From NCBI GenBank assembly GCA_047947115.1, contig CP170459.1, positions 5,280,001 through 5,344,000 of the forward strand: 64,000 bases of DNA, written 5' to 3'. Made by a program: the position numbers and the translations under genes. This document shows, one piece after another, positions 1-64,000 of this stretch (positions are counted from its first letter, which is position 1; each line of letters opens with the position of its first letter). The notes under the pieces were generated by a model, which was given only the letters and a program-made list of their open reading frames with translations, searched no databases and was not told the origin of the DNA. The stretch comes from Verrucomicrobiota bacterium. GTDB lineage: Bacteria; Verrucomicrobiota; Verrucomicrobiia; Limisphaerales; AAA164-E04.

Positions 1-699
1 CATCGTGGGCGGATCGATCACAAACATGCGAAACAGCACGGCTCGATCCTGACTGACCTGCGTCAGCCACTGGCGCAGTTCGAATTCGTGCAGTGGGTTT
101 TCACCGGGAAGGTAAAGGACATTGAAATAGTGATGGCACAGATAGCCCATGCTGAAAGCCGTTTCCAGGGCGGCTTTGCTTTCCGCCAAAGTTTTACAGA
201 CAACCGTCACCGGAAAAATAATCGACCTGCCCTTGCGCGCAATAAAGACACCTCCCTTTGACGCCTTCAACACTTTCATGGTGGTCGAACCAAATCCACT
301 TTCGGAAGGCCATTGTGACCCCAAAGCCCCCAAAGCGGTGACTTCGGCCTCCTTGATCATTTCAATCAAGGTTTCCATCACGGCACCTCGCACCACTTGA
401 AAAGACCAGGGAATTCGGCGACGTTCGGCCGCCATCTCCAGGGCATTGCGTGCATGGGATGCCATGGCGCGGAAAATGGATTCAATGTCTTTGTGCTTGA
501 AATCGCGTATTTCCGCAGCGGATGTGCCTACTTCACGGGCAACGGAACAGGCGGTAATCCTGAGTAAATGCTCGTCCTCAACAAATACCCCCAACAACTC
601 GGCCCCACGTTGATGGGCGATTTCCACGGCGGCGTCCAGCGCGGCCAGACTCTGCGAAGAGGCGTCCAGCGCGATCAGGATTTGCTTGCGACGGCTCAT
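1..699 (-). CDS. Universal stress protein (USP)-like, 3' end runs off the window
   Basis: Not in the ORF track (no stop inside the window). Hand translation from ATG at 699 gives MSRRKQILIALDASSQSLAALDAAVEIAHQRGAELLGVFVEDEHLL, a typical USP N-terminus. ATGA overlap with the stop of the upstream Lon-like gene. Confidence 0.75.
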   Translation of the reverse strand, partial: MSRRKQILIALDASSQSLAALDAAVEIAHQRGAELLGVFVEDEHLLRITACSVAREVGTSAAEIRDFKHKDIESIFRAMASHARNALEMAAERRRIPWSFQVVRGAVMETLIEMIKEAEVTALGALGSQWPSESGFGSTTMKVLKASKGGVFIARKGRSIIFPVTVVCKTLAESKAALETAFSMGYLCHHYFNVLYLPGENPLHEFELRQWLTQVSQDRAVLFRMFVIDPPTM

Positions 700-3116
700 T
701 TCTTTTCGTCCTTGCCGTCGTTGGCGTGAAAGGCCCTGGATTGCTCGGCAAATTGAACCAATCGTTGTTCCACCCTGCCATTGACGCTGTTCTTGGGAAA
801 TTTGCCGTTGGCGTTGCGCTTGCCGGCGTTGACTCCGGTCAGGATGGCAATCCCCTCGTCCACATGGTTGATAGGGTAAATGTGAAACTGCTTCTGTTTC
901 ACTGCTTCGACTATTTCAGGATGCAACATCAGGTGTTTGACGTTGGCCGCCGGAATCAGCACGCCTTGATCCCCAGTCAACCCTCGTGCTTTGCACAATT
1001 CAAAAAATCCTTCGATTTTCTCATTCACACCGCCAATCGCCTGCACCTCACCCATCTGACTCAATGCGCCGGTGACGGCCAATGACTGTTTGATGGGCAA
1101 TCCGGACAATGCGGATAAGAGAGCGTAAAGTTCCGTACTCGAAGCGCTGTCTCCGTCCACACCATTGTAGGATTGTTCGAAGACAATACTGGCACTCAGA
1201 GAAAGCGGTTTATCGGAAACAAAATGTCCCATCAGATAACCGGACAGGATCATCATGCCCTTGGAATGCAGGGAACCCCCGAGATTCACTTCCCGTTCGA
1301 TATCGATCACTTCCCCTCCCCCCATGCGCACCTGGGCGGTGATTCTTCCGGGATGCCCGAAGGCGTGACCGCCGAGTTGGATGACCGAAAGGCCGTTGAT
1401 CTGGCCGACTTTCTCGCCGTCGGTATCGATAATGAAAGTGCCGCGAAGGGTTTCTTCGCGCCAGCGGGTTTGGATGCGGCTCAGTCGTTGAGTTGCCTGA
1501 ACCATCGCTTTTTCCACGTGTTCGGCTTTCACGACTTTTGAGGCGCCCTGCTTGGCCCAGTAATTGGATTCCTCCAGCAAATCGGCAATGGAACGGATCT
1601 CCATGGTCAATTTCTCGGCATCTTCCGCATGTCGTGAGCTGAATTCAATCACGCGCGCCACGGCCCCCTTGTCGAAATGCATGAGGGCGGCTTTTCTTAC
1701 CAAAGTGGCGATCAGGCGGGCATATAACATGACGTTCTTGGGTGAACGGTCCATTTGATCCTCGAAATCAACCGCCACTTTAAAGAACTTGGAAAACTCC
1801 GGATCCAGTTCATGCAGCATGTAGTAAAGCATGCGATCCCCGACCAGCACGACCTTGATATCCAGGGGCAGCGGTTCGGGTTCCAGGGAGACGGTGCTGA
1901 CCAGACTGAGCGATTGTCCGAGTGATTCGATTCTGATTTCGCGTGAGCGCAGGCAGCGTTTGAGCGAGTCCCAGGCGAACGGCTGCATGAGCACCTGCAT
2001 GGCATCGATCACGAGGTACCCCCCGTTGGCCAGATGGAGCATCCCCGGTTTGATCAGGGTAAAATCGGTCAACAAGGTCCCCATGTGGGATACGTGCTCC
2101 ACACGTCCCAGGAGGTTGTTGTAGCAGGGATTGTCTTCATAGAGAACCGGCGTCCCCTTGGTGGCGCCATGATCCACAAGCACATTGACACGGTATCGCA
2201 CCATGGATGCTGCCTGCATTTCCTCGGTGGGCATGTTACCCGGTCCCTGCCCGGGGCCCTCTTTGGAGAGGAACAAATCCTCAGCGTATTCAACGACATC
2301 CTCCAACACTTTGTTGAGGTAATCCTGCACGTTTTCCAAATCGGCATATTCATGCCTCAGATCCTCAACCAAGCCCAAAACGGCAGCCTTGGTGACAGCG
2401 CGGTTCAATTCCTTCACTTTGCGCTGAATGGAACGCCGGATGCGGGGAATCTGGTGTATGATTTTTTCAATATCCGCCTGCAGGGTCGTGATGTCCTTCT
2501 GGATGCGCTTGCGATCTTTCTCCGGCAGTTTCCGGAAAGAGTCTTGATCCAGAATTTCACCGTCCAGTGTGGGTGAAAGAGCGATCCCACTCGGAGTTTG
2601 GATCAAGGTGATGCTGCGCTTTTTGGCGCGCTTTTTAACGGCATCCAAAGCCTTGTCCTGCTGTTCGGAAACCTCATGCTCGATTTCCTGGCGACGCATG
2701 CGGTACTTGTCGTTTTCGAAGGCGGCCGGAATGGAATTGCGCAGGTCCTCCACCAGACGCTCCATGTCTTCCGCCAACTTGCGCCCCCTGCCCGCCGGCA
2801 ATTTCAGCAACCGCGGTTTGTAGGAATCGATAAAATTGTTCACATAACACCAGTCGGAAGGCACTGGTTTGTTTTTCGCCAGGCGGTTCAAATAATCCTG
2901 AACCACTGAATGCCGTCCGTAACCGGAAGGGCCCAGCACAAAGAGATTGTAACCTTCGGATCCGATTTCGACACCAAACTTCAGGGCCTCCACGGCGCGA
3001 TCCTGGCCGATCACATTCTGGACAGGCTTGAGATCTTTGGTGGTCCGAAAGGAAAGATCCTTCAAGGCGCATCGGTTGGCAAGTTGATTGGGTTTGAGAG
3101 GTGTAACGCGACTCAT
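696..3116 (-). CDS. Lon protease family protein (LonC/AAA_32 type)
   Basis: IGQDRAVEAL start, GPSGYGRHS P-loop, coiled-coil insert, IKPGMLHLANGGYL, C-terminal DGDSASS (Ser) and IGGVNEKIEG (Lys) dyad. Confidence 0.9.
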   Translation of the reverse strand: MSRVTPLKPNQLANRCALKDLSFRTTKDLKPVQNVIGQDRAVEALKFGVEIGSEGYNLFVLGPSGYGRHSVVQDYLNRLAKNKPVPSDWCYVNNFIDSYKPRLLKLPAGRGRKLAEDMERLVEDLRNSIPAAFENDKYRMRRQEIEHEVSEQQDKALDAVKKRAKKRSITLIQTPSGIALSPTLDGEILDQDSFRKLPEKDRKRIQKDITTLQADIEKIIHQIPRIRRSIQRKVKELNRAVTKAAVLGLVEDLRHEYADLENVQDYLNKVLEDVVEYAEDLFLSKEGPGQGPGNMPTEEMQAASMVRYRVNVLVDHGATKGTPVLYEDNPCYNNLLGRVEHVSHMGTLLTDFTLIKPGMLHLANGGYLVIDAMQVLMQPFAWDSLKRCLRSREIRIESLGQSLSLVSTVSLEPEPLPLDIKVVLVGDRMLYYMLHELDPEFSKFFKVAVDFEDQMDRSPKNVMLYARLIATLVRKAALMHFDKGAVARVIEFSSRHAEDAEKLTMEIRSIADLLEESNYWAKQGASKVVKAEHVEKAMVQATQRLSRIQTRWREETLRGTFIIDTDGEKVGQINGLSVIQLGGHAFGHPGRITAQVRMGGGEVIDIEREVNLGGSLHSKGMMILSGYLMGHFVSDKPLSLSASIVFEQSYNGVDGDSASSTELYALLSALSGLPIKQSLAVTGALSQMGEVQAIGGVNEKIEGFFELCKARGLTGDQGVLIPAANVKHLMLHPEIVEAVKQKQFHIYPINHVDEGIAILTGVNAGKRNANGKFPKNSVNGRVEQRLVQFAEQSRAFHANDGKDEKK

Positions 3117-3138
3117 GTCGTTTGATTAAAAATGAAAA

Positions 3139-4086
3139 CTATTTCGTGAAAAATTGACGTTGTTGGTCGGATATTTCCATGCCCATGAATTCCATCACTT
3201 TGAGCATGTCTTCCCATACCTGCCGTTTGATGGCTTTGGCAGGATTTCGCAATACATAAGATGGGTGGTAGGTCGGCATGACCGGAATGCCCCTGAAATC
3301 CTGAAAATTCCCACGCATTCTAGTAATGCCCTTGATCGATTTCCCCAACAAACCTTCCACGGCAGTGGTTCCAAGGGCGATGAGCACTTTGGGGCGGATC
3401 AATTTGATTTGATCCATCAGATAGGGCCAGCAGGTCTGCATTTCCATCGGGGTCGGCTTGCGGTTTCCGAAGGACTTTCCGGGGGTGTCGGGACGACATT
3501 TCAGCACGTTCCCAATGTAAACCGTATCCCGCGACAACCCCATTGTCTCGATGATCCGGGTCAGCAATTGACCGGCTTTGCCCACGAACGGTTCGCCCTG
3601 ACGGTCCTCGTCCATGCCCGGAGCTTCTCCCACAAACATCAGTTCGGCATGCACACTTCCCACCCCGAAAACAACCTGCGTCCGGGACTGCGCCAGGTGG
3701 CTGCAGCGGGTGCATGCCAAAACCTGCTCCCGCAGTTTGGCCATGGCCGACTCTCTCTGAGCCCCTTCCAATACAGGCCAATCCTCCACCCGCCCGATCA
3801 GATCCGTCACGTCGGGTTGGGCGACCGGTTCCGCAACGGCACCTCGAACCTCTTCACGCGTCTGTGGTGAAGGTGTGGAATCAAAAATCGGCTTTTGGAT
3901 ACGTGCCGGAGCGGAAGGCTTTGAAGTTTGCGAAAGCCCGCGGGCAGCGGCTGCACGTGACCGATACATTTCCCGAAGCACATCCATCGAATCGGCGGAG
4001 ACATCAATCGTCGTCCGCCCTTCCGATTTCAAGGCTTCCAAATGTTCAATGGTAACATCCAGCAGCTGTTCAAACGCATAGGCCAT
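3139..4086 (-). CDS. Uracil-DNA glycosylase, family 4, with N-terminal extension
   Basis: CTRC, MFVGEAPG..ED.QGEPFVG.AG, NVLKCRP and PTYHPS motifs. Confidence 0.92.
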   Translation of the reverse strand: MAYAFEQLLDVTIEHLEALKSEGRTTIDVSADSMDVLREMYRSRAAAARGLSQTSKPSAPARIQKPIFDSTPSPQTREEVRGAVAEPVAQPDVTDLIGRVEDWPVLEGAQRESAMAKLREQVLACTRCSHLAQSRTQVVFGVGSVHAELMFVGEAPGMDEDRQGEPFVGKAGQLLTRIIETMGLSRDTVYIGNVLKCRPDTPGKSFGNRKPTPMEMQTCWPYLMDQIKLIRPKVLIALGTTAVEGLLGKSIKGITRMRGNFQDFRGIPVMPTYHPSYVLRNPAKAIKRQVWEDMLKVMEFMGMEISDQQRQFFTK

Positions 4087-4103
4087 ATCGTATCAGCTAT
4101 CGC

Positions 4104-5558
4104 CTATCCCGTTGGGGAATCACCGTGGTATTCGATGCGCAAAATCTGGGTATCACTGTTGTCGGACCATTGGGTACCCCACTGAATGACATACAGGCAT
4201 CCGTCCGGCCCCAGTTCCATGTCCATCGGACGCAGGAATGTCATCCCTGGCAGGAAGCGATGAAGGTCCTTGCGTGGATTGGCAATCTTTTCGTCCTCGT
4301 CCAGTTTGACCGCAATGATCCAGTTTCTGGACCATTCGTAGATGAACAGATGATGATCAAAAACTGCCGGGAGCTTGTGAGGTGACTTCAGGTCATCTTC
4401 ATGATAGTAAACCGGCCCGGCCATGGCTGTACGTCCTCCTCCAGCGTTCACAGCTGGAAAACGTGCCGACAGGGAATGAGGATAGTAGATGAAAGCAGAT
4501 TGCGCCGGCGGCAGTTCCTTGCCTCCGGTGTTGTTGGGGGAAGCGTTGATCGGTTTGGCGGGATCCCATTTTTCCAGGGATTTCTTGTTCGCAAAATCAT
4601 AACGCGTATAAGCCTTGTTGTTCGCAATGAAGTAAGGCCAACCGAAGAAACCTGCCGTCCGTGCTTGATTAATCTCATCAAATCCCGCAGGTCCACGATC
4701 AGGATTAATGCTTCCCGCATCCGGCCCCACTTCTCCCCAGTACAGATAACCCGTGCGGGGATCGACGGAGATACGGTATGGATTGCGATTGCCCATCACA
4801 TAGATTTCCGGACGTCCCTGGCTTCCATCTTTGGGAAACAGGTTTCCGGCAGGAATCTCAACCGTACCATCAGCCAAAGGACGAACGCGTAGAATTTTTC
4901 CACGCAGGTCGTTCATGTTGGCGGATGATTTCTGGGCATCCCAAGGCGAGCGACCTTCCTGTTCGTCGCTGGGACTGAAACCGTCTGATGCGAACGGATT
5001 GGTATTATCGCCCACCGACGCATAAAGGTTTCCAGCGGCATCGAAATTCAACGAACCACCGGAATGACAGCATTCCTTACGTTGGGTTTTGATACGTATC
5101 AGGGTCTTCTGACTGGATAGATCCAACTGGTCATCCTTGATGGTGAATCGGGAAACATGGTTCTCTTCCTGATCGGGGGGCGAATGGAAAAGATAAATCC
5201 ACCCGTTGTCCTCGAAATTAGGATCCAGTGTCATCCCCAGCAAACCATCCTCCAACCCGGTGAACACGTCCACCTTGCCGACTGTTTTCACTTCACCGGA
5301 CTTGGGGTCCAGGTATTTGACGAATCCACGCCGTTCGGCAAAGAACACCCGTCCGTCTTTGGCGACGGAGAGTTCCATTGGATCCACCATCCCGTTGGGA
5401 TCTTTGGTCGGGTTCTCAGCCAGCACAACGCGCTTGAATGCGGACTCCGGAGGGTATTCAAGATCGGCGCCATGAACCGCACCGGAAAGGATCCCCCCGC
5501 AAACAATAAGTAGAAGCTTGGATTTCATTTTCATATTGAGTTTTTCTGATATTACCAA
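4104..5558 (-). CDS. Secreted PQQ-dependent sugar dehydrogenase (GSDH-like beta-propeller)
   Basis: Signal peptide; CCHSGG, DLRGKILR, MGNRNPYR and GPDGCLY motifs. True start may be the Met at 5534 or 5528. Confidence 0.8.
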   Translation of the reverse strand: MVISEKLNMKMKSKLLLIVCGGILSGAVHGADLEYPPESAFKRVVLAENPTKDPNGMVDPMELSVAKDGRVFFAERRGFVKYLDPKSGEVKTVGKVDVFTGLEDGLLGMTLDPNFEDNGWIYLFHSPPDQEENHVSRFTIKDDQLDLSSQKTLIRIKTQRKECCHSGGSLNFDAAGNLYASVGDNTNPFASDGFSPSDEQEGRSPWDAQKSSANMNDLRGKILRVRPLADGTVEIPAGNLFPKDGSQGRPEIYVMGNRNPYRISVDPRTGYLYWGEVGPDAGSINPDRGPAGFDEINQARTAGFFGWPYFIANNKAYTRYDFANKKSLEKWDPAKPINASPNNTGGKELPPAQSAFIYYPHSLSARFPAVNAGGGRTAMAGPVYYHEDDLKSPHKLPAVFDHHLFIYEWSRNWIIAVKLDEDEKIANPRKDLHRFLPGMTFLRPMDMELGPDGCLYVIQWGTQWSDNSDTQILRIEYHGDSPTG

Positions 5559-5580
5559 ATTCGAAAGGTTGACGATCGGG

Positions 5581-7638
5581 TTATCCGATCAATTTCTGAG
5601 CTTCCTCAGCCATCTTGTCGGCAGTCAAACCATGGCGCTGATAGAGGTGTTCGGCCACGTAGGCGGATTGACCGAATTCTCCTTCGATTCCCAGACTGGA
5701 AACCCGATGAGCGATGCCGGCACGAGAAAGAGCATGCGACAACTGGGACCCCATTCCGCAACTGACCTGATGATCCTCGATGGTCACCACGCGACCTTGA
5801 GCGGCTTGCACCAAAGGAGCAATGGTATCGAGATCGACCCGATTGACGAAAGGATTGCTGATCACGGTGGCATTGACACCTTTTTGAGCCAGCAACTCAC
5901 CGGCTTGGACCGCCTTGCTCAACAAGGGGCCGCAACCCACCAGGACCACATCCGAACCCTCACGAATCACCTGAGCCTTGCCCCATGGATAGGAAGCTCC
6001 TTCGATCCAGTGTATCGGATAATTCTCACGACCGACAAAGAAAATGTAATTTTCACCATCCTTGCCCGCCTTGCGATCTTCAGCATAGCGTTTGATTGCC
6101 TCATACATGAGAGCATCCGCTTCGCCGGCACAGGATGGAGCAATAGCCACGGTATGAGGAATGGCGCTGACTGCGGCAAAATAAGTTGTGGCCTGATGAC
6201 TGGCTCCGTCGGCGGCGTCCTGGAAACCGACGTGTGAGAAAATAGCGATCACTGGGGCTTGTGAAAGCGCAGCCATGGTCAAAGGCAGATTCCCCTTGGT
6301 GACCCCAAACTGACCGAACGTATCCACAATCGGGATATAACCCGCCTTGGCGTAACCGGTCCCCACACTGACCATGTTGGCTTCCGCAATCCCGACTTCA
6401 ACAAAACGATCCGGAAAACTACTCTGGAAAGCGGCAATACCGGTGGAACCTTGCACGTCACAAGAAACAGAATACACCGGATACCCATCCTGCGCGGCAC
6501 GAATGGCGGCATCCGCAAGACCACCCTGAATTTTGCCTTTCTTGACAGCAGGAGCACTGCTGGCAGGGGCGGCTGCCTTGGCGGCCGTGTCGGCTTCCCA
6601 TTTGACGCGCAATTCATTGGCCCACGTCAGCATTTCCTCAGGAGCTTCGCCGCCGTAGATTTCATTAACAAAGTCGACGATCTTCTCGCCGCCTTTCAAC
6701 GGGAACCCATGACCGCCACTGGCGTTTTCCTCGGTGGATTTGACGCCGTAACCTTTGATGGTTTTCACCCGGACCAGGACAGGCTTGGTAGAGTCTGCCT
6801 TCGCAGATTGCACGGCGGATTCGATCGACTGGTAAACAGTCTGAAGATCATGTCCCTGTTCAACATCAATGACCTTCCACCCAAGAGTGGCCATGGCATC
6901 GAAGGACGGTCCCATGTCAAATGAGTCGGCCGGGATGCGGCCGGAAAGTTTGGTTTGATTGTCCGAAAGCACCATCACGAACGGATTCACCCGTCCTTTG
7001 GCGGCCAGACCGGGTATCGCGGAAAAAGCTTCCTTGGCTTCCCCTTCCATGGAAGCTCCGTCGGAAATCACCAGCACGGTCACGCGATCATTGCCAGCCG
7101 TTTTGTCGGCCATGGCGAGCCCCTGACATTGTCCAACGGCCGAACTCAACGGGCCGTTGCTCAAAAGAACGCCTTCGGGGTTCAAGTGAGATTCACCGTG
7201 ACCGGTCAACTTGCTTTCGATACTGCGAAAACCACGCAGATCCTCAAAAGTCATGCCATCGAACCCAAGGTTGGCGCGCAGGGCATAAACCCCGTTTTCG
7301 GTGTGACCGGCGTCATTGACGAAATTATAAGCCTCATACCAGGGACGATCCCCGGACGCAAAGATCAGGCCATGAACAGATGCCATAATCTCAGCCAAAG
7401 CGGCAGGACCACCCCAGTGACAGGCAGCACCACCGTTGACGGCGTGCACATTCATCAAGCCTACCAAAGCGCGGGTAGCATTGGGATCCCCCAACACAAC
7501 TTCTTCGCCTGCAATATTTTTGACTTTCGCAGCATATTTAGGTGCTTGCGCAGGATTACCTGCCAAACGGCTTTTCAAGGTCAGCGGCGTCAAAGCCGGA
7601 GCTTCCAACGGTTTTGCATCAATTGGTTCGGATCCCAT
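5581..7638 (-). CDS. Transketolase-family ThDP enzyme (single chain)
   Basis: ACHWGG, DAGH, LTGHGE, SDGASMEG...DN ThDP motif, EVGIAEANM, DGASHQ, TIEDHQ. Confidence 0.85.
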   Translation of the reverse strand: MGSEPIDAKPLEAPALTPLTLKSRLAGNPAQAPKYAAKVKNIAGEEVVLGDPNATRALVGLMNVHAVNGGAACHWGGPAALAEIMASVHGLIFASGDRPWYEAYNFVNDAGHTENGVYALRANLGFDGMTFEDLRGFRSIESKLTGHGESHLNPEGVLLSNGPLSSAVGQCQGLAMADKTAGNDRVTVLVISDGASMEGEAKEAFSAIPGLAAKGRVNPFVMVLSDNQTKLSGRIPADSFDMGPSFDAMATLGWKVIDVEQGHDLQTVYQSIESAVQSAKADSTKPVLVRVKTIKGYGVKSTEENASGGHGFPLKGGEKIVDFVNEIYGGEAPEEMLTWANELRVKWEADTAAKAAAPASSAPAVKKGKIQGGLADAAIRAAQDGYPVYSVSCDVQGSTGIAAFQSSFPDRFVEVGIAEANMVSVGTGYAKAGYIPIVDTFGQFGVTKGNLPLTMAALSQAPVIAIFSHVGFQDAADGASHQATTYFAAVSAIPHTVAIAPSCAGEADALMYEAIKRYAEDRKAGKDGENYIFFVGRENYPIHWIEGASYPWGKAQVIREGSDVVLVGCGPLLSKAVQAGELLAQKGVNATVISNPFVNRVDLDTIAPLVQAAQGRVVTIEDHQVSCGMGSQLSHALSRAGIAHRVSSLGIEGEFGQSAYVAEHLYQRHGLTADKMAEEAQKLIG

Positions 7639-7732
7639 AAATCAAATTCGTTCGTTTTCTTATTTCAATGTCAACTTGAAGCGGAAACTGTAATGACCAA
7701 AGCGAAAATGTGAAGGAAAGAATTCAGGACGC

Positions 7733-8095
7733 TTAATTTGGGTTTTGGAAGAAAACATAGCTCGTGGAGTAATCACTGAACTCGAAGTAAACATTCTTCT
7801 CCCCCTCATCCACCTTGAAATTGAAATTCAAGTCTGCCACCCCATATCCATATCGATAAGGGCGCGGCAGAGGATTGCCCTGTGTGGACTCGGCCGTGGT
7901 CAACTTGTCAATCCGGATAAAACGATGCACCAGCTTGTCACCTGCATAGATCTCCAGCACCCCATCGGTCCCGGTCCAATTCTGAACCGCTCGACTGATT
8001 TTGTTCTGGGTCTCCTGCGTACACCCGACCAAACAGATGGCAAGCAAGAAAAAACACCCGACTCCAAACACTTTATAGATCCAATGTTTATCCAT
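7733..8095 (-). CDS. Hypothetical lipoprotein
   Basis: Hydrophobic N-terminus with lipobox LVGC; 120 aa. Confidence 0.65.
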   Translation of the reverse strand: MDKHWIYKVFGVGCFFLLAICLVGCTQETQNKISRAVQNWTGTDGVLEIYAGDKLVHRFIRIDKLTTAESTQGNPLPRPYRYGYGVADLNFNFKVDEGEKNVYFEFSDYSTSYVFFQNPN

Positions 8096-8153
8096 AGAAC
8101 TCCAACCTGACTCGGATGAAAGAGCCTGTCAAAAATAATGAATATGACCACCT

Positions 8154-8227
8154 GTAGCCGCGTTTGCCAAAACGTGGCCCGCCTTCTTGGGCAATGGCTA
8201 AGTAACCGCGTTTGCAAAAACGTGGCC
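8154..8227. repeat. Two direct copies of a 26-bp GTAG-type REP-like palindrome
   Basis: GTAGCCGCGTTTGCCAAAACGTGGCC (8154-8179) and GTAACCGCGTTTGCAAAAACGTGGCC (8202-8227). Confidence 0.7.
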
Positions 8228-8298
8228 TGACATACATAATGATCCATAATGCCCCCTCCCCCCCCAAGGCCAAGGCAATCTACTGAAGAGGGCAACTT

Positions 8299-8510
8299 CA
8301 GGTAGAACGTGCCGTCCCTGGCGCGTCCCTCATGGTGTCCGAACTGGTATCACCTCCCGCTTGGGGAAGCCTTCAGCTCTCCGAGCCCCACAGCCTGACC
8401 AATGTAAACGCAAAGAGGATTTGTCGTTCATGTGCGAATGGCTTTCCCTTCAGCAACATTCTGGAGCATGCAGGCCACAAGGGGCGGACCGGGACGGTCC
8501 GATCTACCTG
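8299..8510. repeat. REP doublet (REPIN-like), same family as 41137-41664
   Basis: Left end CAGGTAGAACGTGCCGTCCCTGGCGCGTC and right end TCCGATCTACCTG are near-identical to the ends of the units at 41.1-41.5 kb. Confidence 0.75.
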
Positions 8511-8594
8511 CAGCATCCCTATGCATTATCACCTCCACCCGATAACTTCATCGACAGACGGTGAATTTTCGCTAACCTCATAAAAAATTAAATT

Positions 8595-8879
8595 ATGGCC
8601 AAAGGAGAAGTCAGTTGGAAAGGCACGTTCGAAGACGGCAGGAAACGCCAGGTCTATGCCAAAAAAGTGGGAAATGACTGGCGTTTCTACGAGCGCGAAA
8701 AACGCTATGACGAATGGGATCCACTGCCCAAACCTCCCTTTGACGACTGGATGCAACTGATGGATGGCGTCGACCGTCGCGTCAGCCGTCGCCTGCTTCA
8801 ACCACAGGATGCCCAAAAACTCAGACAAAAGATCAAGGAACTTTATCCCGAGGCAGACGTGCCCAAGTGGAAAGCCTGA
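8595..8879 (+). CDS. Hypothetical protein (94 aa)
   Basis: ATG after an A-rich leader, protein-like composition, fills the intergenic space. Confidence 0.7.
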   Translation: MAKGEVSWKGTFEDGRKRQVYAKKVGNDWRFYEREKRYDEWDPLPKPPFDDWMQLMDGVDRRVSRRLLQPQDAQKLRQKIKELYPEADVPKWKA

Positions 8880-8934
8880 TCCCCTGAACATGCCCGGCAT
8901 CCCTAATCCTACAGGATGCCCCCCTTTTTAAAAA

Positions 8935-9948
8935 GTGCCAGTCAGATCACCAAAAATCTCGGTCATCCTTCCGGTTTACAACGCTGAATCCACCATTCTG
9001 ACCGCTGTTGACTCCATCCTGAACGGACATTTCAAACAAATTGAAGTCATTGTTGCCGACGACGGATCGAGCGATCGAACCCTTCAGAAACTTGAGACCA
9101 TCCGGGATCCGCGTCTCCGTATCCTGAAAGGAACCCACCAGGGAGTTGCCGCAACGGCCAACCGCGCGGCATCTGAAGCCCAGGCCGAATGGGTGGCCAG
9201 AATGGATGCGGATGACATTGCGCACTCCCATCGACTCAAAAGCCAATGGCAATACGCTCAACGAACCGGATGCAACCTGGTCAGTGGTTGGATCCGCATT
9301 GTGGACTTGAAGGGAAAGCCGGTGAAAAACATGCAGCGTTATGAAAACTGGCTGAACAGCCTCACCCACCATGAACGCATCATGGCCAGCCGTTTCATCG
9401 AACTACCCCTGCCCAATCCGAGCATCCTGGCCAAGCGATCCTTTTTCCTAAACGGATGTCACAAAGGCCCATTCCCCGAGGACTATGATCATTGGTTGAC
9501 CATCCTCTCGAAACCCCAAGTCCAAGCAGGCAAAGTAAGATCCACCATCCTTGACTGGCGCGATCACCCAAGAAGCCTGACCCGGAGCGATCGACGTTAT
9601 AGCGAACAAGCCTTCACCGACTGCAAACGAACCCACCTGCTCAAAGGCCCTTTGAAGCGAAGAAAAAAAGTGGCGCTCTGGGGAGCCGGACAAACAGGCA
9701 AACCATGGTTGCGATGGCTCCTGGAAGAGGGGTTCCATGTTCCATACGTCGTGGATGTCTCCCCAAAGAAGATCGGACAAACCATCCACGGCGTGACCGT
9801 CATCGCACCGGAAGAACTCCCCTCCCCATCCAAAAGCAATCCCACCCTATTGGGAGCCGTCGGAGCGGCAGGAGCGCGAGAGCAGATCAAAACTTTCCTG
9901 AACTCCAGGGGATATGATGCGGATTCGGACATCCTCTTTGTGGCTTGA
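8935..9948 (+). CDS. Glycosyltransferase family 2 with C-terminal Rossmann-like domain
   Basis: ISVILPVYNA, ADDGSSD, RMDADD, PEDYD; C-terminal LWGAGQTG. Confidence 0.9.
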   Translation: MPVRSPKISVILPVYNAESTILTAVDSILNGHFKQIEVIVADDGSSDRTLQKLETIRDPRLRILKGTHQGVAATANRAASEAQAEWVARMDADDIAHSHRLKSQWQYAQRTGCNLVSGWIRIVDLKGKPVKNMQRYENWLNSLTHHERIMASRFIELPLPNPSILAKRSFFLNGCHKGPFPEDYDHWLTILSKPQVQAGKVRSTILDWRDHPRSLTRSDRRYSEQAFTDCKRTHLLKGPLKRRKKVALWGAGQTGKPWLRWLLEEGFHVPYVVDVSPKKIGQTIHGVTVIAPEELPSPSKSNPTLLGAVGAAGAREQIKTFLNSRGYDADSDILFVA

Positions 9949-10309
9949 CCTCATTGAAAACAATTAACGTTTCAACATCCCGATGATCCATTTTGCTCGT
10001 GAGCTGACCAGTGGATCTTTGACTTTTGTCGCAGCCTGTAGAGCAGGCAACACCTGTCCGTTATGTTTCCCGAAGCTCATCAATGCCGTGATGGCTTTCT
10101 GGCGATGTGCTGTTGAAGGATGATCCAGAAATCACACCACCGATCATACCACAAATTAAAAACCATTTCATCAGCATTCATCTTGCTGATTAAACGCCGT
10201 TTTCAAATTTTTTATAACTTAATAAAACCTATTTTATATTTTTTTTATTTACTTTAATCCTACTTTTTCAATTGACATTAAGTTTCCAAACAAACAAGTT
10301 CCACGAAAT

Positions 10310-10957
10310 ATGAAATCCATTTTATTATTCATTTTTTCATGCATTACAGTCTGCATAAACTGCCTTTCGCAGACTCAAGCTGAAATCGACGCCATCGATA
10401 AACGATACTTAAACTCGATAGAACTCCAACCGAAATGCATTAACATTTCTTTTAACTACCCGACTGGAGCGGCATCCCAAACAAACGCAATCCTTACAAG
10501 GTTCTATTTTCTAGAATATGGTTTGGATGGTTACGGCGATGAATACTCCTACTGGACCACAGAAAACCGGGGGCCTGCTATTGAATTAGTGTCAAGATTT
10601 GAAGCAGCAAACCGTTGGGTAACTGCAGAAATCCTGGTATTTGCTGCGGCTTACAAAACATGCGCATATAGTGCAGCTAGCTCCTATTGGGCTAACGCAA
10701 TATGGTGCCTTGCTGACGGAGTGCTCTCAGACCAAGAAGCACGTGACGAATGTGTCGCCAGGGAATGGGAAATCTACAACCAATCTATTGACCATTGCCT
10801 CGATACGTTCCTAAGCCGAGTGGTTAGGACTCAAAAAGGAGCCGTCGCTTCATACGATTCAGCTATCGAAGCATATGCTGGTTGTGATCTATTACCAGGT
10901 TTGCTTGATTTATGGGAAACCAACTTCTACGACCTTCCAAGAAAGGCTAACCAATGA
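10310..10957 (+). CDS. Orphan secreted Cys-patterned protein
   Basis: Signal-peptide-like N-terminus; AT-rich codon usage; CX14CX14CX14C motif. Confidence 0.65.
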   Translation: MKSILLFIFSCITVCINCLSQTQAEIDAIDKRYLNSIELQPKCINISFNYPTGAASQTNAILTRFYFLEYGLDGYGDEYSYWTTENRGPAIELVSRFEAANRWVTAEILVFAAAYKTCAYSAASSYWANAIWCLADGVLSDQEARDECVAREWEIYNQSIDHCLDTFLSRVVRTQKGAVASYDSAIEAYAGCDLLPGLLDLWETNFYDLPRKANQ

Positions 10958-11499
10958 TTCGATTTAGAAACATTTTTGCAATAGCAACTGTTTTTATGAT
11001 CGTCATATCCTATGGTATTTACACAAGAGTTAAGAATCTTGGCCGCCCGGATACATTCATTACGGTCCCCTCAACGCCAAACAATAAAAACGATAAAGAC
11101 ACTAAAACCGGGGCAACTCCCCTTACAACGGAATCGATCGTTTCTATAAGGGCAGAAGCACATTCAGCAACTGCAAGTCCCGCCGAAAAATGGCAACCCA
11201 AAGAACCACGTCACATAAATCAAGAAGCACAAGAAGCGTTTACCGTGTTCACACGCAACTTTACAGAAGAGGATTGGCTCGAACTTGAATCAGCGACGAA
11301 CGAACGCGTAAGTGATATATTTGACATGGCTGCTTCCGGTGAAGCTCTTGAAGCTTGGGATTCTCTACCTGATCATTTACAAATAAAGACACTAGAATCC
11401 ACAGCAGTTACCGTTGCAGCTGAGATGCAGGCTCAAAACACCTTTTCAAGTCCCATTGTGATTACAGCCCCAGCCACCGGAGATGTCATTGAATTCTGA
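10954..11499 (+). CDS. Orphan membrane-anchored protein
   Basis: N-terminal TM helix, Pro/Thr-rich linker, ATGA overlap with the upstream ORF. Confidence 0.6.
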   Translation: MIRFRNIFAIATVFMIVISYGIYTRVKNLGRPDTFITVPSTPNNKNDKDTKTGATPLTTESIVSIRAEAHSATASPAEKWQPKEPRHINQEAQEAFTVFTRNFTEEDWLELESATNERVSDIFDMAASGEALEAWDSLPDHLQIKTLESTAVTVAAEMQAQNTFSSPIVITAPATGDVIEF

Positions 11500-11639
11500 A
11501 CCTATGTGAGAATGGACAATATAAGCAACTCACCATCAAAACCTGTACCACTGAACAATGTGCAACCTCGATCTGCACGCCTTTTCAACGACTTTAGTTG
11601 AATTGTAAGAGCAGATATCCATCCAAAAGTTTATGCATC

Positions 11640-12728
11640 TCACTTTTGACTCTCAAGCCACTGCACTTGCCCCTGAGACACTTGCCAGCGAGTCAGTCGT
11701 CGCCCCAATTCGCGTGGCCAGTTTTCTTCGGTGCAGGTCATGAAGACCTGGCCTCGGGCGTGGTGGGCTCGTTCCAGGAGGGGGAGTAGTCCGCTGCGGC
11801 GTTCGCGGTCGAGTTCGCCCATGACGTCGTCGATCAGGAGGACGGGGGGATAGCCGACGATGCCGGTCAGGTATTCGGCCTGGGCCATTTTCAAAGCCAG
11901 GGCGAGGGTGCGTTTCTGGCCTTCGCTGCCGAATTGGGAAGCAAGGTTGTCGTTCAATTTCAGTGAGAGATCATCACGATGCGGGCCGATCAGGGTGGAA
12001 CGGTATTGGCGATCGCGATCCATGTTCTTCTTTAATTCTTCGGCAAAATCAGATTGAACCGTCGGTTTGTAAACCATCATGAGTTCTTCCGCATCGGCAG
12101 AAATCCGGCGGTAGGCCAATCGGGCCAGCGGGGACAGTTTGGGGATGAGCTGTCTGCGGGCATCGATCAGGGCCTGACCATATTTGACGAGCTCACGTGA
12201 AAAGGAGTCCAGCACGTTGAGGTCGGGACGGTATTGCTTGAGCAGGGCGTTGCGCGAGCGCAGTACTTTCGCGTACTGTTGCAAATACTGAAGGTAGGTC
12301 GGTTGTGTCTGCGCCAGCAGCAGATCCATGAATCGACGACGGATTCTGGGGGCTCCCTTGACCAGTTGCAGGTCTTCCGTGCAGAACACCACCGCACGCA
12401 GGGTTCCAAAAAAATCGGACAGACGCTTGACCGGGTCCTGGTTCAAGGTCAGTTTGCGTTCCCGCATGGACCAGTAATACTTGATGGTGTCGGACTGGGA
12501 ACCGATGATTTCGGCCCCCACGAAAAACCCCTTCTGTCCCTGCCGAATCATCTGAGCCGCCCCCACCCCACGAAAGGATCGGAGAGTGGCGAGCAGGTAA
12601 ATGGATTCGAGAATGTTGGTCTTGCCCTGAGCGTTCTTCCCCAGCAACAGGTGGAATCCCGGCTCGAACTTCATGTCCAATCGCCGGTAATTCCGAAAAT
12701 CTCTTAATCTTAATGTTGCCAGGTGCAT
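11640..12728 (-). CDS. recF: DNA replication and repair protein RecF
   Basis: FRNY, GKNAQGKTNILE Walker A, GPHRDDL, SEGQKR, LLIDDVMGELD. Confidence 0.96.
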   Translation of the reverse strand: MHLATLRLRDFRNYRRLDMKFEPGFHLLLGKNAQGKTNILESIYLLATLRSFRGVGAAQMIRQGQKGFFVGAEIIGSQSDTIKYYWSMRERKLTLNQDPVKRLSDFFGTLRAVVFCTEDLQLVKGAPRIRRRFMDLLLAQTQPTYLQYLQQYAKVLRSRNALLKQYRPDLNVLDSFSRELVKYGQALIDARRQLIPKLSPLARLAYRRISADAEELMMVYKPTVQSDFAEELKKNMDRDRQYRSTLIGPHRDDLSLKLNDNLASQFGSEGQKRTLALALKMAQAEYLTGIVGYPPVLLIDDVMGELDRERRSGLLPLLERAHHARGQVFMTCTEENWPRELGRRLTRWQVSQGQVQWLESQK

Positions 12729-12788
12729 GCCCGAAAAGCCTCAGGAGGCAGGACCAAGCATCCCGAATGTGGGAGGGTTTGTTCAATC

Positions 12789-15700
12789 CTATTTTTGTAT
12801 GTATGCAAACAGATCGGCGATCTGCTGAGCAGACAGGGTGTCTAGCAATCCCTCGGGCATGATGGAAACCGGTGAATGCACCCGCTCGGCGATGTCCGTT
12901 TCGGCAAGAACGGTCAGGTTGCCCGCGAGATCTTTGATACTAACTGATCCGCCTTCCATGGCCGTGATGAACCCGGTCAATAATGCACCTTCCGATTCGC
13001 CTGCTTTGGGACGCAGCGTCACCGTCACCAGTTCATATTCTTCACGCACCGCAAGGCTCGGATCAATGATGGCGGGGAGTAGAAACTCCAGATTACTGCG
13101 CTCATAACCGGTCAGTTCCGGCCCGATCTGTCGTCCTGCCCCATGCAACACATGGCAAAGTCCGCACACCTGTTGAAACAATTCCTTCCCGGCTTCCGGA
13201 TTCCCGGAATGCCCGCTCAAAATCTGACTCACCTCGCTGATGCGTTTGCTCTTATCCTCTTCGGGCTGCCTCAGGTTGCCCCAGATGGAACGAATGCTTT
13301 CCGACAACTCAGGATCTTTACGCTGCTGAAGAACCACCAGAACATCGAAAGGAAAATGTTCTTTCTTCAGCTTGCCTTCCCCAACATATGCCAACATTTT
13401 TCGAGCCCAATCGGTTCGACCGGACAGCACCGACTGGGCGGTCTGCCGAAGGTCGCCGCTCAATCGCGGCAGTGCTGCCAACAGCACACCAGGGATTTGT
13501 TCCTGATCGAATCGACGCAACCCGTTGAGCGCACTCAAGCGGATGGCATCCTCTGTTGAGGCACTCGTCACCAATTCCAGAAAAGCCGCTACCGAAGCCT
13601 CATCACCCAGTTCCGACAAACGAGCAATCATGGAAGCACGAACCTGTGCATCCGTTTGAGGATCGTTCACCATGTCACGAGCGGTTTCGAAAGCTGTTTT
13701 GCTTCCAATACGCAAACCAAAGCCCACCCAATCCGGATCGGAACCAAAGCGACCAGTCACCTGCTTGAGTGCGGCATCCAAGGAGGCGGGTAACACTTCC
13801 AGACGGGATCCCTGTAGTGCGAGTTCCATCCCCTTCAGCAGGGCCGACACCGCGTCCCGATCCGGAGAACGCGCGAGAAGTCTAGCGCAAATATCGAGGC
13901 TTTCGGGCTTTTGTTCAGCAGTCAATCGACGCCCGATCCGCTCAAGCAATGTGGTCCGAAGCAAGGCAAACTGCCAATCTTCAGCGCGATTCAACAGGTC
14001 GAGCACGCCCTCGGGTCGCTGCCGGATCTGGGCTTCCAAAGCCCACCAGACCTGCTGTGGAATATAGGCGTCAGCCGTCCACTCATTACGTTGATAGAGT
14101 GCCCGCACCAAGGGGTAACCCTGAGTTTCGGGCAATCGCTGGGCACTGGCCGCCAATTGGGAAATGACTTCCGGATGCTCATCGTTTCGGGCAAGATCCA
14201 ACATGGATTCATACACGGGCGCACTCAGTGTTTCACCTTGATCGGCCGCGAGTCGGGCTCCCCAGATGCGGACGTATGGATCGGGATGACGAAGGGCATT
14301 GACCGTGGTCAGTCCATCCCGTTCACCAAGCTGTTCCAAAGTCCAGAGAGCTTCCAGAGCCGCCTGGGATGATGCGTTGCTAAGCCTTTCCCGCAACAAA
14401 GGGACGACGGACTCTTCTTTACGCTGTTTCAACAATCGACGAGACGTTGCCCGCACCCATTGGTTGGAGTGTGATTGCAGGGCCACCAACTCGACACTGT
14501 CTGTTTTATTTAAATCCCAACGATACCCGGGCTTGTGCTCTGAATCGCGTAGGCGATAAATGCGGCCTCGTTCGCGGTCCCAGTTGTCTCGTGGATCCAC
14601 ATGGGTGATGCGTGCGTCGTACCAATCGGACAGGTAAATCGCGCCGTCAGGACCAATGGCCGTATGAACCGGGCGAAACCATTTGTCGTCCGTGTGAACA
14701 GGCTTCTCAATTTCAACCGTTTTAAAGGTGCTTCCATCACGGAAAATTTCCAATGCATGCACTTTGTTTCCAAGCGAGTTCCCTCCAACAAAATGCCCCT
14801 GCAAAGAAGGGATGGCCTCGCTTTCATACAGCACCCATTGATGAACGAGGCGCACTTTTTCTCCCTCGATGGGTAGCCCGAAAAAATGTCCATACGTGTA
14901 AGGATTGGTATGTGGGCCGTGTTTGCCAAAGGATTTTTGATAATAACCACCCTGCACGAAATAAACGGACTGAAGGTTTCCATTGGTGCCTGAATAAACC
15001 CTGCCCTTGCTGTCGAAATCCACGCCAAAGGTATTCCACCCCCCCTCGGCAAACAGTTCAAACCGACGATCACCCGGCTGATAACGCCAGATGTTTTGAC
15101 CGAAGAATGTGTGCACCTCTTTGGAACCGCTGAGCTCGGCTTTGATCCGGGCGGTTACCGTACTGCCGGTGGCGCCATAAAGCCAGCCGTCTGGGCCCCA
15201 TTTCAAACTGTTGGAAATCGAGTGCGTGTCCTCCAACCCGAAACCCGAAAGATGCACCTCGGGCGGGCCGTCGGGTTTGTCGTCATGATTGCGATCCGGA
15301 TAAAACAAAAGATAAGGGGGATGCATCACCCAAACTCCATCCTTATCGAAGGCCAGTGAGGTGCACATGTTCAGGCCATCCAGGAAGGTTTTGTGAGTAT
15401 CAAACTCGCCGTCCCCATCGGTGTCCTCGTGGATGGTGATTTTGTCCGCGCCAATAAATTTCTGATGCTCCGGTTTTGTAAAAGGAGGCGGTGGCGGAAC
15501 CGCGTCGAACACTTTGCGCAGGTGATTGTCCCAGGTCAGCACCTCCAGTCCGGCGGGATTCGGATATTGAATATACTGAACCACCCACAAACGGCCGCGC
15601 TCGTCGAAATCAACAAACAACGGCTGCCGAACTTCGGGCTCGGTCAATACCGTATCGATAACCAGACCATCGGAAAGCTTCAACGCCTCACGCGCTTGCT

Positions 15701-17246
15701 CCGGTGGCAGAGGGGCTCCTTTGTCAGCGGTCAATGCATAGGGATTGGTGTTCCCCTTGTAACGATCATATACCTCCTGGATACGCCGCTGCCTTCCCCC
15801 AATATCAGCGGGCACCACTCCCCGATAGCTGGCAAAACCTGGACCGGTCAGAGCTCGAAAGGCTTCAACATCATTCAAAGCTGCTTCGCTTCCGAAGGCG
15901 TGATCCCATTGGGCCCATGACGGAGCATCACCGGCACGAAACATCCAGACACCTTGTAAATCAATGGCATCATCCCGTCGGCTGAGATGGATGGGGCCTT
16001 TCAGTATCCCCCCCTGCCCTCCTTTGTCGTAAACGCGCCAGGCAATCAGGTTTTCCTCACCGAAACGAACCCAATCCGGATCTATCACAAACGGCCTTCG
16101 GATACTGCTCGAGGGATCGCCATACAAGGGGGGCATGGAACCGTTGGCACCGATTTTGGTTCCGTTGAAGAATCCTTCATCCACGTTCTCCACTTGATCC
16201 GCCACCAACAGCAAGCGACTGCCTTTCCATTCCTCGGGAACATGCACATAAGCCCGATACCATGCAAAGCCATCATGGTCCTTAAACGCCCCGCTCGGAT
16301 GCGATTCCCAATCTCCGGGAACCGGCATAGGCACCCATCCATTCATGGACGCTGAGGGATCATATTCTTCGGTCATGCCTTCGTGCAGCAAGGCATTGGG
16401 AACCTCCCGCTCAGCAGCCCAATAGACGGCGTTCAACAACAAACGACGAAACGGCTGGATCTTAAAATCTCGGGGATTGCCAAGGGACGTATAAAACACA
16501 CGACCACCCCAGGAAGACGCATGTGTCCATGCAACAGGTTCTTCCACTCCCTTCCCTGCAATGATGCCATTCATGAGGATCGATGCGCGTGGCGACATGG
16601 ATCGGTTTTTATAAAGATGCGATGTCGAAATGAATGAAACCCGATCGATCCCCTTTAAGACCGGATGGCTTTTTTTGTCGTCGACCAACTGTATTTCGGA
16701 AGGCGGATCCAAGGGCGATTTGTTGCTGTAATGCCCCTGATAATGTCCTCCCAGAATGTCCCGGTCGAAGGTCTCCCAACGTCGATGGTCCGCATCGGGC
16801 GGTTCGCGGTCAAAAGCATGGCTCGCTGTGCGAATCCCCACCACCGCGCCTCCGCGCTGAATGAACTGCCGGATGGCGTCCATTTGATCGGCAGGCGGGG
16901 TTCGGCGACGCACACTGATCAGCAGCACGTCGGCATATTTCAAATCATCCAAGCCACCAAATTGATTCGAATCCTGTTCGGAAACATGCGCAAAGGTGCA
17001 AACCACTCCTCTGGGAACCAATTCCTGTTGAACGAACCGAGGCAACGTTCGCGCAGTCTCGTACTCTTGTTCACCGATCATGAACACCACATGCAGTCGA
17101 TTATCAGCATGTGAGGTAAAGGGAACAAGAGACAGGAAGGTGATCAGGCACCCGATCCAATACCGGGAGTACTGTCGCAGACAAACCGTCCGTAACCGGA
17201 GGAAAACATTCTCTATTCGCATATCGCAAAACTGGTTTGGGGTCAC
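12789..17246 (-). CDS. PVC-type haem-binding CxxCH multidomain protein (ThuA-like + sugar-binding jelly roll + propeller dehydrogenase + HEAT + cytochrome c)
   Basis: GGRVFYTSLG (ThuA-like), GFAWYR (GH2-type jelly roll), WGPDGWLY and FRPV..GPDGAIY propeller motifs, CGLCH, SIMPEGL. Start codon uncertain. Confidence 0.85.
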   Translation of the reverse strand: MTPNQFCDMRIENVFLRLRTVCLRQYSRYWIGCLITFLSLVPFTSHADNRLHVVFMIGEQEYETARTLPRFVQQELVPRGVVCTFAHVSEQDSNQFGGLDDLKYADVLLISVRRRTPPADQMDAIRQFIQRGGAVVGIRTASHAFDREPPDADHRRWETFDRDILGGHYQGHYSNKSPLDPPSEIQLVDDKKSHPVLKGIDRVSFISTSHLYKNRSMSPRASILMNGIIAGKGVEEPVAWTHASSWGGRVFYTSLGNPRDFKIQPFRRLLLNAVYWAAEREVPNALLHEGMTEEYDPSASMNGWVPMPVPGDWESHPSGAFKDHDGFAWYRAYVHVPEEWKGSRLLLVADQVENVDEGFFNGTKIGANGSMPPLYGDPSSSIRRPFVIDPDWVRFGEENLIAWRVYDKGGQGGILKGPIHLSRRDDAIDLQGVWMFRAGDAPSWAQWDHAFGSEAALNDVEAFRALTGPGFASYRGVVPADIGGRQRRIQEVYDRYKGNTNPYALTADKGAPLPPEQAREALKLSDGLVIDTVLTEPEVRQPLFVDFDERGRLWVVQYIQYPNPAGLEVLTWDNHLRKVFDAVPPPPPFTKPEHQKFIGADKITIHEDTDGDGEFDTHKTFLDGLNMCTSLAFDKDGVWVMHPPYLLFYPDRNHDDKPDGPPEVHLSGFGLEDTHSISNSLKWGPDGWLYGATGSTVTARIKAELSGSKEVHTFFGQNIWRYQPGDRRFELFAEGGWNTFGVDFDSKGRVYSGTNGNLQSVYFVQGGYYQKSFGKHGPHTNPYTYGHFFGLPIEGEKVRLVHQWVLYESEAIPSLQGHFVGGNSLGNKVHALEIFRDGSTFKTVEIEKPVHTDDKWFRPVHTAIGPDGAIYLSDWYDARITHVDPRDNWDRERGRIYRLRDSEHKPGYRWDLNKTDSVELVALQSHSNQWVRATSRRLLKQRKEESVVPLLRERLSNASSQAALEALWTLEQLGERDGLTTVNALRHPDPYVRIWGARLAADQGETLSAPVYESMLDLARNDEHPEVISQLAASAQRLPETQGYPLVRALYQRNEWTADAYIPQQVWWALEAQIRQRPEGVLDLLNRAEDWQFALLRTTLLERIGRRLTAEQKPESLDICARLLARSPDRDAVSALLKGMELALQGSRLEVLPASLDAALKQVTGRFGSDPDWVGFGLRIGSKTAFETARDMVNDPQTDAQVRASMIARLSELGDEASVAAFLELVTSASTEDAIRLSALNGLRRFDQEQIPGVLLAALPRLSGDLRQTAQSVLSGRTDWARKMLAYVGEGKLKKEHFPFDVLVVLQQRKDPELSESIRSIWGNLRQPEEDKSKRISEVSQILSGHSGNPEAGKELFQQVCGLCHVLHGAGRQIGPELTGYERSNLEFLLPAIIDPSLAVREEYELVTVTLRPKAGESEGALLTGFITAMEGGSVSIKDLAGNLTVLAETDIAERVHSPVSIMPEGLLDTLSAQQIADLFAYIQK

Positions 17247-17305
17247 GCGAAGAGCTTACGATATGGGACGGGATATCCAATTTATTTTTTTGGACAGGAT
17301 GAGGC

Positions 17306-17550
17306 GGTAGGGATCCCGATATGATCGGGACTGTGCGTCCGGTGGCGTGTCCGAATAGCGCAACAGGTATTCCTACTCTTACAGCGCGCTCGCGGACCCG
17401 CGGCAGCGGGTCCCTACCAATCAAGGCGCGTTGCGCCGGTAGGGATCCCGATATGATCGGGACTGCGCGTCCGGGGGCGTGTCCGAATAGCGCAACAGGT
17501 ATTCCTAGACATCCAGCGCGCTCGCGGACCCGCGGCAGCGGGTCCCTACC
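17306..17550. repeat. Tandem pair of 113-bp REP-doublet units
   Basis: Units at 17306-17418 and 17438-17550, each bounded by GGTAGGGA...TCCCTACC, with internal hairpins TCCCGAT-ATG-ATCGGGA and GGACCCGCGGCAGCGGGTCC. Confidence 0.9.
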
Positions 17551-17554
17551 TGGG

Positions 17555-17932
17555 TTATTCTTCTTGATTGGGATGTGGTGGGAGGATTTCGCGGGCTTTT
17601 TCTTTTTGTTCTTCGGTGAGTTGACGGAAGACGATGTCGCGGTTTTTGGCGGCTTTGCGGTCGTTTTGCGCGGCGGCCCGGTAGAACCAGACGTAGGCCC
17701 ACAATTTATCTTCATCAACACCGTCTCCGGAATAGTAACGCGCTCCAAGATTATTTTGCGCTAGAGGATGCCCCTGATCGGCTGCTTTGACCAGCCATTC
17801 CAGCGCCTCGTCATCGTCGAGCTCCAGTCCCATCCCGATCGCATGACGCCATCCCAGTTCGTACTGGGCGTCCCGATCCCCCTCCTCCGCTTTGGTGCGG
17901 ATGGCTTCTATTTGTTCTTCGCTCAGTTCCAT
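17555..17932 (-). CDS. Sel1-repeat protein
   Basis: AEEGDRDAQYELG, AADQGHPLAQNNLGARYYSGDGV, AYVWFYRAA. Confidence 0.9.
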   Translation of the reverse strand: MELSEEQIEAIRTKAEEGDRDAQYELGWRHAIGMGLELDDDEALEWLVKAADQGHPLAQNNLGARYYSGDGVDEDKLWAYVWFYRAAAQNDRKAAKNRDIVFRQLTEEQKEKAREILPPHPNQEE

Positions 17933-17965
17933 GCTGAATAGATAGAATAATTTCGTGCGACTCGA

Positions 17966-20900
17966 TTACGGACGGCTGTTTCGTTTTTGACGCAAGGTCA
18001 TCTCCCCGACCCAACGGGTGTTGTAGGCATCCATCCACTCAGTGTTCAAATCTTTCGGATACGGTTGACGACCGTATTGTTGATCATCCATACCATGCCA
18101 AGGCATGGGGCCCACGGTCCAACCCTTGGCCACATGAAAATCAGCATCCTTGTCCCAACCGGACGAGAAGAAGTAGAAGTCCCGTTCCAGTCCGGTTTCC
18201 TTTTGCGGAATCTGGTTGGCTGCAAATTTCAGGGTCAATTCATCGCCACCGTTCAACAGAGCGAGAGCATTGTCTTTTGAATCAATCAAAGGCGACACAT
18301 CGCCATAACGCGTGCACCATCCTGAAGGAGTGATCAACCAGCTAGGCGCAAAATCCACTTTGGCGTAATCAGGTGTCAATGGTTTCCCCCAGACGCGTTC
18401 CTCGTATGCGCTGAACCCACGCCAATGCAGGTCGGTCTCGGTGGGTGTCATCAGATGAACATGGGTATTCGCCTCACCGACCGCTTGCATGAGTTGAATA
18501 CGATCCCAATGAATCTCAAATGCCATGGAAAGTTGCAACCGAAGAGGACCGGATGGAAGTTTCCCGGCCAGATCCACGACGATGGTTTTGGTTTTGCCCG
18601 CAGGCGCGCCCACGGTGACGTCCAGTGGTCGCCACTCTCCGGAAACATCCTGAATTTTCAAGGTTGGAAAAGGAAATGGCAAATCTGAATGATGGGACGC
18701 GCCAATATTGGCCATGCCTCCGCCGAAGTGCAACCATCCGGTCATGACCAGCGCCCAGGGTTGATCCCCGTCGATTTCGCCGAAATCCAGATCAATGGCA
18801 TAAGGTTCGGCCCACCCCCGCAATTGAGGCGCCTGCAACGCCACAGGGGAAGCCCTGTGCCGGTCGATCGCCTGAAGCGCTTCAGTGAGGTCTTCGCCAT
18901 CATTACGAGTGGCAGATATCACTGAACGTACATGACCATAGGTGTGCAGTTCGTGTTGAGGAAAGGGTGGACCAGGAACCAGTTTGCCGGTGGTGTGCAC
19001 CTCTGTTCCGGCAGGGTGATCGACGGCAGCCAGCTTGGCTTCGTCCAGATACAGCACTTCACGCAGTTCTTCGGTCAGTTGCAGGACATGATGTCCTTCT
19101 TTTGAGGGAAACGTTTGTTCATCGCCCAGCCAAACCCATTCATCCGTATCCGCAGGAATGTATACATTTTCAGCAACCGGCAATCCAAGAGGAGCCGCTC
19201 CGAGCAAATCGGTGACAAAACGATAACGCTCACCATCCCATGCATAGAGATAGGGACAGGAGCCGGTCGGCATTTCCAGTTCGAACAAAACCAGACTGGA
19301 GCAGGAATCGATCTCGTAATCCACCTGAGTGATGGTATCCGACCAGTGCGGATCGATGGAGTCCACCTTGGTGCGTTTGCCGAGTCCGATTTCGAAGGGC
19401 AGTTCGTGCAGAGTCCGGGCCAAGCGCAGACCACCCGCTGTCAGCTCGACTTTAACCCCGAGACCGCTGGGATTGGATCGACTGCCTTCCATACGGATCT
19501 TCATCATGGTATTGGCATTCCCTCCTTGATTTCGGAGAATACGGATGGATTGGTCAGCCAAAGTAACCAGCAGATCGGAATCACAATCACCATCGAAGTC
19601 ACCTTTGGAAATGGATTGAATGTCACCAAGATTGAGCTCGGTCAACCCGATCGCAGTGGTCGATTCGGCAAAACCTTCGAGACCACGGTTGCGCCACATT
19701 CTGAACACCCCGCCCCCATAAATGGACACATCCAACCAACCATCGTTATCATAATCCAACAACTTCACCGCTGATGGAGCGGCATCCAAAGCGATGGAAA
19801 CCGGTTTTTCATCGCCCTGCAATCGGATCTGAAGACCTTCAGCGGTAAGAAAGACCACATCCATTCGGAGATCGTTGTTCAAATCCCCCACGGCCAGGGT
19901 CCGTGCCTGAGGCCAATCGGAACTGGCCTCGGCCAGTTTCATCGGAGCGCCCCGTTGTTTAAGATACAGCTGACTAGCCTGGTTTTCGAAGGTCACCAAC
20001 AGGTCGGCCAGATCATTTCCGTCCCAATCCTCCAACACGAAATCGCTCACCCCGGACAATTCGGTGGGAAGGTTGGTATGGGTGGTTTCGAGGTTGAATG
20101 AAAAGGTTCCCATATTCCGGTGGAACAAAAGGGATTTGTTGGTGGAACCGATGGCAATCAGATCCAGTTTCCCGGTCACATCAAAATCAGTCAGACGCCC
20201 TTTCACCGCGTGCAAAGGAGACAGGCGCGAGAACATGGAGGAATCGGACAGCATACCATTGGGAGAAACCTGGAACACCTGAGCACCTTTGTCGGAAAGC
20301 AAAATGGCGTCCTCCTGTTGCCCGGTGCGCATCGATCCCTGGTGTTGAAGGTCTCCGACCAGGCATTGGCTGTAGTTCGCATCGGGCAGGAGCGGCACGG
20401 GAAAACCGGCTGGTTGAAACACACCTTCCTTTTGGACCAGCAACTTGAATCCCTGGTCTTTTTCACGCACCAACAGATCAAGTTGATCATCATGTTCGAT
20501 GTCCAACACACCGACCGGCCCGAGCAAACTGCCGGCCTGTTCGCCAAGAAGATCGTTTGTGGCATCCTCAAAGCGAACAGCGATTCCTTCGGCATCGGGT
20601 TGTTCCAACTGGAACGGCGCAATGGCTTCGGTGTAGATACATTTTTCGGTGACTGATGGATCGGCGCTCAGCGGGTTGTTGGCCACCACTTCCTGGTGTT
20701 TCTCCATCATTTTTTCGGCATCTTCCTGCCGTTGCATGCGGATGTAGGTCTGACTCAGGTTGTAATAAGCGGAGGGATGTTCCGGATCAAACTGCACCAC
20801 TTCTGCAAACTGCTGAGCCGCCTGTTCCCACTGCCCCAGCCCCTGATGAGCGCGGCCGAGCTGGTAGCTGACGGCATTGATGGTCTGGTCGATTTGTTTG

Positions 20901-21364
20901 GCAATCTGCAATGATTGTACGGCCTCTTCGAACTGGCCCAGGCGCACATGGGCGCATCCGTTTAAATAATGGGCGGCGGCGGAATTTGAATTCAGTTTCA
21001 GGGCCGCAGCAGTTTGAACCATCACATCTTCAGCCCGGTTCATAAGCAACAGCGCATTGGCGAGGTTCAGGCGCGCATCCAAATCGCCCGGGTGCAATTC
21101 GACCACTTTCTGAAATTGTTCAGCCGCTTTTTCGGCTCCGCCCACCCCTTGATCGAGTAAATTTTTACCGGATTGCATCAATTCCATGAAGGCATTGGCC
21201 GAGTCTTGAGCGGAGGACACAGATCTGCCTGGTTCGTTCTCCTTGATTTTTTTGGTGGGCAGATAAAAAACGGTAAACATGACCAACACCACACCAAACA
21301 AAAGGAGAACAAACACAGCCGCTGGAACTTTGCGGGCGGAAGTATTTCCGGAATTCGAACTCAT
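17966..21364 (-). CDS. TPR + FG-GAP/VCBS + ASPIC/UnbV (CRTAC1-like) protein
   Basis: N-terminal TM, TPRs, DLNNDLRMD/DYDNDGWLD/DFDGDCDSD repeats, SNPSGLGVKV, SCPYLYAWDG C-terminal domain. Confidence 0.85.
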   Translation of the reverse strand: MSSNSGNTSARKVPAAVFVLLLFGVVLVMFTVFYLPTKKIKENEPGRSVSSAQDSANAFMELMQSGKNLLDQGVGGAEKAAEQFQKVVELHPGDLDARLNLANALLLMNRAEDVMVQTAAALKLNSNSAAAHYLNGCAHVRLGQFEEAVQSLQIAKQIDQTINAVSYQLGRAHQGLGQWEQAAQQFAEVVQFDPEHPSAYYNLSQTYIRMQRQEDAEKMMEKHQEVVANNPLSADPSVTEKCIYTEAIAPFQLEQPDAEGIAVRFEDATNDLLGEQAGSLLGPVGVLDIEHDDQLDLLVREKDQGFKLLVQKEGVFQPAGFPVPLLPDANYSQCLVGDLQHQGSMRTGQQEDAILLSDKGAQVFQVSPNGMLSDSSMFSRLSPLHAVKGRLTDFDVTGKLDLIAIGSTNKSLLFHRNMGTFSFNLETTHTNLPTELSGVSDFVLEDWDGNDLADLLVTFENQASQLYLKQRGAPMKLAEASSDWPQARTLAVGDLNNDLRMDVVFLTAEGLQIRLQGDEKPVSIALDAAPSAVKLLDYDNDGWLDVSIYGGGVFRMWRNRGLEGFAESTTAIGLTELNLGDIQSISKGDFDGDCDSDLLVTLADQSIRILRNQGGNANTMMKIRMEGSRSNPSGLGVKVELTAGGLRLARTLHELPFEIGLGKRTKVDSIDPHWSDTITQVDYEIDSCSSLVLFELEMPTGSCPYLYAWDGERYRFVTDLLGAAPLGLPVAENVYIPADTDEWVWLGDEQTFPSKEGHHVLQLTEELREVLYLDEAKLAAVDHPAGTEVHTTGKLVPGPPFPQHELHTYGHVRSVISATRNDGEDLTEALQAIDRHRASPVALQAPQLRGWAEPYAIDLDFGEIDGDQPWALVMTGWLHFGGGMANIGASHHSDLPFPFPTLKIQDVSGEWRPLDVTVGAPAGKTKTIVVDLAGKLPSGPLRLQLSMAFEIHWDRIQLMQAVGEANTHVHLMTPTETDLHWRGFSAYEERVWGKPLTPDYAKVDFAPSWLITPSGWCTRYGDVSPLIDSKDNALALLNGGDELTLKFAANQIPQKETGLERDFYFFSSGWDKDADFHVAKGWTVGPMPWHGMDDQQYGRQPYPKDLNTEWMDAYNTRWVGEMTLRQKRNSRP

Positions 21365-21564
21365 CCTTCAAGCATATGCAAAAACGTTTCCTCTGCAAGC
21401 TCTCTGGATATTCATTCGTTCACTTCCGGTCAGATAAGAAATTGGCATTTTTTCTTTCTGTTTTTCGAACATTGGAACAGACTCCCGTCAGCTTGATGCA
21501 CTCAAGGAACAACCCCTCAAAATGATATGCACTCAAATCGCAAACCAAACTCCCGATCCCTGCC

Positions 21565-22698
21565 ATGGCCTTATCCATCGGACTTTTTATGGGAATCGCA
21601 ACTCAAGCCGAAATTGTGTTTGAATTCGACTACAGCACCAGTGCTGAGTTCAATGATCCCAATGATGGTCCCATCCGGAGACAAGCGCTTGAAGACGCAG
21701 CCTGGCTACTTGGTTCACAATTCAACAACGATGCCACACTGCAGATATCGGTCACTACAGAAAACAATCCTGAAAGTGATACGCTGGCCAGTGCTGCAAG
21801 CAATTCTTCAGAGATACCCGAAGATTTCTTTGGATTTTACCCATCGGTGGTGGAATCCAAAGTCCTTCAAGGTGTGGATTCCAATGGAGAAGAACCTGAT
21901 GGTGTGGTGACCATCAATTTTGGTATCGATTGGGATCTGGATGATGAAGTCAGGGAAGATCTCTTTGATTTCAAAGCAACCATGATTCATGAGTTGCTGC
22001 ACGCTTTGGGCTTTTTATCCAGCATCTCCCCCGATGGTGTGGATATCTTCGAAACGCCTCCTGGAGAACCTGGTGTCTGGGGTAAATTCGACCAGTTTGT
22101 TTCGGATTCCGAACAAAATTTTGTCATCGATGAAAACTACGTGTTGGATCCGGAAATCTGGAATGAGATCAGCCTTGGCGGATCATCCCCAGATGGCGGC
22201 ATCTTCTTTGCAGGTCCCAGAACATTGGAAGCCAATAACAATGATCCGGTCGGTTTGTATTCTCCAACCGAATGGCCTGAGGGTAGCAGCGGCAGTCACC
22301 TGGATGACGATAATCAGGTTCTGGCTGGTATGCTGATGCTTGCGGCCACAAACGAAGGACAATACACCCGAAGCCTAAGTGACATTGAACGTGCCATCCT
22401 AGCCGATCTTGGATATGACGTGGTCGAAGGTGGAAAAGATCCAGATCCGGTTGATCCAGATCCGGTTGATCCTGACAACGGTGGAGATGAGATTGCGGTG
22501 GAACTCGCTATTTCGGTAAATTCCGGCGTCGCGTCCATCGCCATCTATGGTGCACCTGGCGATTATCAAGTGGAAGCCTCCATTGATTTTGAAACATGGG
22601 AACCCATTGGATTGGTCACGATTCCGGAAGGTTCGGATGTAGTGACCTTTGAGGAAGAACTGTTTGATCTTCAGTCCTATCGAATCACGGCAGAATAA
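21565..22698 (+). CDS. Secreted zinc metalloprotease-like protein
   Basis: Signal peptide, HELLHALGF, GSSGSHLD, acidic DPDPV linker, short C-terminal beta domain. Confidence 0.75.
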   Translation: MALSIGLFMGIATQAEIVFEFDYSTSAEFNDPNDGPIRRQALEDAAWLLGSQFNNDATLQISVTTENNPESDTLASAASNSSEIPEDFFGFYPSVVESKVLQGVDSNGEEPDGVVTINFGIDWDLDDEVREDLFDFKATMIHELLHALGFLSSISPDGVDIFETPPGEPGVWGKFDQFVSDSEQNFVIDENYVLDPEIWNEISLGGSSPDGGIFFAGPRTLEANNNDPVGLYSPTEWPEGSSGSHLDDDNQVLAGMLMLAATNEGQYTRSLSDIERAILADLGYDVVEGGKDPDPVDPDPVDPDNGGDEIAVELAISVNSGVASIAIYGAPGDYQVEASIDFETWEPIGLVTIPEGSDVVTFEEELFDLQSYRITAE

Positions 22699-22712
22699 AA
22701 CGCTTTCATGCC

Positions 22713-22762
22713 AAGCCCTGTCATTCGTTGTCCACCCACAACGCAAATGGCAGGGCTTTTTA
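22713..22762 (+). terminator. Putative intrinsic terminator
   Basis: AAGCCCTG...CAGGGCTT stem followed by a T-run, just after the stop at 22698. Confidence 0.6.
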
Positions 22763-22857
22763 ATTTGCGCATGCCTTGATCCAGGCTAAAAAGAATTCAT
22801 TGAATTTATGACTGTTGTTTCTCATCCGCTCAGCTAGTTTTCTGAGACACAAGGGTT

Positions 22858-23484
22858 ATGGCACGTTTATTCTGGATATTTCTGGGCTTGGCAGCTCTTT
22901 TCCTTGTTCCATTCCTTATTTGGGGCGGACACTGGGATTGGTCACCGAATGAAACGGTGGACTGGCTGAAGCAATACGGCAGATGGGGGTGGTTGGTTGC
23001 TTTTTGCCTCTTGATGGGCGACCTGTTTTTGCCGATTCCGTCGACCGCTGTGATGTCCGGACTCGGATTGGTTTATGGCCCGGTCTGGGGCGGATTGATA
23101 GGAGCCTCCGGTTCGTTTGTTTCCGGCGTGATGGCCTACGGTTTGTGCCGGCTCTTTGGTGAAAGAGCTGTGGAACGACTACTCGGCCATGAAGATCAAA
23201 TCAGAGGAAAGGACCTGTTTCTGCGCTACGGAGGCTGGCTGGTCGCTTTGTCAAGATGGCTTCCCCTGCTGCCGGAGGTTATTTCATGCATGGCCGGATT
23301 CCTTCGCATGCCTTGGCCCGGTTTTCTGGCAGCCCTGGCTTGTGGGACGATTCCAATGGCGTTTACCTTTGCGGTGTTGGGCCACTTGGGATCGGACCAC
23401 CCAGCATTGTCCATGCTGCTGAGCGCATGCGTGCCGCCTCTACTGTGGTGGTTGATCGGAAAAAGGCTGATGCAGTCTGCCTGA
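22858..23484 (+). CDS. TVP38/TMEM64 (VTT/DedA-like) membrane protein
   Basis: DLFLPIPS, YGPVWGGLIG, SRWLPLLPEVIS; multiple TM helices. Confidence 0.85.
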   Translation: MARLFWIFLGLAALFLVPFLIWGGHWDWSPNETVDWLKQYGRWGWLVAFCLLMGDLFLPIPSTAVMSGLGLVYGPVWGGLIGASGSFVSGVMAYGLCRLFGERAVERLLGHEDQIRGKDLFLRYGGWLVALSRWLPLLPEVISCMAGFLRMPWPGFLAALACGTIPMAFTFAVLGHLGSDHPALSMLLSACVPPLLWWLIGKRLMQSA

Positions 23485-23503
23485 TCAGCCGCAGGGACCC
23501 GAC

Positions 23504-23716
23504 TTAACGAAGTCGGTAAACGATACGCGCCTTGTTGAGGTCATAGGGAGACATCTCAATCTTAACGCGGTCACCAATGGTCAATCGGATGAACCGCTTG
23601 CGCATTTTTCCCGAGATATGTGCCAGAACAACGTGTCCGTTGCTAAGTTCCACTCTAAACATCGTGCCAGCCAAAACGGCCTTCACTGTGCCTTCCAATT
23701 CTATATGTTCTTCCAT
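23504..23716 (-). CDS. infA: Translation initiation factor IF-1
   Basis: [11 protein letters not shown]...[36 protein letters not shown] (70 aa). The true start is 23716, inside the longer ORF of the track. Confidence 0.96.
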
Positions 23717-23872
23717 CCGTAATCGATTTATCGTCTGCGCTTCAAACAAATGCAGTGTCGATAGCATGTGGAGATTCCAGCGGAAATCAAGCGTATTCCT
23801 CCGATAAATCATTTTTACGAACGGAAAGGTTGATTCAAGGAATCGAATCGGTATAGGTATGGCGGAAACCCT

Positions 23873-24619
23873 GTGCTTATGGGACGCCATCCTGACTTGA
23901 CCATCGTTAAAAAACGAATCCTTGTAGATACCTTCCTTGATCTGGAAGGCGTTCGCGTCCCCTTGAAATCCATCCGAAACGCCGCCGCCAAACGTTACAT
24001 CCTCCGCCTCCACCGGGATGGATACATCCAGATCACCATTCCCTGCAGCGGGAACCGCAAGCATGCCATGCTGTTTGTGGAGAAAAACCGGCAATGGCTG
24101 CGTGACCAGTGGTTGAAGCGGGAAGCCGGCATCAAAGAAAAAGCAGCCGAACGTCATAAAAGGGAGATTTATTACAAAGGAAAGCTGGAACCGGTGGAGA
24201 TCAAGGATGTCCAGGGACAACCCCACGCCTCCTTCGCCGGACAATCTTTTCCGGTTGATTTGCATCGTCTGGACCTCAAGCAATGGCTTGAAGCCTGGCT
24301 CAATTTCAAGGCAAAGGAAAACTTGCCAAACCGGGTATGGACCCTCGCCCTGAAATACGGATTCAAATACAACAAAGTCACCATACGTGACCAAAGAACC
24401 CGTTGGGGTTCTTGTTCTTCCAACAAAACCATCTCCTTGAATTGGCGCCTGATCCAGATTCCGCCCAGGCATTGTGACTACATTATTCTGCACGAACTCA
24501 ATCATCTGAAACACATGGATCACTCCATTCGATTCTGGCGCAGTCTCGAGGCCATATGTCCCTGGTTCCGTGAATCTGAAGCCTGGCTGAAGGTGAACAG
24601 CCACTACTTGAGAGATTAA
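23873..24619 (+). CDS. M48/YgjP-like metal-dependent hydrolase
   Basis: [36 protein letters not shown]. Confidence 0.88.
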
Positions 24620-24723
24620 AGCAAAAACCAAGCCACCATTCGAAAAAGACCAATAAAGGGTGGTATTACCTTTGACACCACACTCATGATCTTTCAGTAT
24701 CGCAAAAATCGATCCGTTATTTT

Positions 24724-25473
24724 ATGAAAAAAAGAAACGTTGCACGCAGGGGATTTACATTGATTGAGTTGCTGGTGGTGATCGCCATTATCGCCATTCT
24801 GGCGGGCATGCTGCTCCCTGCCCTCTCCAAAGCAAAAGAAAAGGCCAAGCGCATCAAGTGCGTGAATAATCTCAGACAGTTGGGGATTGCGATGACCATC
24901 TATGCCGATGACAACAATGATGTTTTGTTGGAAGCCCGCAATAAATCGGTCCAGATTTCCCTCAATCCTCCCCAGCGGGAAGCAGCGGCATCAGTCGGGC
25001 TTTCCATCAGCACGAACAGCGCCGTTTCCAAAATATGGACATGTCCCAATCGCCCTTCCTTTCCAACATACGAACCAGCCTTTCCTCAGTGGAACATCGG
25101 GTATCAATATTTCGGAGGTATCGAAGAATGGACCAATCCACTGGGCAGATTCAAATCACGCAGCCCGGTAAAATCCTCCACCTCGCGCCCAGGCTGGGCG
25201 CTGGCGGCGGACGCGGTGCTTAAAGTGGACAACGAATGGGGTGGTGGTCGTGCCGAAGCTTTTAAAAACATGCCTCCACACCGCAATCAACAAGGTCTCC
25301 CTGAGGGTGGAAACCATCTGTTTATGGATGGTTCCTCAAGGTGGATTAATTTCGACAAAATGCTGTTTATCCACAGTTGGAGTACGGGTGGCGCCCGTGA
25401 TGCCTATTTCTGGCAGGATGATCTGGGCGATGAATTGGCCCCAAGAGCAGAAGGCATTCGCGCCAAATACTGA
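24724..25473 (+). CDS. Prepilin-type N-terminal cleavage/methylation protein (DUF1559/H-X9-DG type)
   Basis: [40 protein letters not shown]...GGNHLFMDG. Confidence 0.92.
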
Positions 25474-25520
25474 GTTTCGTCAGAGGAGAATCGGTATCCA
25501 TCATACCAATTCTTTTGCAC

Positions 25521-25552
25521 AGAGGGACGGGAATTATCCAGTCCCTCTTTTT
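25521..25552 (+). terminator. Putative intrinsic terminator
   Basis: AGAGGGAC...GTCCCTCT stem followed by a T-run downstream of the prepilin gene. Confidence 0.6.
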
Positions 25553-25650
25553 GATTCCCAATCAGGAAAACCAACCTTGCCTGCCGATCAAAGGGAGTCA
25601 AGAACGCTGAAAACTTGCAATCACGACGTTCTGCAGGAATAAATAACCCC

Positions 25651-26418
25651 ATGGATTTTGCGCTCATATTCACAGACGTGAGGAACCTCCTCACCAATCC
25701 TGTATTTCTGATACTGACCGGGTTTCAGATATGGATGCTTGTGGATGCAGTACGCAGAGAAGAATGGTTGTGGGCGGCCATGTTATTATTTTTCGGACAT
25801 TTTACGGCTTTATTTTACTTTTTCATGGTTTACAGAGTAGCCCGCGCCTCTGAAGGAAGCCCTTCCTTCGAATGGCCGGGATCCGCAGAACGGGAACGTA
25901 TCGAGCAGCTTCAGGATCAAATCCACCACCTTGACAAAGCCCATCATCATGCCGAGTTGGGAAACATCTATGTCAAGCAAGGCAAATTTGACAAGGCTCT
26001 GGAATGTTATGAGGCCGCCTACGAGAGAGATGCGGACGACATCGACATTCTGGGGGCTTACGGCCGATGTCTGATCAAGATGAACGAGCCGGAAAAAGCC
26101 ATTGCGCTTTTGGAGAAAGTCGCAGCGGAAGATCCTCGTCATGAATACGGCGTTACCTTGATGGCTCTGGCTCAGGCCTATTTGCTCCAGAACCAAACCG
26201 AACCCGCACAAAAAGCTCTGGAACAGGTATTGCAGCACCAGACCTATGCAGAAGCACGTGTGATGTTGGCGGAGATTTATCTGAAAATCGATCGAAAAGA
26301 CGATGCCAAACATCAGTTGGAAGAAGTCATCGATGACGACAAACACGCTCCCTCATTCGTCAAAAAGAAAGACCGCGTCTGGTCACGCAAGGCAAGTCAG
26401 ATGCTGCAGCATATCTGA
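25651..26418 (+). CDS. Membrane-anchored TPR protein
   Basis: Two N-terminal TM helices then TPR repeats. Start taken at MDFAL (25651). Confidence 0.8.
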   Translation: MDFALIFTDVRNLLTNPVFLILTGFQIWMLVDAVRREEWLWAAMLLFFGHFTALFYFFMVYRVARASEGSPSFEWPGSAERERIEQLQDQIHHLDKAHHHAELGNIYVKQGKFDKALECYEAAYERDADDIDILGAYGRCLIKMNEPEKAIALLEKVAAEDPRHEYGVTLMALAQAYLLQNQTEPAQKALEQVLQHQTYAEARVMLAEIYLKIDRKDDAKHQLEEVIDDDKHAPSFVKKKDRVWSRKASQMLQHI

Positions 26419-26469
26419 GCCCTGCATTTTCGTTTTGATGCCAAACGGGATTGATGATCCAATACCCGG

Positions 26470-27036
26470 ATGAGTGCATCCTCCTCTGAAAATAATTTGG
26501 CTGCAGCGTTTCTGAAATTGATCGCTACATCGGACTTGCCTGGACTGGGCCCGGAGCAGCGCCCTTCAGCAAAACCTGCACCGGACATCAACGCGATAGT
26601 GCGGGCCTGGGCAAACGAACAACATCTGGATGCGGACAAACTGGATGTTCTGCGATCCGCCGCCCTTCTCTGGCATGACCATTTGGACGCATCCCACAGC
26701 ATATCTCAATCCATACCGACCGCCACCGGGAGCTTCCTGCACGGCATCATGCATCGGCGTGAGCCCGATTACGGCAACGCCAAGTATTGGTTTCATCGCG
26801 TGCACTCACATCCAGCATACTCCGATATCACTGAAAGCGTGCGGGATCGGATTGATTCCGGAGAACTGCCATCTGTGTTTAAATTTCTGGTTCAAAATGG
26901 CAACTGGGATCCATTTGGTTTTGTGGACGCCGTTGATGAGGAATTCTGCTCACGGAAAACCCCCGAAGTCTTCCAAGGGTTGCAGGTCGTGCAGCAGGTG
27001 GAATTTGAATGCCTGGTGACAACTGTATTATCTTAA
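26470..27036 (+). CDS. Conserved hypothetical protein
   Basis: LLWHDHLDASHSISQ and HGIMHRREPDYGNAKYWF motifs; co-directional with neighbours. Confidence 0.75.
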   Translation: MSASSSENNLAAAFLKLIATSDLPGLGPEQRPSAKPAPDINAIVRAWANEQHLDADKLDVLRSAALLWHDHLDASHSISQSIPTATGSFLHGIMHRREPDYGNAKYWFHRVHSHPAYSDITESVRDRIDSGELPSVFKFLVQNGNWDPFGFVDAVDEEFCSRKTPEVFQGLQVVQQVEFECLVTTVLS

Positions 27037-27048
27037 CCCACCCCCACC

Positions 27049-27999
27049 ATGCCACTTCACCCTCAAGCACGCTCATTTCTCGATCTGGTCGCCAAAAAGA
27101 ATGCTCCACCTTGGGAAAGTCTGGCTCCATCCGTCAGTCGCTCCATGTTCAACGGACTGACCGAATTTTTCGGGCAAGGGCCGGAACTGAACGATATCAG
27201 TGACAAGGTCATTGCCGACAAGGTTCCGGTTCGCATCTACCGTCCGGATTCCAAACCCTGCCTACCGGCCATCATGTATTTTCACGGCGGCGGCTGGGTA
27301 TTGGGCAACATTGAAACACATGATGCCATGTGCCGCCATTTGGCGAAAGATTCGGGGAGCATGGTGATCAGCGTGAATTACCGACTTGCTCCAGAACATC
27401 CTTTCCCGGCGGCTTTCGATGACTGCTACGAAGCCACTCGATATGTATCACATCATGCAGCAGAGCTGGGCGTTGATCCAACCCGCATCGCCGTAGCGGG
27501 AGACAGCGCAGGCGGCAATCTTGCAGCTGCCGTAACATTGAAAGCACGGGAGGAGGGCACACCGAACATCCATTCGCAATGGTTGATCTACCCGGTTCTG
27601 GAAGCCAATTTTGATACGGTCTCTTACAAGGAATTCGCAATTGACCATGGATTAACCAGACGAACCATGCAGTTCTTCTGGGATCAATATTCCAAGAAGA
27701 AAACAGATCGGTCGACCGCCTGCGCGGCCCCTCTGAAAGCGGACCACCTGAGGGATCTTCCCTTCACACAAATCATCACCGCCGAATATGACGTACTCAG
27801 GGATGAAGGAGAGCAATTCGCCCGTTTGTTGAAAAAAGCAGGCGTCGAAGTCGAACTCATCCAGTACGACGGAATGCTGCACGGATTCATGCACTTCGCC
27901 GCAGCATTCGATGAAGGAAAAAGGGCGCTGGCTGAATTGGGCAAAGCAATGAACACCAGGTTTGGTTTAGCCTGCAAAAACCACCTAAACCATACTTAA
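27049..27999 (+). CDS. Alpha/beta hydrolase, HSL-family esterase
   Basis: HGGGW, YRLAPEHPFP, GDSAGG, YDVLRDEG, HGF. Confidence 0.93.
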   Translation: MPLHPQARSFLDLVAKKNAPPWESLAPSVSRSMFNGLTEFFGQGPELNDISDKVIADKVPVRIYRPDSKPCLPAIMYFHGGGWVLGNIETHDAMCRHLAKDSGSMVISVNYRLAPEHPFPAAFDDCYEATRYVSHHAAELGVDPTRIAVAGDSAGGNLAAAVTLKAREEGTPNIHSQWLIYPVLEANFDTVSYKEFAIDHGLTRRTMQFFWDQYSKKKTDRSTACAAPLKADHLRDLPFTQIITAEYDVLRDEGEQFARLLKKAGVEVELIQYDGMLHGFMHFAAAFDEGKRALAELGKAMNTRFGLACKNHLNHT

Positions 28000-28055
28000 A
28001 CGATCACATAACAAGTAGTATCAAACATGGAAACCAAAAGAAAAAAACCTTTATA

Positions 28056-28493
28056 ATGACAACGGAAAATGAGGATCCAAGGACGAAGCCAGGATTCCGA
28101 CCTGAGCTGTTCCCCACATGCAACGGCCAGCCGTGCCCCCCTCTTGAACAAACAGATCCTGAATCATGCATCCTGCGTTCGGCGGCTGCGGCGTATTATG
28201 AAATTAATGAACTCCTGGACCGCCTGCTTACCGCAAATCGAAACTCGGACTCTTCGGGCCGTCTGAAGGCATTGAAGCAAATCAAGCAAGCCAATGAGCG
28301 CCGCAACAAACTGGCAGATCAGTTTGAAACCGAAGGCCTAGAGATTCGTCCAAAATTGTCGGGATGGAAAACCGTTGATGTAGGACTCATTGAAACCCTG
28401 GCCTGGGACGCTGACCAAGACCGGCAACAGGCAGAATATTTCGATTTGGTGATTCCCATTTCCTCCCCGAAAGACAAGCAGCCCGGGCTATAA
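28056..28493 (+). CDS. Hypothetical protein
   Basis: 145-aa ORF ending 4 nt before the next gene; no recognised motif. Confidence 0.55.
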   Translation: MTTENEDPRTKPGFRPELFPTCNGQPCPPLEQTDPESCILRSAAAAYYEINELLDRLLTANRNSDSSGRLKALKQIKQANERRNKLADQFETEGLEIRPKLSGWKTVDVGLIETLAWDADQDRQQAEYFDLVIPISSPKDKQPGL

Positions 28494-28497
28494 AACA

Positions 28498-29274
28498 ATG
28501 ACGCCTGCCACCAAATCCTATTATACGCTGGAAAGCCTTCAAAACCTGACCAGCAGGGCCGCCCTACCCTGGACCATTTGTGTGGTGTTTTACGGAAACC
28601 ATCCCTCACTTTGCCGCCGGTTTCTGGAAGCGCTCTACAGATGCACTGATCCCAAAACATTTCAGCTTCGAGCGGGCATGAACGCGGTCTGCCAGGAAAC
28701 ACGGGAACTGGTACGCGAGGCATCCGAGAAAAACGGAAACATCCTGTTCATCGATTCTGAAAAGAATCTTTATAAGAACCCGATGATGCGTCGGCTGTTC
28801 TATGAGACACCGCTGGAGACGGAATGGACCATCTGGTTTGATGATGACTCCTATGTCACCGGTCCACAGTGGATGCTCGATTTGGCTCTGGCCATGGAAC
28901 GTGAATCAAGCACGGACCTTTTCGGTCACCTCATGCATGTGGAGGTGGACGCACAGTTGGAATCGTTCATTACGACTTCCAAGTGGTATCGAGGCGTCGC
29001 GAGAAGGCAGCATGAGGAGCACGGACGACCGATCATCCGATTTCCGGTGGGAGGTTTTTGGGCGGCTCGCACGATGCGACTCCAGGAAATCAATTGGCCA
29101 GATCCCCGACTGACCCTTTATCATGAGGATTTCATCATGGGCGAGGCCATGCGCCAGAATGGCATCGAACCTTTCCCGTTTGATTCAGGCGTCAGGATCA
29201 GTGACGCGCCACATCGAGCGCCTTCGGACATCCCCAAGGAACTGCCTTTTAAAGCGCCTCACCAGGACGTGTGA
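28498..29274 (+). CDS. Glycosyltransferase (GT-A fold)-like protein
   Basis: WTIWFDDDSYV (DxD), GGFWA and ED motifs. Confidence 0.6.
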   Translation: MTPATKSYYTLESLQNLTSRAALPWTICVVFYGNHPSLCRRFLEALYRCTDPKTFQLRAGMNAVCQETRELVREASEKNGNILFIDSEKNLYKNPMMRRLFYETPLETEWTIWFDDDSYVTGPQWMLDLALAMERESSTDLFGHLMHVEVDAQLESFITTSKWYRGVARRQHEEHGRPIIRFPVGGFWAARTMRLQEINWPDPRLTLYHEDFIMGEAMRQNGIEPFPFDSGVRISDAPHRAPSDIPKELPFKAPHQDV

Positions 29275-29280
29275 GGTCAC

Positions 29281-30582
29281 TTAAACGTCATGCAACAACT
29301 CCGCCAGGACCCTGCCATCGCTCAATGCGAGAGGACGTCCAATGGGAGTGATGATTTCTTTTTCAGGATCCAGCCCCAGCAGATGCTGCACGGTGGCATG
29401 CAGATCGGCCACCCGGACGGGATGGTCCGGTTCCTTGCTGTCCCCGGCCGGATCGGTAGCTCCAATCACCCGTCCTTTGGCGAATCCCCCACCCGCCACC
29501 AGAAATGAAAATCCATGAGGCCAATGATCCCTTCCTTCCAGTGGATTGATCCTGGGGGTACGACCAAATTCACCTCCGCATAAAACAACGGTTCGGCGCA
29601 GCAGATCACGATCTTTCAAATCGCGGATCAAAGCGGAGAGAGCCGGGGCCAGTGTGGCAATCCGTTTGGCCTGTGTTTCCCTGTTGTTCACATGACTGTC
29701 CCAGCCGTCCAAGGTCACCTCCACGCAACGGACACCCGTCTCAATCAAACGTCTCGCAGCAAGACAACCACGCCCGAAAGCCGTGTCACCATAAGCAGCT
29801 CGCTCGGCTTGGGCGGCCAATTGAATATCGAATGCCTTGACCTGATCGGATCTCATCATGCGCAAAGCTTCATTGATCGTTGCCCGTTGGCGTGTTTGAA
29901 GCACGTCCAACTCGGGATCTCTGCCAGCCAAAAAAGCGCGCTCCACGACATCAAGACTTTCCAGACGTTGCTGCATCCGTTCCTCATCCACCCGCTGGGT
30001 GACGTCGGGAATAGGGTCAGCCGGATCACCCATCTGAAAAGCATCAAACCTTGCTCCGAGATAACCCCCTCGCGCAGGCCATTGATTCGGCAGAATCGAA
30101 ATGTGGTTTGGAATCTCGACTGCGCCTTTGGGCAGTTCGTGACAAATAATCGCGCCAAGGGAAGGATGCACCACCGTGGGATCAGGACGATACCCGGACT
30201 TGATATGATAAACACCTCGTTCGTGATCCCCCTCCAGACTGATCATTGAACGAATGACGGAAACCTGATCCATGAGATCAGCCAATGGCTCCAACCCGCC
30301 TGCCAACTGATAATCAGGAATGGAAGTGTTGACGACCTTCACCCCGGGAGCCAGATCGGAGTGAGGATGTGGATCAAAGGTTTCCAACTGACTGGGCCCA
30401 CCCGCCAACCACAGCAATATCACCGCCTTCCCTTCGGAATGGTTCAGATCGTTTTCAGCGGAAAATGCCAGTGATTGAGATATGGGCGACAACCAGGTCA
30501 TACCCGCTGCGGCGCTTGCTTTGAGAAAACCTCGACGACTCGTCGAGCAACCGGCACATTGATGTAGATTCAAGGGCTTCAT
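29281..30582 (-). CDS. DUF1501 domain protein (Tat-exported)
   Basis: SRRGFLK Tat motif, LWLAGGPSQLETFDP, GCLAARRLIE.GVR, WDSH, GEFGRTP, GRDHW. Confidence 0.93.
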   Translation of the reverse strand: MKPLNLHQCAGCSTSRRGFLKASAAAGMTWLSPISQSLAFSAENDLNHSEGKAVILLWLAGGPSQLETFDPHPHSDLAPGVKVVNTSIPDYQLAGGLEPLADLMDQVSVIRSMISLEGDHERGVYHIKSGYRPDPTVVHPSLGAIICHELPKGAVEIPNHISILPNQWPARGGYLGARFDAFQMGDPADPIPDVTQRVDEERMQQRLESLDVVERAFLAGRDPELDVLQTRQRATINEALRMMRSDQVKAFDIQLAAQAERAAYGDTAFGRGCLAARRLIETGVRCVEVTLDGWDSHVNNRETQAKRIATLAPALSALIRDLKDRDLLRRTVVLCGGEFGRTPRINPLEGRDHWPHGFSFLVAGGGFAKGRVIGATDPAGDSKEPDHPVRVADLHATVQHLLGLDPEKEIITPIGRPLALSDGRVLAELLHDV

Positions 30583-30585
30583 GTG

Positions 30586-32157
30586 TCAGTGGTTCCATGC
30601 AAACTCCGTCGAGTTCAAGAGGGCCCAATACAGATCCTGCATGGCATTGGCCCGGGCATCTTTATGTGTCCCGGACAATCGCTTCTTAAAATAATTCAAT
30701 TCATCCGTCGTGGGGCGACGTGTCAAAACGGTCAGGTAGGCAGTTTCAATCGCCGTGGCATCATCAGTCGCCAGAAAACCGATACGAGTCGCGGCATTCA
30801 GGATGGGATTCTTCTCTGTGCGCTCGTGAACCAACTTGCCGTTCATCAATGTCAATCGCTGGGGAATCGTTCCACTCCTGGCTTCAAATTCCGCTTCCCC
30901 AGCATCTCCGTATCGCTGGATGAATTCACCCTGCTGCAACACTCTGATGATACGCGATAGGATGTGAGAATCCACACCCACCGTTTCCAGAGAAGCTGAT
31001 TGAATAATACTCCCCGCCACTTGTTCGGGACGCAATCGGGTGAGCGGAAACAACTCCTTCCCATCAGTCTCCCCTCCACTGCTGGTTCTACGAAATGCTT
31101 CCGTTGAAGCAATCGTTCGTATCAAGTGTTGTAGATCAAACCCATGGTCAATCATAGTACGGGCCAGTTGATCCATGAGCACTGGAACAGGTTCGTCAAT
31201 GGGAATGGAATCCACCTGTTCCAGCAAGGGACGATTGAACATGATCGCCCACACCCGATTCACCAGTGTCCGAGCAAAGGAAAGATTTTCCGGATGGGTC
31301 ACCCATTTTGCCAGTCGTTCGCGCGGCGTGCCTTCTTGAGGAAGCAATTCGGGAAGGAACGGCACGGTCGCCGGAACGACTTCGGTTTCGGGCTTTCGTT
31401 TGTATCGGTACTCGTATGGTTTTTCCGATTCCACCAACCCGGTCAACGACATTTCAGCCCCGGCGAAAAAGGAAGCCAACTGATGAAAATCCTGCTGTTT
31501 CCAACGATTCCCGAACATGTCGTCATGACATTGAACACAATCGATCCTGACCCCCAGAAAGGCACGTGAAACCCGCGCCGCCAGTTTTACTTCATCCGGA
31601 CCTTCTTTATCGTTGTTCGGATCAATGGTCGCGGTCAGGAAATTGACCTCGGGATGGGAAGTCCAGACGCCTTGAGCGGTGATCAGTTCCCTGACGATCC
31701 GGTCGTAGGGTTGATTGGATTGTATGGATTCACTCAAATCATCCACCAAACGTCGACGGCGATAAACCAGAAAAGGCCCGTTTTCAACGCCCACAAAGGC
31801 CCTGGCAAAACGTTCAGCCATGTAATCCCCATAACGTGGATCTTCAAAAATCAACTGCAAGGTATTGTTCAGTCGAGTCTCATGGGGCCAGGATTCGAAT
31901 GTCCTGATCCATTCAAGCGATGGAATGGTCCCAGTAAGCCCGAGGCATAAACGCCTGAACAATGTCAAATCGGACGCCAGGTTCTCCTCTTCAGGCTGAA
32001 CCCATGGATCGGATTCGGTTCCGGGGTGTTGATCTGAACCCGAATGGGTGTCGCCGGAATCAACGGTCCGATGAAATGCGCGATGCTCCACCAACCACCA
32101 CGATGACATACCGGCGGAAAGCATCAACCAAAGCAACATGTAGTTTAATCGAGACAT
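30586..32157 (-). CDS. DUF1549/DUF1553 domain protein
   Basis: RRL.L.LTGTIP, FLGVRIDCVQCHD, FARTLVNRVW, DLYWALLNS.EF..NH. Confidence 0.9.
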   Translation of the reverse strand: MSRLNYMLLWLMLSAGMSSWWLVEHRAFHRTVDSGDTHSGSDQHPGTESDPWVQPEEENLASDLTLFRRLCLGLTGTIPSLEWIRTFESWPHETRLNNTLQLIFEDPRYGDYMAERFARAFVGVENGPFLVYRRRRLVDDLSESIQSNQPYDRIVRELITAQGVWTSHPEVNFLTATIDPNNDKEGPDEVKLAARVSRAFLGVRIDCVQCHDDMFGNRWKQQDFHQLASFFAGAEMSLTGLVESEKPYEYRYKRKPETEVVPATVPFLPELLPQEGTPRERLAKWVTHPENLSFARTLVNRVWAIMFNRPLLEQVDSIPIDEPVPVLMDQLARTMIDHGFDLQHLIRTIASTEAFRRTSSGGETDGKELFPLTRLRPEQVAGSIIQSASLETVGVDSHILSRIIRVLQQGEFIQRYGDAGEAEFEARSGTIPQRLTLMNGKLVHERTEKNPILNAATRIGFLATDDATAIETAYLTVLTRRPTTDELNYFKKRLSGTHKDARANAMQDLYWALLNSTEFAWNH

Positions 32158-32294
32158 CGCGACCTCTCACTATCTGAATGCACTTGGGAAAAAAATCCAA
32201 CGAGAAACTTTTTGGAACTTTCAAGTGTTCTGCTGCATGATATCATCAGAAAGCATACAAAGTTTCAAATAACATCCAAACGGCGGATCGTGTT

Positions 32295-33470
32295 TTGAAG
32301 GAAAACTTACATAAGCCATCCGGATTCGACACCATGGACGTCCGGCCATCCAAGCCCATCACAACGGCATGGCATCGTCGTGCAGCCTGCGGGTTAACCT
32401 CCGCTTGTCAATGGGTTTTCGGAGCGGCATCGGTCATGGTTGGACTCTCGGTACTGTCCATTTTCCCGGTATTAAACCTGCTCAGCCTGGGCTATTTGAT
32501 GAAAGCCTCGGGCAGGGTTCAACAAACCGGCCGCATCCGGGACGGCATGATCGGATTCAGGCAGGCATCACTGATGGGTGGGTTGGTGGTGGGGATCTGG
32601 TTCAGTTGCTGGCCGATACGGTTTGCCATGGATCTTGCGCGGGACGCGGCCTTGATTGCTCCGGATGGCGAAATGCCCATGGGCTGGAAAACGGGCATTC
32701 CTTTGGGAATGATGTTGACGGTTGCTCATATCCTCTGGGCCATCGCTCGGGGTGGCAGGTTGCACCATTTCATATGGCCCGCCCCGGTCAGATTCTTAAA
32801 ATGGTGGATCAGCGATCGGGGAGGTGCGATGAGGGGTTTGAAATGGGGCATTCGTTGGTCCGATCTGGCAATGGGAAATTATTTTGCCATTGGATTGGGG
32901 GGATTCCTTGGAGCCATTGCGTGGTTGGGTGTTCCAGTGTTGATTATTTTCGGTGCCGGACAACTCCCCAAGGAGCCGGGTATCCTGGTCTCTCTCCTGG
33001 GCGGTCTGCTTTTGGCTTGGGTGTCCATATACCTGCCGTTTCTGCAAACCCAGTTCGCCGCAGAACCAAACTGGAAAAACCTGTTTGCCATCCGCAAGGT
33101 CCGAGCCCATTTCAAAAAAGCTCCGATTGCTTTTGTGGCCGGATTGCTGATCACACTCCTTTTCTCCATTCCACTGTACCTCCTCAAAGTGGAACTGGCT
33201 CCGCGTGAACTGGCGTGGTTGCCGGGCGTACTGTTCGTGGTGTTCATCTTTCCCGCCCGACTGACCTGTGGATGGGCCATGCATCGAGCCAGTCAACGAA
33301 ACCAAACTTCCTTCTTTCTCTGGCGCTGGATCGGACGTCTGGGAGTCGTGGTGGTTGGTGTCGCCTACGGCATGTTGGTGTTCTTTACACAATTCCTGAG
33401 CTGGAATGGCACCTGGAGTCTGCTGGAACAACACGCCTTCATGGTACCTGCTCCATGGCTGTCGTTGTAA
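32295..33470 (+). CDS. Multi-pass membrane protein (DUF4013-like)
   Basis: Many TM helices, P.LNLLSLGYL motif. Start uncertain (32295 or 32334). Confidence 0.7.
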   Translation: MKENLHKPSGFDTMDVRPSKPITTAWHRRAACGLTSACQWVFGAASVMVGLSVLSIFPVLNLLSLGYLMKASGRVQQTGRIRDGMIGFRQASLMGGLVVGIWFSCWPIRFAMDLARDAALIAPDGEMPMGWKTGIPLGMMLTVAHILWAIARGGRLHHFIWPAPVRFLKWWISDRGGAMRGLKWGIRWSDLAMGNYFAIGLGGFLGAIAWLGVPVLIIFGAGQLPKEPGILVSLLGGLLLAWVSIYLPFLQTQFAAEPNWKNLFAIRKVRAHFKKAPIAFVAGLLITLLFSIPLYLLKVELAPRELAWLPGVLFVVFIFPARLTCGWAMHRASQRNQTSFFLWRWIGRLGVVVVGVAYGMLVFFTQFLSWNGTWSLLEQHAFMVPAPWLSL

Positions 33471-33589
33471 CACCGAGATTCAGAGGTAATTCCATACCTT
33501 TTTTCTACAGCATGTTGAAACACCCTTGAAAATCGGAACCCAGAATTCCAATTTTCAAGGAACTCTGCATGAGCGGACAACACAAAGGC

Positions 33590-33991
33590 TCAAGATTCCT
33601 GCGTTTTCTTCGAGACAACCTGTGCGAGTCTGGCTTTTCGGATGACTCGGAGTTTATGGGTTCCTCGGCAGACCAGGTCATGTCCGTCCCAGGCACGGAA
33701 TTCAAAGGAGAACATATATTTGTCGGAGTAAATGATTTTGGCCTGACATTTCACCGTGGCACCGGGAGGTGTGGGTGAAAGGTGTTCCACATTCACCATC
33801 GCTCCCACCGTGCTTTCTTCAGGATCCAGATGGGGGAGCATCGCTTTGCGAGCCGTGTGTTCGAGAAACCAGATCAACCAGGGCGTCGATAGAACTTCCG
33901 GCATCACGTCATCTGCAAAATCAATGATGTGCTGGTCGGTTACGGTGAATTCCAACACGGCAACCTCTCCAGTGCGTGGACGTGATTTCAT
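33590..33991 (-). CDS. Hotdog-fold thioesterase (FlK-like)
   Basis: VLSTPWLIWFLE, STVG..VNVEHL.PTP, G.H. Confidence 0.85.
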   Translation of the reverse strand: MKSRPRTGEVAVLEFTVTDQHIIDFADDVMPEVLSTPWLIWFLEHTARKAMLPHLDPEESTVGAMVNVEHLSPTPPGATVKCQAKIIYSDKYMFSFEFRAWDGHDLVCRGTHKLRVIRKARLAQVVSKKTQES

Positions 33992-33998
33992 CCGCAGC

Positions 33999-34559
33999 TT
34001 ATTGTTTATGTGGACCGATCAATTCGATGAAATTGCCATCGGGATCACGACAGACCAACAGTCCGTTGTTTCCCCCAAGAGCAACGGGCGTATCGCCCAA
34101 CAATTTGACACCTACCTTTTTCAACCGTTGGATGGAGGCATCCAGATCGGTCACATGCAATGTGAGATAACTAAAACCGAGGTTGGAATGGATGAACGAT
34201 TGATCGCCTTTCTTGCGATCTGAATTAGGGAAAGCCATCATCTTGATGCGGCTTTGCTTTTCTCCATTGCCCAACACAAAGACCCGGGCGGTGACATCCA
34301 TATTATCCACCAATCCGATGGAGGTGGCAAAAGCGGCCGGCACTGAGAATCCATTGACTTCCTTGCAACCCAGCACCTCGCTGTAGAATTTGGCAGACTT
34401 TTCGAGGTCTCCCACCACGATGCCCAGATCCATCACGGGTGAAGAAAAGACTTCGGCCTGGTCCTTGCTCTGAGCTGTCACGGATATTTGAAGAGCGCAT
34501 GCAACAAAAAACACGAATGCATAAACCGGGATGCGCTGAAAACATTGGGTGAATTTCAT
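33999..34559 (-). CDS. VOC/glyoxalase family protein with signal peptide
   Basis: GIVVGDLEKSAKFYSEVLG, RDPDGNFIEL. Start taken at MKFTQ (34559). Confidence 0.85.
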   Translation of the reverse strand: MKFTQCFQRIPVYAFVFFVACALQISVTAQSKDQAEVFSSPVMDLGIVVGDLEKSAKFYSEVLGCKEVNGFSVPAAFATSIGLVDNMDVTARVFVLGNGEKQSRIKMMAFPNSDRKKGDQSFIHSNLGFSYLTLHVTDLDASIQRLKKVGVKLLGDTPVALGGNNGLLVCRDPDGNFIELIGPHKQ

Positions 34560-34807
34560 GGCGCAACATTCCCGAAAATACATGGAAAGATCAAGATTCG
34601 ATTCGGATTTGTGTCGAGTTGTTGAGCGTGGGGGCGGGATGCAGGTATGGTTCACGGCTTTCCCGACCAGATTCCAGCGAAATGCAAACCCTCCCTCCAA
34701 TTGCTGGAGTTCTATTGACGGATCATCTGACAGTGTGGACTTCGGAACGCTCAATCAGAGCTGGCGGATCGCGATGAAAAATGAATGAATGACAAGCGTT
34801 CGGGCAG

Positions 34808-35980
34808 TTACTGAGCTGTCTCGTTGAAGAAAATCACCAGATTTTTGGTCTGGCGAGCAGCAGCCACGATGTCGGGCCTTCCATCAGCATTCAAATCAGC
34901 CGCCTTGATATCCTCAACAGCCAATTCGGCCCCGGCGATGCGGGTTTCCCGCCACATGGAGCCTGCTGGATCCGTGGGAGTAAACAATTTGATGCCGGGA
35001 ACGCCACGCGGATTCATCCCCCGCCAACCCACAACGACCTGGTCATTCCCAACCCCGAGAAAATCCGCAACCGCGAGCGCATGCCCGTCACGAATTGAAT
35101 CATCCAAGACAGCGATGCGATCCCACAGCTTTTCAGGGCTGTCCGGTTCGGAATAGACCGCCGAAGCAACTCCATGCATGGGCTCAATGGTGACGAAGAA
35201 TCGCTTCCCGTTGGGCAATCGGCCATCCCGGATCTCCCCGGCAAATTGCTCACTCAAGCGTTTGGCACGCCATTGACCATGCTGACGGTCCAAATGCCAG
35301 ACCCCCTCTTTGGCGGCAATGATCAGTTCCTCCTCGGGATCCTCATCCCAGTTGACCGGATGAAAATTATGGGATTGATGCAAGAAATTGGCGATTAAAT
35401 CAGTGGTCCATTCATCCCTGGGATTGGATGGTTTGGTGTATTCCAGCAGCATCAAACCATACCCCTCGTCATTGAGGTTGCCACGGCCACGCAGCGGTTT
35501 GACAGCCAAGGTATATGTGTCATCCAGCCCCCTGATCCAGTGCATTCGGTGTGTGCTGGGTTCGTTATACAATTTCACCGGAGTCCACATCCGAGTCCGA
35601 TCAGAAGGAGGAATCAGGTAATGCACCGCACCGTCCTTGACTGTTTCACCAAAATTCCACTGCCCCCCCACAGCAATCTCACACTTCCCGTCACCATCTA
35701 TATCACGGGCTGAAATACAAACGTTGTCCCGTTCGGTGAGGTCTCTGGCAATGATGTACTTTTTCCAAGTGGGATTTTGATACCATTGCACAGTCGTTTT
35801 GTCGGCCAGCACAATATCCGTCTTTCCATCCCCGTCCACATCCGTCAACTGCAGTCCGTAGCCAATTTCAATGGTATCGATCGTCACTGCTTTCCATTCA
35901 AAAGATGGTAGTTCCGCGCGTGAGTGCTGCGTCCACACAGTCAAAAAACCGAGTATAAGACCAAACGGAAATGCTTTCAT
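34808..35980 (-). CDS. Secreted FG-GAP/VCBS beta-propeller protein
   Basis: Signal peptide; DVDGDGKTD, DIDGDGKCE, DFLGVGND and DLNADGRPD repeats. Confidence 0.85.
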   Translation of the reverse strand: MKAFPFGLILGFLTVWTQHSRAELPSFEWKAVTIDTIEIGYGLQLTDVDGDGKTDIVLADKTTVQWYQNPTWKKYIIARDLTERDNVCISARDIDGDGKCEIAVGGQWNFGETVKDGAVHYLIPPSDRTRMWTPVKLYNEPSTHRMHWIRGLDDTYTLAVKPLRGRGNLNDEGYGLMLLEYTKPSNPRDEWTTDLIANFLHQSHNFHPVNWDEDPEEELIIAAKEGVWHLDRQHGQWRAKRLSEQFAGEIRDGRLPNGKRFFVTIEPMHGVASAVYSEPDSPEKLWDRIAVLDDSIRDGHALAVADFLGVGNDQVVVGWRGMNPRGVPGIKLFTPTDPAGSMWRETRIAGAELAVEDIKAADLNADGRPDIVAAARQTKNLVIFFNETAQ

Positions 35981-36053
35981 GATTGGGAAATATTAATCCA
36001 TATCGGCAGTGCTACAAGTTTTTAGATGCAGAGAAAAAAGGAAACACCACGGT

Positions 36054-36323
36054 TCAAGTCAGATCATCCCAATCTTCCGGCCCTCCAAGTCCGTGGCGAA
36101 AAGCGGACCAGACCAACCAGGCGGCTAAAAACAAAAAAAATGTTCCAAACAGGCCGTAGAATATCAACCATCCCCAATGGACAGAGGAGGTTTCCGTCGG
36201 CTCCAGACTGGCCAAAGCGCCATAACCGCAAAACATGGTCGCCAGCAAGATCAAAGGAACCAGAGCCAATTTCAGAAACTTCATATGGGATCGAACTATG
36301 GTCATTTTCTCAGATTTGATCAA
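36054..36323 (-). CDS. Small membrane protein
   Basis: Two hydrophobic helices; the start may be MKFLKL. Confidence 0.55.
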   Translation of the reverse strand: MIKSEKMTIVRSHMKFLKLALVPLILLATMFCGYGALASLEPTETSSVHWGWLIFYGLFGTFFLFLAAWLVWSAFRHGLGGPEDWDDLT

Positions 36324-36572
36324 GTTTGTGAGAGAAGTTGCTCACTATGCTGAAACAGCCATCCGTAAAACCTCAAGGATTGAAGGGTTGCTAAACCGAT
36401 CTTCTCGTGCTAGAAACGAGGTTGTCGTAACCGATCCGCCGCCTCGGCATGAAACGGATGCAGCAAAACGAGCGTCTTATGTAAGCTAGTAAAAGGACGC
36501 TCGTTTTGACGCTTTCATCGGGGTTTGCATGTGGTCACAAAATCAATCACGACACATGAATTGTAAACCAAG

Positions 36573-37202
36573 ATGAATGACTGGAACATCCAATCCAGAT
36601 CCCGCCTTTGCCACGAGTGTGAGCAAGGGTTTGAGGATCAACAGATCTACCACAGCCTTCTTTTCATAGATCAAGGCGAATACGCCCGCAAAGATGTCTG
36701 TGAATCGTGCTGGATCTCCCAGTATTCAGCCGGGTCTGGCGCCACGAAAGGATTCGTTTCCCACTGGCGCGGGCGTTATGTTTCACCACCGCCACCACCG
36801 CCGGAAGCCATTCGAAAGGATACCGCCGAAAGTATCCTGAGGAAACTCGTCGAGAAAAACCTCCCCGAATACGCAGGCGCGCTTTATATCCTGGCAGTGA
36901 TGCTGGAACGCAAAAGGGTCCTGAAAGTTCGCGATCAGATCAAAAAAGCCGGTACCCGGGTTTTTGTTTACGAGCACGCCAAAAATGGTGATGTGTTCAC
37001 CATTGCGGAGCCGGATCTGCGCTTGGACGAATTGGAAAAAATCCAGCACATTGTCGCCGACCTGATGGAAAACGGTTTACCCGACGAAAAGACCGACACG
37101 ACCGAATCGGAAGGGGGCGAAGCACCGGAAAACAATATCGAGGCCCCAGAAGAAACACCTGGCCAACCATTAGAAGAATCCGTTTCAAATGAGCACATCT
37201 GA
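36573..37202 (+). CDS. Hypothetical protein with two CxxC motifs
   Basis: CHEC...CESC, acidic tail; overlaps the rnc start. Confidence 0.75.
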   Translation: MNDWNIQSRSRLCHECEQGFEDQQIYHSLLFIDQGEYARKDVCESCWISQYSAGSGATKGFVSHWRGRYVSPPPPPPEAIRKDTAESILRKLVEKNLPEYAGALYILAVMLERKRVLKVRDQIKKAGTRVFVYEHAKNGDVFTIAEPDLRLDELEKIQHIVADLMENGLPDEKTDTTESEGGEAPENNIEAPEETPGQPLEESVSNEHI

Positions 37203-37920
37203 ATTCGATGACCGGATTAAACGTATTGAGGAAAGCATCCAATATACGTTCAAAGACAAAAAGCAAATCCTGCTCGCATTGACCCATCGGTCATTTTCCG
37301 GCTCAGAATCCAAATCCCTCAACAGCAACCAACGTCTTGAGTTTCTGGGAGACGCCGTGCTGCAACTGATCATCACTCAGGAGCTTTACCAACGCTATCC
37401 GGAACACGATGAAGGCCCCTTGACGAAAGCACGCGCCCAACTGGTGAACCGCCGCACACTGGCGGATCTTGCCAGCAAAATCGACCTGGGCTCCCAACTG
37501 ATGATGAGCCGGGGAGAAGAACTCAGCGGCGGACGGGAACGCCCCAGCGCCTTGGCGGACGCATTTGAAGCGGTGGTTGGAGCCGTCTTCGTCGATTCCA
37601 GTTTCGAGCGGACCTATGAGTTTGTCATCGATTGTTTCAGCGAACACTTCGGCGAATTGCAGATCCTCCCCAACCTTGAAAACCCCAAAGGCGAATTGCA
37701 GGAATACCTGCAGACCCAATCCAATCGGCCACCGCATTACGAACTGATCCGGGTCACCGGCCCCGATCATGACCGATTCTTCGAATGTGCCGTTGTCCAC
37801 GATAAAAAGGAACTGGGACGGGGCAGTGGAAAAAGCAAAAAGGAAGCCGAGTTCAACGCCGCCATACAGGCTATGGAACATTTTCGATCCCACTCGACGA
37901 ACGAGGCAACGGCAAAGTGA
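37189..37920 (+). CDS. rnc: Ribonuclease III
   Basis: ALTHRS, NQRLEFLGDAVL, ADAFEAVVGA, C-terminal dsRBD (NPKGELQE...SKKEAE). Confidence 0.97.
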   Translation: MSTSEFDDRIKRIEESIQYTFKDKKQILLALTHRSFSGSESKSLNSNQRLEFLGDAVLQLIITQELYQRYPEHDEGPLTKARAQLVNRRTLADLASKIDLGSQLMMSRGEELSGGRERPSALADAFEAVVGAVFVDSSFERTYEFVIDCFSEHFGELQILPNLENPKGELQEYLQTQSNRPPHYELIRVTGPDHDRFFECAVVHDKKELGRGSGKSKKEAEFNAAIQAMEHFRSHSTNEATAK

Positions 37921-38420
37921 ATGATACCACCTCTCAGACTCCCGACCTGCTCATCCGGATAGCAACCCCTGAGGATATCCCGTTGATCCTGGAATTCATC
38001 CATGGCATCGCGGCTTTTGAAAACCTTTCCCACCAGGTGACCGCAACGGAAGACCGGTTGAAGGAATCTCTTTTTGGCGACAAACCCTCGGCGGAAGTGT
38101 CTCTGGTCTTTGTCAACCATGAACCAGCCGGATACGCCGTTTACTTCCACAACTATTCAACTTTTGAAGGTAAAAAAGGACTCTACCTGGAAGACCTCTT
38201 CATCAAATCCCAATTCCGTGGACGCGGTTTCGGCAAAAAGATGCTGAAATACCTGACCGAACTCGCTTTGCAACGGGATTGTGCACGCTTTGAATGGGTG
38301 GTGCTGGACTGGAACGAAAATGCCATCGAATTCTACAAAGGGATCGGGGCCGAAGTATTCCCCGATTGGAGAGTCTGCCGCATGGACCGATCAGCCATGG
38401 AACAGTTTACAGAGGTTTAA
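37917..38420 (+). CDS. GNAT N-acetyltransferase (SSAT-like)
   Basis: LYLEDLFI...RGRGFG, WVVLDWNENAIEFY..IGA. Confidence 0.92.
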   Translation: MNDTTSQTPDLLIRIATPEDIPLILEFIHGIAAFENLSHQVTATEDRLKESLFGDKPSAEVSLVFVNHEPAGYAVYFHNYSTFEGKKGLYLEDLFIKSQFRGRGFGKKMLKYLTELALQRDCARFEWVVLDWNENAIEFYKGIGAEVFPDWRVCRMDRSAMEQFTEV

Positions 38421-38430
38421 TCTTTTTCTG

Positions 38431-38562
38431 AACCGCAGATTGTGCAGATGATCGCAGATTTAAGTAACGAAAAACTTAGCAGTATGATCCTATCAGAGCA
38501 GCCCCCAAGCTCACGAACAACTCTCCAGATATATTTCTAAACATCTGCGTTAATCTGCGGTT
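38431..38562. repeat. Inverted clusters of short GCAGAT repeats
   Basis: GCAGAT at 38435, 38444 and 38454; ATCTGC at 38543 and 38553; outer AACCGCAGATT/AATCTGCGGTT inverted pair. Confidence 0.6.
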
Positions 38563-38571
38563 AATAAATCA

Positions 38572-39552
38572 ATGAACACGCCCCCCCCCTACCCGGATGC
38601 TCCTGCTCAGCGGACGCAATGGATTCGAAGCCTGCGGAAAAAAATCGCGCGCCCAAGCGAAGCATCACAACCGGCCATACTACTCGAAACCGAGCCGGAC
38701 CGGTATGGACGCCCCATACAAACTGCAACCATCTTTCTAATTAACCGCGAGTGCCCCTGGACCTGCGTGATGTGCGATCTCTGGCAACACACCACCGCCA
38801 AGCCTCTCCCCACCGGACACGTCCCCCGTCAAATCGAACAAGCCATCGCCCAACTAACATCAAGGACCGCCGAACCCATCCGCCACATCAAACTCTACAA
38901 TAGCGGAAGTTTCTTTGATGTAGGCGCGATTCCATTGGACGATTACGCTTCTATAGCTGGCCTGCTGGATGAATTCGATCGGGTCATTGTGGAATGCCAT
39001 CCAAAACTGATAGGCGCTCACACATTGGAGTTTGCAAACATGCTCCAACCCAAACTGGAAATCGCCATGGGATTGGAAACCGCCAGTGACGACATTCTCC
39101 AACGTATGAACAAACGATTCACACTCTCCGATTATCAGCAGGCCTGCACGTTGCTGAACGAACACTCGATCGATCATCGGGCCTTTGTCATGATCCAACC
39201 ACCCTTTGTCCACCCAAACCAGACACAGGAACTTTGTTTAAAATCCGTTCAAACAGCCTTTGAATGTGGAGCCGCATGCGTTGCCATCATCCCCACCCGC
39301 ATCACAACCGGAGCCATGGAGGCCTTGCGTCAAACCGGAGATCTTCACCCACTTACCCTAAAACAGGTGGAATTCTGTTTCGACGCGGCGCTGAATTTAA
39401 ACCTCGGGCGCGTATGGTTGGACCTCTGGGATCTGGAACACCTACAAACCTGCCCCACATGCTTCGAACGCCGAAAGAACCGCATTGAAACAATGAACGC
39501 CACTCAGTCGATACTCCCAAAAACAACCTGCACCACATGCCAGCCAGGATAG
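38572..39552 (+). CDS. Radical SAM protein (TIGR01210/RaSEA-like)
   Basis: CPWTCVMC cluster motif, IKLYNSGSFFD, VIVECHP, EIAMGLET, C-terminal CPTC and CTTC. Confidence 0.85.
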   Translation: MNTPPPYPDAPAQRTQWIRSLRKKIARPSEASQPAILLETEPDRYGRPIQTATIFLINRECPWTCVMCDLWQHTTAKPLPTGHVPRQIEQAIAQLTSRTAEPIRHIKLYNSGSFFDVGAIPLDDYASIAGLLDEFDRVIVECHPKLIGAHTLEFANMLQPKLEIAMGLETASDDILQRMNKRFTLSDYQQACTLLNEHSIDHRAFVMIQPPFVHPNQTQELCLKSVQTAFECGAACVAIIPTRITTGAMEALRQTGDLHPLTLKQVEFCFDAALNLNLGRVWLDLWDLEHLQTCPTCFERRKNRIETMNATQSILPKTTCTTCQPG

Positions 39553-39560
39553 ACAAAACC

Positions 39561-41126
39561 ATGTATGACGTCGCAGTGATGGGCGCCGGATTCGGCGGAG
39601 CCCTGACCGCGCTGGTGGCCGCCCAAAACGGGTGTAAGGTGCTGCTCATTGAAAAGGGAAGTCACCCGCGCATCGTCATTGGCGAATCCACGACTCCACT
39701 CACCAACTTGATGTTGGAAGAAATCGCCCGGGACTTTAACCTTCCGTTCCTTCTCGATTTCACTCAATGGGGAAAATGGAAAAGCGCCCATCCGGACATA
39801 CGTGTCGGTCTGAAGCGAGGCTTCGGCTTTTACAATCACTGCAAGACACCCACCGCCAAGCCACCGGATTTGTGGGACCGGGAATTGATGGTTGCAGCCA
39901 GTCCCAATCAACAAATCGCCGACACACATTGGTGGCGTGAGGACTGGGACAACTACCTGACGAACCAGGCCATCCAACACGGGGTGACCTACATGGAACA
40001 TAGCGAGATCGAACATTTTGAAGAAACGCCCGACTGCATCCGACTTGGTATTCGTCAAGCCGGAGAACAAATACAAATTAATGCCCGTTCAGTCATCGAT
40101 GCTTCCGGCGGAAAATCCGGAGTCGCACAATGGCTCGGTATTGAATCCCTGCCCCTTGCTCATACCCCGGCGAGCTTCAGCGTTTATGGCCACTTCGAAA
40201 ACGTCAATCCCTGGAAAGGATGTTCAACGGATGCGATGGATTCCGCCCCTCCTTATCCCCCCAACAAGGCGGCGGTCCATCACCTGATCCATGGCGGATG
40301 GGTTTGGAGCCTGGAATTTGATCATGGACCGGTCAGTGCCGGTGCGGTGTTAACAGATGCCACCCACGCAAACATCAAATCCGAATCTGCTGAAACAATC
40401 TGGCAATACATCCTCGAGCAACACCCGCGCTTAAAGGAGTGCTTTCACAAAGCTGAATCCATGTACCCCATGCGAAAAATCGAACGTCTCGGATACCGCA
40501 TGGAACGTATGCATGGAGACCGGTGGATCATGCTGCCATCGGCTGCGGGTTTTGTGGATCCGCTCCTGTCCACCGGATTCCCACTAACCCTTCAAGGCAT
40601 CCAACGTCTCGGCGAAGCCCTCCGACCGGAAACACTCCGTGGAAGCGGCCCGATCCAAGCGTTCCCGACCATCGCGGAGAAATCCCAACTGGAACTTTCG
40701 ATCTGCGATCAATTGATCGGCACCCTGTTCGCAACCATGGATCCATTCCGTCACTTCGCCGCGACAACCATGCTCTACTTTGCAGCGGTCAGCTATACCG
40801 AAACGGCCTGGCGACTCGGCAAAAAACACCTGGCCCCCGGCTTTCTTTTCAGCGAAAACCCCGAACAACTAAACACCCTGACAACAGCGTTGAAACACAT
40901 TCAAACAATCCAGAAAGAAAACACTTCTGACGATGACAAACGGGCATCCATCCAAAACATCATCACAAGCACCATCGAACCCTTCAACGTCATCGGACTC
41001 GATCCAAGTGCAACCACACCCTGGTTCCCTGCGGACATGTCTCCTCTCTTCAAAAACGCGAACAAACTCAAATCCACACCAGAAGAAATCCAATCCATGC
41101 TCCATCAATTCGGATTAACATTTTAA
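39561..41126 (+). CDS. Flavin-dependent halogenase-like oxidoreductase
   Basis: GAGFGG, IGESTTP, LKRGFGF, GGWVWSL, FVDPLLSTG; ATG 8 nt after the radical SAM stop. Confidence 0.8.
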   Translation: MYDVAVMGAGFGGALTALVAAQNGCKVLLIEKGSHPRIVIGESTTPLTNLMLEEIARDFNLPFLLDFTQWGKWKSAHPDIRVGLKRGFGFYNHCKTPTAKPPDLWDRELMVAASPNQQIADTHWWREDWDNYLTNQAIQHGVTYMEHSEIEHFEETPDCIRLGIRQAGEQIQINARSVIDASGGKSGVAQWLGIESLPLAHTPASFSVYGHFENVNPWKGCSTDAMDSAPPYPPNKAAVHHLIHGGWVWSLEFDHGPVSAGAVLTDATHANIKSESAETIWQYILEQHPRLKECFHKAESMYPMRKIERLGYRMERMHGDRWIMLPSAAGFVDPLLSTGFPLTLQGIQRLGEALRPETLRGSGPIQAFPTIAEKSQLELSICDQLIGTLFATMDPFRHFAATTMLYFAAVSYTETAWRLGKKHLAPGFLFSENPEQLNTLTTALKHIQTIQKENTSDDDKRASIQNIITSTIEPFNVIGLDPSATTPWFPADMSPLFKNANKLKSTPEEIQSMLHQFGLTF

Positions 41127-41136
41127 ATGACTGGCA

Positions 41137-41664
41137 CAGGTAGGACGTGCCGTCCCTGGCGCGTCACCTTGTGGTTTGCATAACTCAAGTTAATTTCCGT
41201 TTCGGGAAGCCCAAGGCGGTCGAACACCCCTCATCCGCGTAGCTGTCGCTAGCGGGACGGATCGAGATCCACGCAGTCGCGGAACAGGCTGATCCGATCT
41301 ACCCAACGTTCCCAACAGGTAGGACGTGCCGTCCCTGGCGCGTCACCTTGTGGCTTGCATAACTCAAGTTGATTTACATTTCGGGAAGCCCAAGGCATTC
41401 GAACACCCCTCATCCGCGTAGCTGCGCTAGCGGGACGGATCGAGATCCACGCAGTCGCGGGACAGGCTGATCCGATCTACCTGCAGCAGCCCTCCGAGTG
41501 GAGCGTGGCGTCTCGGCGCGCAACCCTTGTGGTTTCCATCCCCTGCTATTCACCCACCATAGGAAAACCCTACAGCATCCAACACTCCACCATCCGCGTA
41601 GCATTCGCCAGCGGGCCGGATCGGGATCCATGCAGTCGCGGGACAAGCTGCCACGCTCTACCTG
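41137..41664. repeat. Array of three ~167-bp GTAG-type REP-doublet units
   Basis: Near-identical units at 41137-41303 and 41316-41481 (period 179), plus a diverged third unit at ~41498-41664 sharing CATCCGCGTAGC...GCAGTCGCGG. Confidence 0.9.
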
Positions 41665-41680
41665 CTGTTCATGCCACCGT

Positions 41681-44600
41681 TCAAAAATAAGGCGGCAGAC
41701 CGATTTGCCCCATCTTGTCGAGTTCCTCATTCAGTATGCGGACAGGATCAGACACCGAGGACGATGAAAGAATGACTTTACCCGAACGATCCAACAAAAC
41801 AGCCGCTGGCTGCGAATCCACACCCAGTTGACGCATCAAGTCATCGGCCGCTGGGCCATCCATGAATCCGTGTTTCCATTCCAACGGATGGTCTTGGACG
41901 AAGTTTTTCAAACCCATGGCGTCTTGCCCTATTCCAAGAGTAATGATCTCAAACCGGTGACGTTTCTCTGAGACGCCATTAACCACAACACTTGCAGTGA
42001 ACTCTGATTTCCGACGGTGGATTTTGTCCAACTCAAGTTGCCAGTCTCTATTCTCGTCATCACCCACTCCCCAAAAATGAAGCAACAAATACCGTCCACG
42101 AAAATGCCCAGGACCAAAATCGACACCATTAGAATCAAAGGCAGAGAATTTTAGTTCTGGCCCGTCTCCTTCCCGAAGAGGCCCAGGTCCAATACGTTTA
42201 AAATCCACCACTCCAAGATCCAACGCAGGCATGGAAGCATGCTCAGTTTCCGGGCCGGGTACGGTGATTTTACAAAGGTATTCATCCCACTGTGCTTTGA
42301 ATTGCACAGGTGAAAATCGAACAGCCAAGAGAATATAGTATTCGCCAGGAGGCACGTCTTGAATCTGAAAGTTGTTTTCCCCAGACCAATGCAATCTCAA
42401 TCCCTGAGCACCCATGGGTAAGCTACCATAATAACCATGACGACCGTAATAAACGAAAGTTTTCAAGTCTTCTATTGCAGGAGAAGCATCCTCGTCTCCA
42501 GGAAACAACATCCCAACCATTTCACCCTTCTTGCTATCAAACGCTGGAGCATCAACGGGCAATTTGACACTTCCAAACACATTCCGAGCTTTCCGTAAAT
42601 CAAACTCAAGCAACTCCAAAGCTCCAGGTGCAACTTCAGCCATCTGCGTGACATCTTCTACACCATCATTTCCTCCTAAAACAAAGATTGTGAATTTGCC
42701 TGGAATGACGCGATTGAATTCAAATCGTCCCTCTGAATCTGTTGTTGTGATAGTGGGCGTATTGTCATACAGCCACCAATCGGAAAGACCGGAGCGCCTT
42801 ACCCATTTTGAGAAATTAGCATGAATATTGACTGACAAACCAACCATAGGTGTACCTGCCAATCGAGCGATCCCACTTAATCGCCCCCAAGGTTGAAGCA
42901 CAATTTCAAATTCAGGCTGATTTTCAAGAAGCCCAATATAAACCCCATCGGAACATGCAACCACTATTTGCTTTGAAAAAATATCAGCGTTGGATGGAGT
43001 CATTTCGAAACGTCCATCCAAATCCGTTATTCCAACATAATGCGCCCTCTTGCGATGAGGGCCTGATTTACCAATGGATTGGCGCATGAGTTTGCCATCC
43101 AAAAAATTAACTTTCACATCCGGCACTGGTTTCCCCTGCAAAGTGACCACTCTTACATGAATGGTCCCACGAGATATCATCCGAAACTCATACTCCAACA
43201 CACCTTCATTGCGTCGGGTTCCACGTAGTGGTTCAGAATGGGATGAAAAATATCCATCTGATTCAATATTCAAGCTAATAGAACCGGCTGGTTGAGATTT
43301 ACTGTCATCAAGTTCCCAGGCACTTTTTGGAATTTCTAGTTGTCCGTCCTTTCCCTCAAGCGTAAACAATGGACGCAACTGGACAATTTCCCAACCATAG
43401 ACCTTGAAAACCGGAACAGGTTCATCAGTCTGATCATCCACCACTTTCAATCGAATCACTTCAACAGGATGAGGTGGCCCGTCCGGATGTGTGGTCAACG
43501 CTTCACGATCCAAACCACCGGATCCCGAAGAATTTTGCTGATAAACAGTAACATACTGGGCAACGACTGGGACACGCACAGCAATGACGGGTTTGGATGA
43601 AGGGTCCTTTTCATCCGTATCACTCAATACCAAGCCACCCACTAAGAGAAAGCACGAAATCCCCAGTATGATCGATCCCTTACCAGACCGATAAGAGGCG
43701 ATGGCTCGCATGCGTTGTGTCAATTGCGCCTTCGATTCCGCCATGCCCAGGGTTCCGCTGAGCACGCCCCGGCCATGAGAACTCGAAAGCAGCTGGATCA
43801 AGGTTTCCCCATAGGATTCCCGTTGCTCCTTGTCAATGTATCTCAACGCCACCGCATCGGCTGCCAACTCACGATCAATTTTCATACGCCACGCAGCCAG
43901 CCACATCAAGGGATTGAACCAATGAAGGCACAGGAGAAAATTCATGACGGCGCTCGTTTCCAAATCATAACGCCGTATATGGGCCAATTCGTGCAGGAAA
44001 ATATGCCGCTTCGAGTCACAATCAAACCTGGTGGAAAAACCTGCAGGCAGAAGCAGCGTCTTGCGAAGCCACCCGGCCACCGCAGGCCCATGAATCCATG
44101 AACATTCGACAAGTCTGATATGTTCTCCCAAATTCAAATCCCTTCGAGCATGCTTAAAAATATCGAGGACGTGTCGATCTTCAATTTCAGGACAAGATCG
44201 AATTCTGAATCGGAACCGCAATTCCGATGTCAACCAGACCAGGAACAATATGACACTCCCACTACCCCACACCCAGGCTATCAGAGATCCCAGACTCCAA
44301 TGCCGCATCTCCGAAGACCGTGTTTGGTTCTCAGATGACTTCGCTACAATGATAGGTGTTGTCGATGGAACCGTCGCCTCTTGCTCTGGAACAGAGACTC
44401 CAGGGTCAATCGCCACGTCTGCAAGGGATGGCTCATCAAAACGGGCGAGATCTGGTCTGAGCCTCTCAATTCCAGATCGAAAGTGTAGCCTTTTTGTTAA
44501 AACTCGTGTTTCTTGCCCCAGGATGAACTCATACACCCGCTCACTCGCTTGAAAGATGCTAAAGGAACTGGAAAACCGCACGGGAAACAACAAGCACATG

Positions 44601-44758
44601 AACAGCAACAACCAGAATGCGTGCCGCCAGCCAGCAGTTAACCGATGCCACAGAATTTTCTGTAAACACAGGATCATCAAAATCACAACCCCGCCCTGTA
44701 GCGACATCATCAAGACCGCATCAAACCAGGAGGACAACTCGCTGTTTAACGCATTCAT
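41681..44758 (-). CDS. BlaR1/M56-family membrane metallopeptidase with large extracytoplasmic region
   Basis: TM N-terminus, HIFLHELAHIRRYD, HWFNPL, RELAAD; then TDxxGRF carboxypeptidase-regulatory-like repeats and a C-terminal thioredoxin-like domain. Confidence 0.9.
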   Translation of the reverse strand: MNALNSELSSWFDAVLMMSLQGGVVILMILCLQKILWHRLTAGWRHAFWLLLFMCLLFPVRFSSSFSIFQASERVYEFILGQETRVLTKRLHFRSGIERLRPDLARFDEPSLADVAIDPGVSVPEQEATVPSTTPIIVAKSSENQTRSSEMRHWSLGSLIAWVWGSGSVILFLVWLTSELRFRFRIRSCPEIEDRHVLDIFKHARRDLNLGEHIRLVECSWIHGPAVAGWLRKTLLLPAGFSTRFDCDSKRHIFLHELAHIRRYDLETSAVMNFLLCLHWFNPLMWLAAWRMKIDRELAADAVALRYIDKEQRESYGETLIQLLSSSHGRGVLSGTLGMAESKAQLTQRMRAIASYRSGKGSIILGISCFLLVGGLVLSDTDEKDPSSKPVIAVRVPVVAQYVTVYQQNSSGSGGLDREALTTHPDGPPHPVEVIRLKVVDDQTDEPVPVFKVYGWEIVQLRPLFTLEGKDGQLEIPKSAWELDDSKSQPAGSISLNIESDGYFSSHSEPLRGTRRNEGVLEYEFRMISRGTIHVRVVTLQGKPVPDVKVNFLDGKLMRQSIGKSGPHRKRAHYVGITDLDGRFEMTPSNADIFSKQIVVACSDGVYIGLLENQPEFEIVLQPWGRLSGIARLAGTPMVGLSVNIHANFSKWVRRSGLSDWWLYDNTPTITTTDSEGRFEFNRVIPGKFTIFVLGGNDGVEDVTQMAEVAPGALELLEFDLRKARNVFGSVKLPVDAPAFDSKKGEMVGMLFPGDEDASPAIEDLKTFVYYGRHGYYGSLPMGAQGLRLHWSGENNFQIQDVPPGEYYILLAVRFSPVQFKAQWDEYLCKITVPGPETEHASMPALDLGVVDFKRIGPGPLREGDGPELKFSAFDSNGVDFGPGHFRGRYLLLHFWGVGDDENRDWQLELDKIHRRKSEFTASVVVNGVSEKRHRFEIITLGIGQDAMGLKNFVQDHPLEWKHGFMDGPAADDLMRQLGVDSQPAAVLLDRSGKVILSSSSVSDPVRILNEELDKMGQIGLPPYF

Positions 44759-45135
44759 TGTTTTCCCTCCTTGGCACGCAGGACACGTCGCAGTTCCTGA
44801 ATATCCTTTTTGGACAGATCCGCCCGTTCCACCATGTGAAGCAGGCTGGCAAACGGAGCCTTGTCGAGCACACGATCTGCAAAAGACTCACTCTCCTGAC
44901 GGACACATTCCTCCGCAGTCAACAAAGGATGATACAAATATCGCTTCCCCTGCTTCGACCACTCCAAGGCTCCTTTATCGCACAATCGGCGCAATAACGT
45001 TCTTACCGTGGCTAGCGTCCAATCCCTGCGATGCCCGATGGCTTCCAGAATACGCTTTGCAGTGACCGGCGCCTCGCGCCAAACCACCCCCATCACCCCC
45101 CATTCTGCTTCCGAGATTTTGACTTCACGTTTCAT
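44755..45135 (-). CDS. BlaI/MecI/CopY family transcriptional repressor
   Basis: ISEAEW.VM.VVW, W...TVRTLL.RL..KG, YLYHP; ATGA overlap with the M56 gene. Start taken at MKREV (45135). Confidence 0.93.
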   Translation of the reverse strand: MKREVKISEAEWGVMGVVWREAPVTAKRILEAIGHRRDWTLATVRTLLRRLCDKGALEWSKQGKRYLYHPLLTAEECVRQESESFADRVLDKAPFASLLHMVERADLSKKDIQELRRVLRAKEGKQ

Positions 45136-45139
45136 GATA

Positions 45140-45189
45140 TGTGACAGATGTAACTCTTTCATATGTTACATCTGTCACACATATGTCAA
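45140..45189. promoter_or_regulatory. Putative BlaI operator and promoter
   Basis: Perfect 15-bp inverted repeat TGTGACAGATGTAAC (45140-54) / GTTACATCTGTCACA (45165-79); each arm resembles TACA-N2-TGTA. Minus-strand TTGACA at 45184-89. Confidence 0.8.
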
Positions 45190-45273
45190 CCATTATCTTG
45201 TAGCAATATAAACTTCATTGACTTATTCAAATGATGGAACTTTGCTGTTTATTCAAAGGAATCAAAACTAACA

Positions 45274-46611
45274 ATGAGAACCAAATGGATCATCCGTCTT
45301 ATCTGCTCGCTAGTTTGCATGTTTGCCGTGATGGGTTGGTTTACCTCTAATAACCTTATGCCAAAGGCCGGCATTACAGAGGGATCTCACCTAGCAGAAG
45401 GCGCCATACAGCCTCAAGTGATCATTCTGGGTGATGATGCGCTCATGCTTGCTCCGGACGGAGCTCTTTATCGATGGGGCGGAAAGTCCACAAATAGGAA
45501 AACACCAGTAATGATCAAACCAGATCTTAGGTTTCGAAAGATCACAGCAGACCAAAACTCCATCCTGGCCATTCATGAAGATGGAACTATATGGGGATGG
45601 GGAAAGAATCACACCCTGGTCGCGGCTGATCCGAACTTTGCCCCACAAGAAGCCCGACGTCTGTTCCCGGATGTGGGTTTTGTCGACATCAGCATGGGGA
45701 ACCGGCACGCCTTGGCCCTTAAGGACGATGGCAGCATTTGGTCCTGGGGAAATAATCATGATGGGCAACTGGGCACAGGCCGCATCAATGAATCAGATCA
45801 CTCCTCACGATTGACATCTTTACCTCTCACTCAAATTGGTCTTGAAACAGACTGGGCAGACGTTCAGGCTTCGTCCACCGTTTCCTATGGACTTAAACTT
45901 GATGGAACCCTTATGCGTTGGGGCAAATTGTCTGTGTTTAAAGGTCTCAGTTCCTCCAAAAATTCCTGGACGAACATCGAATCACTGATTGAACAAGCAA
46001 CGGAATATTCCGAACCGCATCGATTCACCGACATAAAAGGGCGGAAACAAATCATCCCGCTCCAATACGTCACATTGCTCCTGCATGAAGATGGTTCCTT
46101 ATGGATCGACAGGCCTCCTCCTCCCCCGCAATACTGGTTACCCTAAACCCAGGTGGAACCCAGCGGTCTTGGTGTAGTGGAAAACGCTATGAATGTTACT
46201 CAACTGGTCGCGTCGGAGCGCTTCATTCTCGCACAAACAAAAGATGGTTCTTGGTGGGGTTTGGGCCACAATCTTTTGAATCAAATGGGGCTCAAACATC
46301 CGACAACTTTGGAATCCTCGCGATCCGCACCTCACACGGAATGGATCGCATTGCCCAATGCATTTGATCCGTGGGCGATTGCTTTGGACATTCAAGCAAC
46401 CTTGGTTCTGACACGCGACGGACGGTTGTGGAGTTCAGGCCGCATCGTAGGGGAAAGGATAACAGATCCCTTTTGGAACAAGGTAAGAACATGGATGAAC
46501 AGAAATGTTTCATACTTTTCACTACCTTCCCGTAAGCCACATCACCATTCCGGTTTCCACCACGTATGGACCTGGCAACCAGAAAAATCGAGCAACGCCA
46601 ATTCGCATTGA
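45274..46611 (+). pseudogene. RCC1/BLIP-II-like repeat protein split by an in-frame TAA
   Basis: HALALKDDGSIWSWGNNHDGQLG-type repeats. ORFs 45274-46146 and 46153-46611 are in the same frame, separated only by TAA (46144-46146) and two sense codons. Confidence 0.6.
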
Positions 46612-46643
46612 TTCAACACCTGAGCCAACAAACCGGAAAGAGA

Positions 46644-47795
46644 TCAAGGCAGTTGCTTGACCTCACAAAAGTGCGCAAACGGTAACACGCGCGTCCCCGT
46701 GCGTTCAATTCCCTGATCCTTTGCGCCTAAATGAACCTGGTAGAACTCAGGGATCTCTGTACGTTCACGGAAATAACGACATGCTGTAGATTCGTTGCGT
46801 TCTCCACATTTGCATTCTACAGCGAATAGAGGTTTCCCGTCCTGCAGCACAACAAAATCTACCTCTCTTCCATCCGTGTCACGGACATATCGTAGCTCCA
46901 TGTCATATCCCTCGCTATCCTCCACCCAGTGACAGTATTTCAACAAGTGACAGGCCACCATGTTTTCAAAACGCACTCCAGGTTCAGCGCAGCGGGACCA
47001 ATCACGAAAATAAAGTTTTTGTTCCTTCTTCACCGCACGAATACGCGCCCCTCCCATGGGCGGGATTCTAAAGGTGACATAAAGATTGTCCAAAATCGTC
47101 AACCATCGTTCCACGCTTTCATGGGAAACTTGGAGGAGTTTTCGGAGAGCATTGACGGATAGCGGTGAGCCAACACACGCTGGAAGATGATGCAACAGCA
47201 AATCAAGTTTGCTGTGTTCTCGAACATTCTCAAGGTCTCGCACATCTTCATGTGTCAACCGGGCCGTCATTTCCCGCAACCATCTGCGGTGAAACCGTTC
47301 CGTTCCTTGCGTGAATGGTTCCGGAAATCCTCCAAACTGAAGCAATTGCTCAACGCTGGATGAAGAGGCGACTGGATCTACTTCCATTAATGTGAGCGGA
47401 TGAAGACGATAGTAGTGGTACCTCCCCTGCAAGGAGTCCCCGCCCTTTCGATAATAATCCAGTCGGGCAGATCCTGTCACCAACAAGGAGACAGTAGATT
47501 TGTTTTTATCCCAGAAACCTTTGATCAGATTTCGCCAATCGGAGAATTTGTGAATTTCATCCAAAATCAATAAAGATTGCTCACTTGGAAATGCACCACT
47601 GAGGATCGATTCCCGATCAGCGAAATCATCCCAGTTCAAGTAAGCCGGGGATTTCTCTTTGAGTTGATCCGACAACAAGGACAGACCAAAAGTGGTTTTC
47701 CCAACTTGACGAGGTCCGCCCACGAAAACCATGCGCTGCTCAAGGTCCTCTCGAACATTTTCCGTTAAATACCGATTCAGCATCACATTACCCAA
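46644..47795 (-). CDS. ATP-binding protein, AAA_14 + DUF4143 (PD-(D/E)xK-like C-terminus)
   Basis: GPRQVGKT, LILDEIH, TGSA, SLQGR, GGFP, KLYF.D, FEN, EVDFV...VECK. Confidence 0.92.
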   Translation of the reverse strand: MGNVMLNRYLTENVREDLEQRMVFVGGPRQVGKTTFGLSLLSDQLKEKSPAYLNWDDFADRESILSGAFPSEQSLLILDEIHKFSDWRNLIKGFWDKNKSTVSLLVTGSARLDYYRKGGDSLQGRYHYYRLHPLTLMEVDPVASSSSVEQLLQFGGFPEPFTQGTERFHRRWLREMTARLTHEDVRDLENVREHSKLDLLLHHLPACVGSPLSVNALRKLLQVSHESVERWLTILDNLYVTFRIPPMGGARIRAVKKEQKLYFRDWSRCAEPGVRFENMVACHLLKYCHWVEDSEGYDMELRYVRDTDGREVDFVVLQDGKPLFAVECKCGERNESTACRYFRERTEIPEFYQVHLGAKDQGIERTGTRVLPFAHFCEVKQLP

Positions 47796-47797
47796 AC

Positions 47798-47863
47798 CAT
47801 TAGTAATTTCTGGTTAACCCGAAATTACTAATGAGTATTTTAATGTCAACCCGAAAATACTAA
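47798..47863. promoter_or_regulatory. Palindromic operator-like site
   Basis: CATTAGTAATTTC-TGGTTAACCC-GAAATTACTAATG (47798-47833, one mismatch), plus a second AACCCGAAAATACTAA copy at 47848-47863. Confidence 0.6.
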
Positions 47864-48003
47864 CGACCTTAAATTCCGTTCTTACCAACTACCAAGTTTA
47901 GCCCAGTATGCTTCCCTGGTGTATCAAGTTCCACAACATCTGGACATTTCGAATGCGATAGACCAGATTCAAAGAACCCAATGTCAACCATCGTGCACCA
48001 TTC

Positions 48004-49530
48004 ATGAACCAGCTATCGTATACATTGATCATTGCCGCCATTTTTCTTGCGGTATTGGACGGAACAATCACCTGTGCTTCCGAATGGGACCAATTCCGCG
48101 GCCCCAATGGTTCGGGCCTTCTGGTGAGCAGTCAACCACCTACTGACTTGTCTCCATCCAGCCGAGTATGGAAGACGTCCATACCAACAGGGCATTCATC
48201 TCCCATCCTCGCTGGGAATCAGATCATTTTGACGGGTGAAAATGGAACAAACCTGGAAACTATCGCATTAGACAAACTATCCGGAGAAATCCTCTGGCGA
48301 AAGAACGCACCGACAGGACCCAAAGAATCCGTGCACGAAGCAAATGGAAGGGCTTCCTCCACCCCGTGCACCGATGGAAAACTCATTTATTCCTATTTCG
48401 GTTCTTATGGATTACTATGCTACGATCTGGATGGAAACCAAATCTGGGAGAAACCGATACCCACTCCCAAAAGCATGTACGGCATGTCCACCTCCCCCAT
48501 CCTGCATGGTGAATCTGTGATCCTGGTGCTGGATGACGACCGGAACCTACCGGATAGCAAATTAAGTCGCTCAAAAGTCTTGGCTTTCGACAAAACAAAT
48601 GGAGAACTTCTGTGGGAAACGCCTCGACCTTACAATCGAAGCAGTTGGTCCACGCCCATGATCTGGACTCATCAGGAAGGATCGGATCTTGTGGTTTTGG
48701 GGAATGGTCGTGTTTACGGATACGCACCGGAAACAGGTGATGAACGCTGGTATGTCAACGGATTCGCGCTGGAAACCATTGCGATTCCAATCGCAGGCAA
48801 CAACAGACTGTATGCTTCAGCATCCATGCGCGGAGGTCGCGGTGATTTGCAACTGGATCCCGAACCGTTCTGGCAAGCCATTCTCACATTCGATCAAAAC
48901 AAGGATCAGCAAATCTCCAAATCCGAAATCTCGACTTACTTCACCATCCCCCTGCGCCCCGAATTACCTGTCGAACATCCGGGGTTCGGCATCCCTCTAC
49001 CGAAGGCCCCAAAAGCGAGGAAGGAACGGCAGGAGCAATTCTTCGACTGGCGCGACCAAAACAAGGATGGTCTTTGGACCAGGGATGAATACTTCGCCGA
49101 CATGCAGATTGGCAGCGGCAGACCACTCATGGCAGCCATCTCACCTGGGGGGCATGGTGATGTGACCGCATCCAAAGTGGATTGGGAATTACGTAGGGGC
49201 ATTCCTGAAATCCCCTCCCCCATTTACTTTGCTCAACGCATTTATCTCCTCCGTGCCGGCGGATTGTTGAGCTGTGTGGATGCAAACACCGGCAAAACCA
49301 TCTACCGCGAACGCCTTCAAGCACCGGGACAATATGCCGCCTCACCCGTGATTGCCAACGGACATCTCTACTGCGCGTCTCAAGAAGGCGTCATCAGTAT
49401 TGTTCCAATCGGTGACACCTTCCGTATCACCAGCCAGGCCGATCTCAAAACCGGCATCACCGCCACACCCGCCCTCGACCAGGACACCCTTTACATTCGC
49501 ACCGAAGACGCATTGCTCGCTTATCGTTGA
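48004..49530 (+). CDS. PQQ-binding-like (BamB-type) beta-propeller protein with EF-hand-like insert
   Basis: Signal peptide, WDQFRGPNGSG, GHSSP, SSTP, ASPV; DQNKDQQIS and DQNKDGLWT loops. Confidence 0.88.
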   Translation: MNQLSYTLIIAAIFLAVLDGTITCASEWDQFRGPNGSGLLVSSQPPTDLSPSSRVWKTSIPTGHSSPILAGNQIILTGENGTNLETIALDKLSGEILWRKNAPTGPKESVHEANGRASSTPCTDGKLIYSYFGSYGLLCYDLDGNQIWEKPIPTPKSMYGMSTSPILHGESVILVLDDDRNLPDSKLSRSKVLAFDKTNGELLWETPRPYNRSSWSTPMIWTHQEGSDLVVLGNGRVYGYAPETGDERWYVNGFALETIAIPIAGNNRLYASASMRGGRGDLQLDPEPFWQAILTFDQNKDQQISKSEISTYFTIPLRPELPVEHPGFGIPLPKAPKARKERQEQFFDWRDQNKDGLWTRDEYFADMQIGSGRPLMAAISPGGHGDVTASKVDWELRRGIPEIPSPIYFAQRIYLLRAGGLLSCVDANTGKTIYRERLQAPGQYAASPVIANGHLYCASQEGVISIVPIGDTFRITSQADLKTGITATPALDQDTLYIRTEDALLAYR

Positions 49531-49587
49531 CAAACAACATTACCTCCCCGAAACACAGCAAGTCACCTGATTACCCAAGCGCCAATT

Positions 49588-49790
49588 TGGAGTGCGGTGA
49601 GCATCACCGCTCTGGATACGCCAGGGAAGCGCGACGGTATTCTCTTCCCCACACCATCGCCTTACCGAAAGGCTCAAGGACAAGGGTGAGCCCGGGCAAA
49701 ACGCTGGGGTGAGGGAACCGATCGTGGGCAAAGCACAGTATTCCTAATTACGAACCAGATCCAGAGCGGTGTCGTGACCACCGCAGTCCA
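49588..49790. repeat. Inverted pair of TGGA(G/C)TGCGG-type REP palindromes
   Basis: TGGAGTGCGGTGAGCATCACCGCTCTGGAT (49588-49617) and the reverse-oriented ATCCAGAGCGGTGTCGTGACCACCGCAGTCCA (49759-49790). Confidence 0.7.
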
Positions 49791-49896
49791 GAAGACTCAA
49801 TTGCGGTCCGTGACATATGCAATGAACCTCGCACCTATAGCAAATCCACTTGAACAAGCTTGGCAATCAAGGCAGGGTCAGAGGCATCAAACAATC

Positions 49897-50967
49897 ATGA
49901 AAAAGGAAGCTCTCAAATTTCTGGAAACACTCGTCAACACACCCAGTCCCTTTGGCCACGAAGTGCGGGGGCAGCGCGTGTGGTTGGACTACGTCAAACC
50001 TTACGCCGATGAAACCTGGAATGACGCGTACGGGAACACCGTCGCCGTGCTCAACAAAGGCGGTTCCCCCCGCATCATGCTGGCGGCGCACGCCGATGAA
50101 ATTGCGTTGTCGGTTAATTACATCGACGACAATGGCTTCATTTATGTGCGGCGTCTGGGCGGCGTGGACGCCACCGTATCCAAAGCACAGCGCGTGGTCA
50201 TTCATAATGCGGCAGGTCCGGTCAACGGCGTGATTGGCAACGTCCCCCCTCATCTGTCGAAGATGGACACCAGCGACAAGAAACCACAGATTCATGAATT
50301 GTTCGTGGACATTGGGGTTTCTTCCAAGGAAGAAGCCTTGAAACTGATCAAGATCGGAGACCCCATCACGGTGAACCGTAACTTCGAAATGTTGCGAAAT
50401 GATCTTGCCGTGGCACGCGCCTTTGACAACCGCGTGGGCACCTTCGCCATCGCCGAAGCGCTGCGACTGCTTCACAAGGACCGGAAAAAACTAAAGGCGG
50501 AAGTGTGTGTCGTATCAAACATCATGGAAGAAGGCGGATGCCTGGGAGCACGCCAGATCGCCTACTCCCTGAATCCTGATGTTGCCTTGGTCACCGACGT
50601 CACCCACGCCACGGATTACCCAACTGTCAACAAAGCCATGCACGGGGATGTCCAGATGGGCAAAGGTCCCTCCCTGACACATGGCGGGCCCAATCATCCG
50701 GTCGTCGTCGAACGCCTGGAGCAAGTTGCCAAAAAGCAAAAGATCGACATCCAACACGAAGCGGTCTCCAGCACAAGTGGCACGGATACCGATGTCATTT
50801 TCTGGACGCGCGGCGGAATTCCGAGCGCATTGATCAGCATCCCCAATCGTTACATGCATTCACCCGTCGAAATGATCAACCTGAAGGATCTCGAAAAGAT
50901 CCCGCAAATCATGGCTGGATTTGTCCTATCAGCCAAAAAGGGTGAAAAGTTTGAAGTGAAGATTTAG
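49897..50967 (+). CDS. M42 family metallo-aminopeptidase
   Basis: PSPFGHE, AAHADEI, RAFDNRVG, MEEGG, GTDTD, RYMHSP.E. Start taken at MKKEAL. Confidence 0.92.
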   Translation: MKKEALKFLETLVNTPSPFGHEVRGQRVWLDYVKPYADETWNDAYGNTVAVLNKGGSPRIMLAAHADEIALSVNYIDDNGFIYVRRLGGVDATVSKAQRVVIHNAAGPVNGVIGNVPPHLSKMDTSDKKPQIHELFVDIGVSSKEEALKLIKIGDPITVNRNFEMLRNDLAVARAFDNRVGTFAIAEALRLLHKDRKKLKAEVCVVSNIMEEGGCLGARQIAYSLNPDVALVTDVTHATDYPTVNKAMHGDVQMGKGPSLTHGGPNHPVVVERLEQVAKKQKIDIQHEAVSSTSGTDTDVIFWTRGGIPSALISIPNRYMHSPVEMINLKDLEKIPQIMAGFVLSAKKGEKFEVKI

Positions 50968-51033
50968 TCCACCATTTTCAAACCACGCAAACACCATCCT
51001 GAATCTTCGGATAATATTCTCCGAAACGATCAC

Positions 51034-52002
51034 ATGCATTCCAAAGTGTTCATTTGCGCATCACTGCTGATCTCCCTGATGACATTGTCGGGAGGAGAAC
51101 CGCCTTTCCATGGCACCATCTTTCTGGATCCCGACATCATCACTCAGGAGGATCCAAGCACATTTGAAGAACTCAAAGATGCAGGCAGAGGAATGCGCCG
51201 GATGTTTGACCGCCGTGTGAACGGGTGGATTCAGGAAAACGCTTTTCTTTTCGAAGCCAACTTCAACGATGGGCTCAGCATCGAAGTCCAGGTCAATCCT
51301 GAACACGAAAATGTCGATCTGGCGCGTCAAGAAGCGGAACGGTATGCCCCTGTCATCGGGCAACTCCCAACCGCTTTACGTAAAGATGTTCAAACCGCAT
51401 GGATACATAAAGGCGTGCAACCATTCGGAGGCGGGAACAACAATCTGCTCATTCACACTGGACAAGCCGCCCGATATGAAAAAGACGGTATTCTTGAGGA
51501 AACCCTCGTGCATGAAGCCTCCCACACTTCGCTGGACGCGACACATGCCCGTTCCGCTGAATGGCTGGAAGCTCAAACGAAGGACACCTCATTCATCTCC
51601 ACCTACGCAAGAGACAATCCAAACCGGGAAGATATCGCGGAGAGTTTTCTCTTATTCCTGGCCTTGGAACATCGCCGGGATCGGATTTCCAATGAGCTGG
51701 CAACCACCATTGAAAACACCATACCGCACCGACTCGCCTACTTTCGTTCAATAGACTTCGATTTACATCCAGTAACACCCAGGAAACCCGTTGCATTGCT
51801 GAACCATCAGTTTGACCGGGCCAGGCAATTGTGGCATCTGGAGTGGATTCCCACTCAAGGAAGGCAGTATGAAGTGTCCATTTCTCATGATTTGAAATCA
51901 TGGACGTCGCTGGTTACGATCCCTTCGTCCCAGGAAGACAACGGAACCTGGCAGCAAACCAAGCCACTCGGCCACAAGGCCTATTTCCTGCAGGTGAGAT
52001 AA
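51034..52002 (+). CDS. Secreted protein with HExxH zinc motif
   Basis: Signal peptide, LVHEASHTSLD, STYA...REDIAESF; short C-terminal beta domain. Confidence 0.7.
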   Translation: MHSKVFICASLLISLMTLSGGEPPFHGTIFLDPDIITQEDPSTFEELKDAGRGMRRMFDRRVNGWIQENAFLFEANFNDGLSIEVQVNPEHENVDLARQEAERYAPVIGQLPTALRKDVQTAWIHKGVQPFGGGNNNLLIHTGQAARYEKDGILEETLVHEASHTSLDATHARSAEWLEAQTKDTSFISTYARDNPNREDIAESFLLFLALEHRRDRISNELATTIENTIPHRLAYFRSIDFDLHPVTPRKPVALLNHQFDRARQLWHLEWIPTQGRQYEVSISHDLKSWTSLVTIPSSQEDNGTWQQTKPLGHKAYFLQVR

Positions 52003-52017
52003 AAGATCCGCACGATC

Positions 52018-54033
52018 ATGAAAAGAGTTCAATTATTACCCGACCATGTCGCCAATCAAATCGCTGCGGGCGAAGTGGTGGAACGACCTGCCAGCGTGGT
52101 GAAGGAACTGGTGGAAAACGCCATTGATGCCGGTTCCAAACGGATCACGGTGGAGATTGATGCGGGCGGACGCAGTTTGATCCGCGTGACCGATGACGGT
52201 ATCGGCATGAACCGTGACGACGCACTTATGTGCCTGGAAAGACATGCCACCAGCAAGATTCGGGAAGCGACCGATCTGGAAGACATTCACACCATGGGAT
52301 TCCGCGGCGAAGCCCTCCCAAGTATCGCCAGCGTCAGCCGTTTCACACTGACCACCCGCGAACGCGATGATGCATCAGGCGAAGCCACACGCATCGTGAT
52401 TCAAGGCGGCAAAATGTCCCATGTGGAGGCAGCGCCCAGCCCGTCGGGAACCTGCATTGAAGTGCGGCAGTTGTTCTTCAACATGCCCGCACGAAAGAAA
52501 TTTCTGAAGACCAAGGAAACGGAAAAATCTCACATTCAGCAATACCTGACGCTGGCCCTGCTGGCACATCCACAGATCGGGTTCAAATTCGTTCAGGATC
52601 AAAGAACCGTCTTTCATTTGAACCCTGTTGAAATGGATGAATCCCCGGAGTCGAAGATGAAGGCTTTGCAGGAGCGCTTGAGATTCCTCTATGCGGAAGA
52701 TGTGCGTCTGTTGCCGGTTCAGTTTGAAGACACCATCCAGACCAAGGTAAGAGGTGAAGACAAGGATTACTTCGAGGAAAACCCCGTTCATATCTGGGGA
52801 TTCACCGGAGCGCCAGGAGTCGCCCGGTCATCGCGCGCCGATCAGTATCTATTCGTGAACCAGCGCCCCATCGAAAACCGCGCCCTGAACTTCGCCCTGA
52901 TGGAAGCTTATCATACGGCGTTGATGAAGGGGAAATATCCGGTGTGCTGCCTGTTTTTCGAACTCTCCCCGGCCTTCGTGGATGTGAATGTTCACCCCGC
53001 CAAGAAAGAAGTGCGATTCCACAACGAATATGCTGTGAAGCAATGCGCCGTGCGCGCCGTGAAACGCGCGCTTTTACAATTCTCCATGGGATCCGCTCCA
53101 ATACCGAATCAAGCCGTTGCGCCTCCTGTCGAAATTTCAACTGATGCGGAAGATGCGGTTCCCGTTTCTCCTGGAACCACGACTTATCCGGCGCCTGGCA
53201 CCGATCGTTCATCAGACGTGCCTCCGCCCAGATCGGAAGTCATGTCGCTGCCCACATTTGAAAACCTGGCTCCCGTTCAAAACAAGCGCAAGCAAACCCC
53301 GTCAACAGGAACCGCTGCTACACCACACGGAATATGGGAATCCCATGTTCATACTGCAGACCATCCACCGCAGCCTGTGTCGACGCAGGGAACGCCACCC
53401 TCTGCCCCCGTTCATCAGCCAAGCAACATTGGAGCTCCTACTCCTCTGCTTGCAATTCCAATGCGAATCATCGGGGTCTTAGGGAAGTTATATGTATTGC
53501 TAGAATCCGACCGGGGACTGGTTTTGCTCGATCAGCACGCCGCACATGAACGCATTCTTTTCGAAAAAATGCTTCGTCAATTGGAAACCGGCGAAGCACC
53601 ATCCCAACGATTGTTACTTGCGGAGACCATTGAATTAAGTCACAAGGACGCGCTCTTCCTCCATAAAGTAATCGAAAAACTCCAGAAGCTAGGCGTGGAA
53701 GTCCGGGAGTTCGGTGAAAACACATTCATACTGGATGCCCTCCCCCCCTTCGTCAAAGCCAAGGACACGAGACAATACATGCTGGATGTCATCGACGCAT
53801 TGAAAGAATCCGGCGAAGTCAACAAACTGCGGCTGGGTGAAGATGTCATCGCCAAAACCGTGTGCCGACATGCGGTCAAAGCCAACGACATCCTGCGCGG
53901 ACCGGAACTGGAAAAACTGATCGAAGACCTCAAAGCGTGCGGGATGCCCTACACCTGCCCCCACGGTCGCCCCACCTTGATCGAAATGACCTTCGGTGAA
54001 CTGGAAAAGAAATTCGGACGCATCCAGGGATAA
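52018..54033 (+). CDS. mutL: DNA mismatch repair protein MutL
   Basis: NQIAAGEVVERPASVVKELVEN, HATSK, GFRGEAL, DVNVHP.K.EV, DQHAAHER, CPHGRP. Confidence 0.98.
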   Translation: MKRVQLLPDHVANQIAAGEVVERPASVVKELVENAIDAGSKRITVEIDAGGRSLIRVTDDGIGMNRDDALMCLERHATSKIREATDLEDIHTMGFRGEALPSIASVSRFTLTTRERDDASGEATRIVIQGGKMSHVEAAPSPSGTCIEVRQLFFNMPARKKFLKTKETEKSHIQQYLTLALLAHPQIGFKFVQDQRTVFHLNPVEMDESPESKMKALQERLRFLYAEDVRLLPVQFEDTIQTKVRGEDKDYFEENPVHIWGFTGAPGVARSSRADQYLFVNQRPIENRALNFALMEAYHTALMKGKYPVCCLFFELSPAFVDVNVHPAKKEVRFHNEYAVKQCAVRAVKRALLQFSMGSAPIPNQAVAPPVEISTDAEDAVPVSPGTTTYPAPGTDRSSDVPPPRSEVMSLPTFENLAPVQNKRKQTPSTGTAATPHGIWESHVHTADHPPQPVSTQGTPPSAPVHQPSNIGAPTPLLAIPMRIIGVLGKLYVLLESDRGLVLLDQHAAHERILFEKMLRQLETGEAPSQRLLLAETIELSHKDALFLHKVIEKLQKLGVEVREFGENTFILDALPPFVKAKDTRQYMLDVIDALKESGEVNKLRLGEDVIAKTVCRHAVKANDILRGPELEKLIEDLKACGMPYTCPHGRPTLIEMTFGELEKKFGRIQG

Positions 54034-54067
54034 GGTACCGGCTCACAGTGGAGTGAGTTTGGTTTGC

Positions 54068-54151
54068 TTTTAGGTGTTAGCTGTTAGCTTTTAGATATTA
54101 GGTGTTAGCTGTTAGCTGATGGTTGTTAGCTTTTAGGTGTTGGCTGTTGGG
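54068..54151. repeat. Degenerate heptamer tandem array (consensus TGTTAGC), about 12 units
   Basis: ttttagg tgttagc tgttagc ttttaga tattagg tgttagc tgttagc tgatggt tgttagc ttttagg tgttggc tgttggg. Confidence 0.85.
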
Positions 54152-55379
54152 GCTTTTGTAAGTGATGAAAATTTCGGCTTGTCTGGCCGAGCCGTTTTTT
54201 TCCACGCAGCAGGACAAGACTTATCACGATGCAGACACACATCAGAACGGTCAATCCCAGATAAAACTGGAAGCCGTTCACCAGCCCAAACCGCTCCGAA
54301 AGTGCGGACATGGCAAAGGGAAACAAAAACACCCCCAACCCGCCACTGGTCGACACCATCCCGATTGCCGCGCTTTGCCTTTTGGGAAAACTCATACCGA
54401 TCAGGGACATCACACAGGGATAAACGATCGAGTACCCCACCCCTGTCAGGAAAAACAACAAAGCGGACAACCAGGGCATCCGAATCCAAATCGCCAGCAA
54501 CAAGGCTACCAATGATCCCAATGAACTGATCAACAAATGGTTCCCCTGACGTTTACCGTGATCCCAGAGTCCATGCGCCATACGCCCAAGAAACACCCCG
54601 AACCAAAACAGAGCCACCATCAAGGCCCCGACCGAAGCAGAGGTTTGGTGAATTTTCACGAAGTATTCGGCGATCCAATTTGAAATACCAATCTCCGCTC
54701 CCACATAAAAAAAGATGGTGGCAGCCAGGAATACCAACAAGGGGTCACGGAGTTTGGAATGTTCTCGGGAATTTCCGGATGCGTTGGAAGCATGTTGCGA
54801 TTCATGGTGGTTCATCCAGGAACCGGCACGAACGGTCCAAACCAGCATGCCCACCGCGACCGCCGCCATGATCATATAAACCCAGCGCCAGGGAGCTTGC
54901 ATCCAGGCAAGGAATCCTGCCATAAACGGGGCTGCCATCGCTCCAATGGTAAAAGCGGAATGCACCAGATTCATCAAACGGCTCTGACCTGGACTTTCGA
55001 TACGCACCACTCCCACATTGATGGAAACCTCCACCGCGCCCTGTCCCAATCCAAGTATTACGAACATCACCATGTTGATCGGCAATGAAGCCCCCATCCC
55101 AAAACCACCGATCCCGATAGCCTGCAGCAACAACCCCACCACCATCAAACGACGGATTCCCAGGTGAGGAAGCACCAACCCGGTCACAAAGGTGGACAAA
55201 AAATATCCCGCGGCACTCGCCGCGAAAATCCAACCCGCCGCCAGATAACTCCATTCGAAGTGACGAATCACCAACGGCAACGTGGCGCCGGCGGTGGTCC
55301 CGATACCTCCAAACACAAGGAAATTGGCATAGTAATAAACCACCGATGCACGTGTTGATCTGGTTGTATCCGATGACAT
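54126..55379 (-). CDS. MFS transporter (fucose/glucose permease-like)
   Basis: About 12 TM helices, MNLVHSAFTIGA, FFYVGAEIG..NW, GRM. Start taken at MSSDT. Confidence 0.88.
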   Translation of the reverse strand: MSSDTTRSTRASVVYYYANFLVFGGIGTTAGATLPLVIRHFEWSYLAAGWIFAASAAGYFLSTFVTGLVLPHLGIRRLMVVGLLLQAIGIGGFGMGASLPINMVMFVILGLGQGAVEVSINVGVVRIESPGQSRLMNLVHSAFTIGAMAAPFMAGFLAWMQAPWRWVYMIMAAVAVGMLVWTVRAGSWMNHHESQHASNASGNSREHSKLRDPLLVFLAATIFFYVGAEIGISNWIAEYFVKIHQTSASVGALMVALFWFGVFLGRMAHGLWDHGKRQGNHLLISSLGSLVALLLAIWIRMPWLSALLFFLTGVGYSIVYPCVMSLIGMSFPKRQSAAIGMVSTSGGLGVFLFPFAMSALSERFGLVNGFQFYLGLTVLMCVCIVISLVLLRGKKRLGQTSRNFHHLQKPQQPTPKS

Positions 55380-55482
55380 CGGGGCGAAGTAGATCAAATC
55401 AATGCCCCATGATCCACTTGATTCTCACTTTCGGTTTAAAAAGTTGATCAAGATTCTTGGATCCACTTTACTCGGACCACAC

Positions 55483-56910
55483 ATGAACACCGTCACGGCA
55501 CACAAGAAATCGCGTCTGAAGCGATGGGGAATCGTCGTCCTCTGTTTCGGTCTGTTGACGTGCTTCATCTGTTTCACAGGTGTGGATCACAAGCCTTACC
55601 TGGAAAGCCATTACTACAAACAAACACTGACCGCCATCGAGCAGACAACTCCTGACGATCGCCTCGCCACTCTGTCCACCCTCTACGTGGGAACGGGAAA
55701 ATCTTCCATTATCCCCGCAATATCGGGAACCACCAAAGAGGTGGAACAAGGAATCTTCCCCGGACTGCCGCTCGGAGGTTATGGCGCACGCAGGGGCGCT
55801 CCTGCCACCGGCACGCTGGACCCGCTTTACGTGAAGGCGCTTTGGCTCAAGAGTGGCGGCGTGGAAGGAGCGGTTGTGGCGATGGACATGTTGACCCCGC
55901 CCTTCGAAATGATTGATCTGTTCCGTGAGGAAGTTTCCAATCGACTGGGTCTGCCACCGGGACATTTCTACTTTGGCGCGACCCACAGCCATGGCGGGCC
56001 GGGAGGCTGGGCGAAAGGAATGGTGGGAGAAGCGTTTGCCGGCCCTTACGAATCCGGATTCAATCTCTGGTTGAAAGAACGTGTGTTTGAAAGCCTGGAA
56101 ACCGCCAGGAAATCACTTCAACCCGCTTCCATCGCTTTCAGTGAAACCGAGATGCCCGACTGGGTGCACAACCGGCTCGTTCATGAAAACGGCATCGAAG
56201 ATCCCATGTTGCAATCCCTGTTCATTCAGCCTGAATCGGGCCCCCTCATCACCATCGGATCCTTCTCAGCTCATGCAACGGTGATGGGATCGGATTCCAT
56301 GCAGTTTTGCGGGGATTACCCGGGACACTGGGCTAACGCGGTGGAGAACGAAACGGGCGGATTTGCCATGTTTCTCGCCGGAGGTGTCGGCAGTCACAGT
56401 CCAACGGTCAAAACCAAAGGACACTCGGCTGCGGAAGATATGGGACAGGCATTGGCCAGGCAAACTGTTCAGCAATGGAAAATCGCAGAGTTCGCAAAAG
56501 AACCGACCCTGTCGTTAACGGAATGGGACATTCACCTGCCGGAACCTCACGTGCGCGTCGTTGGCAACGTTCGATTGAGACCATGGCTCGCGAAAAAACT
56601 CCTGCCCACCGAACGGTCTGTTCCCCTGCCCGGCTTACGACTGGGAAATGTCCTGCTCATCGGAACTCCATGTGATTTCAGCGGAGAATTGGCGGCGGGA
56701 TTACGCGAGCATTTTCAGGTGGGCGGATTTCATTCGATGATCACCAGTTTCAATGGTGATTACATTGGCTATGTGGTACCACAAAAGTATTATTATCTGA
56801 ATGCATACGAGTCCAAACTCATGTCCTTTTACGGCCCCAGCACTGCACCCTATCTCACCGATATGGTCCGACGACTCGGACATCATCTGATGGATACCGT
56901 CACGCCCTGA
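55483..56910 (+). CDS. Neutral/alkaline ceramidase N-terminal-domain protein
   Basis: PLGGYG, DPLYVKAL, ATHSHGGP, SAHAT, GDYPG, YIGY. Start taken at MNTVT. Confidence 0.82.
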   Translation: MNTVTAHKKSRLKRWGIVVLCFGLLTCFICFTGVDHKPYLESHYYKQTLTAIEQTTPDDRLATLSTLYVGTGKSSIIPAISGTTKEVEQGIFPGLPLGGYGARRGAPATGTLDPLYVKALWLKSGGVEGAVVAMDMLTPPFEMIDLFREEVSNRLGLPPGHFYFGATHSHGGPGGWAKGMVGEAFAGPYESGFNLWLKERVFESLETARKSLQPASIAFSETEMPDWVHNRLVHENGIEDPMLQSLFIQPESGPLITIGSFSAHATVMGSDSMQFCGDYPGHWANAVENETGGFAMFLAGGVGSHSPTVKTKGHSAAEDMGQALARQTVQQWKIAEFAKEPTLSLTEWDIHLPEPHVRVVGNVRLRPWLAKKLLPTERSVPLPGLRLGNVLLIGTPCDFSGELAAGLREHFQVGGFHSMITSFNGDYIGYVVPQKYYYLNAYESKLMSFYGPSTAPYLTDMVRRLGHHLMDTVTP

Positions 56911-57078
56911 AATTCCTTTTCATGCTATCGTGTCTTACTGCGGCACGGCACGATTCTTTCGAAGAAGGTAGCAACATATATAACCGGCTATGAATACGTT
57001 ATATCGCATTCATTAGCGTGTTCGCACATCACTTCAGATGTTCAAACACCTCCTGATTGCCCGCTGATAACCCCTTAA

Positions 57079-57735
57079 TCAAGCCAGTGATTGATGACGG
57101 ATATCCTTTGCTTCGCAGAGGAAGACAACTTCTTCAGCGATGTTGCTGGCGTGGTCACCGATACGTTCCAGGCTCTTGGCAATGGTGATGTAGTGGAGGC
57201 AACGCATGGCACATTCCGGTTCCCGCACCATCCATTCGGTCATGCGATGATAGATCGCCTTGTTCATCGCGTCGGCTTCCTTGTCCCGCAACACGATTTT
57301 GCGGGCGACATCAGCTTGACGAAAGACAAAGGCATCAAGGGAAGCCTTAAGCATATCGATCACCAGATGAGCCAGGGGTTCGATATCGACGTGAGATTTC
57401 AAAGGGCTTTCCTTCATCAGCTCCAGGCTTCTGCGGGAAATGGTGGTGGCTTCGTCTCCGACCCGCTCCAGTTCGGTTGAAATCTTCATGGCCATGGCAA
57501 TGAACCGCAGATCGGAAGCCAATGGAGCCTGGGCAAGCATCACGATTGCAAATTCATCCACTTCTTTCTCCAACTGATCAATGACCGAATCCTGCTCTTT
57601 GACGGACCTGGCCAATCGTTCCTCCCGGTCCAAAACTGATTGCACAGCACCTCTTACACAGTGCTCCGCATTACTTGCCATCAAGAGGAGTTTTTCCTTC
57701 AGTTGCTCGGTCTCAATGTGGATTTGTTGGGTCAT
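57079..57735 (-). CDS. phoU: Phosphate signalling complex protein PhoU
   Basis: PLASDLR, LERVGD, LERIGDHASNIAE. Confidence 0.96.
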   Translation of the reverse strand: MTQQIHIETEQLKEKLLLMASNAEHCVRGAVQSVLDREERLARSVKEQDSVIDQLEKEVDEFAIVMLAQAPLASDLRFIAMAMKISTELERVGDEATTISRRSLELMKESPLKSHVDIEPLAHLVIDMLKASLDAFVFRQADVARKIVLRDKEADAMNKAIYHRMTEWMVREPECAMRCLHYITIAKSLERIGDHASNIAEEVVFLCEAKDIRHQSLA

Positions 57736-57778
57736 AGGCTATGGTGATTCAAACGCATCAATACCTAGACAGTATGCA

Positions 57779-58678
57779 TCATCCAAAGCGCCCTGTCACG
57801 TAATCCTCGGTTTGTTTTTTTGAAGGAAAAGTAAAAATCCTCTTGGTTGGTCCCATTTCCACCAGTTCACCAAGGTAGAAGAAAGCTGTTTCATCCGAAA
57901 TCCGGGCGGCTTGCTGCATGTTATGCGTTACCAAAACGATCGTGTAATCCTGTTTCAAACTCAGAATTAGTTCTTCTATGCGAGCCGTCGCCACCGGATC
58001 CAAAGCAGATGCGGGTTCATCCATGAGCAATATTTGCGGTTGAACCGCAATCGCTCGAGCGATGCATAGGCGCTGTTGCTGCCCGCCGCTCAAACTGAGG
58101 GCATTGCGCTGCAGATCGTCTTTTACTTCGTCCCACAATGCAGCGAGTCGCAAACTTGTTTCGACTTTTGCATCGATTTCCTTCACATCCTTTTCTCCAT
58201 GGAGACGCAGCCCGAAAGCAATGTTTTCATAAACAGACTTTGGGAACGGATTGGATTTCTGAAAAACCATCCCAACATGCTTGCGCAGCTGGATCACATT
58301 GACCGATCGGTCGTTGATATCCACCCCACCAATACGAACGGATCCCTCAACCGAGGTTTGTTCGATGAGATCATTCATGCGATTCAGGCATCGCAAGAGG
58401 GTAGATTTCCCACAACCGGATGGTCCTATGAATGAAGTCACCCTGTTTTGTAAAATATTGAGCGTCACTTTGTGCAGCGCCCGAGTCACTCCGTAGAAAA
58501 AGGACAGCCCTTCAATTTCAACCAACACCTCACGCTGCAGGTTCACCTTTTCAGGCGACGAATCGGTGCTGGTTGCTTTCGGTTGTTCGGGTTTCATCAA
58601 AAAGGACTGTGACATTGATTTTAACGGTGTTGAGGGTGTGATTTCAAACGACATAAGTTGGTTTTTATCAACTGTCAT
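57779..58678 (-). CDS. pstB: Phosphate ABC transporter ATPase PstB
   Basis: [54 protein letters not shown]. Confidence 0.97.
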
Positions 58679-59667
58679 CCATCCACCGCTTGGTATTGTT
58701 GATAACGGTGACGGATCCTGGCCCGAATCAGAATGGTCATGAGATTCAGCCCCAGTGTTAAGGCCAACAGGACGAGCACCGTGGCGTAAGCTACGGGAGT
58801 TGTGTTCTCAACGTCAGGCGATTGTGTGGCAAGAATGTAAATATGATAACCGAGGTCCATGAACTCATCATTCAGTTTCCAGGGATAAGCCGCGGTATAA
58901 TAAGCCGCCCCCGTGAACAACAAAGGAGCCACCTCCCCCGCCGCCCGGCCAATGGCCAGAATGGCTCCGGTTAAAATCCCGGGCATGGCCTGAGGCAACA
59001 GGACCTTGAACAAGGTTTGCAATCGACTCGCTCCCAGCGCGTAGCTCGCGTAACGCAATCCATCCGGCAAAGATTTCAATGCTTCTTCAGTCGTCACAAT
59101 GACCACGGGCAGCGTCATGATCGCCAGGGTCATGGACGCCCACAGGATAGCAGGTTTCCCCCAAACCGGTTCAGGGTTGTTGGGCGAGAATGCCTCATCC
59201 AGTCCAACTCCCATAAACTTGATGAAAAAACCCCATCCGAACAAACCAAAGATAATGGAAGGAACACCCGCCAGATTATTGACCGCGCTATGAATCATGC
59301 GGGTCAACAAAGACTGGGGATTGGCATATTCGGTCAGGTACAAAGCAGTGATCACTCCTACAGGCATCACCACTAGGGTCATGAGAAACACCTTGAATAC
59401 CGTACCGATCATCATGGGAAGCAAACCCAATTGCCCGGATTCGAAGGAATCGGTCCCGATACCCGAAAAAAGAAAGTTCCAGGATAACGCGCTCCAGCCA
59501 TGGTAGACAATATCCGCCAGAACAGTCAGCAGAATCGCAATCACAAAAAACGTGGCAAGTCCGGTGACCAGGGTCATTCCTCGCGAAACCAGATGCAGTT
59601 GCCGTGCCTGTCGGTTACTTGAAGATGTGCCCCATTGGGTGTTGAACTGCGGGCTTGAAACACTCAT
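58675..59667 (-). CDS. pstA: Phosphate ABC transporter permease PstA
   Basis: [39 protein letters not shown] overlaps at both ends. Confidence 0.95.
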
Positions 59668-60836
59668 CCCGCAGCCTCCATTTTGTGTTTCAACCTCTGG
59701 ATCACCACTCCGGCAATCCAGTTGGAACAAAAAGTGATCACAAACAGCATCACTCCGAGCATGAACAAAATGCGATAATGCGGATCTCCAAAAACGGTTT
59801 CGGCCATTTCAGCAGCAATGGTCGCCGTCATGGTTCTTGTGGAATCACCTAGGTTCCAGGACACGATGCTGGCATTGCCGCTGGCCATCAGCACGATCAT
59901 GGTTTCACCAATCGCCCGCCCGAAGCCAAGAACGATCGCCGCCACAATGCCGGGAAAGGCGGCGGGAATGACGACTTTCCAAGCAGCAAACCAGGGACTG
60001 GAGCCCAGGGCCAAAGCCGATTCGGAATAATGACGTGGCACACTCGACAAGGCGTCTTCCGAAATGGAAAAGATAATTGGGATCACAGCCAATCCCAGCG
60101 CGATCCCTGCCACCGAGGCATTCAACTGCGTCTGAACGCCGAACACCCTGTCCAAAAACCCAGCCAGCACCATGAGGGCAAAAAAACCAAGCACCACGGA
60201 AGGAATCCCCGCCAGCAACTCAATGGATGGCTTGATCCATTCACGAAACCGGGACGGACACAACTGCGACACAAAAACAGCCGCCCCCAATGCCAAGGGA
60301 GTCGCAAACAAAAGCGCAACCAAAGTGGTTTTCAAACTGCCAATCAACAAGGGAATCAGGTTGAACTTGGGCACGGAAGAAACCGGCTGCCAGATATACC
60401 CCGGCTGCTCGTAACCGGTCCAATGATACGGAAAGATCATGTGCTCCCAACTGGCGGTATTGAGACCGGCCTGAGGATCGGTGGCCATATCCTGCGCAGC
60501 CTGGTATTTCACTTCCATCATCAAGCGCAATGCATCCTGATCCAGACGACGATATTGTTCATTCGTCAGTTCCAGATACTCTTTCACGTCGCCCGGATTC
60601 ATTCGCTCGAGTTGGTCGGGTGAGAGAATTTCACCGCCTTTGGAAGTATCCACATGTCCAAGAAAAACCGGAAGCGCTTCCTTCACCACAAACAGGAAAA
60701 TGAGAAAAATAAAGATGGTGGCCGATGAAGCAATTCCGGCCATGCCCAGCTCAAACAGTTTGTCCATACGATGACGTGATCCACCTTGTTGGATGGAGGT
60801 CCATGCGCCATTTGAATGTTGTATGGTTGAAGACAT
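59664..60836 (-). CDS. pstC: Phosphate ABC transporter permease PstC
   Basis: ELLAGIPSVVLG, SISEDAL..VP, GRAIGETM. Start taken at MSSTI. Confidence 0.95.
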   Translation of the reverse strand: MSSTIQHSNGAWTSIQQGGSRHRMDKLFELGMAGIASSATIFIFLIFLFVVKEALPVFLGHVDTSKGGEILSPDQLERMNPGDVKEYLELTNEQYRRLDQDALRLMMEVKYQAAQDMATDPQAGLNTASWEHMIFPYHWTGYEQPGYIWQPVSSVPKFNLIPLLIGSLKTTLVALLFATPLALGAAVFVSQLCPSRFREWIKPSIELLAGIPSVVLGFFALMVLAGFLDRVFGVQTQLNASVAGIALGLAVIPIIFSISEDALSSVPRHYSESALALGSSPWFAAWKVVIPAAFPGIVAAIVLGFGRAIGETMIVLMASGNASIVSWNLGDSTRTMTATIAAEMAETVFGDPHYRILFMLGVMLFVITFCSNWIAGVVIQRLKHKMEAAG

Positions 60837-60947
60837 ACGATGCGGATAACAAGAACCTCCTGCAGGTTCACCCTGAGAACACCACGCCAAAGCTCATTCC
60901 AAACACTTGTGGCAAAAACACCGTGCATCGAAAGGAAAACATGGAGC

Positions 60948-61886
60948 TTATTCCTGGTCTAAAATTTTCGAGCTCGCCAATTCGGCAGGCTCCAGACAAC
61001 AATCCTCCAAGTCGGAGATCTGCGCCGTCTCCGGTAGCGGAAAGTAGCCCGATCCCTCGGCAAGAGACTGAGCCACGGGGCTTCGGATCCATTTGAGATA
61101 ATCTCCCAGCATGCCTTTGTCCATTGCCGGATTCACGTAATGAAACAGGTGACGCCAAATGGGGTAATCTCCCTGTTGCACAGAGTTGGCGTTCGGTAAA
61201 ATAGCAGGACCATCGACGGTCGCCTTCAACGCAAGTGTCTTGACAACGGACCCGAAGACCGCTCCCCCGTAACCGATCCCCCCGGCGTCCTTTGCCACGG
61301 CCTGCATGACGGCAGACGTTCCGGGCATGGATAAGGTGGCTGGTGAAAAGTCCTCATGTTGCATAACCGATGATTTGAAAAACTCATAGGTGCCCGAACT
61401 GTTTTCCCGGCTGTAAAGCACGATGTCGAGGTCCATGCCCCCCACTTGCCGCCAGTTGGTAATACGCCCCGTATAAATATCCTTTAATGTCTTCAAATCC
61501 AGATCACGGATTGGGTTGTCCGGATGAACATAAACGGCGATGGCATCCAGGCACACCTTATATTCAGTGGGAGCCGCGGAAAAAGCCTTGATACAGGACA
61601 GGATTTCCTTGGATTTGATGGGACGGGAGGCGGCACAAAGATCCGTGGTATTGTTTTGAAGAGCAGCAAAACCGATCCCGGAACCGCCACCGGAAATTTG
61701 GAACGCTACGTCGGAATGGCGTTTGGAAAATTCATGCACCCACTTTTGAGTGAGGAGCAGCATGGTATCGGATCCTTTGATGGAAATGGAATCAGTCGTC
61801 GCAAAGGCAGCTTGTTTGTTTGTCAAAAACAACAACCAAACTACACAAAACCACCCCCATCTCCCATGTATGGACCTACTCAACAT
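60948..61886 (-). CDS. pstS: Phosphate ABC transporter substrate-binding protein PstS
   Basis: Signal peptide, IKGSDTM, GGGSGIG, ASR, SRENSSGTYEFF, GIGY, YPIWR.L. Confidence 0.94.
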   Translation of the reverse strand: MLSRSIHGRWGWFCVVWLLFLTNKQAAFATTDSISIKGSDTMLLLTQKWVHEFSKRHSDVAFQISGGGSGIGFAALQNNTTDLCAASRPIKSKEILSCIKAFSAAPTEYKVCLDAIAVYVHPDNPIRDLDLKTLKDIYTGRITNWRQVGGMDLDIVLYSRENSSGTYEFFKSSVMQHEDFSPATLSMPGTSAVMQAVAKDAGGIGYGGAVFGSVVKTLALKATVDGPAILPNANSVQQGDYPIWRHLFHYVNPAMDKGMLGDYLKWIRSPVAQSLAEGSGYFPLPETAQISDLEDCCLEPAELASSKILDQE

Positions 61887-61940
61887 TGGTTAAACTCGTG
61901 CAATCGAAGGGTGAGAATCCCAGACCAGCAAAGCGTTTTC

Positions 61941-61969
61941 GTGACGGAATTGTTACAGAACAGTTACAT
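61941..61969 (-). promoter_or_regulatory. Pho box (three units)
   Basis: Minus strand reads ATGTAAC-tgtt-CTGTAAC-aatt-CCGTCAC: 7-bp CTGTCAT-like units at 11-bp period, about 55 nt upstream of pstS. Confidence 0.75.
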
Positions 61970-63532
61970 CTGATCTTGGTCGGCATCTGAGGCAAATTGA
62001 ACAGAATCGCTTCCTTGCTGTTTCCTCAGCTCTTCTTTGCGGGCAGCGGAGGCTTGGTTTAATAGTTCCTCCTGCTGATCTGCCTTCCTTTTCATCAAAA
62101 ACCGGACATAAAGATTGATCGCCAACCCGACAAAAACTCCGATGATGCCCGCGATTGAAATCAATTTGGTCACAAACCCTGCTGCGGTTGCAGCGATCAA
62201 GGCAGAAAAAAACCAGCAAAAAACAACCCAGATCGTACGCCCCATTTTTAAAGCTGCATCTCCACGGGCGAAAATCTTATCAGCCCAACCTGTGGAGATA
62301 ACGGCTGCAAACGCCACATAAGTAGTGGAGACAGGCAACCCCATGCCAGAAGCGAAAGCGATGACGCTTCCTGTCACTGAAGTGATGACGGCAGCGCGCA
62401 ATGCATCATAATGTTGAAGTTTATTTTTCGATGTTTTTTTAGGAGTCGGAGCCAATGCCTGTTCCTGCCCCGATTTAGGGACCACCCATCGCGCCACAGC
62501 GATACACCATTGGGGTGCATACAATTTCACAAGGTCTCCTTGGCTTCCCGTATTGACTTCAGCACGTGTAACACGCTGAGCAGTCTTGCTGGACATCCCC
62601 ATGAACAGAAGCACCCCACAACCAAACAACCAATACCAGGCGACATTGACTTTCGACGCAATCGTACCGTGTTTCAAAATCATCATGATGGCCAATCCGG
62701 GAGAGGCGCAGTTGGCCAGGTCATTTTGACCAAAAGCAACAGCTGTCGCGATCATTCCCAAAACTGCCATGCCCCCGAACAAATTACGATGAATCCGTTG
62801 GCCAAGCACTTTCATGAGGAAGAACGTAAACAACGATAATGCCCCCCAAATGATAATGAGAGCCATGGGAGCCCCAAACTGGTCGAAGGTGTGGGACTTT
62901 ATCAGTTTCACCCAGGCGACATTTTTCATCCCCTTCATCACCAGAAAATAGACCAATCCGGTCATCAGTGCCCCGGCCATCCAGGGACCATGAAGTCCGA
63001 CCACCTTTGTATCTTCGCAGTCGTCCCTTACTACACCTCGGAACATACGTTGCACCAAGAACCCTGCAATACCGCTGACGATGATGGAGCAGATAATTCC
63101 AAGGATGACCTGACCACTTTTATCCCAGTGAATAGCTTCCATCCCCCCCATTGCCAGCCCCCCGCCAAGCAAGGCAAAAACCAGACAAGCGGTAGTGGAA
63201 ACGGGCATACCAAATGCCGAGAATGAAAATAGCAGCACTGTATTGGTGATATAAACAGCTATGTAAACATACATGGCCGACTGCAAATCTCCCAATGCCC
63301 CCGGATCAAAGATACCTTTTCGCGCCGTTTCCATCACAGGTGACGAAGCCATGGCGCCAATCACAACTGCAATCCCGGCAAGCCATACCGCTTTATTGCG
63401 GGGCATGACTCTGGCCCCAAACACCGCATTCACAATATTGGCGGCATCATTTCGCCCCACCTCTATAGTGTTCCAGATAAGCATGATCAGCGCTATCACG
63501 CCGATAACGTAATGAAATGCAGTTAATTCCAT
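61964..63532 (-). CDS. Inorganic phosphate transporter (PiT/PHO4 family)
   Basis: GRNDAAN and GQNDLAN signature repeats; GMPVSTT and GLPVSTT. Confidence 0.92.
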   Translation of the reverse strand: MELTAFHYVIGVIALIMLIWNTIEVGRNDAANIVNAVFGARVMPRNKAVWLAGIAVVIGAMASSPVMETARKGIFDPGALGDLQSAMYVYIAVYITNTVLLFSFSAFGMPVSTTACLVFALLGGGLAMGGMEAIHWDKSGQVILGIICSIIVSGIAGFLVQRMFRGVVRDDCEDTKVVGLHGPWMAGALMTGLVYFLVMKGMKNVAWVKLIKSHTFDQFGAPMALIIIWGALSLFTFFLMKVLGQRIHRNLFGGMAVLGMIATAVAFGQNDLANCASPGLAIMMILKHGTIASKVNVAWYWLFGCGVLLFMGMSSKTAQRVTRAEVNTGSQGDLVKLYAPQWCIAVARWVVPKSGQEQALAPTPKKTSKNKLQHYDALRAAVITSVTGSVIAFASGMGLPVSTTYVAFAAVISTGWADKIFARGDAALKMGRTIWVVFCWFFSALIAATAAGFVTKLISIAGIIGVFVGLAINLYVRFLMKRKADQQEELLNQASAARKEELRKQQGSDSVQFASDADQDQM

Positions 63533-63716
63533 AAATAATTTACGTCCAAATTCACAACACGAACGTGCTGCACTGGTTCAAAAAACACCCAAAGAAACCT
63601 AAAGATTGCCTTCAACACAAGGAAAAGGTCGAGGCTGATGAAAAGAATTCCAGACACAGTCACCTTCAACCATTGGCAAGGTGATTGTTGGAAGGTGGTT
63701 TTCATGAGGTTTTGGT

Positions 63717-64000
63717 TCAAAAATCGTAAGACAGGGACATTCCAAAGGATCGCCCTCGTTTATAGGAAGAATAGATATATTCTTGACCGTTATACTCTTG
63801 TGTAATGTCCACAGTCGGATCAAGCAGGTTCTTGGCAGAAAGTTTCAACTTCCAGTGATCGGTCAACTGCTGAGAAACAGTCATATCAAGAGTGCCCACA
63901 GGCCGTTCAAAGGCATTCGGACGAGCGGGAGAGCTGCTGCCAACAACTGCCAGGCGGGGACCAAAGACATTGTAAAACAAACTCACAATGGTGCCGCTGC
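63717..64000 (-). CDS. TonB-dependent receptor, C-terminal fragment
   Basis: LDMTVSQ..W.LKLSAKNLLD...GRSFGMSLSYDF, a typical TBDR C-terminus ending in Phe; the frame is open to the window edge. Confidence 0.85.
   Translation of the reverse strand, partial: SGTIVSLFYNVFGPRLAVVGSSSPARPNAFERPVGTLDMTVSQQLTDHWKLKLSAKNLLDPTVDITQEYNGQEYIYSSYKRGRSFGMSLSYDF

Follow-up and report, generated by a model that had tools for sequence, protein, structure and literature searches.

The window analysed here is a stretch of 64,000 nucleotides (C1:5280001–5344000) from a Verrucomicrobiota genome that is a single contig and 95.8% complete; its closest labelled relatives are from Verrucomicrobiota (90% identity) and Pedosphaera (47%), which suggests a host of the Pedosphaerales type. 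The window carries two neighbouring genes separated by 8 nt (Table 1). Gene 1 is predicted to encode a RaSEA-like radical SAM enzyme with CxxxCxxC (C61, C65 and C68), KLYNSGSFFD (residues 107–116), GLET (167–170) and two C-terminal CxxC pairs (C294/C297 and C320/C323), and gene 2 a flavin-dependent halogenase-like protein with GxGxxG, K85, WVWSL (247–251) and FVDPLLSTG (331–339). The original prediction listed the pair, its gap and these motifs, and all of them are present in the two open reading frames.

Table 1. Positions of the genes and repeats discussed in the text, numbered within the window.
Feature	Position	Strand	Description
RaSEA-like radical SAM gene (gene 1)	38572..39552	+	326 aa; TIGR01210, predicted structure, conservation
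PltM/CtcP-type flavin-dependent halogenase-like gene (gene 2)	39561..41126	+	521 aa from ATG at 39561
TPR-propeller-ASPIC protein (GSCP-motif protein)	17966..21364	-	1132 aa, 17 kb upstream of pair; ORF, Pfam
Intergenic hairpin with inverted ends	38431..38562	.	z -3.0; small dispersed family, outside system
Three copies of ~180-bp dispersed repeat	41136..41662	.	Outside system

The pair had also been described as bracketed by repeats, which is literally true but not meaningful, as the upstream and downstream repeats belong to separate dispersed families that are unrelated to each other, and are not the two ends of one mobile element. The upstream hairpin has nine short look-alikes elsewhere in the genome by blastn, and the downstream repeat, which is palindrome-rich, has 75 blastn matches in the genome (self-matches included), is matched by metatranscriptome contigs from many other places and gave no match in Rfam. 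A mobile element or island was considered and excluded by the unrelated flanking repeats, the normal GC content of the pair (0.52–0.54, the same as the window) and the presence of an identical upstream neighbour, a GNAT gene, in closely related genomes. No phage link was found in viral contigs or phage records, and a promoter and terminator scan performed at chance level. Parts of the region occur in 20 metatranscriptome runs (estuary, seawater and similar), only one of which holds half of its words or more. In run X1, parts of both genes are represented by contigs, one of which crosses the junction (39417–39795); these contigs are compatible with transcription, with the strand not readable from the contigs.

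Identity of the two enzymes

The best NCBIfam model for gene 1 is TIGR01210, which is matched by all 80 aligned homologues (best E-value 9e-36). The original prediction was right that this is the nearest model, but membership of the RaSEA family does not follow, as gene 1, at 93.9 bits, falls short of the cut-off of 212.15. Placement in another characterised radical SAM family had been raised alongside the prediction; the next nearest, MnmL/YtqA, does not hold either, as its model TIGR01212 gives 20.1 bits, below its membership cut-off of 180, and is matched weakly by 28 of the 80 homologues. Judged by these scores, the gene 1 family is best placed as a bacterial sister of RaSEA, outside RaSEA proper. 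It is large, with 4338 proteins found at E ≤ 0.001; at E ≤ 1e-30, clustering at 50% identity gives 588 clusters, and archaeal proteins may be among those counted here.

Residues C61, C65 and C68 show no variation in the alignment (n = 80), and the four C-terminal cysteines are retained in 74, 74, 73 and 67 rows, the missing ones being mostly gaps in rows that are cut short. Homologues labelled as planctomycete (L040, L041, L043, L044 and L045) stop at about query position 287, apparently short of all four C-terminal cysteines. The structure of gene 1 is predicted with a pLDDT of 96 and, by structure comparison, is modelled as a radical SAM partial TIM barrel with CxxxCxxC. Its top structural neighbour is queuine lyase (Z 16.8, rmsd 3.4, 218 aligned), closely followed by MqnE (Z 16.1) and biotin synthase (Z 15.9) with no clear winner, and a sequence search found no relative of gene 1 among solved structures.

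The assignment of gene 2 to the flavin-dependent halogenase fold was borne out. It scores 41.5 against Pfam Trp_halogenase (cut-off 21), and its best solved relatives are PltM (E 1e-39) and the tetracycline 7-halogenase (E 6e-38). The alignment is free of gaps up to K85, which falls on the catalytic K87 of PltM; in the available part of the PltM study, K87A is inactive and the mutagenesis primer matches the K87 context (PMC6424973). Lys85 and W247 are present in all 86 aligned sequences, W249 in 81 (Tyr in the other five), and the final position of the WxWxI region is Leu, not Ile, in every one. The P, S and G of the F-x-x-P-x-x-S-x-G motif are likewise found in 86 of 86, and the F in 63. The alignments to PltM and CtcP end at residue 357–396 of 521, and gene 2 scores below every curated NCBIfam cut-off shown, with 69.4 bits for QhpG (cut-off 240), 40 for LodB (400) and 34.6 for GoxB (400). 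A halogenase-like identity for gene 2 is well supported by these comparisons.

A remote ligase and an exported propeller protein

The pair was expected to be conserved elsewhere, and it is, across phyla. No more than 400 bp downstream of the radical SAM gene, the halogenase gene follows in 42 of the 49 GTDB loci with room for it, and in 51 of 64 such loci in a metagenome set made up of the best 80 of at least 576 confirmed loci. Directly upstream of the radical SAM gene there is commonly a third gene, for a ligase (36 of 48 loci with room; 59 of 63 in the best-80 metagenome set), and the order ligase, radical SAM, halogenase was seen in 30 of 45 GTDB loci and 38 of 51 loci of the best-80 set with room on both sides. 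The ligase and radical SAM genes occur without the halogenase at 3 GTDB loci and 10 of the best-80 set, and the radical SAM and halogenase genes without the ligase at 9 and 2, respectively. By title, the records of carriers belong to Verrucomicrobiota, Acidobacteriota, Gemmatimonadota, Planctomycetota and Chthonomonadales. A contig labelled Bifidobacterium (L047) has the pair at about 40% identity and is probably mis-binned. Eight longer, fusion-like proteins were found, each a single sequence and most with out-of-frame linkers or tails, so that they are probably frameshift errors and not natural fusions; L033, P0126 and a radical SAM-propeller protein, P0220, are kept as candidate fusions.

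In the host genome the ligase gene lies 404 kb from the pair (C1:4913536–4914867). An amidotransferase-like further partner had been anticipated, which was right in kind, but the gene found is distant and encodes an AsnB-like ligase without the cysteine of that class. Its PP-loop is intact and its PP-loop synthetase domain is recognised by Pfam (48 bits) and by AsnB structures (E 3e-7). None of positions 1–3 is a Cys, and with this catalytic N-terminal residue absent the protein fails the test for a glutamine-hydrolysing asparagine synthetase; a homologue at another locus (L022) scores 31.7 against TIGR01536, below the cut-off of 267.1. Lacking Cys1 and a glutaminase, the ligase would therefore need another nitrogen donor. 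It shares the synthetase domain with asparagine synthetase B but only residues ~160–300 align, and it has invariant motifs of its own. Beta-lactam synthetase and CarA are AsnB relatives that also lack the cysteine. The median identity among ligases is 63%, as against 43% and 39% for the other two enzymes. The gene directly upstream of the ligase (L063 11028–12365, C1 ~4.915 Mb) reads as transposase-like and may be connected with the splitting of the operon in the host lineage, and the separation may be older than this lineage, since relatives also have the ligase apart.

Another gene linked to the enzymes encodes the GSCP-motif protein (Table 1), which consists of a hydrophobic N-terminal anchor, TPR, an FG-GAP propeller, an ASPIC-like region and a conserved C-terminal domain that opens with the GSCP motif, its Ser-Cys-Pro without variation in 54 of 54. 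A second copy is encoded at C1:1.00 Mb. The predicted fold of the GSCP domain (pLDDT 86) includes a galactose-binding-type (CBM32-like) jelly roll (Z about 10, rmsd about 3, 120–135 aligned), which suggests a binding module and not a catalytic one; for this domain Foldseek returned only low-TM matches, and Atlas look-alikes were without names. A GSCP-propeller gene is found inside 17 of 52 radical SAM loci and inside 16 of the best 80 of at least 576 metagenome loci, and for loci of at least 12 kb these counts are 15 of 35 and 13 of 23 (drawn in part from the same best 80 of at least 576). ASPIC/UnbV domains are matched 26 times in the host genome, the proteins being about 500–1300 aa long, and a haem motif is absent from all 22 ASPIC proteins inspected. 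Genomes may hold up to about 40 copies of the ASPIC/UnbV family, and to our knowledge these CRTAC1-like propellers have no known function.

Other neighbours recur less widely. Further CRTAC1-like propellers are found at 36 of 143 clustered loci, and an RnfD-like membrane protein, which we take to be UnbU, at 25 of 143 (Pfam 27.4, slightly under the cut-off). A NapH-like membrane ferredoxin, a YtkA-like protein and a membrane protein of ~195 aa recur beside the enzymes at mostly acidobacterial loci (14–15 of the 143 for the NapH-like/YtkA group; the set was noted at L008, L015, L019, L024, L025, L028, L029, L031, L032, L035, L036, L038, L039, L048, L049 and L051). Searches of the host genome gave neither the RnfD-like gene nor the NapH/YtkA genes. 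An aliphatic-sulfonate-type ABC transporter adjoins the system in a minority of loci (L014, L037, L052, L066, L084, L102 and L136) and is a possible import or export route. No recurring neighbour for an aromatic precursor, transporter or flavin reductase was seen beside the enzymes in the loci compared, and the single Flavin_Reduct match in the host genome is far from them.

Co-inheritance was examined mainly in 121 genomes of the host's order, each at least 90% complete, in which we found the radical SAM gene in 45, the ligase in 45, the GSCP domain in 49 and the halogenase in 39. The radical SAM gene and the ligase occur together in 44 genomes and singly in 2 (44/46), the radical SAM gene and the GSCP propeller together in 44 and singly in 6 (44/50), and the radical SAM gene and the halogenase together in 37 and singly in 10 (37/47), as against 32 and 43 (32/75) for a control, an unrelated propeller gene from the window. 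All four genes are present in 35 of the 121 genomes and none in 71. The ligase is found somewhere in 44 of the 45 carriers of the radical SAM gene and the halogenase is missing from 8, so that the prediction of the pair as a functional unit is not supported: of all the members the halogenase is the one most readily dispensed with, and the ligase and propeller track the radical SAM gene more closely. A second set of 41 closer relatives, overlapping in part with the first, contains 31 carriers (ligase in 29, GSCP in 30, halogenase in 26) and 10 non-carriers (0, 2 and 0, respectively), and among 150 genomes of other orders the radical SAM gene was found in none and the GSCP domain in 2. Where a partner is not adjacent, it is usually elsewhere in the genome, as seen for GSCP in 9 of 10 hand-picked genomes, mostly of other phyla, and for the ligase in 5 of 5, two of them Verrucomicrobiota. 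The GSCP propeller occurs without the enzymes in 5 of the 121 genomes, in genomes G011 and G014, and in 2 of the 150. With up to 45 candidates scored, ASPIC/UnbV matches have a median of 14 and a minimum of 4 in the 45 carriers, and a median of 0 in the 76 non-carriers (49 with none, 15 with at least 4 and 8 with at least 10). The distribution of the system is patchy, even within families. These tallies overstate independence and certainty because they come from kin genomes within one order and use a single control gene, and more independent evidence comes from the adjacency seen in separate phyla.

Possible function of the system

Each enzyme comes from a known superfamily, and the overall logic resembles ArcS–RaSEA, the archaeosine system of Euryarchaeota, which likewise joins a nitrogen-attaching enzyme to a small Elp3-like radical SAM enzyme. 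It differs in that gene 1 scores under half the TIGR01210 cut-off, the partner here is an AsnB-like ATP pyrophosphatase and not ArcS, and the halogenase and exported partner are extra. As far as the accessible parts of the reports go, RaSEA removes the carbon skeleton of an amino acid attached by ArcS (PMC11298593) and MnmL that of one attached by MnmEG (10.64898/2026.05.18.725915; 10.1101/2023.12.21.572861), although the exact role of MnmL is described there as not fully understood (10.1101/2023.12.21.572861). The succession of MnmEG and MnmL/YtqA/YhcC, in which an amino acid is attached and then radically trimmed, is like our proposal but has other partners and acts on tRNA U34. Gene 2 keeps the flavin and halide-site motifs of PltM, a phloroglucinol halogenase, and CtcP, but differs in the region towards the C-terminus that defines the substrate, in the Leu for Ile in WxWxI and in having no polyketide context; the nearest solved relatives take free phenolics, according to the available part of PMC6424973.

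Genes 1 and 2 are co-inherited with the ligase and propeller. Our preferred reading, which we put forward tentatively and rate somewhat short of an even chance, is that the three enzymes make a small, optionally halogenated aromatic amide, exported to the propeller and its ASPIC/UnbV relatives. The ligase would activate a carboxylic acid by adenylation and couple it to the amino group of lysine, glycine or another amino acid. The radical SAM enzyme, modelled on the action of RaSEA after ArcS, would then abstract a hydrogen from the attached amino acid and break the C–N bond, leaving the nitrogen behind as a primary amide. The flavoprotein would chlorinate or brominate an electron-rich ring via Lys85, a step omitted by about one carrier in five, and the product would leave the cytoplasm and be used by the propeller proteins as cofactor or ligand. 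We infer the course from acid to amino-acid amide to primary amide because RaSEA and MnmL both strip a previously attached amino acid; against this, both of these characterised relatives act on tRNA and not on small molecules. A broader proposal is that the enzymes make an organic cofactor or ligand for ASPIC/UnbV propellers in general, comparable to the cytoplasmic synthesis of PQQ for propeller enzymes of the periplasm, with the GSCP protein as dedicated receptor or loader and nitrogen introduced by ArcS/RaSEA-like attach-and-trim chemistry acting away from tRNA; it is speculative and on balance unlikely.

The close tie with an exported propeller could also mean that the three enzymes modify a protein, likeliest the GSCP propeller or another ASPIC/UnbV protein, and build a protein-derived cofactor in the manner of QhpD/QhpG or LodB/GoxB. 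These maturases also combine a radical SAM enzyme with a halogenase-fold flavoprotein beside beta-propeller proteins, and the Qhp gene set is one that accompanies such proteins. The invariant Ser-Cys-Pro and the scores of gene 2 against QhpG, LodB and GoxB fit this idea, but those scores are far below the cut-offs and PltM and CtcP are much closer. The presumed targets have anchor or signal-like N-termini and the enzymes have none, no twin-arginine motif was flagged in the 22 ASPIC proteins of the host genome (start positions approximate), no conserved small precursor or precursor subunit was found among 397 short ORFs flanking 132 loci, and the ligase is extra to these systems. We consider protein modification improbable. 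Modification of a bacterial tRNA or nucleoside, with an amino acid placed on a base by the ligase, trimmed by the radical enzyme and decorated by the flavoprotein, seems doubtful as well. RaSEA and MnmL are both tRNA enzymes, the queuine lyase match tops the structural neighbours (tied with MqnE and biotin synthase), the ligase is strongly conserved, and the genome has one tgt (a single TGT match) and one queA. However, PF17884, which we take to be the ArcS-linked domain, was not found in this nearly complete genome (as a control, the profile matched in three euryarchaea only), nor were QueC and QueF, so this is not archaeosine synthesis; together with a PTPS-family gene, tgt and queA without QueC/QueF suggest queuosine precursor salvage or an unrecognised route. 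A tRNA function also sits poorly with the patchy distribution, leaves the tracking of an exported protein unexplained, and has no recurring tRNA-modification neighbour at the loci.

Two further alternatives concern the roles of the paired genes themselves. The flavoprotein might be a hydroxylase, or might cleave C–N bonds with O2 in place of the radical enzyme, following the precedent of MnmC1 and MnmL in the accessible part of 10.64898/2026.05.18.725915. The constant Leu in WxWxI and the scores below all curated NCBIfam cut-offs shown would agree with this, but Lys85 is invariant and in register with PltM K87, and the ligase and flavoprotein clearly occur without the radical enzyme in none of the 121 genomes (of the candidate exceptions, G036 has a radical SAM fragment at a contig end and G242 is also without the ligase); we regard it as quite unlikely. 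The pathway originally envisaged, in which radical cleavage and halogenation form a stand-alone two-enzyme route, gains from the pair staying adjacent when the ligase moves, both in the host genome and at 9 of 45 GTDB loci, but the near-constant ligase and the absence of the halogenase from 8 of 45 carriers make it very improbable.

As had been proposed, no described pathway for the pair was found in the open literature, nor any description of the system, most subscription papers being outside this scope. The visible part of one report (10.64898/2026.08.03.742642) concerns a different halogenase-radical SAM cluster, with an adenylation enzyme and P450s. Two radical SAM matches at 25% identity lie on Streptomyces plasmids, and the one inspected is in a different context. 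On plasmid pFRL5 (L165 11983–18641), a distant radical SAM relative (25%) is accompanied by a P450, a serine hydroxymethyltransferase, a glycosyltransferase and a carbamoyltransferase in a cluster that is apparently uncharacterised.

Expressing genes 1 and 2 alone would probably yield nothing, since the remote ligase, 404 kb from them, is likely to be required. Gene 2 would represent a new clade of halogenases that is common among uncultured bacteria of soil and sea. If the preferred reading of an exported aromatic amide is right, RaSEA-type chemistry would extend beyond the tRNA of archaea to a bacterial system that is widespread and attaches nitrogen with a different enzyme. The co-inheritance of the enzymes with one ASPIC/UnbV protein and with expansions of its family offers a testable handle on this large family of exported propellers.
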